Shown here: one piece after another, positions 1 through 35,099 of the stretch
Layout of the letters: each line of letters starts with the position of its first letter
How positions within the stretch are numbered: the first letter of the stretch is position 1
Assembly: GCA_964492935.1 (NCBI GenBank)
Contig: CAZBLF010000010.1
Coordinates: 1-35,099, forward strand
DNA: 35,099 nucleotides
Source of the DNA: an uncultured Methanosarcinales archaeon
Lineage (GTDB): Archaea; Nanobdellota; Nanobdellia; Woesearchaeales; JACPBV01
Reading direction: 5' to 3'
The notes under the pieces: generated by a model
Told to the model about the DNA's origin: nothing
Database searches by the model: none
Seen by the model: the letters and a program-made list of their open reading frames with translations, nothing else
Translations under genes and position numbers: made by a program

Positions 1-115
1 GATCAACGATAAAGACAGCCTTAGATCGCTAATCTTTATCGTTAATCCTGATTCTCTTGATAAGATCCCTGGAGACCGGTCTAGCGCGTCAGTGGCGCCT
101 TCCCAGCGGGACCCC

Positions 116-130
116 CTCCTTCCTTTTCAT
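116..130 (-). pseudogene. Probable 5' fragment of ribosomal protein uL29 (MKRKE), followed by unrelated structured sequence
   Basis: ATG at 130 in an ATGA overlap with a TGA in the uS3 frame, at the conserved uL29 position; frame stops after 13 codons (MKRKEGVPLGRRH*). Confidence 0.4.
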
Positions 131-171
131 TCTTTCTTGACCTCTTTAGGTGCTTCTTCTTATGCAGGTTT

Positions 172-921
172 TTATTCTGCTTTCTTGTCTCTTTTAGGAG
201 TTTCTTCTTTTGTATCAGCTTTTTCTTCCTTAGCTGGCTTTTCTTCTGTTTTCTTGTCTTCTTTAGCAGCGCCCTCAGCTTTCTTGTCCTTTGTGTCAGC
301 TTTTTCTGGAGTGATTTCTTCTACACCTGCTTCCAGATTGATATCGTCAGCCAATCCTTCTTTCGTTGGCATTATTGATACTTTGATTCCCACAACGCCG
401 GTTTTTAGGCGTGCAATTCCGTAAGCAACATTGACTTTGGTCAGGGCGGTATCTCCGCATTTCTTGAGGTATCCTTGGTAGAATCTCCATGCACGTGCTC
501 GTGAACTTGGAATTTTACCAGAGACCACAATTTCAACTCCTGCTGCGCCTCCTTCCATAACTTCTGCCATGACTCGGTGACCGATGCCTTTGAATTTGCT
601 GGTTCCGAATCGTTCGAGGAAGTCGCTGATTTTGTCGGCGATGATATTGGGGTCGAGACCCGGTACAGGGACTTCTGCAATTTCAATCTGAGGATTGTCA
701 AATTTGAACTGATCTTTAAGGCTGGAGGTTAATGATTTGATGTTTTCTCCTTTTCTTCCTACTACGAGTCCTGGACGTGAGGAAGCGATGATGATTTTCT
801 CTCCCAAGGGTGTTTTCTGTACTTTGATGTCACTTATACCTGAGCCTCTCATTTTTGTTCGTACAAATGATTCTACCTGGTACTCTTTCAGTTTTTCTTC
901 GACAAATTTTCGCTCAATCAT
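172..921 (-). CDS. rps3: 30S ribosomal protein uS3 with K/E-rich C-terminal tail
   Basis: KH motif RPGLVVGRKG, GVEIVVSGK, KTGVVGIKVSI; operon position. Confidence 0.98.
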   Translation of the reverse strand: MIERKFVEEKLKEYQVESFVRTKMRGSGISDIKVQKTPLGEKIIIASSRPGLVVGRKGENIKSLTSSLKDQFKFDNPQIEIAEVPVPGLDPNIIADKISDFLERFGTSKFKGIGHRVMAEVMEGGAAGVEIVVSGKIPSSRARAWRFYQGYLKKCGDTALTKVNVAYGIARLKTGVVGIKVSIMPTKEGLADDINLEAGVEEITPEKADTKDKKAEGAAKEDKKTEEKPAKEEKADTKEETPKRDKKAE

Positions 922-1514
922 TCTTTCTTGTCACCTTGACTTTCTTTTTTCTTAGGAGCTTCTTTAGGAATTTCTTCAGCTTTAGGTTTTTCTTTGGCTG
1001 GTTCCTCGGTTTTAGTGGGTGTTTTTTCAGTTTTAGTAACAGGATCTTTCTTTGTTTCTGCTTTAGGCGTTTCTTTTTTCTTCTCTCCCTTAGTTGCAGA
1101 GAGATCTTCAGCAACGACAATGGTTACATGGGTTCTCTTTGCTTTTCGTCTTCGCTGTCTTCCGTAACGGTGAGGACGAGAGCCTTCATTTGCAACGCTT
1201 TGCGTGATGATAAGATCGTTTGTATTGAGACCTTTGAATTGTGCGTTAGCTTCGGCACTTTCTAGTAAGCTTAATATTTCTCCTGCTGCTTTGATGGGGT
1301 ATCTTCCAGGCCCCATTCCACGACGGTGGCTGGCACTGCTGTTGAATTTCTTGTAGGCAATGGGCTGTTTTTGTTCTTTAACGTTATAGAGTAGCTTTTT
1401 CGCACTATCAAGGCGCATATTGCGAATGGATCTGCAGATTTCACAGGAAGCTTTGGTGGAGATAGGTATCCCTCGTCCGGTGACCTTTGCTGTGTTTGTT
1501 TCTTTTTTTGCCAT
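918..1514 (-). CDS. rpl22: 50S ribosomal protein uL22 with K/E/P-rich tail
   Basis: ISTKASCEICRSIR, GRYPIKAA, NAQFKGL, THVTIVV. Confidence 0.97.
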   Translation of the reverse strand: MAKKETNTAKVTGRGIPISTKASCEICRSIRNMRLDSAKKLLYNVKEQKQPIAYKKFNSSASHRRGMGPGRYPIKAAGEILSLLESAEANAQFKGLNTNDLIITQSVANEGSRPHRYGRQRRRKAKRTHVTIVVAEDLSATKGEKKKETPKAETKKDPVTKTEKTPTKTEEPAKEKPKAEEIPKEAPKKKESQGDKKE

Positions 1515-1566
1515 TTTATTGAAAATCTCTTCAGAGATTTTTAATCCCTCACACCTTTGGTGTGAG
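1515..1566. repeat. Double-hairpin intergenic repeat, copy 1
   Basis: 36/41 nt identical to 14305-14345; stems attgaaaatctc/gagatttttaat and ctcacacc/ggtgtgag. Confidence 0.85.
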
Positions 1567-1950
1567 TTATTTCACAGATAATGCTGCTGAGCTTTTTGTA
1601 GCGCCCACACCTGGTGCTGAATGTGCGACACGAGATCTTGTTGAGACGAATTCTCCAATGTAATGTCCAAGCATTTCGAAGGTCAATTCGACTGGTGCGA
1701 ACTCTTTTCCGGTATGGATTTTGATGGTTGCACCAATCATTTCTGGGATCACTACCATGTCTTTGCAGTGCGTTTCAATGTTTCTTTTCTTCGCTTTGAT
1801 TTTCTTTAAGAGCGTCTTGTGTTCATCCGACTGGCCTCGCTTAAGACTGCGTCTCTGACGTGAAGGGATAAGTTCCATAAAGTCTTGAAGGCTCATAGCC
1901 ATTACTTCGTCCTGTGTTTTGCCGCGAAAGACAAATTCTTTTTTTGCCAT
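1567..1950 (-). CDS. rps19: 30S ribosomal protein uS19
   Basis: FRGKT, RQRRSLKRG, EMLGHYIGEF, PGVGATKSS. Confidence 0.98.
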   Translation of the reverse strand: MAKKEFVFRGKTQDEVMAMSLQDFMELIPSRQRRSLKRGQSDEHKTLLKKIKAKKRNIETHCKDMVVIPEMIGATIKIHTGKEFAPVELTFEMLGHYIGEFVSTRSRVAHSAPGVGATKSSAALSVK

Positions 1951-1951
1951 G

Positions 1952-2665
1952 TTACTTGTTCCTCCTCCCTGTTCTTCTTGGTGCGATCTTTCCTACCTTA
2001 CGACCTGGTGGAGCATTACGTGATGTGCTTGTTGGTTTTCCTTTATGGGAGGTTGAAGATCCTCCGTAGGGGTGGTCTACAGCGTTCATGGATGTTCCTG
2101 ATACCTTAGGCCACATTTTGTTTTTGGCTTTCATAGCCATGAATTTGAATCCTGCTTTTAGGAATGGTTTTTCTTTTCTTCCAGATCCTGCTGCTTTTCC
2201 GATTGATGCTCTGCAGGTGCCAAGGAATGATCGTTCTTTTTTGGAAGGAAGTAAGATGGTTACTTTTTTGCCCTGTTTTGCGAGTATTTTTGCTGCACCG
2301 CCTGAGGTTCGGACGAATTTACCGCCGTCTCCAGGGGTTCCTTCGATGTTGAAGATGAGTGTTCCTTCTGGAATATCTTCCAGCGGTAGGATGTTTCCTG
2401 ATTCTACAGGTGCGCCTTTGCCTATAACGATGGTGTCGTCTACAGCAATTCCTTCAGGGGCTTGCATCAGCTTTTTTTCTCCGTTCTGTTTGAATTCTAC
2501 GAGTGGGGTTGAGTGTCCAGCACAGTGAACGATATCGGTCACTTGTACTTGTACCTGTTCTGCTTCTAGACGAGGGTAGGCAGCCTTTCCTTTGTAGCGG
2601 AAGCTTGGTGCGCGGTACGTTGTTGTACCTTTTCCTCTCTTTTGCTGAATTAGGCTTTTTCCCAT
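1952..2665 (-). CDS. rpl2: 50S ribosomal protein uL2
   Basis: MGKSLIQQKRGKG, MNAVDHPYGG, PPGRKVGKIAPRRTG. Confidence 0.98.
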   Translation of the reverse strand: MGKSLIQQKRGKGTTTYRAPSFRYKGKAAYPRLEAEQVQVQVTDIVHCAGHSTPLVEFKQNGEKKLMQAPEGIAVDDTIVIGKGAPVESGNILPLEDIPEGTLIFNIEGTPGDGGKFVRTSGGAAKILAKQGKKVTILLPSKKERSFLGTCRASIGKAAGSGRKEKPFLKAGFKFMAMKAKNKMWPKVSGTSMNAVDHPYGGSSTSHKGKPTSTSRNAPPGRKVGKIAPRRTGRRNK

Positions 2666-2666
2666 T

Positions 2667-2921
2667 TTAGATTAATCCTAGTTTTGTTGCGATATCGATA
2701 GCAGGTGTTTCACTATTGAATCTGACGTATGCCTTTTTCTTTCCTGCAGGCGTAGTTAGTGTGTTGATTTTGGTGACTTTTGATTTGAACACGGCTTCGA
2801 TCTCTTTCTTGATCTCTCGTTTGGTTGCTTTATTAGCTACAATGAATGCTAGGGTGTTCTCGCTTTCCATAAGGCGAATTACTTTTTCCGTTGATAAGGG
2901 GTATTTTATGATATCTTCCAT
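2667..2921 (-). CDS. rpl23: 50S ribosomal protein uL23
   Basis: PLSTEK, KINTL, GKKKAYVR, AIDIATKLG. Confidence 0.97.
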   Translation of the reverse strand: MEDIIKYPLSTEKVIRLMESENTLAFIVANKATKREIKKEIEAVFKSKVTKINTLTTPAGKKKAYVRFNSETPAIDIATKLGLI

Positions 2922-2922
2922 C

Positions 2923-3729
2923 TTACATGAACAACTCGTCTTTTTTTAGTGCGCTGATGGCGTCTTCGGTGTAGAGTGTAACTCGACCGGGTACGCCGCC
3001 AGGTGCAAGGAGCTCGGCATTTAATTCATTCACTCTGCAGATGTCTGCTCCGGGAATGTTTTTACTTGCTTTTACTAATTTGGTATCGTTACCTACTACT
3101 AGAAGCACACCCTTTTTCTTGTTATATTTTCGGGTACGTCCTTTTCCTTTACCTGCACGCACGTTTTTTTGTTTGCTTCTATGTAATTCGTTTTCGAACC
3201 CGAGTTTGGTGAGCATTTCTACCACGTCTTTGGTTTTAGCTAGCTTTTCGGTGCTCTTTTCAATGATGAATGGGAATTGTTCTGGGACTTTGTGGCCTCG
3301 ACTAGCAGCTAATTCTTTGTCGAGTGATGCTGCAATGGCAGATCGAAGTGCTTTTTTTCGTTCTTTCTTATTGAGTTCTTGCCAGTGCTGCTTATCAGCT
3401 TTTAATGGATGGGAGCGACGGCCACCTACGGTTCCGGGAGCGAGTGCTCCTTGCCAGTTCATTCTGGTTCCTCGTCTACTCATGATTTTTCTTGGAACTC
3501 GAGAGATTCCGATACCATAACAGCCACGGTAGTTGTGTCTTCTTTTAGAGACGGTAGCGGACGGGCGTTTACCGGCTTCATCATATGCTCCTTCACGCTG
3601 TCTCTTGTGAGATTGAATTGCGATGACTGCACGCTCAATCAAGTCAGGTCGGATGGATTCATTAAATTGTGGAGGTAGCTCTACCTCTCCGGATACCTTC
3701 CCTGTTTTGTCGAGTACGTTTACTTTCAT
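2923..3729 (-). CDS. rpl4: 50S ribosomal protein uL4 (archaeal type)
   Basis: IRPDLIERAV, GISRVPR, PGTVGGRRSHP, LLAPGGVPGR. Confidence 0.98.
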   Translation of the reverse strand: MKVNVLDKTGKVSGEVELPPQFNESIRPDLIERAVIAIQSHKRQREGAYDEAGKRPSATVSKRRHNYRGCYGIGISRVPRKIMSRRGTRMNWQGALAPGTVGGRRSHPLKADKQHWQELNKKERKKALRSAIAASLDKELAASRGHKVPEQFPFIIEKSTEKLAKTKDVVEMLTKLGFENELHRSKQKNVRAGKGKGRTRKYNKKKGVLLVVGNDTKLVKASKNIPGADICRVNELNAELLAPGGVPGRVTLYTEDAISALKKDELFM

Positions 3730-4694
3730 TGTAACCTGCTATTGAATGTGATTTCTGGAACCTCTTTGGGTATGTTTGAGCGTGGACGTGATGCGTGGCT
3801 AATTCGGACGAGTCGTTTTTTGGATCCGCCGGTGGATCCTTTCAGTAAAATGTAGGGATTTTTTATCAAGCCATATTTTCTGAATCCGTCCTTAGGATTG
3901 TTTTCTGGTTTTTCGGAAACCTGAAGCACCCATTTATTGTATTCGGTTCGTCTGAAGAATCCGGTTTGACCTGAGAATGCGATTTTCCACATGTGATTTA
4001 CCTGACCTTTCCATGCTCCAAGACTTCCTGGGCGTCTTCGTCCTTTTTCGGACTTGTGACTTTTTAGGGATATTCCAAGTCTTCGGACGGGGCCTTGTAC
4101 TCCCATGCCTTTGGTAACTGCGTGAATGTCTACCTGGGATCCGGGTTGAATAATATCTGAAACATTGATTTCTTTTCCTAGCATTTCTTTTGCGTATGCT
4201 AGCTGTTCTTCTTTGTTTCCGCCAATCCCTACTTCGAAGAGTTCAGGTTTCTTTTTTCCAATGGTGGTTCTAGAAGGCAGTGTTTGTACGAGCAGATTGA
4301 TGTGATCATATTCTTTGATGTCTTCGACCTTTGTTTTAGGTTTTTTAGGCATGGTTCTCTTGCGAGCAAGATCCTTGTCGAAGGCGGTAGCATAGACTTC
4401 ACCCACGACGAGTTTGTAGTTGTTAACGGTGTTGTAGAATCGAGCAGAAACGGCTTTTAATGGTGGGCATTCGATGATGGTCACGGGAATCCGAATCGGA
4501 GTATTTTTGGACAGGGTATTGGGATTGTTGTCAATGGCCATCACGTGGGCCATCCCGACTTTATAGCCGGCGAATCCCAGCAGCTTGGCTTCTTTTTGTG
4601 GAAGCCATCTTCTCACACGCGCCACCGGTGACTTAGCGCGCGATCTAGGATGAAACTGTAAACTTCCTTTCCTTGGAGTACTTTTTTTTGCCAT
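3726..4694 (-). CDS. rpl3: 50S ribosomal protein uL3
   Basis: PRKGSLQFHPR, GFAGYKVGM, TKGMGVQGPVRR, GQTGFFRRTEYNK. Confidence 0.98.
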   Translation of the reverse strand: MAKKSTPRKGSLQFHPRSRAKSPVARVRRWLPQKEAKLLGFAGYKVGMAHVMAIDNNPNTLSKNTPIRIPVTIIECPPLKAVSARFYNTVNNYKLVVGEVYATAFDKDLARKRTMPKKPKTKVEDIKEYDHINLLVQTLPSRTTIGKKKPELFEVGIGGNKEEQLAYAKEMLGKEINVSDIIQPGSQVDIHAVTKGMGVQGPVRRLGISLKSHKSEKGRRRPGSLGAWKGQVNHMWKIAFSGQTGFFRRTEYNKWVLQVSEKPENNPKDGFRKYGLIKNPYILLKGSTGGSKKRLVRISHASRPRSNIPKEVPEITFNSRLQ

Positions 4695-4880
4695 GTTATA
4701 GAGCTAACTCTTGCTTTTTTGTCAATGAACAACACCGTTTGATGACCCTTCTTTTTAGAAACAGAACTCTCTAGGAACTGTACTGAAAAGCGTCTTTTCA
4801 GGCGTGTTTCCTATATATGCTACCCTTTAGCATATATGTGCTAACTTGAAAGGTTTGTAAATTAGGGTTCCTTTATAAAG
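4695..4880 (-). promoter_or_regulatory. Promoter and structured 5' leader of the uL3 operon
   Basis: TTTATAAA at about 4872-4879; hairpins at 4813-4837 (10 bp) and 4783-4801 (8 bp, nested in taggaac/gtttccta). Confidence 0.55.
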
Positions 4881-4932
4881 GTTATGTGGAATACAGGCGA
4901 AGATTTATATATGGCTTTGTCTGTAAAATTGT

Positions 4933-5013
4933 ATGGCACTTCAGGTGAGTAATCTCAAGCGTTCTATTCTTGGAGTATTGATGGGGATAAGGTATAAGAA
5001 ATTCGGCAAATGA
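4933..5013 (+). CDS. Putative 26-aa micro-protein/uORF (MALQVSNLKRSILGVLMGIRYKKFGK)
   Basis: TTTATATA about 22 nt upstream of the ATG; stop overlaps the next start (ATGA). Confidence 0.4.
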   Translation: MALQVSNLKRSILGVLMGIRYKKFGK

Positions 5014-6047
5014 CCTTTCTGTTTACAGTATCGGGAGAGGATCCGGAGTTGGCCGCGTTTGAAATTGAGCAGTTGTTGCACCCTAAGAATTTAGTTAGGC
5101 GGGGAAGACTGGTGTTTGGAGATGTTTCTAAGGTGAATCAAAAATTGTTTTCGCGTTTGGCGTATACTCATTCAGTGTATGAATATTTGTTTACCGTTCC
5201 GCTCAGGCAGCTCGAGGATCATATGGCGAAGGTAGAGTGGGGTGCGCATGTCAAGGGTAGTTTTTGTTTGCGTTTGTATGGGAAACCGTACACAAACTCG
5301 GAGACGTTTACGGAGTCTTTTCTTGCTGGATTTATTTGGAGGGGATTGACGCACCCGAAAGTGGAATTGGAAACGCCCGATAGCACTATTGCTCTGTTTG
5401 TTGTTCGGAATAAGGTGTATTGTGGGGTGTTGCATACGTCCTTAGATCATGATTTTGAAGATAGAAAGGCACACCATCGACCGGCATTGCATCCTACGGC
5501 ATTGCATCCGAGGATGGCACGGTGTTTGGTAAATTTAAGTGGGATTTCTAGTGGCGTGGTTGCTGATCCTTTTTGTGGGAGCGCAGGTATTTTGATTGAG
5601 GCGGGTTTGATGGGATTGAAGGTAAAAGGATATGATTTGTATCAGGAAATGCTAGATAGGGCTAAGGCCAATTTGGATTTTTTTTCTTTGAAAGGTTATA
5701 AGTTGGTGTGTGGTGATGCATTGCATCTGCGAGATAAGCTGAAATATGTAGTGTCGGATGTGCCGTATGGTATGAACTCTTCGGTTTGGGTTTCGACCGA
5801 GTGTGGAAACGAGAAAATAAATTTGAAGCAGCAGGAACCCAGGAGTAGGATCCGGAATTTGAAGGAGTTTTATCTTGCTTTTTTGCAAAATTTGCACGGA
5901 ATTTTGGGTACACGGGCCGTATTAATTTTTCCGCACTATGCTAAGGCCAAGGTGTTGTTGGGCAAGGCAGGGTTTACTATTACTGGGAGTTTTAAGCAGC
6001 GTATTCATCGGAGTTTGACGCGAGAGATCTTTGTTGTAGAACCTTAG
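5010..6047 (+). CDS. THUMP-domain tRNA (guanine-N2) methyltransferase, Trm11/TrmG10-like
   Basis: HPTALHPRMARCLVNL, DPFCGSAGILIEAG, DVPYG, IHRSLTREI. Confidence 0.88.
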   Translation: MTFLFTVSGEDPELAAFEIEQLLHPKNLVRRGRLVFGDVSKVNQKLFSRLAYTHSVYEYLFTVPLRQLEDHMAKVEWGAHVKGSFCLRLYGKPYTNSETFTESFLAGFIWRGLTHPKVELETPDSTIALFVVRNKVYCGVLHTSLDHDFEDRKAHHRPALHPTALHPRMARCLVNLSGISSGVVADPFCGSAGILIEAGLMGLKVKGYDLYQEMLDRAKANLDFFSLKGYKLVCGDALHLRDKLKYVVSDVPYGMNSSVWVSTECGNEKINLKQQEPRSRIRNLKEFYLAFLQNLHGILGTRAVLIFPHYAKAKVLLGKAGFTITGSFKQRIHRSLTREIFVVEP

Positions 6048-7540
6048 TGTTTTTCTTCTGTAAAAAAGTGGCGATGGATGATTTCTTTGATGAAGAGGAA
6101 GTAGCCGCCCACATATAATATACAGTTCATGAGCCAAAAGATGACAAAGAAGAAGGTGATGAAATATTCTCCGCTAGAGAACAGAAAGGCAATGGTCTGG
6201 AAAAAGTATCTGGTGAGATCGCTAAAAAAGAGATAGACGTAGTAACCGAAGAAAGCCATTCCTGCTAGTACGGCGATGAGGAAGATTTCTTTTTCTATGA
6301 TGTCGATGTTTTCGAGGATATAGATAGTTAGGGTGATGCTAAGGATGGCCAATGCTGCAATGGTGATGGCTGTTGTTTTATTTGGAATGAGGTATTGGAG
6401 CCAGGAGGTCGTTTCGGTTAGTGTACGGGTTGTGAAGTCTGCTCCTACGAGGATCTGGCTGTTGATTTTTTGAACTTTAAAGAGAGGGAAGGTTATGAAT
6501 GAGGTTACTCCTAGGATTATTGCGGCGTGCGTTAGTTTGGCTACATGAACCAGTCTTCCACTAAAGAAGCGATACCAGATGAAGGTAGGTAGTAATAGAA
6601 AAAAAAGCATTGCGATAAGATTGCCGATGTAGATGGTCGCAGTGAAGAGTGTGTTGAGGAGATTTTTTCCGGCAATATCTTGGAAGAAGAGATAGATGAG
6701 ACTGGTATGGTTGGGTCCGAGTTGTTCGAAGTAGAGGTGGTCTTTGATTCCTAGTAAGTAGGGGATGAAAAAGTTAGCAACGTCGGTGAGTGCGTGTAAT
6801 GCGAGCAAGCCCATGAGCGTTAGTAGTACCGTCTTCTTGTTCGCTATCATTTCTAGGAATTTTTCATAGAAAGCTTCACCCATGTTTCCGATTTTGTGGA
6901 GGAAACCATCTGCGCTGAAGTGTTTATGGTAGCGGATGATGATGAAGAAATAAAAGAGGATTCCAAACATGGCCAATGGAGCGTCTACCGCTATGGCTAG
7001 CCATTCGGTTGCTAGATTGAATATGAGAACGAAGAATGCGATGAGTGTAAGGAACATGGTGGTGAATCTGTGGAGTATGTTGAGCACTGATTTTTTTGGT
7101 GCTCCCGATTCGTGAATGATGGCCATGAATGATTTTTCTCTTATTTCTAGTGTTGCTGCAAGTGCTAGGGAGAGTGCTAGAAGAATACTTCCTGCTGCGA
7201 TGAAGGTGTATTTTTCTAGGATGACGGTGTTATTGACGATCCAGGCGAAGAGTGTGTGGAAGAACTCGGCGTGTTCGGCACCGATATGAGCGATGGCAAC
7301 GACGTTCTTTACTATGAATAGGAAATAGGCTATCAGGATGATGATGTCTACGGAGCGTTTTTTATTTCCGAAGAGCAGATGGGTGATGGAGGCTTTATAG
7401 AAGAGATATCCGAGGATGGCCCAGGATAACAGCTTTTTTGCAAAGTCGAGGTCTTCTGGTAAGAATTCTAGGAAATCTGTGATTTGTAATAGTACAATAC
7501 CCAATAGGAAGAGTTCCTCGAGGCGGTGTTTGAAGGTCAT
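6044..7540 (-). CDS. Multi-pass membrane protein, unknown function
   Basis: 498 aa with more than 10 hydrophobic segments. Confidence 0.8.
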   Translation of the reverse strand: MTFKHRLEELFLLGIVLLQITDFLEFLPEDLDFAKKLLSWAILGYLFYKASITHLLFGNKKRSVDIIILIAYFLFIVKNVVAIAHIGAEHAEFFHTLFAWIVNNTVILEKYTFIAAGSILLALSLALAATLEIREKSFMAIIHESGAPKKSVLNILHRFTTMFLTLIAFFVLIFNLATEWLAIAVDAPLAMFGILFYFFIIIRYHKHFSADGFLHKIGNMGEAFYEKFLEMIANKKTVLLTLMGLLALHALTDVANFFIPYLLGIKDHLYFEQLGPNHTSLIYLFFQDIAGKNLLNTLFTATIYIGNLIAMLFFLLLPTFIWYRFFSGRLVHVAKLTHAAIILGVTSFITFPLFKVQKINSQILVGADFTTRTLTETTSWLQYLIPNKTTAITIAALAILSITLTIYILENIDIIEKEIFLIAVLAGMAFFGYYVYLFFSDLTRYFFQTIAFLFSSGEYFITFFFVIFWLMNCILYVGGYFLFIKEIIHRHFFTEEKH

Positions 7541-7617
7541 TACTTGGTTCTTGATTTTAGTGTTTAAAATGGTTTCTCTGCTAAAGATTTATTAAGAAAA
7601 CTTGGCTTTCCTTGTGA

Positions 7618-8568
7618 ATGGCAAAGACTTTGAAGGATGTGGGCGAATTTGGTCTGATTAAGAAGCTTTTTTCTTCGGTTACGAGCAAGGATGTTGTTGT
7701 TGGGATGGGGGATGATGCCGCTGTGGTGGAGGTTGGCGGAAGGTTGATGTTACTTTCTACTGATTCTCTTGTTGAAGGAGTGCATTTTCGCTTTGACTGG
7801 TTTTCGAATGAGGAGATCGGTAGGAAGGCTATTGAGGTGAATGTTTCTGATCTGTATGCGATGGGAGGGGTAGCAAAGTATGTGCTTGTTAGTATTATTG
7901 CTCCTGCTCGCTTTCCGGTGAAGCGGATCGAGGGTATGTATGCGGGTATGCGTACTGCTTGCAAGAGACATGGAGTGGCGTTGGTGGGTGGTAATGTAGC
8001 TCGCGGTAAGGAGTTTTCTCTTTCGGTGAGCGTGATGGGAGAGGTTGCGAAAAAGGATTTGAAATTGCGTAGTGCTGCTAAACCAGGAGACTTTATCTTT
8101 GTGAGCGATCAGTTGGGATACGGGGCTGCGGGTTTGGCACTTTATCAGAAGAAGATTTCTGGTTTTTCTGCTGTTAAGAAGCGGTACCGGAATCCTGTTG
8201 CTCAATTTTCTAATATTTCGGGTTTTTTGAGATCGATTAATGCTCTTCAAGATGTAACGGATGGATTGGTTGCTGATGTAGGGCATATTTGTGATGCGAG
8301 CAAGGTAGGGGCTGTGTTGTTTGCAGACAATCTTCCGATTGATGATGCGGTTAGAGGAGTTGCTCGGAAACTAAGAGATGATGCCGCACGTTATGCTCTG
8401 TTTGGTGGAGACGATTTAGTTTTTGTCTATACGGTTGCAGAAAAAGATATTTCTAAAGTAAAGGGATATTTGATTGGAGAGATTACGGCTAAGAAGGGTG
8501 TTCGTGTCTATCATCGAGGAAAGGAGAAATTGGTTAAGGGCGGATTTGACCATTTTCTTTCTCGTTAA
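7618..8568 (+). CDS. thiL: Thiamine-monophosphate kinase
   Basis: GEFGLI, GDDAAV, VEGVHF, VNVSDLYAMGG, DVTDGL, GGFDHF. Confidence 0.93.
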   Translation: MAKTLKDVGEFGLIKKLFSSVTSKDVVVGMGDDAAVVEVGGRLMLLSTDSLVEGVHFRFDWFSNEEIGRKAIEVNVSDLYAMGGVAKYVLVSIIAPARFPVKRIEGMYAGMRTACKRHGVALVGGNVARGKEFSLSVSVMGEVAKKDLKLRSAAKPGDFIFVSDQLGYGAAGLALYQKKISGFSAVKKRYRNPVAQFSNISGFLRSINALQDVTDGLVADVGHICDASKVGAVLFADNLPIDDAVRGVARKLRDDAARYALFGGDDLVFVYTVAEKDISKVKGYLIGEITAKKGVRVYHRGKEKLVKGGFDHFLSR

Positions 8569-8606
8569 GCTATAACTTTATATAGAACCGTTCCTTGTTA
8601 GGTGGT

Positions 8607-9428
8607 ATGATTGCAGACATTAAAAAGAGGTTTTCTCGTTCGAGATGTTCTGTTGTTTTGGGACAGATTAAGCAACATAAATTTCTTTTTTCACTTGCTA
8701 CTCTAATTGATTTGTTGTTCTTTGGAGTAGTTGTTGCGATTGGGACTTTTGTTAGTTCTAAAATTCCCACGGATCAGAATCAGTTGTTGCAGATTTTTGG
8801 AAACAGTACTAATTTACTTATCTTTGCTATTATTTATCCTTTGGTGTATTATCTCCTTATGATTCTTTTATATTCTGCTGCGAAGTTATTGGTGCTTCAT
8901 TATTATGAGCGTATGAACAAAAGCATAAAGATCTCATTCTCTCGTTTCTGGCAGTTTTATGGTTTAAATATTGCTTTGTACTTTAGTTTCTTGGGAGTCT
9001 TTTTGTTGATTGTTGGGCTTTTTGGATGGTTGTTGCAGAAAGCATTTATGATGTATGTGCTGTTTGTTATCGTTCCAGTGTTTTTATTTTTTCTATCGGG
9101 TGTCGTGCATATCTCCCATTCGGCGTTTATTCATGGAGTTTCAAAAATAGGATTTCGTAGGAGTTGCAGCATTACTTTTAAGAAATATCGAGCATATGGT
9201 GCCTTTCTTTTCTGGGATTTATTATTTGTGGGTTTGTTTTATGTTCTTTTCAATGTGATTCACATCATTCTTCGGTATACACTCTTTTCGAATCAGGCTA
9301 TCGTTGCTAGACTTTCGCAGCCCTATATTTCAGTCATTAGTTTCGTTTCGTTTGTGTTTCTTTTCCTTATTCTGGGATTCAATCGCGTATACTTTTTAGA
9401 GGCGGATAGGAAGCATGTTTACTCATAA
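8607..9428 (+). CDS. Multi-pass membrane protein, coupled to lgt
   Basis: About 6 TM segments; ATG 8607 lies about 23 nt after TTTATATA; overlaps the lgt start. Confidence 0.75.
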   Translation: MIADIKKRFSRSRCSVVLGQIKQHKFLFSLATLIDLLFFGVVVAIGTFVSSKIPTDQNQLLQIFGNSTNLLIFAIIYPLVYYLLMILLYSAAKLLVLHYYERMNKSIKISFSRFWQFYGLNIALYFSFLGVFLLIVGLFGWLLQKAFMMYVLFVIVPVFLFFLSGVVHISHSAFIHGVSKIGFRRSCSITFKKYRAYGAFLFWDLLFVGLFYVLFNVIHIILRYTLFSNQAIVARLSQPYISVISFVSFVFLFLILGFNRVYFLEADRKHVYS

Positions 9429-10182
9429 TCTTGATCCGATTCTGCTTTCTTTTGGTTTTTTAGAGGTTCGATGGTATGGACTGATCTTTGCACTTGGTTT
9501 TATACTGATATATTATCTCCTTCCCTATCTAGCACAAAAGCGCGATATTGATTTTTCAAAAGAGGATGCTTCAGATTTCCTCCTCTACCTCATCCTTGGT
9601 GTAGTGCTTGGTGCGAGACTGTTTTACATCATCTTTTACAATCTTGGATACTTTATCCTAAATCCTTTAGACATTTTTGCAGTCTGGCAGGGCGGCTTAA
9701 GCTTTCATGGTGGCTTAGCCGGAGCCATGCTAGCCACATTTCTGTTTTGTAAAAAGAAAAAGATGCACTTCTATGATTTAGCAGATATCATCGTCATTCC
9801 TGCAGCTGCCGGTCTCATATTAGGACGCATCGCCAATTTCATCAATGGGGAGCTTGTAGGGAGAATAACCTCGATTCCCTGGTGTGTAAATTTTCCAGGG
9901 TACGAAGGATGCAGACACCCTTCTCAACTCTATGAAAGCGCAAAAAACGCAGTAATTTTCTTCATCCTTTGGCATCTAAAAGAAAAGAAACTAAGAAGAG
10001 GTATTCTCTTCTGGAGCTTTGTGGTGATGTATTCCACGTTAAGATTCTTCATCGGGTTTTTGAGAGCTCCTGACCCCCAGCTTGGATTACTAGCTTTAGG
10101 ACTAACCATGGGCCAATGGTTGAATATCGCGATGTTCGCTATTGGACTTGTTTACATCAGAAAGATTAATTCAACATCTTAG
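9415..10182 (+). CDS. lgt: Prolipoprotein diacylglyceryl transferase (bacterial type)
   Basis: VRWYGL, GARLFY, GGLSFHGG, GRIANFINGELVGR, HPSQLYE. Confidence 0.95.
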   Translation: MFTHNLDPILLSFGFLEVRWYGLIFALGFILIYYLLPYLAQKRDIDFSKEDASDFLLYLILGVVLGARLFYIIFYNLGYFILNPLDIFAVWQGGLSFHGGLAGAMLATFLFCKKKKMHFYDLADIIVIPAAAGLILGRIANFINGELVGRITSIPWCVNFPGYEGCRHPSQLYESAKNAVIFFILWHLKEKKLRRGILFWSFVVMYSTLRFFIGFLRAPDPQLGLLALGLTMGQWLNIAMFAIGLVYIRKINSTS

Positions 10183-11140
10183 TATAAGCTGGCATCCATG
10201 ACTCATAGATCATAATCAAATGCTCATAATTCCTGATGACATGAGGAAACTGTTTCCGTAGATCATTTACAATCGCATTAAAGTGCTGATAGCTTTCGAC
10301 AGCAAATTCAAACTCAACCTCCCAGGGAGCCAATGAACGAATATAATAAAGCGAGTGAGGATGCGTTCTCATCCATTCAAACAGTGCATTTTCATCTTTC
10401 TCTGACAACGTACGAAAATAAATAATTAACTTATAAAATTCTAGATTGAGTTTGTTGAAGTCTATTTGCGTCCGGTAAGCCAATATAATCTCCTTTTCCT
10501 CAAGTTTCTTAATTTTCCCCCTCACAATATCAATCGTAGTATCAACTTCCCTAGCCAATGCTGCAAGCGGGATTCTTGCATTATTCGCCAAAATATTGAG
10601 AATCTTTTTGTCTGTTTCGTCAACTTCATTATTCTCTGTATTTCCACCAACCGTAATATAAGTTCCTTCCCCCTCATTCATAAAGAATTTCTTATTAAAC
10701 TGCCTCGTATCTACCATCGTCCCAAGAACTTTGTTTATAATCAGATGCTGCCATTTGGAAAGCAAGTGATTTATTTTAGCAAAGTATCCAGTCGTGCTGC
10801 GAGAAAGAATAGCAAAAACACAATCAAAAACACCATCTGATATCCCCATCCAGTAAATATCCGGATTTTTCTTAAGCTCCTCAAAAAATTTCTCCCTTTC
10901 ATCTGGAATGTTCTCTAATTTAAGGTAAACTTTAAACATCTGATATCCCAACTTATTAAGATTGATAGAGGTGATAAATCCAGTCAAGATTCCACGTTCT
11001 TGTAACTGGTGAATGCGATACTTTACAGCTTCTCTTGATTTGTTAACCTTTTTTGCTAGCTGGATATTAGAGATTCTACAGTTCTTATCAAGTTCCGACA
11101 GCAGTTTCCTATCTGTTTTGTCCAGTTTAATTTTCTCCAT
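10166..11140 (-). CDS. Tandem two-unit Lrp/AsnC-family transcriptional regulator
   Basis: Two HTH units (LDKTDRKLLSELDKNCR; VDETDKKILNILANNAR), each followed by a RAM-like domain. Confidence 0.9.
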   Translation of the reverse strand: MEKIKLDKTDRKLLSELDKNCRISNIQLAKKVNKSREAVKYRIHQLQERGILTGFITSINLNKLGYQMFKVYLKLENIPDEREKFFEELKKNPDIYWMGISDGVFDCVFAILSRSTTGYFAKINHLLSKWQHLIINKVLGTMVDTRQFNKKFFMNEGEGTYITVGGNTENNEVDETDKKILNILANNARIPLAALAREVDTTIDIVRGKIKKLEEKEIILAYRTQIDFNKLNLEFYKLIIYFRTLSEKDENALFEWMRTHPHSLYYIRSLAPWEVEFEFAVESYQHFNAIVNDLRKQFPHVIRNYEHLIMIYESWMPAYTKMLN

Positions 11141-11237
11141 ATACTCAACCGAAACAGTCTTTTATATATAAATATTTCCATAAAACGGTCAATTTTAGCC
11201 AAATAACTTAATATATTTGCTATGGCTTAGTAGTACC

Positions 11238-11996
11238 ATGGCAAGTATTGATGACATTGTAGAAGATAAACAAGAAGTAGCTAATGATATCGATAGCTCC
11301 GCTAACACAAATAATCTAGAAGCAAAGGTAGAATCTGGCAGCATGCTAGGCCTAGCAGCAAAATCTCTTTTTGCAGGAGGATTAGTTGCAGCAACATATC
11401 CTATTGTAGGAGTATCCAGTCTTCTTACCTTCTTTGGGAACATGGCAGGATATATCATCGAAAAAAAGAAAGCCAAAGAAGAAATCAATAGCCATGAGCT
11501 TGTAAAAGAAGCTGGGACGGGAGCAGTCTTAGGTACCGTCGGTCACGGACTATATTCATTGATCGACATTATTCCAAATTATGATTGGACAATGAAGGTG
11601 GTGAAAACACTTGCATTTAATCCTCTGATGTTGGCACCGTATACTGCCTTCTATCAAACATTCACCTACTTACGAGACAAAGTAGGACTATGGAAAAGCG
11701 CAGCAGGAATGTTCAATCTTAAAATCGTTGATTACTTGAAGGAAGCCTACCAAAATGAGGTAAAGCCCAACTTCTTCAACGCTATGAAGAAGGTCATGAT
11801 GCTTTCACCTATCCATTTTGCGAGCATCAATTATGTGACCGATATCTGGAAGCGTGTAGGTATCGGAGTAGGAAATGATATAGCATTCAGGCTGTTCAAT
11901 AAGAAGGAAAAAGAAACCCAGATTGATCAGTTTCCAGCTCCGGCATACTCTCAAGCAGACCCTTATCGACGACAGGAGCAACCATTAGCTGCATAA
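11238..11996 (+). CDS. Membrane protein, possibly Mpv17/PMP22-like in the C-terminal half
   Basis: Several hydrophobic helices; LAFNPLMLAPYTAFY and SPIHFASINYV...KRV resemble the Mpv17/PMP22 pattern; divergent from the Lrp gene. Confidence 0.6.
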   Translation: MASIDDIVEDKQEVANDIDSSANTNNLEAKVESGSMLGLAAKSLFAGGLVAATYPIVGVSSLLTFFGNMAGYIIEKKKAKEEINSHELVKEAGTGAVLGTVGHGLYSLIDIIPNYDWTMKVVKTLAFNPLMLAPYTAFYQTFTYLRDKVGLWKSAAGMFNLKIVDYLKEAYQNEVKPNFFNAMKKVMMLSPIHFASINYVTDIWKRVGIGVGNDIAFRLFNKKEKETQIDQFPAPAYSQADPYRRQEQPLAA

Positions 11997-12039
11997 TGTT
12001 AATATACTAATTACTATACTAGTGTGCATAATAGAAACA

Positions 12040-12070
12040 TTTATATACTAGCTAGATAATTATAATTATC
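12040..12070 (+). promoter_or_regulatory. TATA box plus perfect 16-bp palindromic operator
   Basis: TTTATATA 12040-12047; gataattataattatc 12055-12070. Confidence 0.65.
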
Positions 12071-12072
12071 AA

Positions 12073-12495
12073 ATGGTCATATTGTTTGACCGGTTTAATT
12101 TACCGGATGACATATATGAAGTAGTATTTGCTACGAAACAACAGGTTATAGTAGCGAAGCTGCTCGTCGATATGATCAAAGAAAAAGGAGGCGAGATAAC
12201 CAAGACAGAAATGAGTTTGTTTGCAACATTCCTTCATGACGGCGAAATTGTCACAGAAAATCTTCAAGAGGAGCCCTACAAAGGCAAAAAAGTGAAGATT
12301 AGCTACAACAAACGACAATTTTACGACAGAATCTTAACGCCCATGAAGAGTATGGGGATCATCGATTACGATCTGTACAAAAAAACGTACAGCCTCAGCG
12401 ACAAATTAAACAAAGAACTCATTCGCATTGGACTGATGTGGCTCCAGGAACAAAGAAGAGAGCCCTACAAACTCATAAAAAAATTACCTTCATAA
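12073..12495 (+). CDS. Hypothetical protein, probable winged-helix DNA-binding fold
   Basis: 140 aa; helix KRQFYDRILTPMKSMGII followed by a wing-like hairpin YDLYKKTYSLS. Confidence 0.65.
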   Translation: MVILFDRFNLPDDIYEVVFATKQQVIVAKLLVDMIKEKGGEITKTEMSLFATFLHDGEIVTENLQEEPYKGKKVKISYNKRQFYDRILTPMKSMGIIDYDLYKKTYSLSDKLNKELIRIGLMWLQEQRREPYKLIKKLPS

Positions 12496-12550
12496 GCTCC
12501 GGGTGTGTTCTTTTTCTACCACCCCCCACGAAAAACAAATACTCGGAGCT
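12495..12550 (+). terminator. Long stem-loop between convergent genes
   Basis: agctccgggtgt/atactcggagct (12 bp, 2 G-U) plus inner tttttc/gaaaaa; C-rich loop. Confidence 0.5.
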
Positions 12551-12670
12551 GCTACTTACAGGGAAAAAGAGGTGTACAGGCTATCGAATTTGGGTCTGTC
12601 TCCATTTTTCTTTCTTTAGATTTCTAGAAGAATTTGTTGTTGTGCTTAAAATGAGTTAAGAGAAAACGTT

Positions 12671-12928
12671 TTATTCTGCTGCAATGGGTGTTTCTTCAAC
12701 TTTTTTTGCTGGTTTGGTTGTTGGTACAATCTGAAATCTTTTGTTTTTCTTTACTTTTTTCAGTTCAAAAGTGCCTACTTTATTGGCTTCTGCGTACTTA
12801 TTTGCAGCTTCTTCGGTACCGAAGGTTCTAACACGCTTAGCTCGGACAACGCCTCGCAGTGTTTTTTCGTGATTTTTATGGGCTGCTAGCTTGTATTCTC
12901 TCTTTTTGTTACCGTGAATTTTTGGCAT
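12671..12928 (-). CDS. Small basic hypothetical protein coupled to eS17
   Basis: 85 aa, K/R-rich; TAATG overlap with the eS17 stop. Confidence 0.8.
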   Translation of the reverse strand: MPKIHGNKKREYKLAAHKNHEKTLRGVVRAKRVRTFGTEEAANKYAEANKVGTFELKKVKKNKRFQIVPTTKPAKKVEETPIAAE

Positions 12929-13197
12929 TATCTGCGATCTCCGTATTTTCGTTCACCGAATGCTTTCTTGCGAACGGGTTTTTTAGGCGGGGTGTTGGGT
13001 TTGTTGACTTTGTCGCCACGATTCATTAATCTTGTCAGATAACCGGCAATTTTATTTCTGATCGGTTTAGAGAGATTGGTTGCAACTGAGTCGACTACTT
13101 TCTTGTTTTCGTCGAAATCTTTCTTTAGTTGCTCTTTATGGGCACCAAAGATTTTCTGAGTTGCTCTTTTAACTGGAGTTGTTTTTATTCGTCCCAT
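12928..13197 (-). CDS. rps17e: 30S ribosomal protein eS17
   Basis: MGRIKT, DFDENKKVV, SKPIRNKIAGYLTR; true start ATG 13197. Confidence 0.95.
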   Translation of the reverse strand: MGRIKTTPVKRATQKIFGAHKEQLKKDFDENKKVVDSVATNLSKPIRNKIAGYLTRLMNRGDKVNKPNTPPKKPVRKKAFGERKYGDRR

Positions 13198-13240
13198 CTT
13201 TATCTCTTGGATTCGACATTGCTTTTTAAAGATTGCCTTT

Positions 13241-13750
13241 CTAGGCGGTAGAAGTTGCAATCCACTTTTTTGGCGCGGTAAGTTTGTGGAATAAGAAGGG
13301 TGCGATGAAGGCTGATGTATAGATCGCGGTGATGATGATGGGTGAATGAATTTCATTTGGAAGGGTAAGTGTGGTGGTTACAAAATTTGCGAATTCTACC
13401 ATGAAATAGCTGTTGATGAGGGCGATTGCGGGGAGAAAGAGGCCTGCTATGACTCCTCCACGAGCTTTTTCGTCTAGGCCGCGAATGATGGTCGCGAATA
13501 AGTATCCGAACATAACTGCAATAAGGGCTATGGTGATGTAGAGAGGGATGGTTTTGAATGCTAATAGAAAGGGGACAAGCATGATTGCAATGATCATATT
13601 GCCGATGATTGCGACGATTAGTAGCACATAATTCATCCATGCGTCTGCTTCTTTGAAGATAGACTTATTTTTCCCTTGTTCTAGAATTTTTACTGTTTTG
13701 CGTGCTTCGTCTTTGGTGAATCCACGTGTTAGGAGTGTTTCATAGTTCAT
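13241..13750 (-). CDS. Four-TM membrane protein, unknown function
   Basis: Four hydrophobic helices; ATG 13750 directly follows the upstream stop. Confidence 0.75.
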   Translation of the reverse strand: MNYETLLTRGFTKDEARKTVKILEQGKNKSIFKEADAWMNYVLLIVAIIGNMIIAIMLVPFLLAFKTIPLYITIALIAVMFGYLFATIIRGLDEKARGGVIAGLFLPAIALINSYFMVEFANFVTTTLTLPNEIHSPIIITAIYTSAFIAPFLFHKLTAPKKWIATSTA

Positions 13751-13751
13751 A

Positions 13752-14213
13752 TTATTCTTCTTCTGCAATGAGCTTTTTAACCTTTTTCATAAATACAAGT
13801 GCCATTTGGTACCATTCGCCAAGAATATCGATATTAATTTCCTCTTTTTCTTCCCCACTTTCTACAATCATGGTGACGTGTCGACGGTATTCCTCTCTTT
13901 TTGCATGGGGGAGGCGTATCATCTTTCTCATGTACATATAGAGATCGGTATATTCATCTAGGCCGAGTTCTTCGTATAGAGGATCTTTTTGCAATGCTTG
14001 GGCGCGACCGATAGGAGTTCCTGGAATTTCGTCAATTTTCTTATTTTCCTTTGCGTATTTAAGGATGCAGTTGAAACCGTGATCGTACATGAGAATGAAT
14101 CTATCCATTAGCGATCTGATTACATCTACCGTTCTTGTGTACTTTAGGCTAACATAATAGAGGTGTTCTGATCGTTTGAGCTCTTCTAATGCGTCTTCGT
14201 ATGATTCTTCCAT
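13752..14213 (-). CDS. Hypothetical helical protein
   Basis: 153-aa ORF with natural composition; TTTAAA promoter candidate near 14296-14301. Confidence 0.75.
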   Translation of the reverse strand: MEESYEDALEELKRSEHLYYVSLKYTRTVDVIRSLMDRFILMYDHGFNCILKYAKENKKIDEIPGTPIGRAQALQKDPLYEELGLDEYTDLYMYMRKMIRLPHAKREEYRRHVTMIVESGEEKEEINIDILGEWYQMALVFMKKVKKLIAEEE

Positions 14214-14304
14214 TCTTGTCAGTATATTGATTTTTTTTGTATAGGTTGGTTACTATGGCATTTGTGGTGGTGTTGGAATCTCTATGGAGTCCAAGTTTAA
14301 ATAC

Positions 14305-14363
14305 TTTATTGAAAATCTCGCTAGAGATTTTTAATCTCTCATACCAATATTCATTGGCATGAG
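14305..14363. repeat. Double-hairpin intergenic repeat, copy 2
   Basis: Matches 1515-1566; differences fall mainly in loops or are compensatory. Confidence 0.85.
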
Positions 14364-14714
14364 CTATTCTTCTTTGTTCTCAGAAAGTTCTAAAATTGCA
14401 GCTGCGAGATCGCCATGGTGCTTTTCTATGGTTTCTTGTGCTAATTCTTTAGTTGCTCCTGTTTGCTCGGTTACTGTGGAAATATCATCTTCATTGATTT
14501 CTGGTTCTTCTGATATTGCTTGTTCTTCTAGTTCTCCTGCGATTTGGAATGTTTCTTGTCCCATCATGTTTACTTTCTGTACTGAGGGGTTGTTGATGAT
14601 GAGATCTTTATCTGCGGTTTTAATGATGACTTGGGTTGCTTCAATATCTACCTGCTTAATACCCATCTTTTTCATCATTTGGGCAGCCTTTCTTGGGTTC
14701 ATTCCAGGTATCAT
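14364..14714 (-). CDS. nac: Nascent polypeptide-associated complex protein
   Basis: MNPRK..QMMKKMGI, NPSVQKVNMMGQETFQI, UBA-like GDLAAAILEL. Confidence 0.95.
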   Translation of the reverse strand: MIPGMNPRKAAQMMKKMGIKQVDIEATQVIIKTADKDLIINNPSVQKVNMMGQETFQIAGELEEQAISEEPEINEDDISTVTEQTGATKELAQETIEKHHGDLAAAILELSENKEE

Positions 14715-14716
14715 TG

Positions 14717-14890
14717 TTAAATCCCCAACATCTGATTTCCAAAAGAATAGAGAAGAATCATAATGACCATGACTACTAGACAGAGTACGATGATGTGGCC
14801 GGGTTTGAACTCGATTCTTGATTTGTATTCGTCAAAATACCGTACTAAACCACCCATTCCTGAGGGCATTGAGATCTTATCGTTTGCCAT
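14717..14890 (-). CDS. secG: Preprotein translocase subunit Sec61-beta (57 aa, absent from the ORF track)
   Basis: Manual translation MANDKISMPSGMGGLVRYFDEYKSRIEFKPGHIIVLCLVVMVIMILLYSFGNQMLGI. Confidence 0.93.
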   Translation of the reverse strand: MANDKISMPSGMGGLVRYFDEYKSRIEFKPGHIIVLCLVVMVIMILLYSFGNQMLGI

Positions 14891-14929
14891 GAGAAGTTAG
14901 AATAGTTGCTGTTTTAAATAGGTTTTGTT

Positions 14930-16774
14930 TTAGCGCGCGTAGATGACTAGTGATGTGTAGGGAATTAGCTTTTGTAGTTCTTCGTTCGGTTTGACCAGTT
15001 TTTCTTTTGCATTTACATGTCCTTCACCCACTACAATAATCGCTCTTCTGCTTTTCAATTTTTTCATGTATTTCTCTATGTTTTTGGTCATAGCTTTATT
15101 TCTCTCTGGCCCCCAAACACGAAAAATTCTAGCCTCGAATTCATCAAATTCTTTTCTTGTTTGCAGCATTAGTTTTTCAATTCCTGGATCGGTATTGCGA
15201 TGAATCTGCCGTACCGCTTTAGCTGCTCTTCGTGGATCCAATCCTTTCTTAATCAGTTTAGCAAGCGTCCTGCCTTCTTCTTCCTTTTTGCTTTCATAGA
15301 ATCCTGAGTTGATATCCTTTTTTAGCATTTTACAACGGTTTCCTTGTTTTTTGTGAAACTCTGCATGATTTTGGTTAAAGATTTTGCTATTGGTGGTTCG
15401 CCACGCGTTCCCTTTGGCAGCCACCAAGATATATGGACAGAAGAATGGCATTTTTAGATCTTTATTCTGATCAAGCAGGAAGGTGGTGTAGCGATTTACT
15501 TCCTTGAGGAAACGTGCAGGTAGATCGTGAGGCATATATACTTGTTTGCGCAAACTGAGAAAGGTATCCAAAAGCGCATGATGTGCCAGAATTACATAAT
15601 TTTCGAATATCAACTTTTCATCTTCGACTCCGAAGGTAGCAATTTTTTTGGACTGGCGTAGATAGGGGAAAATGGGGTACGCCTCAATTTGTCCTACTAC
15701 CGTACCTTCTCCGTGATCGATGTCTCCTATTTTTCCAACCTGGATTTTTCCAGTCCCGATTCTTCTTTTCAGTTCATTACGAAAATCGCTTAGCAAATCT
15801 TTGCGAGGGGGGCCGTAGTATGGTTCAAATCCAAGTGAATCTACTTTGAGTACCGGAATGGCTTGCTCCAATAATTTTGCGATGTTTTCATGGACACGTT
15901 CATAATGTCTTTCTCCTATAATGATGACTTCTTGATCAGTGTTCTTGTTTGTAAATGGACCCAGACCCATATGTTTGTTATAGATTAGTCTTGGTATGTG
16001 GCCACGCTTAATCAGCTCTTTAAGGGGTAGGTTTGCTATTCTCGGATGGTCAGATGCTGGCGCGTCAATTTTTAGGCCTTCTTTTATTTTATTGCTTCCC
16101 CATCTCCCCAATAGGGCTGCTCCTACCGATGCCGCAATTCCTTTCATGGCTGTTCTTCTATTGAATGTGTGTAAACTATTGAGGAGATCAAAAAAATCTC
16201 TTTCTATTGTTCGTTCATCCCATAAACTCTCCTTCAAATCATTAAATTCACAAGCGTAAATAGCTTTTCGTTGTTTCTCGAGGAATTCTACAAATTCCTT
16301 TGACTTGCTTCGAACAGATTTCAATATCCGTATTGAGCCGATTCCTTTTGCAACTCCTGGAGCTATTTTTTGCAACTCCTGGTTCAGAGAGGGATTATTT
16401 AGAACTTCTAGTTGACGACCAATGATTTCATCAACCCTCATAATTGAATGATCCGCAAAATCTTTTTTGACGGAATTATCCTTCCGGTGTAATAGTATCA
16501 TAACCCATAGTCCTACTGTTTCCCCTTCCTGCACTTCACGTTCAAAAAAGTGAGTGATATTTTTTTTGAATAGGTCAAATGTTTCTAGTTTGTACTCTGT
16601 TATGTTATCTAGAAATTTAGTATAATTTTTCGCGATAGTACAGTCCCGTAAGGCCCATTTTATTGAATCTAGTTGACTTGAAAATTTCCCTAGCGCACGC
16701 ACTTTTTCCCCAGCTAGTTCTTTCATGGGCTCAAGATGTTTTACAAGGTTCCATGGATTCTTGATTACGTTCAC
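14930..16774 (-). CDS. Membrane-anchored protein with a C-terminal EreA/ChaN/TraB(Tiki)-like metal-binding domain
   Basis: IIIGERH, LGFE, GVED, RNKAM, IVVGEGH; start moved to GTG 16774 (TTTATTAA about 25 nt upstream; longer call overlaps RNase P RNA). Confidence 0.6.
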   Translation of the reverse strand: MNVIKNPWNLVKHLEPMKELAGEKVRALGKFSSQLDSIKWALRDCTIAKNYTKFLDNITEYKLETFDLFKKNITHFFEREVQEGETVGLWVMILLHRKDNSVKKDFADHSIMRVDEIIGRQLEVLNNPSLNQELQKIAPGVAKGIGSIRILKSVRSKSKEFVEFLEKQRKAIYACEFNDLKESLWDERTIERDFFDLLNSLHTFNRRTAMKGIAASVGAALLGRWGSNKIKEGLKIDAPASDHPRIANLPLKELIKRGHIPRLIYNKHMGLGPFTNKNTDQEVIIIGERHYERVHENIAKLLEQAIPVLKVDSLGFEPYYGPPRKDLLSDFRNELKRRIGTGKIQVGKIGDIDHGEGTVVGQIEAYPIFPYLRQSKKIATFGVEDEKLIFENYVILAHHALLDTFLSLRKQVYMPHDLPARFLKEVNRYTTFLLDQNKDLKMPFFCPYILVAAKGNAWRTTNSKIFNQNHAEFHKKQGNRCKMLKKDINSGFYESKKEEEGRTLAKLIKKGLDPRRAAKAVRQIHRNTDPGIEKLMLQTRKEFDEFEARIFRVWGPERNKAMTKNIEKYMKKLKSRRAIIVVGEGHVNAKEKLVKPNEELQKLIPYTSLVIYAR

Positions 16775-16827
16775 GTTTCTGTTATTGAAGTGCAGGTTTA
16801 ATAAACTTTGTAAAGAAAAGAAAAAAA

Positions 16828-17217
16828 GGACCAGCGTAAGCCACCTTCTGTTACCAACCATTTCTAGTCGGCCTTAGCATTGAACTAAGCGGTGTTACAC
16901 CTTGCTCCGGCCAGGTCTCGCCGTTTCATCCATTCTTCCCACAACGTCTTCCGGTTAACTCGGTTCTGTCGCCATTACCTTCACGGATTTCATCCTCGTG
17001 GGAAGGGGTCTCGTTTCGTTGCGGTTGCCGCACATCACTGCACCTCCATCCCGGGAGTGACCATACTTCAATTGTCTTGGAAGCGTTCTGATCGCTTCGC
17101 GCCAGAGAGTTGAAGTGGAGGGTGGACTTTCCTCAGTTCGAACTGCAAAATTGGCTTGACGCCATAAATCCGTAAACGAATTTAACATCGCAGGAACCGT
17201 TAGCTAAGCGCTGATCC
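16828..17217 (-). ncRNA. rnpB: RNase P RNA
   Basis: GAGGAAAGTCCACC and AACAGAAGGTGGCTTA (P4); P1 GGATCAGCG/CGCTGGTCC; P2 CTTAGC/GCTAAG; GGATGAAACGG; GGAGCAAG; followed by poly-T. Confidence 0.97.
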
Positions 17218-17252
17218 TTTAGTGTTCAGTAACTGCTTTTTCTTTAAAAAAG

Positions 17253-18389
17253 CTACTCTTTCTGGTATCCTTTTACCTGTAGCTTGCCTTTTCCGGAGAA
17301 GACTTCTTTTTCAAGGGTTATTGCGAATCCTTTTTCTTTTGCTGCCTCTGCAATGAGAGTTTGGTCGCGCTGGATGATGGTGAGCGTGCCTTTAGGTTTA
17401 AGAATGAAGGCTGCTTGGTAGAACAACTCCAGATATCTTTTTTTGAGATCTCGTGCATTGGAAAATTTGCTTGGTTCTGGAGGATGGGTAATGATTTTAT
17501 GAACGGATTTTTTTTCTAGCTTGGTATCGAGCCAGTCTACATCGAAACGTGAAAATTTGATTGCTTTATGGATTCCTGCTATTTTTGCGTTCTTTTTTGC
17601 TGCCGTGACGTTCGGCATCTTGGCATCATAGCAGAAAATATTTGGTTTTTTGACTTCTGTTTTTTTATCGTGCTTGGAGAACCATTTTTTCCAGTCTAAT
17701 TGCAAGGGTTTGAGTTTTTTGAAGGCGAGTTTGTCTTGGCTATAGAAATTGATGGAGGTTTTTGTCTGTCTGAGGGCAGCTTCAATACAGATTTCTCCGG
17801 ACCAGGAAAAGGGATCGAGCAAGATTTCTTTTTCTTTCCATTGTGCTATATGTAGTAGTCCGGCTGCGATGGTACCACGTAATGATGCTGGATTGGGAAA
17901 GATTTTGTACTCTCTTTTGTGTAGATCTTTACCTGCGTAGTCTATTGCGAGGTAGGCCTTCTTTTTGGTGAGCACAAGAAGGATATTGAGTTCGGGTTTA
18001 CTGAGGTTGACTTCTAACTTCTTATTTTGTTCAAGGATGAGTGCTCCAATCTCTGCAGCCATTTCTTCTCTTGGTAAATCGGTATCGCAGCTGATTCCGG
18101 TAACGCGAAATGTGGTTGTTTTGTCGACCCAATCGCTCCAAGGTACTTTTTTTATTGCTGTTTTTGCTTGATCAAGAAGGTCTTCTTCGTCCTTGTAGGG
18201 AATTTCTGCTAATAGTTCTCCCACATAATCGATGGTCTGGGCTTTGTATGCAAGAAGGCAGATGTTTTCTTGTGTGGTTTGCGCAAGTACTAGAAATTCT
18301 TCAATCTTTGTTTTGGCTTTCGTGAGGCTCTTGATTTCTTGTTCTGCAGCTTCTTCGAGGCCGTGCGAGACTACTGTTAGTGTATTCAT
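17253..18389 (-). CDS. THUMP-domain N2-guanine RNA methyltransferase, Trm14/RlmL-like, with degenerate motifs
   Basis: GLEEAAEQEI, DLHKREY, ASLRGTIAAGLL, DPFSWSGEICIEAA, ITHPP. Confidence 0.85.
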   Translation of the reverse strand: MNTLTVVSHGLEEAAEQEIKSLTKAKTKIEEFLVLAQTTQENICLLAYKAQTIDYVGELLAEIPYKDEEDLLDQAKTAIKKVPWSDWVDKTTTFRVTGISCDTDLPREEMAAEIGALILEQNKKLEVNLSKPELNILLVLTKKKAYLAIDYAGKDLHKREYKIFPNPASLRGTIAAGLLHIAQWKEKEILLDPFSWSGEICIEAALRQTKTSINFYSQDKLAFKKLKPLQLDWKKWFSKHDKKTEVKKPNIFCYDAKMPNVTAAKKNAKIAGIHKAIKFSRFDVDWLDTKLEKKSVHKIITHPPEPSKFSNARDLKKRYLELFYQAAFILKPKGTLTIIQRDQTLIAEAAKEKGFAITLEKEVFSGKGKLQVKGYQKE

Positions 18390-18414
18390 GAGCTAGAAAA
18401 ATAGTTTTCTTTAT

Positions 18415-20925
18415 TTAAGGTGATTGGTCTTTTGCTGGTTCTTCAGTTGATTCATCTTCGGGTGGTGTTTCGTCATTGCCATTTTCCGGAGTTGTCTCTT
18501 CGCTGATAATCTTGGCAGCTGCAACTACTTTATCGCCTTCAGACAGGCGCATGAGGCGCATTCCTTGGGTTGCACGGCCGATTACGGAGATGCCGGAAGC
18601 TGCGGTACGGATGGTGATTCCTTTTCTAGAGATAAACATGATTTCATCGTTTGTTTCTAAGGATTTTATTGCGATGACTTTTCCATTTCTTTCGGAGCAG
18701 ATGATGTTTTTGACGCCTACACCTCCACGACCAATCAATCGATACTCTTCGATGCTTGTTTGTTTTCCATATCCATTCTCGGTGATCGTTAATAGACTCT
18801 TTTCATCTTGGCCGATGACCATATCGATGACTTCGTCGTCGTTTTTGAGGTTGATTCCGCGAACACCTTTGGCAGATCTTCCAGTTGCTCGAACATCTTG
18901 CTCATTGAACTTGATTGCCATTCCGTTTTTCGTTGCAATGAGGATTTGTTTACTTCCATCGGTTTTCTTTACCGTTATTAATTCGTCATCTCCGTCGAGG
19001 GTGATGGCAATGATTCCTCCTTTTCTCGGTCTGGAGTATGCTTTTAATTCGGTTTTCTTTACGGTTCCTTTTCGTGTGGTCATGATTAGGTTTTGACCTT
19101 CTTTAAATTCAGCTACTGGAATAAACGCAGTTATCTTTTCGTTTTCTCCGAGATCAAGTAGGTTTGCGATGGACTTTCCTAGTGCTTGGCGTGATGCTTC
19201 TGGAACATGGTAGACTTTCAGCCAGTGGATTTTTCCTTGATCGGTGAAAAACAGAATATGGGCGTGGGTGTCTGCAACAAAGAGATCTTCGACGAAGTCT
19301 TGTTCTTTTGTTCCTGCTGCAATAACTCCTTTACCGCCGCGTTTTTGCTGTTTGTAGACGTCTAGTGGTTGTCTCTTAATGTAGCCTGAATGTGTAATGG
19401 TGAGTACCATACGCTCTTGTTTGATGAGGTCTTCCATGTCGAACGTTTCTAGTTCCATATCGGTGATTATGCTTTTTCTTTCGTCACCGAACTTTTCTTT
19501 TAATTCGTTGAGCTCAGCTTTTATGATGTCGAGTATTTTTTGTTCTGATGCCAGGATTCCTTTGAGATGTTCGATCTTTTTGAGTAGTTCGCCATGTTCT
19601 TGCTTTATTTTGTCTTGTTCTAATGCAGTTAATCTAGAAAGACGCATTTCGAGGATGGCATTTGCCTGAATTTCTGAAATGACTAATGCTCCCATTAATT
19701 TTTTTCTAGCTTCGTCAACGGATTTGCTTTCTTTGATGAGGGTGACGGTGTTATCGATATCGTTTAATGCTTTTAATAATCCTTCAAGGATATGTGCGCG
19801 TTCCTCTGCCTTTTTGAGGTCGTATTGTGTCCTTTTCGTCACCATCACTTTTCGATGTTCTACGAAGTAGTGGATGAGTTCTTTGAGGTTTAATCTTCTA
19901 GGTCGGTTTTCTACGAGTGCAACAATTCCAATTCCGAATGAATCTTGTAGACGGGAATGCTTGTAGAGGAGATTGAGAATGACTTCTGCGTTGGCATCTT
20001 TCTTTAGTTCGAAGACGATGCGCATACCGTCTCGGTCGGATTCGTCTCTGATGTCGGAAATGCCTGGGATCTTGTCGTTTTTGACTAGGTTTGCAATATT
20101 GATGATGAGATCTGCTTTGTTGACGGCGTAAGGTATCTCTGTAACGATGATTCTGTTTTTGTCGTTGTCGATTTGGGATTTTGCACGTACAATGACCTTA
20201 CCTCTACCTGTTTTATATGCTAATTTAATTCCGGCAGTGCCACAGATGATTCCTCCTGTTGGGAAATCGGGGGCTTTGATGTGTTGCATCATCTCATCGA
20301 TGTCAATTTCGGTGTTGTCGATGTAGGCTATTGCTGCATCACAGGTTTCGTTGAGGTTGTGTGGCGGGATGTTGGTTGCCATGCCTACAGCGATACCGGA
20401 TGATCCATTAATTAAGAGATTAGGAGCTTTAGAAGGTAGTACGGTGGGTTCTTTTAGCGATCCATCGAAGTTGTCTTGGAACGGTACGGTTTCTTTGTCG
20501 ATGTCTTCTAGTAGTTCTTCTGCAAGCTTTTGCATTTTGGCTTCGGTGTAACGCATTGCAGCTGCATTGTCTCCATCTACGCTTCCAAAATTACCATGAC
20601 CATTGATTAGTGGATATCTTAGCGAGAAATCTTGTGCCATTCGCACCAATGAATCGTAAACAGCGGTATCGCCATGCGGATGGTACTTACCGAGAACGTC
20701 TCCAACGATTCTTGCGCACTTTCTGAAGGGTTTATTTGATTGGAGGCCTAATTCATTGCTTGCAAAGAGAATTCTTCGGTGTACGGGCTTTAAACCATCC
20801 CGGACATCAGGTAGGGCACGACCTACAATAACGGACATAGCGTAATCTACATAGGATTGTCGCATCTCGTCCTCGATTATTCTGGGGACTATTTTCTCTC
20901 CTGAATGTTGTTTTGGTTCGTCCAT
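18415..20925 (-). CDS. gyrA: DNA gyrase subunit A
   Basis: [23 protein letters not shown], GyrA-box QKRGGKG, C-terminal pinwheel repeats. Confidence 0.98.
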
Positions 20926-21010
20926 ATTGAGAAGTTTCTAGTACTATGGAGGGGAACTTGCTTTATGTTCACTCCTTTTATGATAGCGTATTTATTGTTC
21001 GTTCACAATA

Positions 21011-21058
21011 ATCAAAGTGCATATCTTGTGTAATTGATAGTGCACTTTGATATATAAA
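21011..21058 (-). promoter_or_regulatory. Probable gyrA promoter: TATA box abutting an inverted repeat
   Basis: TTTATATA (minus) 21051-21058; atcaaagtgca/tgcactttgat 21011-21051. Confidence 0.6.
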
Positions 21059-21104
21059 CGTTTGGATTAAATTTTAGTGTTTAAAGGCTTCTCGATTAAG
21101 AATT

Positions 21105-21305
21105 CTAAGGTTTGAGCCCGTCGGTGAAGGTGCCATATGTGGTTATTTTGGGTGTTTTGTTGCTGTCTTTGGTTAAGTTATCTCGGACTTTGAAAGATCT
21201 TGAGCAGTAGACACATTGCTTTCGTTTTTTCATGATATTTTGATCTGGGCAGGAGTATTTCATTTGGTTCTTGCATTGTGGACAGCGGACTAGGAAGTAG
21301 AACAT
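21105..21305 (-). CDS. Small zinc-ribbon protein
   Basis: CPQC...CVYC. Confidence 0.75.
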   Translation of the reverse strand: MFYFLVRCPQCKNQMKYSCPDQNIMKKRKQCVYCSRSFKVRDNLTKDSNKTPKITTYGTFTDGLKP

Positions 21306-21392
21306 ATTTTGAGGTAATGAGTTTGTGTTTTTATGGGTTTTGTTGACTGGGCCACATATATTCTTATAAATGTCAATTCATTCCTTCTGGTT

Positions 21393-21806
21393 ATGATGCA
21401 GTGGATTTTTGCCTTCCCGACAATGATGGTGTTATTTTGCCTCTTTATTGCTCTTTTTGTAGTTGTGTTTTGGGTTTGGGCGTTTATCGATTGTTTACGG
21501 AGTAAGAGGGATCCTGCAGAAAAGCTTTTATGGATTGTGATCATTCTTTTCTTTCCGTTGATAGGGGCACTGCTCTATTTACTCGTTGGAACACGTGGAG
21601 GTACGAAGATGACAAAACATAAAGGAAAAAAGTTGGTACGATCAAAGAGAAATCGTTTGTTGGGAGGAGTATGTGCAGGTGTCGGAAAATATCTTGGGAT
21701 TGATCCTACGGTTGTTCGGTTGGTATGGGTCTTGTTGAGTTTGGCAAGCTTAGGAACGGGTGTTTTGATTTACCTGATCGCTTGGATCTTAATTCCGGAA
21801 GAATAA
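21393..21806 (+). CDS. PLDc_N-like membrane domain fused to a PspC domain
   Basis: WVWAFIDC...KLLWIVIILFFPLIGALLYLLVG; RSKRNRLLGGVCAGVGKYLGIDPTVVRL...YLIAWILIPEE; start inferred from TTATAAA 21364-21370. Confidence 0.88.
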   Translation: MMQWIFAFPTMMVLFCLFIALFVVVFWVWAFIDCLRSKRDPAEKLLWIVIILFFPLIGALLYLLVGTRGGTKMTKHKGKKLVRSKRNRLLGGVCAGVGKYLGIDPTVVRLVWVLLSLASLGTGVLIYLIAWILIPEE

Positions 21807-21808
21807 GG

Positions 21809-22933
21809 TTATTTCTTTTTTTCTTCTTTTTCTAACTTTTCAGGATCTTTATTGGGTTCTGCATGAGGGATTTCTTCTTGTAATTCTTCATCAACATCTT
21901 CTAGTTTTTTTGGAGGTTCTTGTTCTTTGTCTTCTTCTTGTTCAGGAGTTTCTTCTTCAGCTGGTTCCTCTTCGGTTGTGTCGTCTTCCTCTTCTTCTGG
22001 CTCTTCTTCATCCGTTTCTTCTTCTTGGTTGCCAGTGGATTTTCTGAGGAGTTCATCGACTTTTGCGTCGACATCGGATTCAACTTCGGCGGATGATTTT
22101 TTGGGTTTTTCTCCAGTAACCATGCCTTCTACTTCATCAACGACCTCTTCGCCCATCTCTTCTGTGTATTCGAGACCTTCTTCATTGGATTCTTCCTCTG
22201 GTTCTGCTTCTTCATCTTCAGGAACGTCTACCACGTCTAGATTGCCGACTTTTTCTTCTATGACTTGGACGCTTTCTTGTTTTTCTTTTTCTAATTCGTC
22301 TTGTGGTTCGTCAAATTGTTCTAATTCTGTTACGGTACCATCCGCTTCGACTAGATCTATTTCCGCCCCAGCTTTTTTTGCATCTGTTTTCTGATCGCGT
22401 TTGATGGTGTCGATTTCTTGTTCTTTATCGGTGATTGCCTTAGCGATACCTTCGAAGTCTTGGAACTTTTCTTTTAATTTGTCTTCTGGAAGATCGAAAT
22501 ACTCGAAGAATTTTTCTGTTAGTTTGATTAATCTTGTTCGTCCGAACTTTTGTCTGGTGATGTAGCCTAACTCTTCTAATTCGGAGAGATGATCGTAGGC
22601 TTTGTTGGTTCGAATTTTAATTAAATCAGCTTGCTTGATGGGATACTTGAATGCGATGACGGCTAATGTTTCTAATAATGTTTTGGAGAGTTCGGTTTTG
22701 GTTACTACCTGTCTTACGCTTTCGATGTGTTCGTCTTTTACCGTTAATTTCCAGGCATTTCCATCATCTATGATGTGGATGGAGGAGTGACGCTGTTTGT
22801 ATTCTTGTTCAAGTTCTTTTAGTGTTTCTCTAATATCTTCAGGAGTAGCTTTGGTGAAGGTTTCTAGCTCTTCTAGCGTCATTCTGCGACCCGAAGAGAA
22901 CAGTAGTGCTTCTATTTTGTATTTTAGTGTCAT
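21809..22933 (-). CDS. scpB: SMC-Scp complex subunit ScpB with long acidic tail
   Basis: IEALLFSSG, LSKTLLETLAVIAFKYPI, TEKFFEYFDL; probable start ATG 22933. Confidence 0.92.
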   Translation of the reverse strand: MTLKYKIEALLFSSGRRMTLEELETFTKATPEDIRETLKELEQEYKQRHSSIHIIDDGNAWKLTVKDEHIESVRQVVTKTELSKTLLETLAVIAFKYPIKQADLIKIRTNKAYDHLSELEELGYITRQKFGRTRLIKLTEKFFEYFDLPEDKLKEKFQDFEGIAKAITDKEQEIDTIKRDQKTDAKKAGAEIDLVEADGTVTELEQFDEPQDELEKEKQESVQVIEEKVGNLDVVDVPEDEEAEPEEESNEEGLEYTEEMGEEVVDEVEGMVTGEKPKKSSAEVESDVDAKVDELLRKSTGNQEEETDEEEPEEEEDDTTEEEPAEEETPEQEEDKEQEPPKKLEDVDEELQEEIPHAEPNKDPEKLEKEEKKK

Positions 22934-23112
22934 CAGTCCTCTTTTTCTTAATTGAATAGCAGGTATATAAATGCTGTGACGTTGTATACTCAAAGCAAAT
23001 AATTATCGAACTTTTGTTTGCTTTTCCTAATAAGCAAAGGCAATATCTATGTTCGAATATTTTTTGCCTTTGCTATAGCTGCGTGCAGGTGTAACCCCCA
23101 AGGTAAATCTGC

Positions 23113-23697
23113 TTATTCGCTTTTTGCTACTTCGTATTCATCGTCTTTCAGAGTGAGTTTTCCTTCTTTGACTTCCTGGTCTAGGAATTCCTTCAGCCGC
23201 TCTGGATCGATTCCGGAGAGCTTTTCCAGCTTCTCATAGGTGTTTCTCCCGACTGAAATGAGTACGGCAATATTATTGCGGAGCATGTTATTGAGATTAT
23301 TTTTGAGAAAGGTACTTTCGGCACGTAGTTGTTTGGCAACCATGTCTACCTGGTGGAGTTTTGCTTGGAGATCGTTGAATACTGCGGAGATGTCGCTATT
23401 TTTTAGCAGGAGCTCTGCTGGTTTTTCGATGTCAATAGAACTTGGCATGTAGTCGAAGCAGAATCCTACTAAAGTATCCATTCCTTTAGCAACCATTTCA
23501 ATTTCGACATAGGTTGAAAACAGTGATTTTTCTAGTTTCTTAGGAGGTTCGAATTTCTCATTGAGGATAGAGATATCGGAATTTTCTTTGATTTCCTCGA
23601 CAAGCATACGTATCGTTTTTTCAACGTGGGCTTTAGGTTTGCCTAGTACCTCGAGGATGGTACGCGCTCTGATGGGGTATGTTGTTGCATCTGCCAT
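23113..23697 (-). CDS. Hypothetical protein (alpha/beta domain, coiled coil, C-terminal wHTH-like segment)
   Basis: 194 aa; ILEVLGKP, FDYMPSSIDI. Confidence 0.75.
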   Translation of the reverse strand: MADATTYPIRARTILEVLGKPKAHVEKTIRMLVEEIKENSDISILNEKFEPPKKLEKSLFSTYVEIEMVAKGMDTLVGFCFDYMPSSIDIEKPAELLLKNSDISAVFNDLQAKLHQVDMVAKQLRAESTFLKNNLNNMLRNNIAVLISVGRNTYEKLEKLSGIDPERLKEFLDQEVKEGKLTLKDDEYEVAKSE

Positions 23698-23732
23698 AGG
23701 TTCTTGGAGTAAAAGTTTCTTTAAAAATATTG

Positions 23733-25517
23733 CTATCGTTTAAGGGTAAGTGTGATGGCATAGAGGGTCATGAGCACGGCGAAGAGATAGACGCCGATCT
23801 CTTTCGTTTTAAAGGTGGTTGATTCGTATACGGTGATGAAATTCCCAGTGACTGGTGGAATTTGTGATTGAGTATTTGTTGCGGTGAGGATGGTTTCTGG
23901 GTTTTCTTGTAGAGTATTCGTGATTGTTGGTTCTTCACTTTCACCGATGATCTGTATTGTACGTAGCACTCGCTTTTCTTTTTCGCCATCATCCACCGTG
24001 TAGCGGAGCATGAGATTGTAATCGCCAGCCGGAATATCTTCTAGATTGTTTTTGAATACGGTTTGCTTGGATCCTCGTTTCTCAATGAAGACTTCCTTGA
24101 GGTTCGATTCGCGTTCCCCAGAATAGGAGGTGCTGCCTTTGAAGAGATAGCTCCACATTTTCAGATTGTGATGGCGGTTATCGTTATTTTCTATGTAGAT
24201 GGTGGTTTCTATCTGGCTATTGCTCCTGGCGTCGGTAGGATACTCAGTAATGTCTACGAGGAGATCGGGTTGCTGTTTGGCAAGGCTTTCTTTGGGGCAG
24301 ATGGAGTCTTGGGTGCCTGCAACTTCAATCTGAAATGCGGTTTCGTCGCCTAGTCCTTGCGCTTTGAGGATGTAGGTGTCGGATTCATAGTCTAGATCGC
24401 AATTAGGTTTTATTTGCACCGGGATTGTGATTTCGTAATGGGTGAAGATATCTGGAAGATAGACTTTGGATTGTTTTGTTATTTTATGCTCTTCGTTTTC
24501 CATCCACAATGCCACGACCTCTTTTTTTGTGTCGCCTTTGTACACTTTTACTTTGGCACGTATGGTCTGGCCGAAGGATGCTGTCTCATCAGACCCGAGA
24601 TCGTATATTTTTTCTATTATGATATTGGAATCGTTTCCGAGTGGATCGTCCAAAAGGGTGAAGATTTGTTGGATTGAGTTGCTTGCTAATTCTTGATCTT
24701 CGCAGTTGACTTCCATTTGTGCTGTAAGTAGATAGGATTTTCCTTTTTTGAGATTAGGAGAGTATTTAGATGAGGATTTTCTTGAGGTTACGGTGCGATT
24801 GGTCCAGGGTTTGTAGGATTTTACGAAGTTTCCGGTAAGGTCGCGAATGGATGCGGTGGCAGAGGTGATTGTTTTATTGCCATACTGTTTTTTAGCTCTC
24901 AGCTGCCATTCGAATTCGTCTTGGGGTTCGAAAACGGTTTTATTCATCAGGACTTCAAGGTACCAATCGCATCCGGTGCTGGGTGTGGCGATTCTTGAAC
25001 CGTTGTTGGGTAGTCCAGGTGTGGCGTTAGCAGGGGAGAAGGAATTGTTGAATCGAGCGTGTGAGAGGCCTTTGATGGATTGAGAGTAGGTTGCGGAATC
25101 TATGAGTTGAAGATTATTGTCATATAGATTGAAGGTTTCCCCTGGATTATTGAGACCGTTTCCCATCGCATCATCAGTGACGTAGAGTTTTATTGTGCTT
25201 GGATTAATGTCGAAATTATTGTAGACTCGAGTAGCGTAATCGGTGATGATGGCGAAGGCATGTCCCGGAATGATGGTTCCAAGTCCGAGAAAGAGGCCGC
25301 CCTCTAGTGTATCGTTTTCTTTTTCATCTCCAATATACCAGCCTGACACGTTTACGGATTGGGATTCGTTGTTGTAGAGCTCGATCCATTCGTTGAGTGA
25401 GTCGTCCTCAAATGGATCGGCATGGATTTCGTTAATCAGAACTGTTGCGTCACCTACACTTGATGCGAGAATGAATATGATTACTTGAAATCTTACTTTG
25501 CTGAGCGAGATCGTGAT
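23733..25517 (-). CDS. Lamin-tail-domain surface protein with Ig-like regions and C-terminal TM anchor
   Basis: Frame is open upstream of the called GTG and encodes VLINEIHADP...NEWIELYN...VNVSGW; TPGLPN; C-terminal TM + KR; ATC at 25517 is the best start candidate. Confidence 0.8.
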   Translation of the reverse strand: MTISLSKVRFQVIIFILASSVGDATVLINEIHADPFEDDSLNEWIELYNNESQSVNVSGWYIGDEKENDTLEGGLFLGLGTIIPGHAFAIITDYATRVYNNFDINPSTIKLYVTDDAMGNGLNNPGETFNLYDNNLQLIDSATYSQSIKGLSHARFNNSFSPANATPGLPNNGSRIATPSTGCDWYLEVLMNKTVFEPQDEFEWQLRAKKQYGNKTITSATASIRDLTGNFVKSYKPWTNRTVTSRKSSSKYSPNLKKGKSYLLTAQMEVNCEDQELASNSIQQIFTLLDDPLGNDSNIIIEKIYDLGSDETASFGQTIRAKVKVYKGDTKKEVVALWMENEEHKITKQSKVYLPDIFTHYEITIPVQIKPNCDLDYESDTYILKAQGLGDETAFQIEVAGTQDSICPKESLAKQQPDLLVDITEYPTDARSNSQIETTIYIENNDNRHHNLKMWSYLFKGSTSYSGERESNLKEVFIEKRGSKQTVFKNNLEDIPAGDYNLMLRYTVDDGEKEKRVLRTIQIIGESEEPTITNTLQENPETILTATNTQSQIPPVTGNFITVYESTTFKTKEIGVYLFAVLMTLYAITLTLKR

Positions 25518-26260
25518 TAGTCCAATTCGATTTCTTTTACGACTGCGATGATATCTTCGTCTTTGTTGGGGAGGGAGTCTACAAGTAGCAATCTTACTTT
25601 TTGTTGCTTTCCTTTGAAGTAGATTCTTGCGGCGTCTTTTCTTTGTACATAGCTATTTGCGGGAACTACGGTCTCGAGAATGAGATGTTTGTTGGGATCA
25701 CCATTGCGTATGGTTGAAGTCCACTCCTTATACACTTTAATTTCTATTCTCGGAACAATGGGATAATCGGCTTTGTTGATGATGGTGTATTCGACTGCAG
25801 TAACAAACCCATCGTCCTCCTTATTTTCTTCAAACTCGACGTTGTCAATTGAAAGTGTAATTCCGGAGACGGAGCCTGATGCCAAATCATCTACCTCGGG
25901 AAAGTTTAAGGAGCAGACTTCATTTTCATTTACTAGCGATCCATCATCGCAGCGTATTTTTATTGATTCTACTGCTTCTACTTTCGTTTTTGTGGGGCAG
26001 AGTGAACAGTCCTGCGAGCATTCTTGTTGGATGCATACTGGACATGAAACTTCGGGACAGCTCATGTTCTGTTCTATGATGACGTTTCCGGTGATGTTCT
26101 CTTCAGAGAATACCATGTGGAATCCGGTTATGGAAATGATTGCTACAACGAGAAAGGTTAGAATATTGGAATTGAATTTGGTTAATAGCACTGCCTTAGT
26201 TACTTTCCAGGCTCGCCCTTTCTTTGTGAGTGGTTCTTCTTCTTTTTCGAATGGGTCCAT
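25517..26260 (-). CDS. Single-pass membrane protein with Cys-rich stalk and Ig-like domain
   Basis: TM about aa 33-51, ITGNVI, CPEVSCPVC..C..DCSLCP. Confidence 0.8.
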   Translation of the reverse strand: MDPFEKEEEPLTKKGRAWKVTKAVLLTKFNSNILTFLVVAIISITGFHMVFSEENITGNVIIEQNMSCPEVSCPVCIQQECSQDCSLCPTKTKVEAVESIKIRCDDGSLVNENEVCSLNFPEVDDLASGSVSGITLSIDNVEFEENKEDDGFVTAVEYTIINKADYPIVPRIEIKVYKEWTSTIRNGDPNKHLILETVVPANSYVQRKDAARIYFKGKQQKVRLLLVDSLPNKDEDIIAVVKEIELD

Positions 26261-26371
26261 TGTCGATTGATGATTTTCTAAGGTTTTTCCTTTATATATC
26301 TTTGTGTTGTTACCATTGTCAAATGCACCTAAAAGCTTTAATAGCCAAAAGTTGCAAATAGTTGTTACGGG

Positions 26372-27211
26372 GTGAGTATTATAAGTTTTTTAGATATGTT
26401 CAAGAAACAGGATAAGGGCGTTACTCTAGATTTACCTCCAGAACCTCCGAAACTGCATGAAGTTACGGGCAGTAAAGGAGGAGAGCTTGATGGTGAATTG
26501 TTGCCTCGACACCTGAAACCACATCATGACGAACATCATGAGCTTCCACCGTTGCCGGATTTAGATGATGATTTGCCGGAATTGGAACCGCTTTCTACTG
26601 GAGATCATGGTTTGAAAACGGTTGATGATTTGAAACTTGATGATTTGCCGCCGTTGCCTTCACCGGAAGATACGCTTGATCATGATCTTCCGGAGATGCC
26701 GAAACCACCTGTTCATCATACTGCTCCACATCACTTTCCTAAACCGTCAGAGCATCATGATCACTTTCCGAAACCACCTGCACATCATGAGGCACCTCAC
26801 TTTCCTAAACCACCTGTGATGCCGCCTATGCCGAAACCACCTGTTCATCCTGATCACATTCCTAATCCTCAGGCGATGCCTCCACCGAAACCTATGAGAA
26901 CTCCTCATAAGGCTATTCAGGAAGGACCTTCGTTTGGTGATTTGTTTCCAGAGGATCATCCTGCGATGCAGGGTGGGGCGCAAGATAAGATTATTCGTGA
27001 TGATGCTGCATTCTTGTCGGTGTTATCGTTCGAGCGTGTTTTAGGAGATATGCAGACGTCGCGCGAAGATTTGAAGCGGATACATCACTATGTTTCCGAT
27101 ATTTCGGGATATGTGGGCGATGAGGATAAGGCATATGCCTCGTTTAGAGAGGATATTATTGATATTCAGCAAAGATTAGCAAAAATGGACAAGGTGTTAT
27201 TTACCGCATAA
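26372..27211 (+). CDS. Pro/His-rich protein with C-terminal 65-aa coiled-coil domain
   Basis: Low-complexity linker with HFPKP/MPKPP repeats; C-terminal domain aligns with the next two ORFs. Confidence 0.85.
   Translation: MSIISFLDMFKKQDKGVTLDLPPEPPKLHEVTGSKGGELDGELLPRHLKPHHDEHHELPPLPDLDDDLPELEPLSTGDHGLKTVDDLKLDDLPPLPSPEDTLDHDLPEMPKPPVHHTAPHHFPKPSEHHDHFPKPPAHHEAPHFPKPPVMPPMPKPPVHPDHIPNPQAMPPPKPMRTPHKAIQEGPSFGDLFPEDHPAMQGGAQDKIIRDDAAFLSVLSFERVLGDMQTSREDLKRIHHYVSDISGYVGDEDKAYASFREDIIDIQQRLAKMDKVLFTA
26696..26893 (+). repeat. Intragenic imperfect repeats (cc(g/t)aaacc; [HM]-FPKP/PKPP units)
   Basis: Six PKP-containing units. Confidence 0.7.
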
Positions 27212-27226
27212 CTAGAGGTGACCAAG

Positions 27227-27448
27227 ATGGATGACGGAGTATTCGTAAAAATTGATGATTACAAATCTGTTTTAGATATTGTGGCAAAGGTGAAAAGTAA
27301 AATTCATGATGCTCGCAGTACGATAGAGCAGATTAAGCATCTGAAGCACCGAGAGGATACTGAATTGGGTGCATGGGGACAGAAGCTTGATGATATTGAA
27401 GGAAAAATGGATGATTTAGACAGAACGATGTTTAGACCTCCTGCATAG
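27227..27448 (+). CDS. Small coiled-coil protein (VFVKIDDY...)
   Basis: SD GAGGTGA 27215-27221 before ATG 27227; heptad pattern. Confidence 0.85.
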   Translation: MDDGVFVKIDDYKSVLDIVAKVKSKIHDARSTIEQIKHLKHREDTELGAWGQKLDDIEGKMDDLDRTMFRPPA

Positions 27449-27450
27449 CT

Positions 27451-27831
27451 ATGGCGAAACAGAAAAAAGATGAAGCATTGTACGTGGGATTGCAGGGTGC
27501 ACCACAGATTAGAAGGGTAGTGTTAACTAATTTAAAGGATACGCTCGAGATGCTGAAGGCGTTCGAGGAGTTTAAGCAGATTAGAAAGCAGAAGCATAGT
27601 TCGTTTACGACGTTAAAAGGCCATGTTGAGGAGATTACGCAGCTTGTTGGTAAGTTGAGAGGTGCGTTGCCAAAAGTTAAACAGTCAACGCTGAAAAAAG
27701 AGGAGCGGCCGGTTAAGATTGCTCCGAAGCCTAAACAAAAAGCTGCTCCTACTCCGATTGCACATTCTGAATTGGACAAAATCGAGAATGAATTAGATAC
27801 GATTGAACATCAATTGAATGCGATGGGGTAA
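27451..27831 (+). CDS. Coiled-coil protein with basic linker and acidic C-terminal helix
   Basis: 126 aa, 2 nt after the previous stop. Confidence 0.85.
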   Translation: MAKQKKDEALYVGLQGAPQIRRVVLTNLKDTLEMLKAFEEFKQIRKQKHSSFTTLKGHVEEITQLVGKLRGALPKVKQSTLKKEERPVKIAPKPKQKAAPTPIAHSELDKIENELDTIEHQLNAMG

Positions 27832-27871
27832 GGTTTTTATACAGATCCTAGTTCTATTTACTTTCACTCTT

Positions 27872-28006
27872 GTGGGGATGCCGGAGTGGTCAAACGGGAT
27901 AGACTCAAATTAGTTAAGTGATGAGCGTCAAGCGATGATTTTGCTATCTACTTGGGCGAAATCTATTTCCTTAGTGGATACGGGGGTTCGAAACCCTCTC
28001 CCCACA
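27872..28006 (+). tRNA. tRNA-Leu(CAA) with 51-nt intron (27910-27960) at position 37/38
   Basis: Acceptor GTGGGGA/TCCCCAC+A; D-arm CCG/CGG; anticodon stem ATAGA/TCTAT, CAA at 27906-27908; long variable arm; GGTTCGAAACC. Confidence 0.93.
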
Positions 28007-28809
28007 TTTTTTCTTTTATAGTTTTTATTTACATAATCAATACACTCGTTGAGTTCACCCTTTTTGTACTCGTTGAGTCTAAATCCTATGTTTTCTCGAA
28101 ACTTTAGTATATTCATTCTATTTCCCAATATTCGAAATCCTTGGCTGTAGGTCTTACTTCCATCCTTTTGTAGAGATTGGAAACTTGGTGAGTCGATTTT
28201 GCTGCACTTCACCGAGAAGCTTTCGGTAAGATGTTTAATCTGCGATATGAAACCAGTTAGCTCTTTCTGATATTTCTTAATTTTAGTCATGTGGAACCGA
28301 GCCTCTCTGATAAAACGATTTCTTTTTAGTTTTATAGTCGCTAGCTCGTCATCAAAAATACCTTGCAAGAATGCTCTTGCTAGTGGTTTGGAGCGCACTA
28401 TCCACTGAGGAACTGAGAATACTTTTTTGGTTTTGTTCCCTATTGGGGCCCCCAGGGCGTAGACATACCTACCAAATAGACAGTCATTCACTTGTAGCAG
28501 GTAGCTGATTCCCTTACTTTTTCTCATCCTTAGAGGTAAACTTGATTCCGGTAGAGAATAGTTCTCCTTTATCAGTTTCTTGAGATTCGAGAGGTCCTCA
28601 ATCGTTCCTGCAAAACGACACGTAAATAGGGCATCAAGATTGCCATCGCCCATCACTTTTGCCACCATATATGCCGAGACGCGAGCAAACTTGGTCTCTT
28701 GCAGTAGGGGTAGCCATCTCCTTTTCTTAAGACGGTCAAATTGCTTTTTTTGTGAAGATTGATACGTTTTCATCACTGCAGACATATCCAAAATTACGTT
28801 ATTTTTCAT
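27928..28809 (-). CDS. Free-standing two-motif LAGLIDADG (DOD-type) endonuclease-like protein
   Basis: YMVAKVMGDG and AFLQGIFDDE motifs; VPQWI; FRENIGF; SD GAGGTG. Confidence 0.85.
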   Translation of the reverse strand: MKNNVILDMSAVMKTYQSSQKKQFDRLKKRRWLPLLQETKFARVSAYMVAKVMGDGNLDALFTCRFAGTIEDLSNLKKLIKENYSLPESSLPLRMRKSKGISYLLQVNDCLFGRYVYALGAPIGNKTKKVFSVPQWIVRSKPLARAFLQGIFDDELATIKLKRNRFIREARFHMTKIKKYQKELTGFISQIKHLTESFSVKCSKIDSPSFQSLQKDGSKTYSQGFRILGNRMNILKFRENIGFRLNEYKKGELNECIDYVNKNYKRKNVGRGFRTPVSTKEIDFAQVDSKIIA

Positions 28810-29021
28810 TTTAATTTCCCCACCTCATCTTGAGATTTCTTTCGGTAGCGTGAAGAAATCTTTGGGTTTGCGGTTTGGGCTGATTAGCGAAACTCTATAA
28901 TTGCTTTTAGTGTCGAGGACCGAAGAGTATTATTTAAGAGTTTTGTGTGTCCTCTCCGCATTTTTTTCTTTTTTTTCTTTTGAGGGATATGTTTATATAT
29001 TGGAGTCTCGATAATAGGGGG

Positions 29022-29900
29022 ATGAAACATAATGTAAAGACGACTTCAATTTTATTGGGGCTCTTTTTTGTTGCTCAGATTATTGGATTATTTGTGATTC
29101 AGAATTATATTGATGTTGATGCTGCTCGAGAGGGCGAATTGGTGTTTAAGGAGCTGCCCTTCGATTTGGAGCGGCCGCCGATTGAGCAAAGTACATCCTT
29201 TCTGTATATTATTGCTGCGATCTTAGTGGGGACGTGTTTAGTATTGTTGTTGATTAAATTTAACAAAACTACTTTATGGAAAGTCTGGTATGGATTAGCG
29301 GTGGTGATTTGTTTGACGATTTCGCTGGCTGCTTTTGTTCCTGCAATTAGTGCGATCGCGGTAAGTGTTGTTGTTGCATTTTACAAAGTTCGACGAAATA
29401 ATCCGATCATTCATAATTTGACTGAGCTTTTTATTTATGGCGGATTGGCAGCTATTTTTGTTCCGGTGATTAATGTGGTGTCGGCGATCTTCTTATTGTT
29501 GGCGATATCGGTGTACGATTATATCGCGGTTAACAAGGTTAAACATATGGTGACCATGGCGAAGTTTCAGACGAAGGCGAAGGTTTTTGCGGGCTTGATG
29601 GTGGGTGGTGTGAAGCCAGGGAAGAAGTTAAAGAAATTGCCAGCTCCTCAAGCAGGCAGGGTGGCAATTCTAGGTGGTGGAGATATTGGTTTTACTCTTT
29701 TATTTTCTGGAGTTATTTTTAAGGGATTGATTTTGAGTTCTCCCGGTACTGCATTTTTGAAGACGCTTTTGATTCCGGTTTTTGCTACGCTTTTTTTGGG
29801 AGCGCTTTTATTTCTTGGAAAGAAGGGAAAGTTTTATCCTGCGATGCCTGCGATCACGGCTGGTTGTTTGCTGGGCTATTTCGCAACGTTGGCTTTCTAA
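29022..29900 (+). CDS. Presenilin/SPP-family (A22) intramembrane aspartyl protease
   Basis: YD (SVYDYIAV), LGGGD, PAMP; multiple TMs; ATG 29022 after TTTATATA. Confidence 0.92.
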   Translation: MKHNVKTTSILLGLFFVAQIIGLFVIQNYIDVDAAREGELVFKELPFDLERPPIEQSTSFLYIIAAILVGTCLVLLLIKFNKTTLWKVWYGLAVVICLTISLAAFVPAISAIAVSVVVAFYKVRRNNPIIHNLTELFIYGGLAAIFVPVINVVSAIFLLLAISVYDYIAVNKVKHMVTMAKFQTKAKVFAGLMVGGVKPGKKLKKLPAPQAGRVAILGGGDIGFTLLFSGVIFKGLILSSPGTAFLKTLLIPVFATLFLGALLFLGKKGKFYPAMPAITAGCLLGYFATLAF

Positions 29901-30721
29901 AGTTGTTGCATGCCTTCAATTAGAGTTCGTTGTCCCTTGTCGACGGAATAAGAAAGTGGATTGATGACCATTCCATCTCTTGCAGCGATGGTTTGGACGC
30001 CGGTTGCTTTATGGATTTCTCTGACTTGATGGAGTGGATCTGCATCCAGAACGCTATTGCCGAAATGGGTTAGAATTGCGAGGCGTGGTTCGACCGCAGT
30101 GATGAGGTCGATTGCATCTTCGATGCTTAGATTATCTTGCGCTGCTTGTTTGTTAACTCCCGGAACATTCATGATGAGGATGTGGATTCCCTTGAGATCT
30201 TTGATGAGATCGTCCGTTAATGAGGTATCTCCGGTGTAGCCGAGAGAAAAGTAGGGTGTATGGAAGGTGAAGCCGATGGACGGGGTGTCGCCGTGTTGAG
30301 TAGTGAGTGCTACAATCTCAATTGCATTTATTCCAATGCGTTGTCTTGGATTGAGTACTAGTGTTTTTTCTAGAAAGTTTTTGGTTCTTGGTTGGAGGAT
30401 TGCTGGAAGTTCTTCCGTACCTTGCACTACGGATTGTTCTCCTACTAATACTCCTTGTTTATCTACTCCATGGACGGTCATCGCATCTATGAGTACATTG
30501 AGATCGTTACAGTGGTGCAGATGACGATGCGTAACAAAAATTCCGTTGGTGCCGCGCACATTGACTCCGCAGAGTGCGGATTGCATGAGTGCATTGGGAC
30601 CGGGATCTATATGAAACTGATTTTCGTCTACTTGTAGTACGAAACCGCCAGAACTTAATCTACCGCGTCCTACAACCTGACTTCCTTGGCCAGTACCTAA
30701 GAAAACAATCGATGATTTCAC
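29897..30721 (-). CDS. Metallo-beta-lactamase-fold hydrolase
   Basis: FLGTG, IDPGP, THRHLHH, YTGDT, LTHFG; probable start GTG 30721. Confidence 0.88.
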   Translation of the reverse strand: MKSSIVFLGTGQGSQVVGRGRLSSGGFVLQVDENQFHIDPGPNALMQSALCGVNVRGTNGIFVTHRHLHHCNDLNVLIDAMTVHGVDKQGVLVGEQSVVQGTEELPAILQPRTKNFLEKTLVLNPRQRIGINAIEIVALTTQHGDTPSIGFTFHTPYFSLGYTGDTSLTDDLIKDLKGIHILIMNVPGVNKQAAQDNLSIEDAIDLITAVEPRLAILTHFGNSVLDADPLHQVREIHKATGVQTIAARDGMVINPLSYSVDKGQRTLIEGMQQL

Positions 30722-30890
30722 GTTTACCCCCCACGAGTAGGAAGCCGAAGCGGTTAATAAATATATCGATACTAGAAAAATCGTTTTTGAGATTATGAAT
30801 GTGTTTTGATTGTTGAAGAATATCGCTTCTTTCCTTTCCAGTTGTGAAAAGTGCAAATTTGACGTAATTAGGCGAAACCTTTTTAAAGAA

Positions 30891-30948
30891 ATAGTACTAT
30901 AATAGGCTTAAATTAAGTATAAATTAGTACTAAATTGGTAAAATACTA
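30891..30948 (+). promoter_or_regulatory. Promoter with phased repeats/palindromes upstream of the AbrB-like gene
   Basis: atagtactat 30891-30900, ttagtactaa 30924-30933; three 11-bp aaatt-initiated units 30910-30942. Confidence 0.55.
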
Positions 30949-30949
30949 A

Positions 30950-31117
30950 ATGGTCAAAGTAGTTGTAAATAACGGGCAGTACAAACTTACTATTCCTAAG
31001 GACTTAGCAGAGGCAAAAGGCTGGACTTCTAAAACTAAATTGCGCTTTATTGAGACGGTAGAAGGTACGGTTATTCTGAAAGAGATTAAGCAGGAGAGGT
31101 TGGACAATGAGGAATAA
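30950..31117 (+). CDS. AbrB/MazE/SpoVT-family DNA-binding protein (55 aa, absent from the ORF track)
   Basis: Manual translation MVKVVVNNGQYKLTIPKDLAEAKGWTSKTKLRFIETVEGTVILKEIKQERLDNEE. Confidence 0.85.
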   Translation: MVKVVVNNGQYKLTIPKDLAEAKGWTSKTKLRFIETVEGTVILKEIKQERLDNEE

Positions 31118-34100
31118 GTCTTTCCGTGGCGTACATGCGTTTGGCGTAGTTGTTGCTTGCTTAGCATTGGCAGCAATGTTCATTCCTTTCTTTTCCGATT
31201 CGCAGATTACTGGATTTGTGGTGGTTGATCGGACGGTTGCGTATGAGGATGTTATTGGAAGTGAGTGGGAGGATTCCGTCGGAGAAAGTACGTATTTGTA
31301 TACTTGGTTCCCGTCAACCCCTGGAGATTTGAGAAGTTTGAAGTTGAATGGTGTTGTTGAGGGTAGCGGCTCGGTTCGAGTAACTTTGGTAACTGAGGAT
31401 GCAGAGTACCTGGTGTATAAGCAGGGAGCGGTTTCTATTGATGCTGAAGCTGAAGCTGTTGAGAATGCTTCGCTCTCTCTTAGTGTAGCTTCCTCTGAGT
31501 CTGATCAGATTCTTGGATTTACTCCTTCGCTTGATGTGGTTAGTGACAACCTCTGTAGCGTTTGGGAGGTTAATAGTGAGAGAGTGGCATGTTATGGGGA
31601 TGACGCATGTTGTACGTTTGTGGGTTTGCCGTATTCTGCTGAATGGGATAGTGACTTTTTCTTATCACTCGGAAGGTATGGAGCTGTAAAGGAAAATATT
31701 GTTGAGGTGCAGACGATTCTGTATGATGTTGACTTTTCTATTCCTAGATCGGATATTCAGTATTCGAATAAAGTGGCAATGGAGGCGATCTTTGAGACCG
31801 ATTCGTTAGAAGAGGTGTGTGTTGATACGTGTGGTCTTGTTGGGTTGAATGCTTCGGCTTATGTCCTGAGGATTGAGGTTGACAATGCATCGTTGAGGAT
31901 TGAAGGTATTGGATATGGGATTGCTGAACAGCTTTCGATACCGGATAACCCTCCTGCTCTTGTTGCAGACATTTCTAATGTTACAGTGTATGAGAATTAC
32001 ACTGCTACTGTTGATTTGAGTCAGTACTTTGGTAGTTCCGGAGCTTTGGCGTATACTCCGTATACATCTGAAAATATTGACTTTATTGTTAGAGGAGATA
32101 TTTTGACGATTACGCCTCATCCTGGCTTTACTGGAACTCGTGCTTCTTTTGTAACGGCGAATGATAGCTACTTGACTGCGGTTTCGAATATCTTTACTAT
32201 TTCGGTTGTTGAGAAGCCCTTTACTTCGGATGATGTTGTGGTTACTGAGACGCTCGAGAGTGGTGCGGTTAGGATAGGTACTCCGGTTCGTTGGGTGAAG
32301 CGGGTTACGGCTGAACGTGCGGTGACGAATCTTTCTGTCAATCTTTCTCATGATCTGATTAATATTACTCTTATTGATATAGAGACTAATCGTGAGTTGG
32401 ATGCTGGTCGAGTTCTTCTAACTGAGAGTGGCCGTGCTCGGAATTTGAGTGATTTCTATACTGAAATTGAGGTTGGGAAGATCGAGGTACTGGAGCAGAA
32501 GTTGCAGGATGAGAAAAGAAGTGTCATTCTAGATGATCCTACTGCGGTGGATGAGGTACGGCGGATTAACTCTGAGATTTTGGATCTGCAGCTTGAAAAG
32601 AATCTGATTACTGGATTTGTAGTGGTTGTTGATGAGGAACCTGGTTTGTTGACACGATTTGTTGAATGGGTTTCTGGTGATTCGATTACGGGTTTGGTTG
32701 TTGCTGAATTAGTGGATGAAGAGGTTGTGGATAGTGTTCTTATTACTCAGCCGGTTTCATCGGTAGAAATTGAATATTACACTGAAGGTCCAAGAGCGGT
32801 CGAGGAGAATGTGACGGGAGCAGTTAGATTAGTGCACATTAGTTCGGATATTCACTATGAGGATGTGCTTGCGTTTAGTAGGTTGTCGCAAGAATTGCCG
32901 CGAGAGCATATAACGGTGCATCATCTTGTTAATGATTCTCGTAATGAGGTTGCGTTCTTTGCCTTTGATACGAATAACAACAGTTTGATCGATTACATTG
33001 AATGGAATGTTCCTCATCTTTCGAATCAGACGTATGAGATTTCTTTGACTATTTTGAATGTGCAGAGTTATCCGGTACTTGGTGGTGAGTGGACGGTTGC
33101 ATTCAATGTTACGGGAGTTGCTAATTTGACGATTGAGGCGATGAACGGGACTACGTATTCAGAGTATTATACGGATAGTAATGTTTCTACTAATGATTTG
33201 TTGCCTACGGAATTATCGTGTAATGAGGAAATCCTGTGGAGTCGAGCTGAGAATTTCTCACTTGATTCGGTACGGTTTGTGATTGGAAATGATACAGAGG
33301 TTAGTTTCAATGAAACACTTAATCAGAGTTTGAATTTGACGGCAATTAAGGTAATCAACTACACGTGTAATACTACTGGTTATCATACGATTGTCGAATT
33401 GACAACGGGAAAGCACTGGCAGGCGTTTAGTTTTGGAAATTTGACTGCGTATGCGAAGAATGATGTGGGTGCAGATTGTGATGATGGGTACGGGAATACT
33501 GGAAATGGGGCCGGATGTAACTTCCTTGATCCAGGCGATGATACCTGTATCGATATGGATGATGATTATGCGTTGGAATCTACCGATGATTGTCATTCCT
33601 CTATCGAATGTGACGGACATTATGGGTCGAGCTGTAGCTACTACGATGGATATTGGGAGAATGAAGGAATATGTTCGGATGGATCGGGTGGAGCTACCTG
33701 TGCAACCATGCCAGCTAGTGGTGAGCATGGTACTGGTCTTACCAATGGGGCTGCAACAGACTTCCATGACGGGGATGAATATGACATGTGTTCTTCTACA
33801 GAATTGCAGACTTGTGTTTCTGCATCAGGCGGTTTTGATCCGACTGCTGAAGGTATCTGTCTGGATGATGCTTGTTCTACTACGACTGGCCCGGCAGTTT
33901 TAGATTGCACCGATCAGGATTGTGCAGTTGCCGATATTTCGGATTCGAAAGTGGTCGATTGCGATAGTAGCTGCAGCTCCAGTGAGTATTCTTGGGCATG
34001 TGATTCCGCGACAGCTGCCACAGGTTGGGTGCAAGATGGGATCTGGGCTTATGATTCGGCATCAACATTCATGGATCTGTGCATTACCTCAGGCTATGTT

Positions 34101-35099
34101 TGTTATAATGAAGGTATGACCAGCTATTATAACTCCCATGACGGCGGTTCAACGGCATGTGACACAGGAGATGCATGTGATGCAACACTTACTGACGGTA
34201 ATTTTGATAGTACGTATGGTACAATGACTGCTGGCGGAGAGTGTGCGGCATCTGTTTCGGGTAATCAATTTGATGGTCCTGATGTCGGAACTTCAGGATA
34301 TGTTGTAAATGGAACTTCGGACAGTTCGATTGTTGAGGGTACTACATATTCAAGTGATCAGGAGATTAACTTTACTCATCCTACTTGGGGATTGCGGGTT
34401 TCGCTACATGCAAACTTTTCCACAGGTAATGTTAATCTGACGAACATGAGTATTAATCAGGATGAGCGGACTACGGTGACTAATTTTACTAGTGTTACGA
34501 ACGTTCCTAAGAATCACACCTTGTTTGTTCCTTCGCGAGAGGAGATGGGTGTTATTGTGTGTCCGCACGAAAATATTCTTGAGAATGTAACGGCTGACTG
34601 TCCGGATGTTGTCGGCTTTTCGGTGGAGGAGTTGAATACGGGAGCTACGGTGGAGAGAGGAGGAGTAATTGCTCGTTTATTGGAGTATGGTACAGAGGAT
34701 GAACGTTTCATGATTATGAATTTGTCTGGTTCGGGTGTACAGGAGAATGTTGCTGGTTGTGGAGCTGTTTTAGGAACGATTGGGCAGAATTATTCTCTTG
34801 CTAAGAATATTGCATCTTCCTCATATTATACTTGTTTGACTATCAATGCGACTAATGTTACGTTGGATTGTCGTGGTTTTAATATCACGTATGCAAATAG
34901 TGGAGTGGGTGCAGGAATCAACATCTCGAAGGCGAATAACGTACGTATTCATAATTGTGATGTTCGGCAGTATGCTGTAGGTACTGCACAATCAAATTCT
35001 CCAGGAATTTTGTTGCAGTTTTCTAATAATACTATCATTGAGAACACCACTGTGTTCACAAATGGTAGCACCTCCGTAGGAATTTACATGGATGATAAA
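31107..35099 (+). CDS. Giant exported surface glycoprotein, 3'-truncated by the window (at least 1331 aa)
   Basis: MRNKSFR + hydrophobic helix + ITGFVV; many NxS/T sequons; Cys/Asp-rich block about 33470-34250; beta-helix-like repeats from about 34760 (LDCRGFNI, NVRIHNC, GIYMD); the spots checked are all in one frame. Confidence 0.85.
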   Translation, partial: MRNKSFRGVHAFGVVVACLALAAMFIPFFSDSQITGFVVVDRTVAYEDVIGSEWEDSVGESTYLYTWFPSTPGDLRSLKLNGVVEGSGSVRVTLVTEDAEYLVYKQGAVSIDAEAEAVENASLSLSVASSESDQILGFTPSLDVVSDNLCSVWEVNSERVACYGDDACCTFVGLPYSAEWDSDFFLSLGRYGAVKENIVEVQTILYDVDFSIPRSDIQYSNKVAMEAIFETDSLEEVCVDTCGLVGLNASAYVLRIEVDNASLRIEGIGYGIAEQLSIPDNPPALVADISNVTVYENYTATVDLSQYFGSSGALAYTPYTSENIDFIVRGDILTITPHPGFTGTRASFVTANDSYLTAVSNIFTISVVEKPFTSDDVVVTETLESGAVRIGTPVRWVKRVTAERAVTNLSVNLSHDLINITLIDIETNRELDAGRVLLTESGRARNLSDFYTEIEVGKIEVLEQKLQDEKRSVILDDPTAVDEVRRINSEILDLQLEKNLITGFVVVVDEEPGLLTRFVEWVSGDSITGLVVAELVDEEVVDSVLITQPVSSVEIEYYTEGPRAVEENVTGAVRLVHISSDIHYEDVLAFSRLSQELPREHITVHHLVNDSRNEVAFFAFDTNNNSLIDYIEWNVPHLSNQTYEISLTILNVQSYPVLGGEWTVAFNVTGVANLTIEAMNGTTYSEYYTDSNVSTNDLLPTELSCNEEILWSRAENFSLDSVRFVIGNDTEVSFNETLNQSLNLTAIKVINYTCNTTGYHTIVELTTGKHWQAFSFGNLTAYAKNDVGADCDDGYGNTGNGAGCNFLDPGDDTCIDMDDDYALESTDDCHSSIECDGHYGSSCSYYDGYWENEGICSDGSGGATCATMPASGEHGTGLTNGAATDFHDGDEYDMCSSTELQTCVSASGGFDPTAEGICLDDACSTTTGPAVLDCTDQDCAVADISDSKVVDCDSSCSSSEYSWACDSATAATGWVQDGIWAYDSASTFMDLCITSGYVCYNEGMTSYYNSHDGGSTACDTGDACDATLTDGNFDSTYGTMTAGGECAASVSGNQFDGPDVGTSGYVVNGTSDSSIVEGTTYSSDQEINFTHPTWGLRVSLHANFSTGNVNLTNMSINQDERTTVTNFTSVTNVPKNHTLFVPSREEMGVIVCPHENILENVTADCPDVVGFSVEELNTGATVERGGVIARLLEYGTEDERFMIMNLSGSGVQENVAGCGAVLGTIGQNYSLAKNIASSSYYTCLTINATNVTLDCRGFNITYANSGVGAGINISKANNVRIHNCDVRQYAVGTAQSNSPGILLQFSNNTIIENTTVFTNGSTSVGIYMDDK

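Follow-up and report, generated by a model that had tools for sequence, protein, structure and literature searches.

A conserved gene unit of Nanobdellota encodes coiled-coil proteins that may form a membrane-tethered scaffold

Results

Gene layout and predicted products

The window, i.e., the whole 35,099 nt stretch of DNA that was analyzed, comes from an archaeon of the Nanobdellota. The original prediction had placed three genes for coiled-coil proteins between positions 26372 and 27831 of its forward strand, and all three ORFs were recovered there. They are separated by 6 nt (ORF1-ORF2) and 2 nt (ORF2-ORF3). The features of the locus are as follows.

26291..26298, + strand: TATA-box-like TTTATATA, read from the sequence as a candidate archaeal promoter of the operon, ~75 nt 5' of ORF1
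26372..27211, + strand: ORF1, 279 aa, with an N-terminal hydrophobic-basic motif, PPxPP, a long Pro/His/Asp-rich linker and a C-terminal X domain
26372..26410, + strand: ORF1 residues 1-13 (MSIISFLDMFKKQ), a membrane-targeting-like motif found by regex (hydrophobic pair plus basic pair)
26426..26452, + strand: ORF1 residues 19-27 (LDLPPEPPK), a conserved proline motif (PP motif in homologues)
27008..27202, + strand: X domain of ORF1, residues 213-277, paralog of ORF2 by hhalign
27215..27221, + strand: Shine-Dalgarno-like GAGGTGA, read from the sequence, 5 nt ahead of the ATG at 27227
27218..27448, + strand: ORF2, 76 aa, probably 73 aa from the ATG at 27227, an X domain alone, single long helix
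27451..27831, + strand: ORF3, 126 aa, consisting of a helix, a basic linker and a C-terminal amphipathic helix
27499-27666, + strand: ORF3 helix 17-72 (AlphaFold2 model)
27667-27762, + strand: Lys/Pro-rich basic linker of ORF3, residues 73-104 (sequence)
27763-27825, + strand: C-terminal amphipathic helix of ORF3, residues 105-125 (AlphaFold2 model)
27872..28006, + strand: intron-bearing tRNA gene closing the unit, 40 nt past ORF3 (Rfam RF00005)

Protein collections carry ORF2 in the 73-aa form. The Rfam model RF00005 detects the tRNA gene with 40.7 bits (gathering score 29, E 6.8e-7), whereas ARAGORN detected no tRNA in the window. None of the three proteins contains a TM segment, as had been proposed, the maximal Kyte-Doolittle mean over 19 residues being at most 0.87. 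In AlphaFold2 models, ORF2 is one helix (residues 15-72, mean pLDDT 84) and ORF3 has a helix at 17-72 followed by a second one at 105-125. In these models the long helices of ORF2 and ORF3 are unbroken, in agreement with the continuous heptad initially described, and cover an equal span, from alignment position 8 to ~64.

Distribution of the unit across Nanobdellota

Judging from profile searches, nearly all Nanobdellota carry the unit. The A1 profile matches 193 of the 201 genomes in a sample of the phylum, down to genomes of ~0.5 Mb. Among 61 relatives, a set including the unpublished genomes G005 and G013, ORF2 was found in 57 and ORF3 in 56. Five apparent absentees were searched again, and a divergent unit turned out to be present in two of them. 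Neither profile matched two others, G072 and G028 (both 98% complete), and the last (G226) gave a borderline X row alone, at E 0.00998 and within a 574-aa ORF.

The claim of a co-occurring, undescribed gene unit was borne out. In the order of the window, every one of the 33 published loci, and also two unpublished ones (L004 and L010), has the arrangement ORF1-ORF2-ORF3. Other orders carry two genes, one for a single X-domain protein and one for ORF3, which adjoin in 18 of 18 loci; duplication into ORF1 and ORF2 was observed solely in the window's order. The A4 profile matched 4013 clusters at E ≤ 0.001, and among the 150 matches listed the domain was C-terminal or made up the entire protein. 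All 80 loci kept from a search with a 9-row alignment are titled Woesearchaeota, Nanoarchaeota, Nanobdellota, Nanoarchaeia, unclassified 'archaeon' or 'uncultured Methanosarcinales', the last a label common on TPA_asm assemblies that we take to be a placeholder. Neighboring genes include those for RNase J (11), PCNA (12) and ScpB (5) at 20 loci of the window's order, and for TFE-alpha (13), alanyl-tRNA synthetase (10) and an M50 peptidase (10) at 18 loci of other orders. No consistent functional partner was found among the neighbors in either set.

By the sequence and structure searches performed, the family is undescribed and without a relative in Pfam, NCBIfam or the PDB. Searches of the ORFs and their 33-member families against Pfam and NCBIfam returned only generic coiled-coil matches below threshold, e.g., Med9 for 14 of 33 and NPV_P10 for 10 of 33 family members. 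In profile searches of the PDB, the best hit of the ORF2 family was an SMC coiled coil (E 0.041) and that of the ORF3 family keratin (E 0.11). With Foldseek, the ORF2 model had no match in the PDB and the ORF3 model none at E ≤ 0.001. A word-indexed homology search with ORF2 matched ORF2 itself and nothing else. The ESM Atlas contributed solely unnamed Nanobdellota/Woesearchaeota clusters, and its structural rows were generic coiled coils that fell short of the threshold for naming; for ten clusters checked, the only name returned was 'hypothetical protein', for two of them. We found no published description of the family in the full-text literature; a passage of a Nanobdellota preprint (10.64898/2026.05.13.725050) speaks only of unnamed 'uncharacterized proteins', although the supplements of that preprint may list the family.

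ORF2 is a paralog of the ORF1 C-terminus

All three proteins had been taken for paralogs on the basis of an ungapped alignment of 65 residues. This alignment could be reproduced, with the codons at 27122, 27353 and 27592 specifying E, E and K at position 39 (E46 in ORF2 and K48 in ORF3) and with D, D and R at position 61, as were the 10 identities between ORF1 and ORF2. For this pair the relationship holds: hhalign joins the two families at 99.5% (E 4.3e-23) over 72 ungapped columns in the same register, and none of 5000 plain shuffles attained their BLOSUM62 score of 41, against a fraction of 0.001 of shuffles preserving the heptad. By sequence comparison, the C-terminus of ORF1 and ORF2 are thus true paralogs.

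For ORF3, homology to ORF1 and ORF2 is not established because its hhalign scores (17-26, 6-43%) are no better than those of reversed-alignment controls (15-22). ORF3 shares 6 identities with each of the other two, with fractions of 0.046 (ORF1) and 0.012 (ORF2) in heptad-preserving shuffles, and pairwise BLASTP among the three ORFs returned E values of 0.56, 0.054 and 0.18. In favor of a third paralog, an ungapped profile scan ranked the proposed register first among 93 offsets, and of 2000 shuffles that kept the heptad a fraction of 0.001 reached it. On these comparisons ORF3 represents a separate family with a matching helix length, its homology to the X domain being unproven.

Conservation of position 39 and charge pairing between the helices

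Conservation and pairing were counted over 99 non-redundant ORF1/ORF2/ORF3 triads. Position 39 is a heptad d position within an unbroken helix. The proposed layer of E, E and K across the three chains stood for two of them, with E in 99/99 ORF2 and K in 89/99 ORF3 sequences, but not for ORF1, where the residue varies (E in 45, K in 21, Q in 15 and R in 6 of 99). Single-copy X proteins have E in 18/18 cases; in two of the 18 loci of other orders ORF3 places an E opposite the E of X, with no compensating change. The neighboring a position, 36, is polar and conserved as well (K in 93/99 ORF2, R or K in 94/99 ORF3). Because E39 of ORF1 is variable, there is no conserved E/E/K layer; what is conserved in the sequences is the E/K pair of ORF2 and ORF3.

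Pairing of g and e' charges was scored for parallel registers only, under a rule that presupposes a parallel, dimer-like geometry. ORF1C:ORF2 gave 397 attractive and 73 repulsive pairs, the best of 9 register shifts, and outscored ORF2:ORF2 (226 attractive, 258 repulsive) in 94 of the 99 triads. The charge pattern therefore favours an in-register, parallel ORF1:ORF2 pair and argues that ORF2 needs a partner other than itself. Heterodimerization would not be obligate on the side of ORF1, because ORF1C:ORF1C (370 attractive, 50 repulsive) is as favorable as the hetero pair. Self-pairing of single-copy X is likewise favorable (82 attractive, 10 repulsive). No favorable g-e' pairing was found for ORF3 with either paralog in the proposed register (105 attractive/125 repulsive and 68/113). 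Mean-field direct-coupling analysis of the 99 triads (Meff 85) missed even the i+3/i+4 contacts within helices and is therefore uninformative on contacts between chains.

A putative membrane tether and linkers of opposite charge

The hydrophobic pair followed by a basic pair is found by regex at the N-terminus of 30/33 ORF1 homologues and 18/18 single-copy X proteins, and six of the 33 ORF1 homologues carry a second, internal copy. Its helical hydrophobic moment is modest (0.22-0.45). SepF of the same genome begins with MGFFDKIK, similar to the ORF1 motif, and this analogy suggests that the N-terminus of ORF1 and X may be membrane-binding. The PP motif is present in 23/33 ORF1 homologues and 12/18 single-copy X proteins, and the linker is acidic, with a net negative charge, in 28/33 and 15/18. 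The length of this ORF1-type Pro/acidic linker is highly variable, between 65 and 297 residues. The linker of ORF3 is net positive in 44/50 sequences.

Comparison with known tethers and membrane-remodeling proteins

FtsZ1, FtsZ2 and SepF are present in these archaea, and SepF is to our knowledge the only FtsZ anchor known in them. A SepF study (PMC8178401) describes an amphipathic helix at the N-terminus that a flexible linker joins to the core. ORF1 and single-copy X would be analogous in their short hydrophobic or amphipathic N-terminal motif, flexible linker and C-terminal oligomerizing domain. In contrast to the alpha/beta core of SepF, however, the C-terminal domain of ORF1 is one long helix, and its linker is much longer and Pro-rich. 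The SepF family (PF04472) has no Pfam match in ORF1-3, and the genuine SepF lies at a different locus of the genome.

ZapB is a free, single-helix coiled-coil accessory protein of the divisome, which ORF2 resembles as a free single-helix coiled coil of ~75 aa. In ZipA, a Pro-rich tether links the membrane-proximal end to a distal binding domain, an arrangement to which that of ORF1 may be analogous. Pfam scans detected no homology of ORF1-3 to ZapB or ZipA.

A comparison with ESCRT-III (Snf7, PF03357) was also considered. The short hydrophobic-basic N-terminus of the X protein is similar, and the C-terminal amphipathic helix of ORF3 could superficially be likened to the MIT-interacting motif, an amphipathic helix beyond a flexible linker in ESCRT-III. 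The helices of the three ORFs are, however, single and without a hairpin core, and Snf7 has no Pfam match in ORF1-3. This reading was dropped because neither PF03357 nor PF04212 (MIT) matches anywhere in the genome, which is 84.8% complete; control genomes do match.

Discussion

The observations behind the original prediction are partly confirmed, and its interpretation is partly supported. In our preferred reading, to which we assign a probability of about 0.5, the three genes form one operon for a Nanobdellota-specific, membrane-tethered coiled-coil scaffold. The ancestral unit would have consisted of two genes, for an X protein and ORF3. The X protein would combine a membrane-binding hydrophobic-basic N-terminus and PPxPP with a flexible linker, acidic and rich in Pro, that leads to a C-terminal helix of ~58 residues. 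ORF3 would bring a helix of equal length, a basic Lys/Pro-rich linker and, at its C-terminus, the short amphipathic helix. Duplication of X would have taken place in the window's order (Woesearchaeota-type), after which ORF1 retained the tether and ORF2 the helix alone together with the ancestral invariant residues. We infer that the helices of ORF1 and ORF2 form a parallel, in-register pair, with K21/K26 of ORF2 (alignment numbering) opposite acidic or neutral residues 21/26 of ORF1, and that ORF3 is added to this rod. Suspended from the membrane's inner face, the rod would place a client there, the obvious candidates being the FtsZ/SepF divisome or the chromosome.

A bolder version, which we consider doubtful, takes X and ORF3 as a parallel, in-register hetero-oligomer keyed by a conserved, buried ionic layer between E of X and K of ORF3, i.e., a prokaryotic counterpart to the zero layer of SNAREs. 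If it were true, the retention of the unit in nearly all Nanobdellota, including those with genomes as small as ~0.5 Mb, would make it an essential membrane-anchored organizer, e.g., the missing link between membrane and divisome or membrane and chromosome in episymbiotic archaea. The SNARE-like model that was initially proposed, a parallel 1:1:1 or four-helix bundle acting in membrane remodeling or host contact, with register and obligate hetero-assembly set by a buried ionic position 39, is in our view unlikely. SNARE bundles resemble the present case in their helices of ~60 residues with an unbroken heptad, in the conserved polar core residue and in the joint encoding of different chains. 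The d position of residue 39, its E in all ORF2 and single-copy X proteins and mostly K in ORF3, the polar conserved position 36, the common span of the ORF2 and ORF3 helices and the rank of the proposed register over the other offsets would all fit such a bundle. So would the mostly beta-branched d positions, which under the Harbury rules disfavor a plain dimer. However, the polar residues are E and K rather than Q and R, ORF1 has E39 in fewer than half of the triads, ORF3 faces X with E against E in two other-order loci, and K/K/R at a36 beside d39 would be strongly positive. ORF3 also lacks favorable g-e' pairing, and the three proteins have no C-terminal TM anchor. The supposed SNARE likeness found no echo in the family searches: the SNARE families PF05739 and PF12352 gave nothing at E ≤ 1 on ORF1-3, V-SNARE_C (PF12352) appeared for 2/33 ORF2-family members with a best E of 0.0046, far below the cut-off, and the only Foldseek rows against the PDB for the ORF3 model, to syntaxin/SNAP-25, stood at E 7-10, with none for ORF2.

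A cytoplasmic hub is another, rather improbable, option, in which the ligand of the N-terminal motif is a client protein instead of lipid, the C-terminal helices oligomerize and linkers of opposite charge drive a network or condensate. PopZ has a Pro/acidic linker followed by a helical oligomerization domain, and ORF1 may be analogous with its short N-terminal motif, variable and disordered Pro/acidic linker and C-terminal helix; the opposite net charges of the ORF1 and ORF3 linkers agree with this. Yet the motif, with its hydrophobic pair and Lys run at the extreme N-terminus and its occasional doubling, resembles membrane-targeting sequences and the SepF of the genome, and Pfam scans show no homology to PopZ. 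That there is no joint complex at all, the genes encoding co-transcribed small coiled coils that self-associate and act separately and share only generic coiled-coil properties, appears improbable. The weak pairwise BLASTP values, the unproven homology of ORF3 and the favorable self-pairing of ORF1C would be expected in this case, but adjacency is strict throughout the phylum (51/51 published loci), two re-searched absentees match neither profile and a third has just the borderline X row. Moreover, the helices are of equal length, and ORF2 pairs unfavorably with itself and favorably, in a register-specific manner, with ORF1C.

Genomes of Nanobdellota (DPANN) are very small, and understanding of their lineage-specific core genes is limited to a few. 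A module of two or three genes present in 193 of 201 sampled genomes likely serves a basic cell-biological task. The architecture of the proposed scaffold, with membrane motif, long flexible arm, coiled-coil rod and basic-tailed partner, points to an undescribed archaeal tethering system. Within it, the Woesearchaeota-type duplication, with a self-repelling ORF2 and a tether-bearing ORF1, would be a clean natural case in which a homo-oligomer has become a charge-matched hetero-pair.

A conserved coiled-coil operon

ORF1, ORF2 and ORF3 form a real, nearly phylum-wide and undescribed operon, whose product is most likely a membrane-tethered coiled-coil scaffold (probability about 0.5). In the window the unit consists of the following features:

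26291-26298, TATA-like TTTATATA
26372-27211, + strand, ORF1, 279 aa
27215-27221, SD-like GAGGTGA, before ATG 27227
27218-27448, + strand, ORF2, 76 aa
27451-27831, + strand, ORF3, 126 aa
27872-28006, + strand, intron-bearing tRNA (Rfam tRNA model, 40.7 bits over 135 nt), closing the operon unit

The intergenic gaps are 6 nt (ORF1-ORF2) and 2 nt (ORF2-ORF3). Because the SD-like element precedes ATG 27227, ORF2 probably starts there and comprises 73 aa, the form found in protein collections. None of the three ORFs has a stretch of TM-helix hydrophobicity. The 135-nt span of the tRNA match implies an intron of ~60 nt; this tRNA was missed by ARAGORN and by the whole-window gathering scan and overlaps the 3' end of a minus-strand ORF (27928-28809).

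A word-indexed homology search with ORF2 returned ORF2 itself and no relatives. Much more came from six-frame searches of related genomes, which matched ORF2 in 57 and ORF3 in 56 of 61 genomes (the unpublished G005 and G013 counted in both). In most of these genomes a longer ORF immediately upstream ends in a second ORF2-like match. The co-occurrence and synteny proposed as a check in the original prediction were borne out: order and orientation of the three genes are kept in 33/33 published loci fetched from the window's order, and in 18/18 loci from other orders of the class an ORF3 homologue directly follows a gene for a single X-domain protein (X domain: the ORF1 C-terminal helix, ORF2 or their single-copy homologue). 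The unpublished loci L004 and L010, which were excluded from all alignments, also keep the three-gene order. A further 80 loci are titled Candidatus Woesearchaeota, Nanoarchaeota, Nanobdellota or Nanoarchaeia, and some TPA assemblies 'uncultured Methanosarcinales', a label which we take to be a placeholder.

Phylum-wide, a profile of the ORF2 family alignment (A1) matched 193 of 201 sampled genomes, some of only ~0.5 Mb. Five apparent absentees were searched again with broader profiles. G142 and G112 hold a divergent triad (ORF1, ORF2 and ORF3 of one locus), neither broader profile matched in G072 and G028 (98% complete each), and in G226 no ORF3 matched and the one X row, within an ORF of 574 aa, was borderline (E 0.00998). 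The single-copy X proteins of the other orders (127-195 aa, domain C-terminal) fit the profiles of A1 and of the ORF1 C-terminal alignment (A2) equally, with E 1e-17 to 7e-26. Since these orders hold one X protein followed by ORF3, the reconstructed ancestral unit is two genes; among the lineages sampled, the ORF1/ORF2 duplication was found in the window's order alone. Searched with a profile, 1.84 billion representatives yielded 4013 clusters with E <= 0.001, of which 2087 reached E <= 1e-10. Among the 150 rows listed, the X domain sits at the C-terminus or accounts for the whole protein, and the source names, given for 2 of 10 clusters looked up, read 'hypothetical protein' alone.

Paralogy and predicted folds

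All three ORFs had been proposed to be paralogs over 65 ungapped residues, with E, E, K at position 39 and D, D, R at position 61 of that alignment. The codons named are correct, and the proposal stands for the ORF1 C-terminus and ORF2. These share 10 identities with a score of 41, which was matched by 0/5000 plain shuffles and, among shuffles that keep the heptad, by a fraction of 0.001, while each comparison with ORF3 gave 6 identities (shuffle fractions 0.046 for ORF1 and 0.012 for ORF2). Pairwise BLASTP was weak throughout (E 0.56, 0.054 and 0.18). Family alignments were built from ORF2 (A1), the last 75 aa of ORF1 (A2) and ORF3 (A3). A1 and A2 aligned by hhalign with a probability of 99.5% (E 4.3e-23); the 72 aligned columns are ungapped and in exactly the register originally proposed. 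For ORF3, A1 against A3 reached 41.8% over 25 columns, onto the ORF3 C-terminal helix, and A2 against A3 28.2%. Because these comparisons score 23-26 and reversed-alignment controls 15-22 (A1 against reversed A2, 21.9 with a probability of 28%), they are indistinguishable from coiled-coil background. By contrast, an ungapped profile-profile scan of X against ORF3 ranked the proposed register 1st of 93 offsets (score 4.8; runner-up -8.5; top reversed score -3.3), and the same register was best for each of three X subfamilies taken separately. Of 2000 column shuffles that preserve the heptad, a fraction of 0.001 attained the score of 4.8. By these alignments ORF1 and ORF2 are proven paralogs, and ORF3 is a partner matched in length and register, a candidate distant homologue only.

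AlphaFold2 predicted a single helix for ORF2 from A1 (15-72, mean pLDDT 84.1), preceded by unstructured VFVKIDD. The ORF3 model from a 50-row alignment (mean pLDDT 80.0) has two helices, 17-72 and 105-125, joined by a linker of low confidence. The long helices of ORF2 and ORF3 both cover alignment positions 8 to about 64. Foldseek with the two models gave no significant match.

Charge layers and pairing

Residues at three alignment positions in 99 non-redundant triads
Position 36: ORF2 K 93/99; ORF3 R 79, K 15; ORF1 C-domain K 62/99
Position 39: ORF2 E 99/99; ORF3 K 89/99 (R 4); ORF1 C-domain E 45, K 21, Q 15, R 6
Position 61: ORF2 D 90/99; ORF3 K or R 84/99; ORF1 C-domain D 91/99

The products had been likened to SNAREs, registered by an E/E/K layer at position 39. 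With E in every ORF2 and in 18/18 single-copy X proteins, and K in most ORF3 sequences, the aligned E(X)/K(ORF3) contrast at this heptad d position is conserved across the phylum. The full triplet is limited to a minority of genomes, ORF1 carrying E in only 45/99 triads. Among 18 loci of other orders, two have E at position 39 in ORF3 as well as in X, without a compensating change. The SNARE analogy finds no support as a claim of family membership and only partial support as a mechanism.

g-to-e' charge pairs in 99 triads, counted for a coiled coil assumed to be parallel and in register (a = 8+7k, d = 11+7k; ORF1C, ORF1 C-domain)
ORF1C:ORF2, attractive 397, repulsive 73
ORF1C:ORF1C, attractive 370, repulsive 50
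ORF2:ORF2, attractive 226, repulsive 258
ORF2:ORF3, attractive 105, repulsive 125
ORF1C:ORF3, attractive 68, repulsive 113
ORF3:ORF3, attractive 54, repulsive 122

Moving ORF2 by -7 to +7 residues against ORF1C always lowered the balance (second-best shift 231/132), and ORF1C:ORF2 outscored ORF2 self-pairing in 94/99 triads. Self-pairing of single-copy X is favourable (82 attractive, 10 repulsive). The key change lies at positions 21/26, ancestral K/E versus K/K in ORF2 (K 87, K or R 93 of 99); in ORF1C position 21 is mixed and position 26 is E or D in 69/99. These counts fit a scheme in which a homo-oligomer would have become a charge-matched hetero-pair after duplication of X. The same analysis does not position ORF3 in the putative rod.

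Proposed N-terminal tether and linkers

At their N-termini, ORF1 homologues and single-copy X proteins have a hydrophobic pair and then a run of Lys/Arg, e.g., MGLFSFLSKKK (30/33 and 18/18, respectively, by regex). A PPxPP-type motif comes next in 23/33 and 12/18. The linker has 65-297 residues (Pro fraction, median 0.20) and is net negative in 28/33 ORF1 homologues and 15/18 single-copy X proteins; that of ORF3 is net positive in 44/50. Six family-level relatives (L006, L007, L008, L011, L012 and L014) have the N-terminal motif a second time, midway along the Pro-rich linker, e.g., KKGLFSFLK, which suggests two membrane contact points per ORF1 chain.

Archaeal SepF is described as binding the membrane through an N-terminal amphipathic helix, which a flexible linker joins to the C-terminal core (PMC8178401). 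ORF1 and X proteins resemble SepF in N-terminal motif and flexible linker, and SepF of the same genome starts MGFFDKIK. The source genome (84.8% complete) encodes two FtsZ genes besides SepF; searches of it for MIT and Snf7 gave no match.

Gene neighbourhood

The operon is flanked by housekeeping genes that differ between orders: RNase J (11), PCNA (12), a divergent radical-SAM gene (6), ScpB (5) and a lamin-tail-domain protein (5) in 20 loci of the window's order, and TFE-alpha (13), M50 peptidase (10) and alanyl-tRNA synthetase (10) in 18 loci of other orders. No functional partner could be read from the synteny of these loci. Divergent from ORF1 in the window lies a set of three genes:

21809-22993, - strand, ScpB
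23113-23697, - strand, 194-aa protein of no known family
23733-25349, - strand, 538-aa protein with a weak lamin-tail-domain match

ScpB and no-family neighbours recur upstream of the triad in 5/20 related loci, and the whole three-gene set in two of these (L017 and L027). The 194-aa protein could be a divergent ScpA.

The only matches of the minus-strand ORF at 27928-28809 (293 aa) are to the intein/homing-endonuclease regions of RtcB and RFC models that contain inteins (E 1e-19 and 4.5e-10, well short of cut-off); it looks like a free-standing homing-endonuclease-like gene beside the intron-bearing tRNA. Elsewhere in the window are an archaeal RNase P RNA (16827-17218, - strand; RF00373, 117 bits), a presenilin/signal-peptide-peptidase-like membrane protease (28947-29900, + strand; PF06550, E 5.5e-13) and an RNase Z-like metallo-beta-lactamase (29897-30856, - strand).

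Follow-up and report, generated by a model that had tools for sequence, protein, structure and literature searches.

Within the window of 35,099 nucleotides (the whole stretch of DNA analyzed), a leucine tRNA gene and a LAGLIDADG endonuclease gene meet tail to tail and overlap. The tRNA-Leu(CAA) gene occupies 27872..28006 on the plus strand. ARAGORN, with introns allowed, placed it at [27871,28007] with anticodon caa and a 51-nt intron in the anticodon loop (37/38); the Rfam tRNA model matched 27872-28006 with 40.7 bits (gathering score 29, E 1.7e-07) and a 53-nt insert, and our tRNA-Leu model (R2) gave 77.3 bits. Because of a run of A, the intron borders are uncertain by 1-2 nt, and we give the intron as 27908..27958 (+/-2 nt, plus strand). 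It was on account of this intron that ARAGORN at its default settings and Rfam at the gathering threshold overlooked the gene, and intron-aware settings are required to detect it. ARAGORN also called tRNAs with introns of more than 1 kb on two other contigs of this genome (C4 and C18); these enclose no ORF of the family described below, are not matched by R2 and are probably false. One CAA copy of tRNA-Leu was found in the genome, which is 84.8% complete. The minimum free energy fold of the unspliced pre-tRNA shows neither a cloverleaf nor a clean bulge-helix-bulge, and splicing at this site is a prediction.

The endonuclease gene (27928..28809, minus strand) encodes 293 amino acids, begins MKNNVILD and ends at a TGA at 27928-27930; the open frame reaches only five codons upstream of its ATG. 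The ATG is preceded, at a distance of 8 nt, by a Shine-Dalgarno-like GAGGTGGGG (28818-28826, minus strand). The Pfam models gave no match to the protein at E<=1, and LAGLIDADG_3 was reached by six of the 23 family members (best E 6.3e-05). The NCBIfam matches were confined to the endonuclease region of intein-containing models (9.7e-20), far below the model cut-offs. The family profile, run against PDB sequences, found nothing at E<=0.01; its only match, to ribosomal protein S3 (E 0.36), is a chance one.

The AlphaFold2 model (pLDDT 87.7, pTM 0.85) shows the pseudo-dimeric alpha-beta-beta-alpha-beta-beta-alpha fold, which the Foldseek and ESM Atlas matches share. The best Foldseek folds in the PDB were I-Tsp061I (2e-07), PI-SceI, I-AniI and PI-PfuI (E 2e-07 to 1.3e-06, probability 1.00), with I-DmoI chains from E 4.4e-06 (probability 1.00); the LAGLIDADG maturase bI3 and WhiA were matched too. 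In the ESM Atlas the protein matches LAGLIDADG_3 clusters, with structural TM-scores of 0.84-0.85 and 0.84 to part of an RtcB intein. Two LAGLIDADG helices (residues 40-53 and 141-155 of the model) carry at their C-terminal ends G54-D55-G56 and D154-E155, and the acidic residues at these positions, VMGDGNL (D55) and FDDEL (D154, E155), are invariant across 23 sequences, that is, the window protein and its 22 homologues. Since acidic residues are conserved at both catalytic positions, the protein is unlike a dead, vertically kept WhiA-like protein, one of the outcomes that the preliminary description had named as counting against its proposal. The ORF stands alone between the tRNA and non-coding DNA, with no in-frame host protein, and we therefore reject its identity as an intein, in agreement with the lack of intein termini already remarked on. 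As judged from model and sequence, it is a free-standing LAGLIDADG gene of the homing endonuclease type, with predicted cleavage activity and a putative target site.

The folded core of the protein comprises residues 1-268, and the core ends at 28006, exactly the tRNA 3' end. The remaining codons 269-293 (VGRGFRTPVSTKEIDFAQVDSKIIA; 27931..28005, minus strand) read antisense through the T arm, the variable arm, the 3' strand of the anticodon stem and part of the intron, so that the ORF and tRNA overlap by 79 nt (27928-28006) and the TGA falls within the intron, as had been described from the letters alone. These residues are modeled as disordered (pLDDT <50), and the Atlas structural matches span residues 1-265 up to 277 in 9 of 10 rows. 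In the relatives, the tails are the same antisense reading of a tRNA (GIRTPVSTKEMDF, GFEPR, IRTRESTKEADLS), of variable length or absent, with ORFs that stop 0 to ~30 codons into the tRNA. Because the tail is modeled as disordered and varies in length among relatives, we regard it as incidental read-through, and that the ORF happens to stop within the intron is likewise incidental. By chance, 25 codons opposite a tRNA would stay open with a probability of ~0.3 (from (61/64)^25), which is not improbable in itself; it is the family-wide linkage to tRNA-Leu, rather than the antisense open run, that exceeds chance.

Beyond the gene, the upstream region of the ORF (28810..28949, minus strand) has no counterpart at the corresponding site of a congener and is read as the far end of an inserted unit. 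Throughout this inserted stretch (28007-28949) the LAGLIDADG ORF is the sole ORF. The plus-strand GC skew is -0.06 to -0.08 over 28000-28900 and +0.10 to +0.36 in most neighboring segments on both sides, which bears out in part the earlier remark that the gene is less skewed in composition than its neighbors. The positively skewed neighbors include a minus-strand gene (29897-30856). Directly after the inserted stretch lies an orphan tRNA fragment (28950..28975, plus strand). Its first part, 28950-28960 (TCCTCTCCGCA), corresponds to the last three T-stem nucleotides, the acceptor 3' strand and the discriminator, and is followed by a T-run terminator at 28961-28975.

The origin of this fragment becomes apparent from the congener G406, a genome of the same genus that is 80% complete and in which no family member was found. 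The genome that holds the window carries two family copies, beside tRNA-Leu(CAA) in the window and beside tRNA-Leu(TAG) on contig C1, and both tRNA-Leu loci are syntenic in G406, where the ORF is absent. At the CAA locus of G406, the flanks are 79-81% identical to those of the window and enclose an intron-bearing tRNA. The orphan fragment at 28950-28975 is identical at 25 of 26 nt to the 3' end and T-run of the intact G406 tRNA-Leu(CAA), while the end of the resident tRNA differs, as do its acceptor (GTGGGGA/TCCCCAC) and its variable arm (CCTTAGTGG). At the TAG locus, the flank directly upstream of the tRNA is near-identical between C1 and G406, and C1 63506-63523 matches the end of the G406 tRNA-Leu(TAG) at 18/18 nt; the resident tRNA of C1 differs from the G406 allele in the acceptor, D arm, anticodon stem and T-loop. 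The order at these loci is thus a foreign 3' end, then the nuclease ORF, then a native-type end that is closest to the relative's allele. Both empty sites rest on one genome pair, the genome of the window and G406. We read the resident tRNA-Leu(CAA) as the apparent incoming allele; at this locus, the 5' acceptor strand differs at two positions, which might also reflect compensatory mutations acquired afterwards instead of co-conversion. A ~1-kb T-loop intron that contains the ORF, with the orphan 3' end as its exon, was considered and rejected: the 3' end next to the tRNA body is perfectly paired with the 5' strand and has its own T-run after it.

The arrangement is no assembly artifact, since independent metagenome contigs with 0-1 differences bridge both sides. 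The tRNA/ORF junction is crossed at 27811-28143; on the other side, one contig (28836-29240) spans the ORF-upstream side across the remnant, and a second (28608-29160) crosses the remnant and the ORF start. Among four metagenome DNA runs, no contig joined the flanks across the ORF, and the empty allele is therefore unseen within the population. Apparent skips at 27898/27903-27979 in metagenome contigs proved to be tRNAs of other organisms.

Five more loci (L036, L038, L044, L050 and L123) have similar remnants beyond the ORF, so that remnants are recognizable in 7 of the 43 loci linked to a tRNA-Leu gene by a search by pattern and eye, in which diverged remnants may be missed; this type of search was used because self-BLAST gave mostly A/T-rich noise. 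The start of the remnant varies, from ~nt 54 to 62, and the apparent insertion junction falls in the T-loop/T-stem rather than in the anticodon loop. The ORF lies upstream of the tRNA in seven loci and is divergent from it in two; no remnants were seen in either arrangement, and these arrangements may therefore have arisen differently.

The preliminary description had proposed that the anticodon-loop intron and the adjacent endonuclease form one mobile unit. This is a form of collaborative homing, in which the nuclease would cut intron-less CAA alleles at the anticodon loop, the ORF-less intron would protect against cutting, and both would spread together. Examples of collaborative homing are F-CphI/psbA and MobE/nrdB. 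In the window the nuclease gene does adjoin an intron-bearing tRNA, introns are present in 24 of the 27 linked tRNA-Leu genes, and the window intron is not BLAST-alignable to that of the congener and so probably came with the cassette. However, the two parts occur separately. The G406 tRNA-Leu(CAA) has a homologous-type intron at the same site with no ORF, and the ORF adjoins intron-less tRNA-Leu genes in the paralogous C1 locus of this genome, L035 and L046. Unlinked tRNA-Leu genes of the same genomes are mostly intron-bearing too (18 of 23 strong model matches exceed 90 nt). Among the CAA genes that were read, a 37/38 intron with a UGAUGA-type motif is present in all three ORF-linked and in 9 of 11 unlinked ones, and the window intron bears GUGAUGAG and CGAUGAU boxes that are common to CAA introns of other genomes when motifs are compared by eye. 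The junctions, moreover, are in the T arm rather than the anticodon loop. On these comparisons, the anticodon intron is conserved in tRNA-Leu(CAA) in its own right, independent and widespread, and not the partner of the nuclease. The part of the proposal that stands is that the nuclease gene belongs to a mobile insertion, absent from both G406 loci; the pairing with the intron does not hold, and we consider collaborative homing at this locus very improbable. The incoming tRNA here seems to have come with an intron variant of its own, and it is possible that homing could carry introns by co-conversion.

The genes of the nuclease family are linked to tRNA-Leu genes. A search of genome contigs with the single protein gave no loci, and the family alignment as query was needed to find them. 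Of the 46 distinct family loci, 43 have an adjoining tRNA-Leu gene; the anticodons are of several kinds, and the two genes occur in four relative orientations. By source, a tRNA-Leu-like gene lies beside the ORF in 27/28 genome loci and 16/18 further metagenome loci. The three loci that lack an adjoining tRNA-Leu are all cut at a contig edge. Seven other tRNAs in family loci are not matched by the Leu profile. Among 19 control loci taken from more distant LAGLIDADG matches, one, the nearest free-standing relative, has a strong tRNA-Leu match, and a second has a very weak one (E 0.46).

Such tight linkage to a single tRNA family might also be expected of a domesticated LAGLIDADG-fold protein that serves tRNA-Leu, for example as a DNA-binding regulator of the tRNA gene or as an RNA-binding, maturase-like factor, and is kept adjacent by selection. 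LAGLIDADG folds have been recruited as maturases and WhiA, and the bI3 maturase and WhiA are among our fold matches. The distribution of the family speaks against this: of 401 genomes of the order, only 13 have close members, a patchy pattern, and none is present in the contigs of the congener. At least 6 of the 46 family copies have premature stops, both catalytic-position acidic residues are invariant, the gene takes four orientations relative to the tRNA, and the displaced tRNA ends show insertion events. Domestication is accordingly an improbable explanation to us. In the tree of the family, the two copies of this genome are not sisters, and arrangement and anticodon cluster weakly with the nuclease phylogeny (8 changes, against 11.1 on average after shuffling, in a tree with many forks left open).

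The displaced tRNA 3' end also invites a comparison with integrases, for which it is the classic footprint of insertion into tRNA genes. The cassette might have moved by homologous recombination or gene conversion among tRNA-Leu genes after DNA uptake, or by a recombinase acting in trans, as for integrative elements that target tRNA genes, with the LAGLIDADG gene as a passenger or accessory. A partial parallel is the 1.8-kb recombinase element of Caldiarchaeum, which is reported to lie between a tRNA fragment and an intron-richer tRNA (PMC3293823). Here, however, the LAGLIDADG gene is the only ORF of the inserted unit, and the inserted stretch contains no integrase or recombinase gene and no identical att repeats. 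The remnant and resident ends are not identical repeats and the junction varies, which misfits a fixed att core, and the same single-gene unit recurs in at least 43 loci. We regard movement by such a route as unlikely, if somewhat less so than domestication.

Taken together, we think it probable that a mobile cassette of ~1.0-1.1 kb, consisting of a tRNA-Leu gene and a LAGLIDADG homing endonuclease gene, overwrote the native tRNA by homing. The congener-type ends orphaned beyond the ORFs and the differing resident tRNAs indicate that the native gene was overwritten by a cassette with a replacement tRNA, the break lying in the T-loop/T-stem. The cassette would include at least the 3' part of the tRNA and, in the simplest case, the entire gene, intron included. 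In this mechanism, the enzyme would cut cassette-free tRNA-Leu genes in the region from the T-loop/T-stem to the acceptor, and the break would be repaired from a cassette-bearing copy. The native tRNA would thereby be overwritten by the functional, sequence-divergent tRNA of the cassette, whose divergence would render it uncuttable, and the native 3' end would stay behind on the far side of the ORF. Since the nuclease gene adjoins the 3' end of the tRNA in tail-to-tail orientation, its frame runs antisense into the tRNA to the first stop. We infer the T-loop target solely from the start positions of the remnants. The resident tRNAs retain ordinary T-loops, and immunity by sequence divergence is hence an assumption.

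The cassette illustrates how an element that supplies a functional copy can enter an essential gene harmlessly. The family offers natural enzymes with presumed tRNA-gene targets, and the two pairs of filled and empty alleles are ready substrates for a cleavage assay. A more speculative suggestion, which we hold to be possible yet doubtful, is that attack by the nuclease on tRNA-Leu genes at the T arm drives the gain and spread of tRNA introns in DPANN archaea. Introns in or beside the T-loop could split the recognition site and so confer immunity, and cassette-borne tRNAs could carry introns into new genomes by co-conversion. Introns in or beside the T-loop, at the position of the cassette junction, are present in L038, L107, L076, L110 and L037, all from family-bearing genomes, G406 being the family-free genome examined. 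If true, this would provide a concrete, testable mechanism for the accumulation of archaeal tRNA introns at odd positions, a long-standing question. The family itself brings a mobile agent into the discussion of how introns, fragments and split forms of archaeal tRNAs arose, for which models have so far been mostly integrase-based (PMC3293823).

In the literature searched, we found no description of a chromosomal archaeal nuclease family specific to one tRNA identity and accompanied by a replacement tRNA. Known homing endonucleases reside in introns or inteins, or are encoded by free-standing genes of phages and organelles. The archaeal rRNA-intron enzymes I-Tsp061I and I-DmoI and the intein endonuclease PI-PfuI have the same fold, and archaeal intein endonuclease regions (PI-PfuI; the RtcB and RFC inteins) are the nearest sequence relatives by NCBIfam; unlike these, the gene described here stands alone beside its presumed target gene.

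Four further systems can be compared, of which the fungal mORFs and phage T4 SegB are the closest analogues. The disruption model for Caldiarchaeum tRNA-Thr, with mobile DNA in a tRNA gene (PMC3293823), and tRNA integrative elements in general are similar in that a working copy is supplied, a tRNA fragment is left and intron-richer tRNA alleles are linked; they differ in their integrase or recombinase, whereas the unit here is a single nuclease gene of ~0.9 kb. Collaborative homing, in its outline in PMC2988022, combines a free-standing nuclease with an ORF-less intron and likewise sets a free-standing nuclease gene beside an intron-bearing gene, but the intron here is of the archaeal, protein-spliced tRNA type and independent of the nuclease, and the junction is in the T arm. 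The 'intronless homing' of the phage T4 Seg/Mob free-standing endonucleases includes SegB, a GIY-YIG enzyme whose target is a tRNA intergenic region (PMC2988022). SegB is a free-standing homing endonuclease gene among tRNA genes, as the present family appears to be, and its spread drags the neighboring tRNA region along by co-conversion, as would presumably be the case here; the differences from the phage case are a LAGLIDADG enzyme, a cellular archaeal chromosome, one tRNA identity (Leu) and a displaced tRNA end. Finally, mobile endonuclease ORFs (mORFs) that come with a duplicated gene end have been described in fungal mitochondria, for Allomyces macrogynus atp6 and for atp6, atp9, cox2 and nad3 of Glomus sp. 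(Beaudet et al. 2013, PMC3630166). Our case differs in that the host is a chromosomal archaeal tRNA gene rather than a mitochondrial protein gene, the nuclease takes any of four orientations out of frame with the host gene, and the replaced tract seems to span the whole tRNA. What it shares with the mORFs is a LAGLIDADG ORF (or, among mORFs, a GIY-YIG ORF) inserted toward the 3' end of a host gene that has acquired a foreign replacement 3' end, and a native 3' end downstream that matches the allele of a close relative, here at 25/26 and 18/18 nt.

The 293-aa LAGLIDADG gene (27928..28809, minus strand; C-terminal end of the ORF translation, VGRGFRTPVSTKEIDFAQVDSKIIA) runs into a plus-strand tRNA-Leu(CAA), the sole tRNA found in the window. 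This tRNA was not detected by default ARAGORN and Rfam scans of the window; ARAGORN with introns allowed places it at [27871,28007] and puts a 51-nt intron at 37/38, and the Rfam tRNA model locates it at 27872-28006 (plus strand, 40.7 bits, 53-nt insert). The layout of gene, tRNA and intron given in the preliminary description is borne out by these coordinates, including an overlap of 79 nt and a TGA that falls inside the intron. Codon 268 ends at 28006, the 3′ end of the tRNA, so that the folded part of the protein is encoded right up to the border of the tRNA and no further. The tail (residues 269-293, pLDDT <50 in the AlphaFold2 model) is the reading frame continuing antisense through the tRNA. 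Relatives carry antisense-tRNA tails in the same frame (GIRTPVSTKEMDF, GFEPR, IRTRESTKEADLS), and because their length varies from 0 to ~30 residues, we read the overlap and the stop within the intron as a by-product of tight tail-to-tail packing.

Sequence models recognize the protein weakly, whereas its predicted structure is clear. The protein has no match in Pfam, where LAGLIDADG_3 is reached by 6 of the 23 family members, and its NCBIfam matches are limited to the endonuclease region of models that contain an intein, those of RtcB (9.7e-20) and RFC. The AlphaFold2 model, generated from the family alignment, has a mean pLDDT of 87.7 and a pTM of 0.85, and its best PDB matches are the LAGLIDADG homing endonucleases I-Tsp061I, PI-SceI, I-AniI, PI-PfuI and I-DmoI (E from 2e-07, prob 1.00). 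In the ESM Atlas, the structure matches LAGLIDADG_3/DOD clusters of Nanobdellota and the endonuclease parts of inteins. In the LAGLIDADG family the catalytic residues lie where the two long helices end, and it is there that the model places G54-D55-G56 and D154-E155, which are invariant in 23/23 sequences of the family alignment. The model thus shows a LAGLIDADG fold with conserved acidic residues. Some family members (P0015, P0016; L041, L051, L055-L058) have a C-terminal resolvase-type helix-turn-helix extension, matched by Pfam HTH_7/HTH_38 in 2/23.

The linkage of the nuclease gene to tRNA-Leu is family-wide. Among 401 genomes of the same order, 13 have close family members (E <1e-60), at 15 places in all, and the weaker matches are mostly intein domains in frames of 680-1000 aa. 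A second copy in the genome studied here (contig C1, 63585-64382; 49% identity) is convergent with an intron-less tRNA-Leu(TAG), 5 nt away. Using a profile built from nine tRNA-Leu genes, we found a tRNA-Leu directly beside the ORF in 27 of 28 genome loci (the two of this genome and L035-L060) and in 16 of another 18 distinct loci from metagenomes. The three loci without one (L055, L121, L131) are all at a contig edge on the upstream side, and seven other tRNAs in family loci do not match the profile. Relative to an ORF read on the plus strand, the tRNA is convergent at 13 loci, upstream on the same strand at 21, downstream on the same strand at 7 and divergent at 2; the linked anticodons include CAA, TAG and TAA. 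As a control, among 19 loci of more distant LAGLIDADG matches (one of them, L022, from a genome flagged as unpublished), tRNA-Leu adjoins a single one, L018, which is the nearest free-standing relative. By our own arithmetic, the four clear tRNA-Leu genes in 1.15 Mb put the probability of adjacency by chance well below 1%.

Several further observations concern tRNA genes in these genomes. In the genome studied here, the frame of a distant LAGLIDADG ORF (C16:9424-10272, minus strand; 283 open codons; E 9e-08 against the family profile) continues into the 5′ end of tRNA-Gln(UUG) (C16:9335-9430, minus strand; 26-nt insert in the D-loop), and tRNA-docked nuclease genes may not be confined to tRNA-Leu. 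Where the tRNA is upstream, the spacers separating it from the ORF contain hairpins (L043, L044, L047) or an inverted copy (≤15 nt) of the anticodon-stem 3′ strand and the start of the variable arm; such hairpins or copies are located at L051 2393-2407, L052 2311-2320 and L060 2411-2419. In the linked tRNA-Leu(TAA) genes of L040, L043, L045, L051 and L060, the D arm is not directly preceded by the 5′ acceptor strand expected there (in L045 this strand lies ~20 nt upstream), which points to an intron immediately following the acceptor stem or to some other disruption. Also in this genome, a tRNA-Glu (C4:3226-4386) and a tRNA-Leu(AAG) (C18:10423-11830), with ARAGORN introns of 1063 and 1316 nt, contain no family ORF, do not match the tRNA-Leu model and are probably false calls.

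Genome comparison with a congener, G406 (80% complete), in which no family member was found, shows an insertion/replacement polymorphism with a displaced native tRNA end. The CAA locus of G406 is syntenic with the window, with flanking genes 79-81% identical; its tRNA-Leu(CAA) is interrupted by an intron at the same position, the ORF is missing, and the downstream gene follows after ~200 nt. On the far side of the ORF, an orphan sequence at window positions 28950-28975 matches the last 11 nt and T-run of the G406 tRNA at 25/26 positions. The resident CAA tRNA has the acceptor stem GTGGGGA/TCCCCAC, against GCGGAGA/TCTCCGC in G406, and also differs in the variable arm, T-loop and T-stem. At the TAG locus, C1 63506-63523 matches the last 15 nt and TTT of the G406 tRNA at 18/18 positions. 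Upstream, the flank is near-identical until a few nt before position +1, and the resident tRNA is unlike that of G406 in the acceptor, D arm, two anticodon-stem pairs and T-loop. Comparable far-side remnants occur at L036, L038, L044, L050 and L123, in both convergent and tRNA-upstream arrangements; each starts in the T-loop or in the 3′ strand of the T-stem and extends to the discriminator, after which a T-run usually comes. Taken together, the empty sites and displaced ends at these loci indicate that a replacement tRNA-Leu and nuclease unit overwrote the native gene and left only its 3′ end. Besides the nuclease gene, the unit would comprise at least the 3′ part of tRNA-Leu; at TAG the simplest reading is that it held the entire tRNA gene. 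Between tRNA and next gene, the G406 empty site (L062, G406:C79, 1320-1515) contains a ~190-nt palindromic insert, absent from the window, built as a long inverted repeat whose centre is rich in G+C; this insert may be a MITE or a structured RNA.

The preliminary description had proposed collaborative homing, with the anticodon-loop intron as partner of the nuclease, which predicts that ORF and intron co-occur and that junctions lie at the intron site. The CAA intron, with its shared UUGAGUGAUGAG ... CGAUGA motif, is present in 3/3 ORF-linked CAA genes but also in 9 of 11 unlinked ones (those read), three linked tRNAs lack an intron (L006, L035, L046), and of the 23 strong model hits not linked to the ORF, 18 are of intron length. 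The junctions were found in the T arm. Judged by this distribution, the CAA intron is independent of the nuclease gene; the proposal is partly supported, in that the free-standing LAGLIDADG gene behaves as a mobile insertion, but the partnership with the intron fails on both co-occurrence and junction site. Within the intron (27918-27940, plus strand), the boxes GUGAUGAG and CGAUGAU flank a short hairpin, a layout shared by the introns of tRNA-Leu(CAA) genes in many other genomes. The boxes resemble a C-box/K-turn-type element and may act as a guide or as a site for protein binding; a CUGA D box was not seen in the copy of the window.

Short introns at the cassette-junction site, in the T-loop or at its start, occur in the TAG (ORF-linked) and TAA genes of G035 (L038, L107), the CAA gene of G237 (L076) and the CAA and TAG genes of G328 (L110, L037). 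These genomes all carry the family, and such introns are absent from tRNA-Leu of G406 and of the genome studied here. The ending ...GAGAAAG or ...GAGGAAG, directly ahead of the 3′ strand of the T-stem, is seen in several of them.

We propose that the enzyme would cut cassette-free tRNA-Leu genes within the T-loop to acceptor region, and that repair would copy the cassette from the donor. The divergent cassette tRNA and the truncated remnant would no longer be substrates, and tRNA-Leu sequence common to isoacceptor genes would let the element hop among them. Signs of a selfish element are several: the two copies in this genome are not nearest relatives in the tree, where the C1 copy falls with a CAA-linked copy from a different genome (support 87/77) within a 99/98 clade; at least six family copies are broken by stops; the strand skew of the ORF region departs from that of its neighbours; and the same junctions recur in contigs of independent marine metagenomes.

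Elsewhere in the window, an archaeal RNase P RNA (16827-17218, minus strand; Rfam 117.3 bits, full model length) has two helices enlarged by long insertions of 55 and 60 nt; this RNA, together with relatives from Woesearchaeota, Nanoarchaeota and Aenigmatarchaeota MAGs, assigns the organism to the DPANN archaea. A 279-aa ORF (26372-27211, plus strand) has a high content of proline, histidine and aspartate and repeats HHxxPHFPKPP-like units.

No description of a LAGLIDADG family tied to archaeal tRNA genes was found in full-text literature searches, which covered few subscription journals. The ORF is a member of a known sort of selfish element, in altered form. Published accounts describe phage T4 SegB as a free-standing nuclease among tRNA genes (PMC2988022) and, in Caldiarchaeum, a recombinase element that lies between a tRNA fragment and a tRNA richer in introns (PMC3293823). 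In fungal mitochondrial mORFs, the incoming ORF (LAGLIDADG or GIY-YIG) brings along the 3′ end of a foreign gene; the native end, which is identical in sequence to the allele of the sister species, stays behind downstream (PMC3630166). The cassette matches this architecture: an ORF and a foreign 3′ end come in, and the native end is left downstream.
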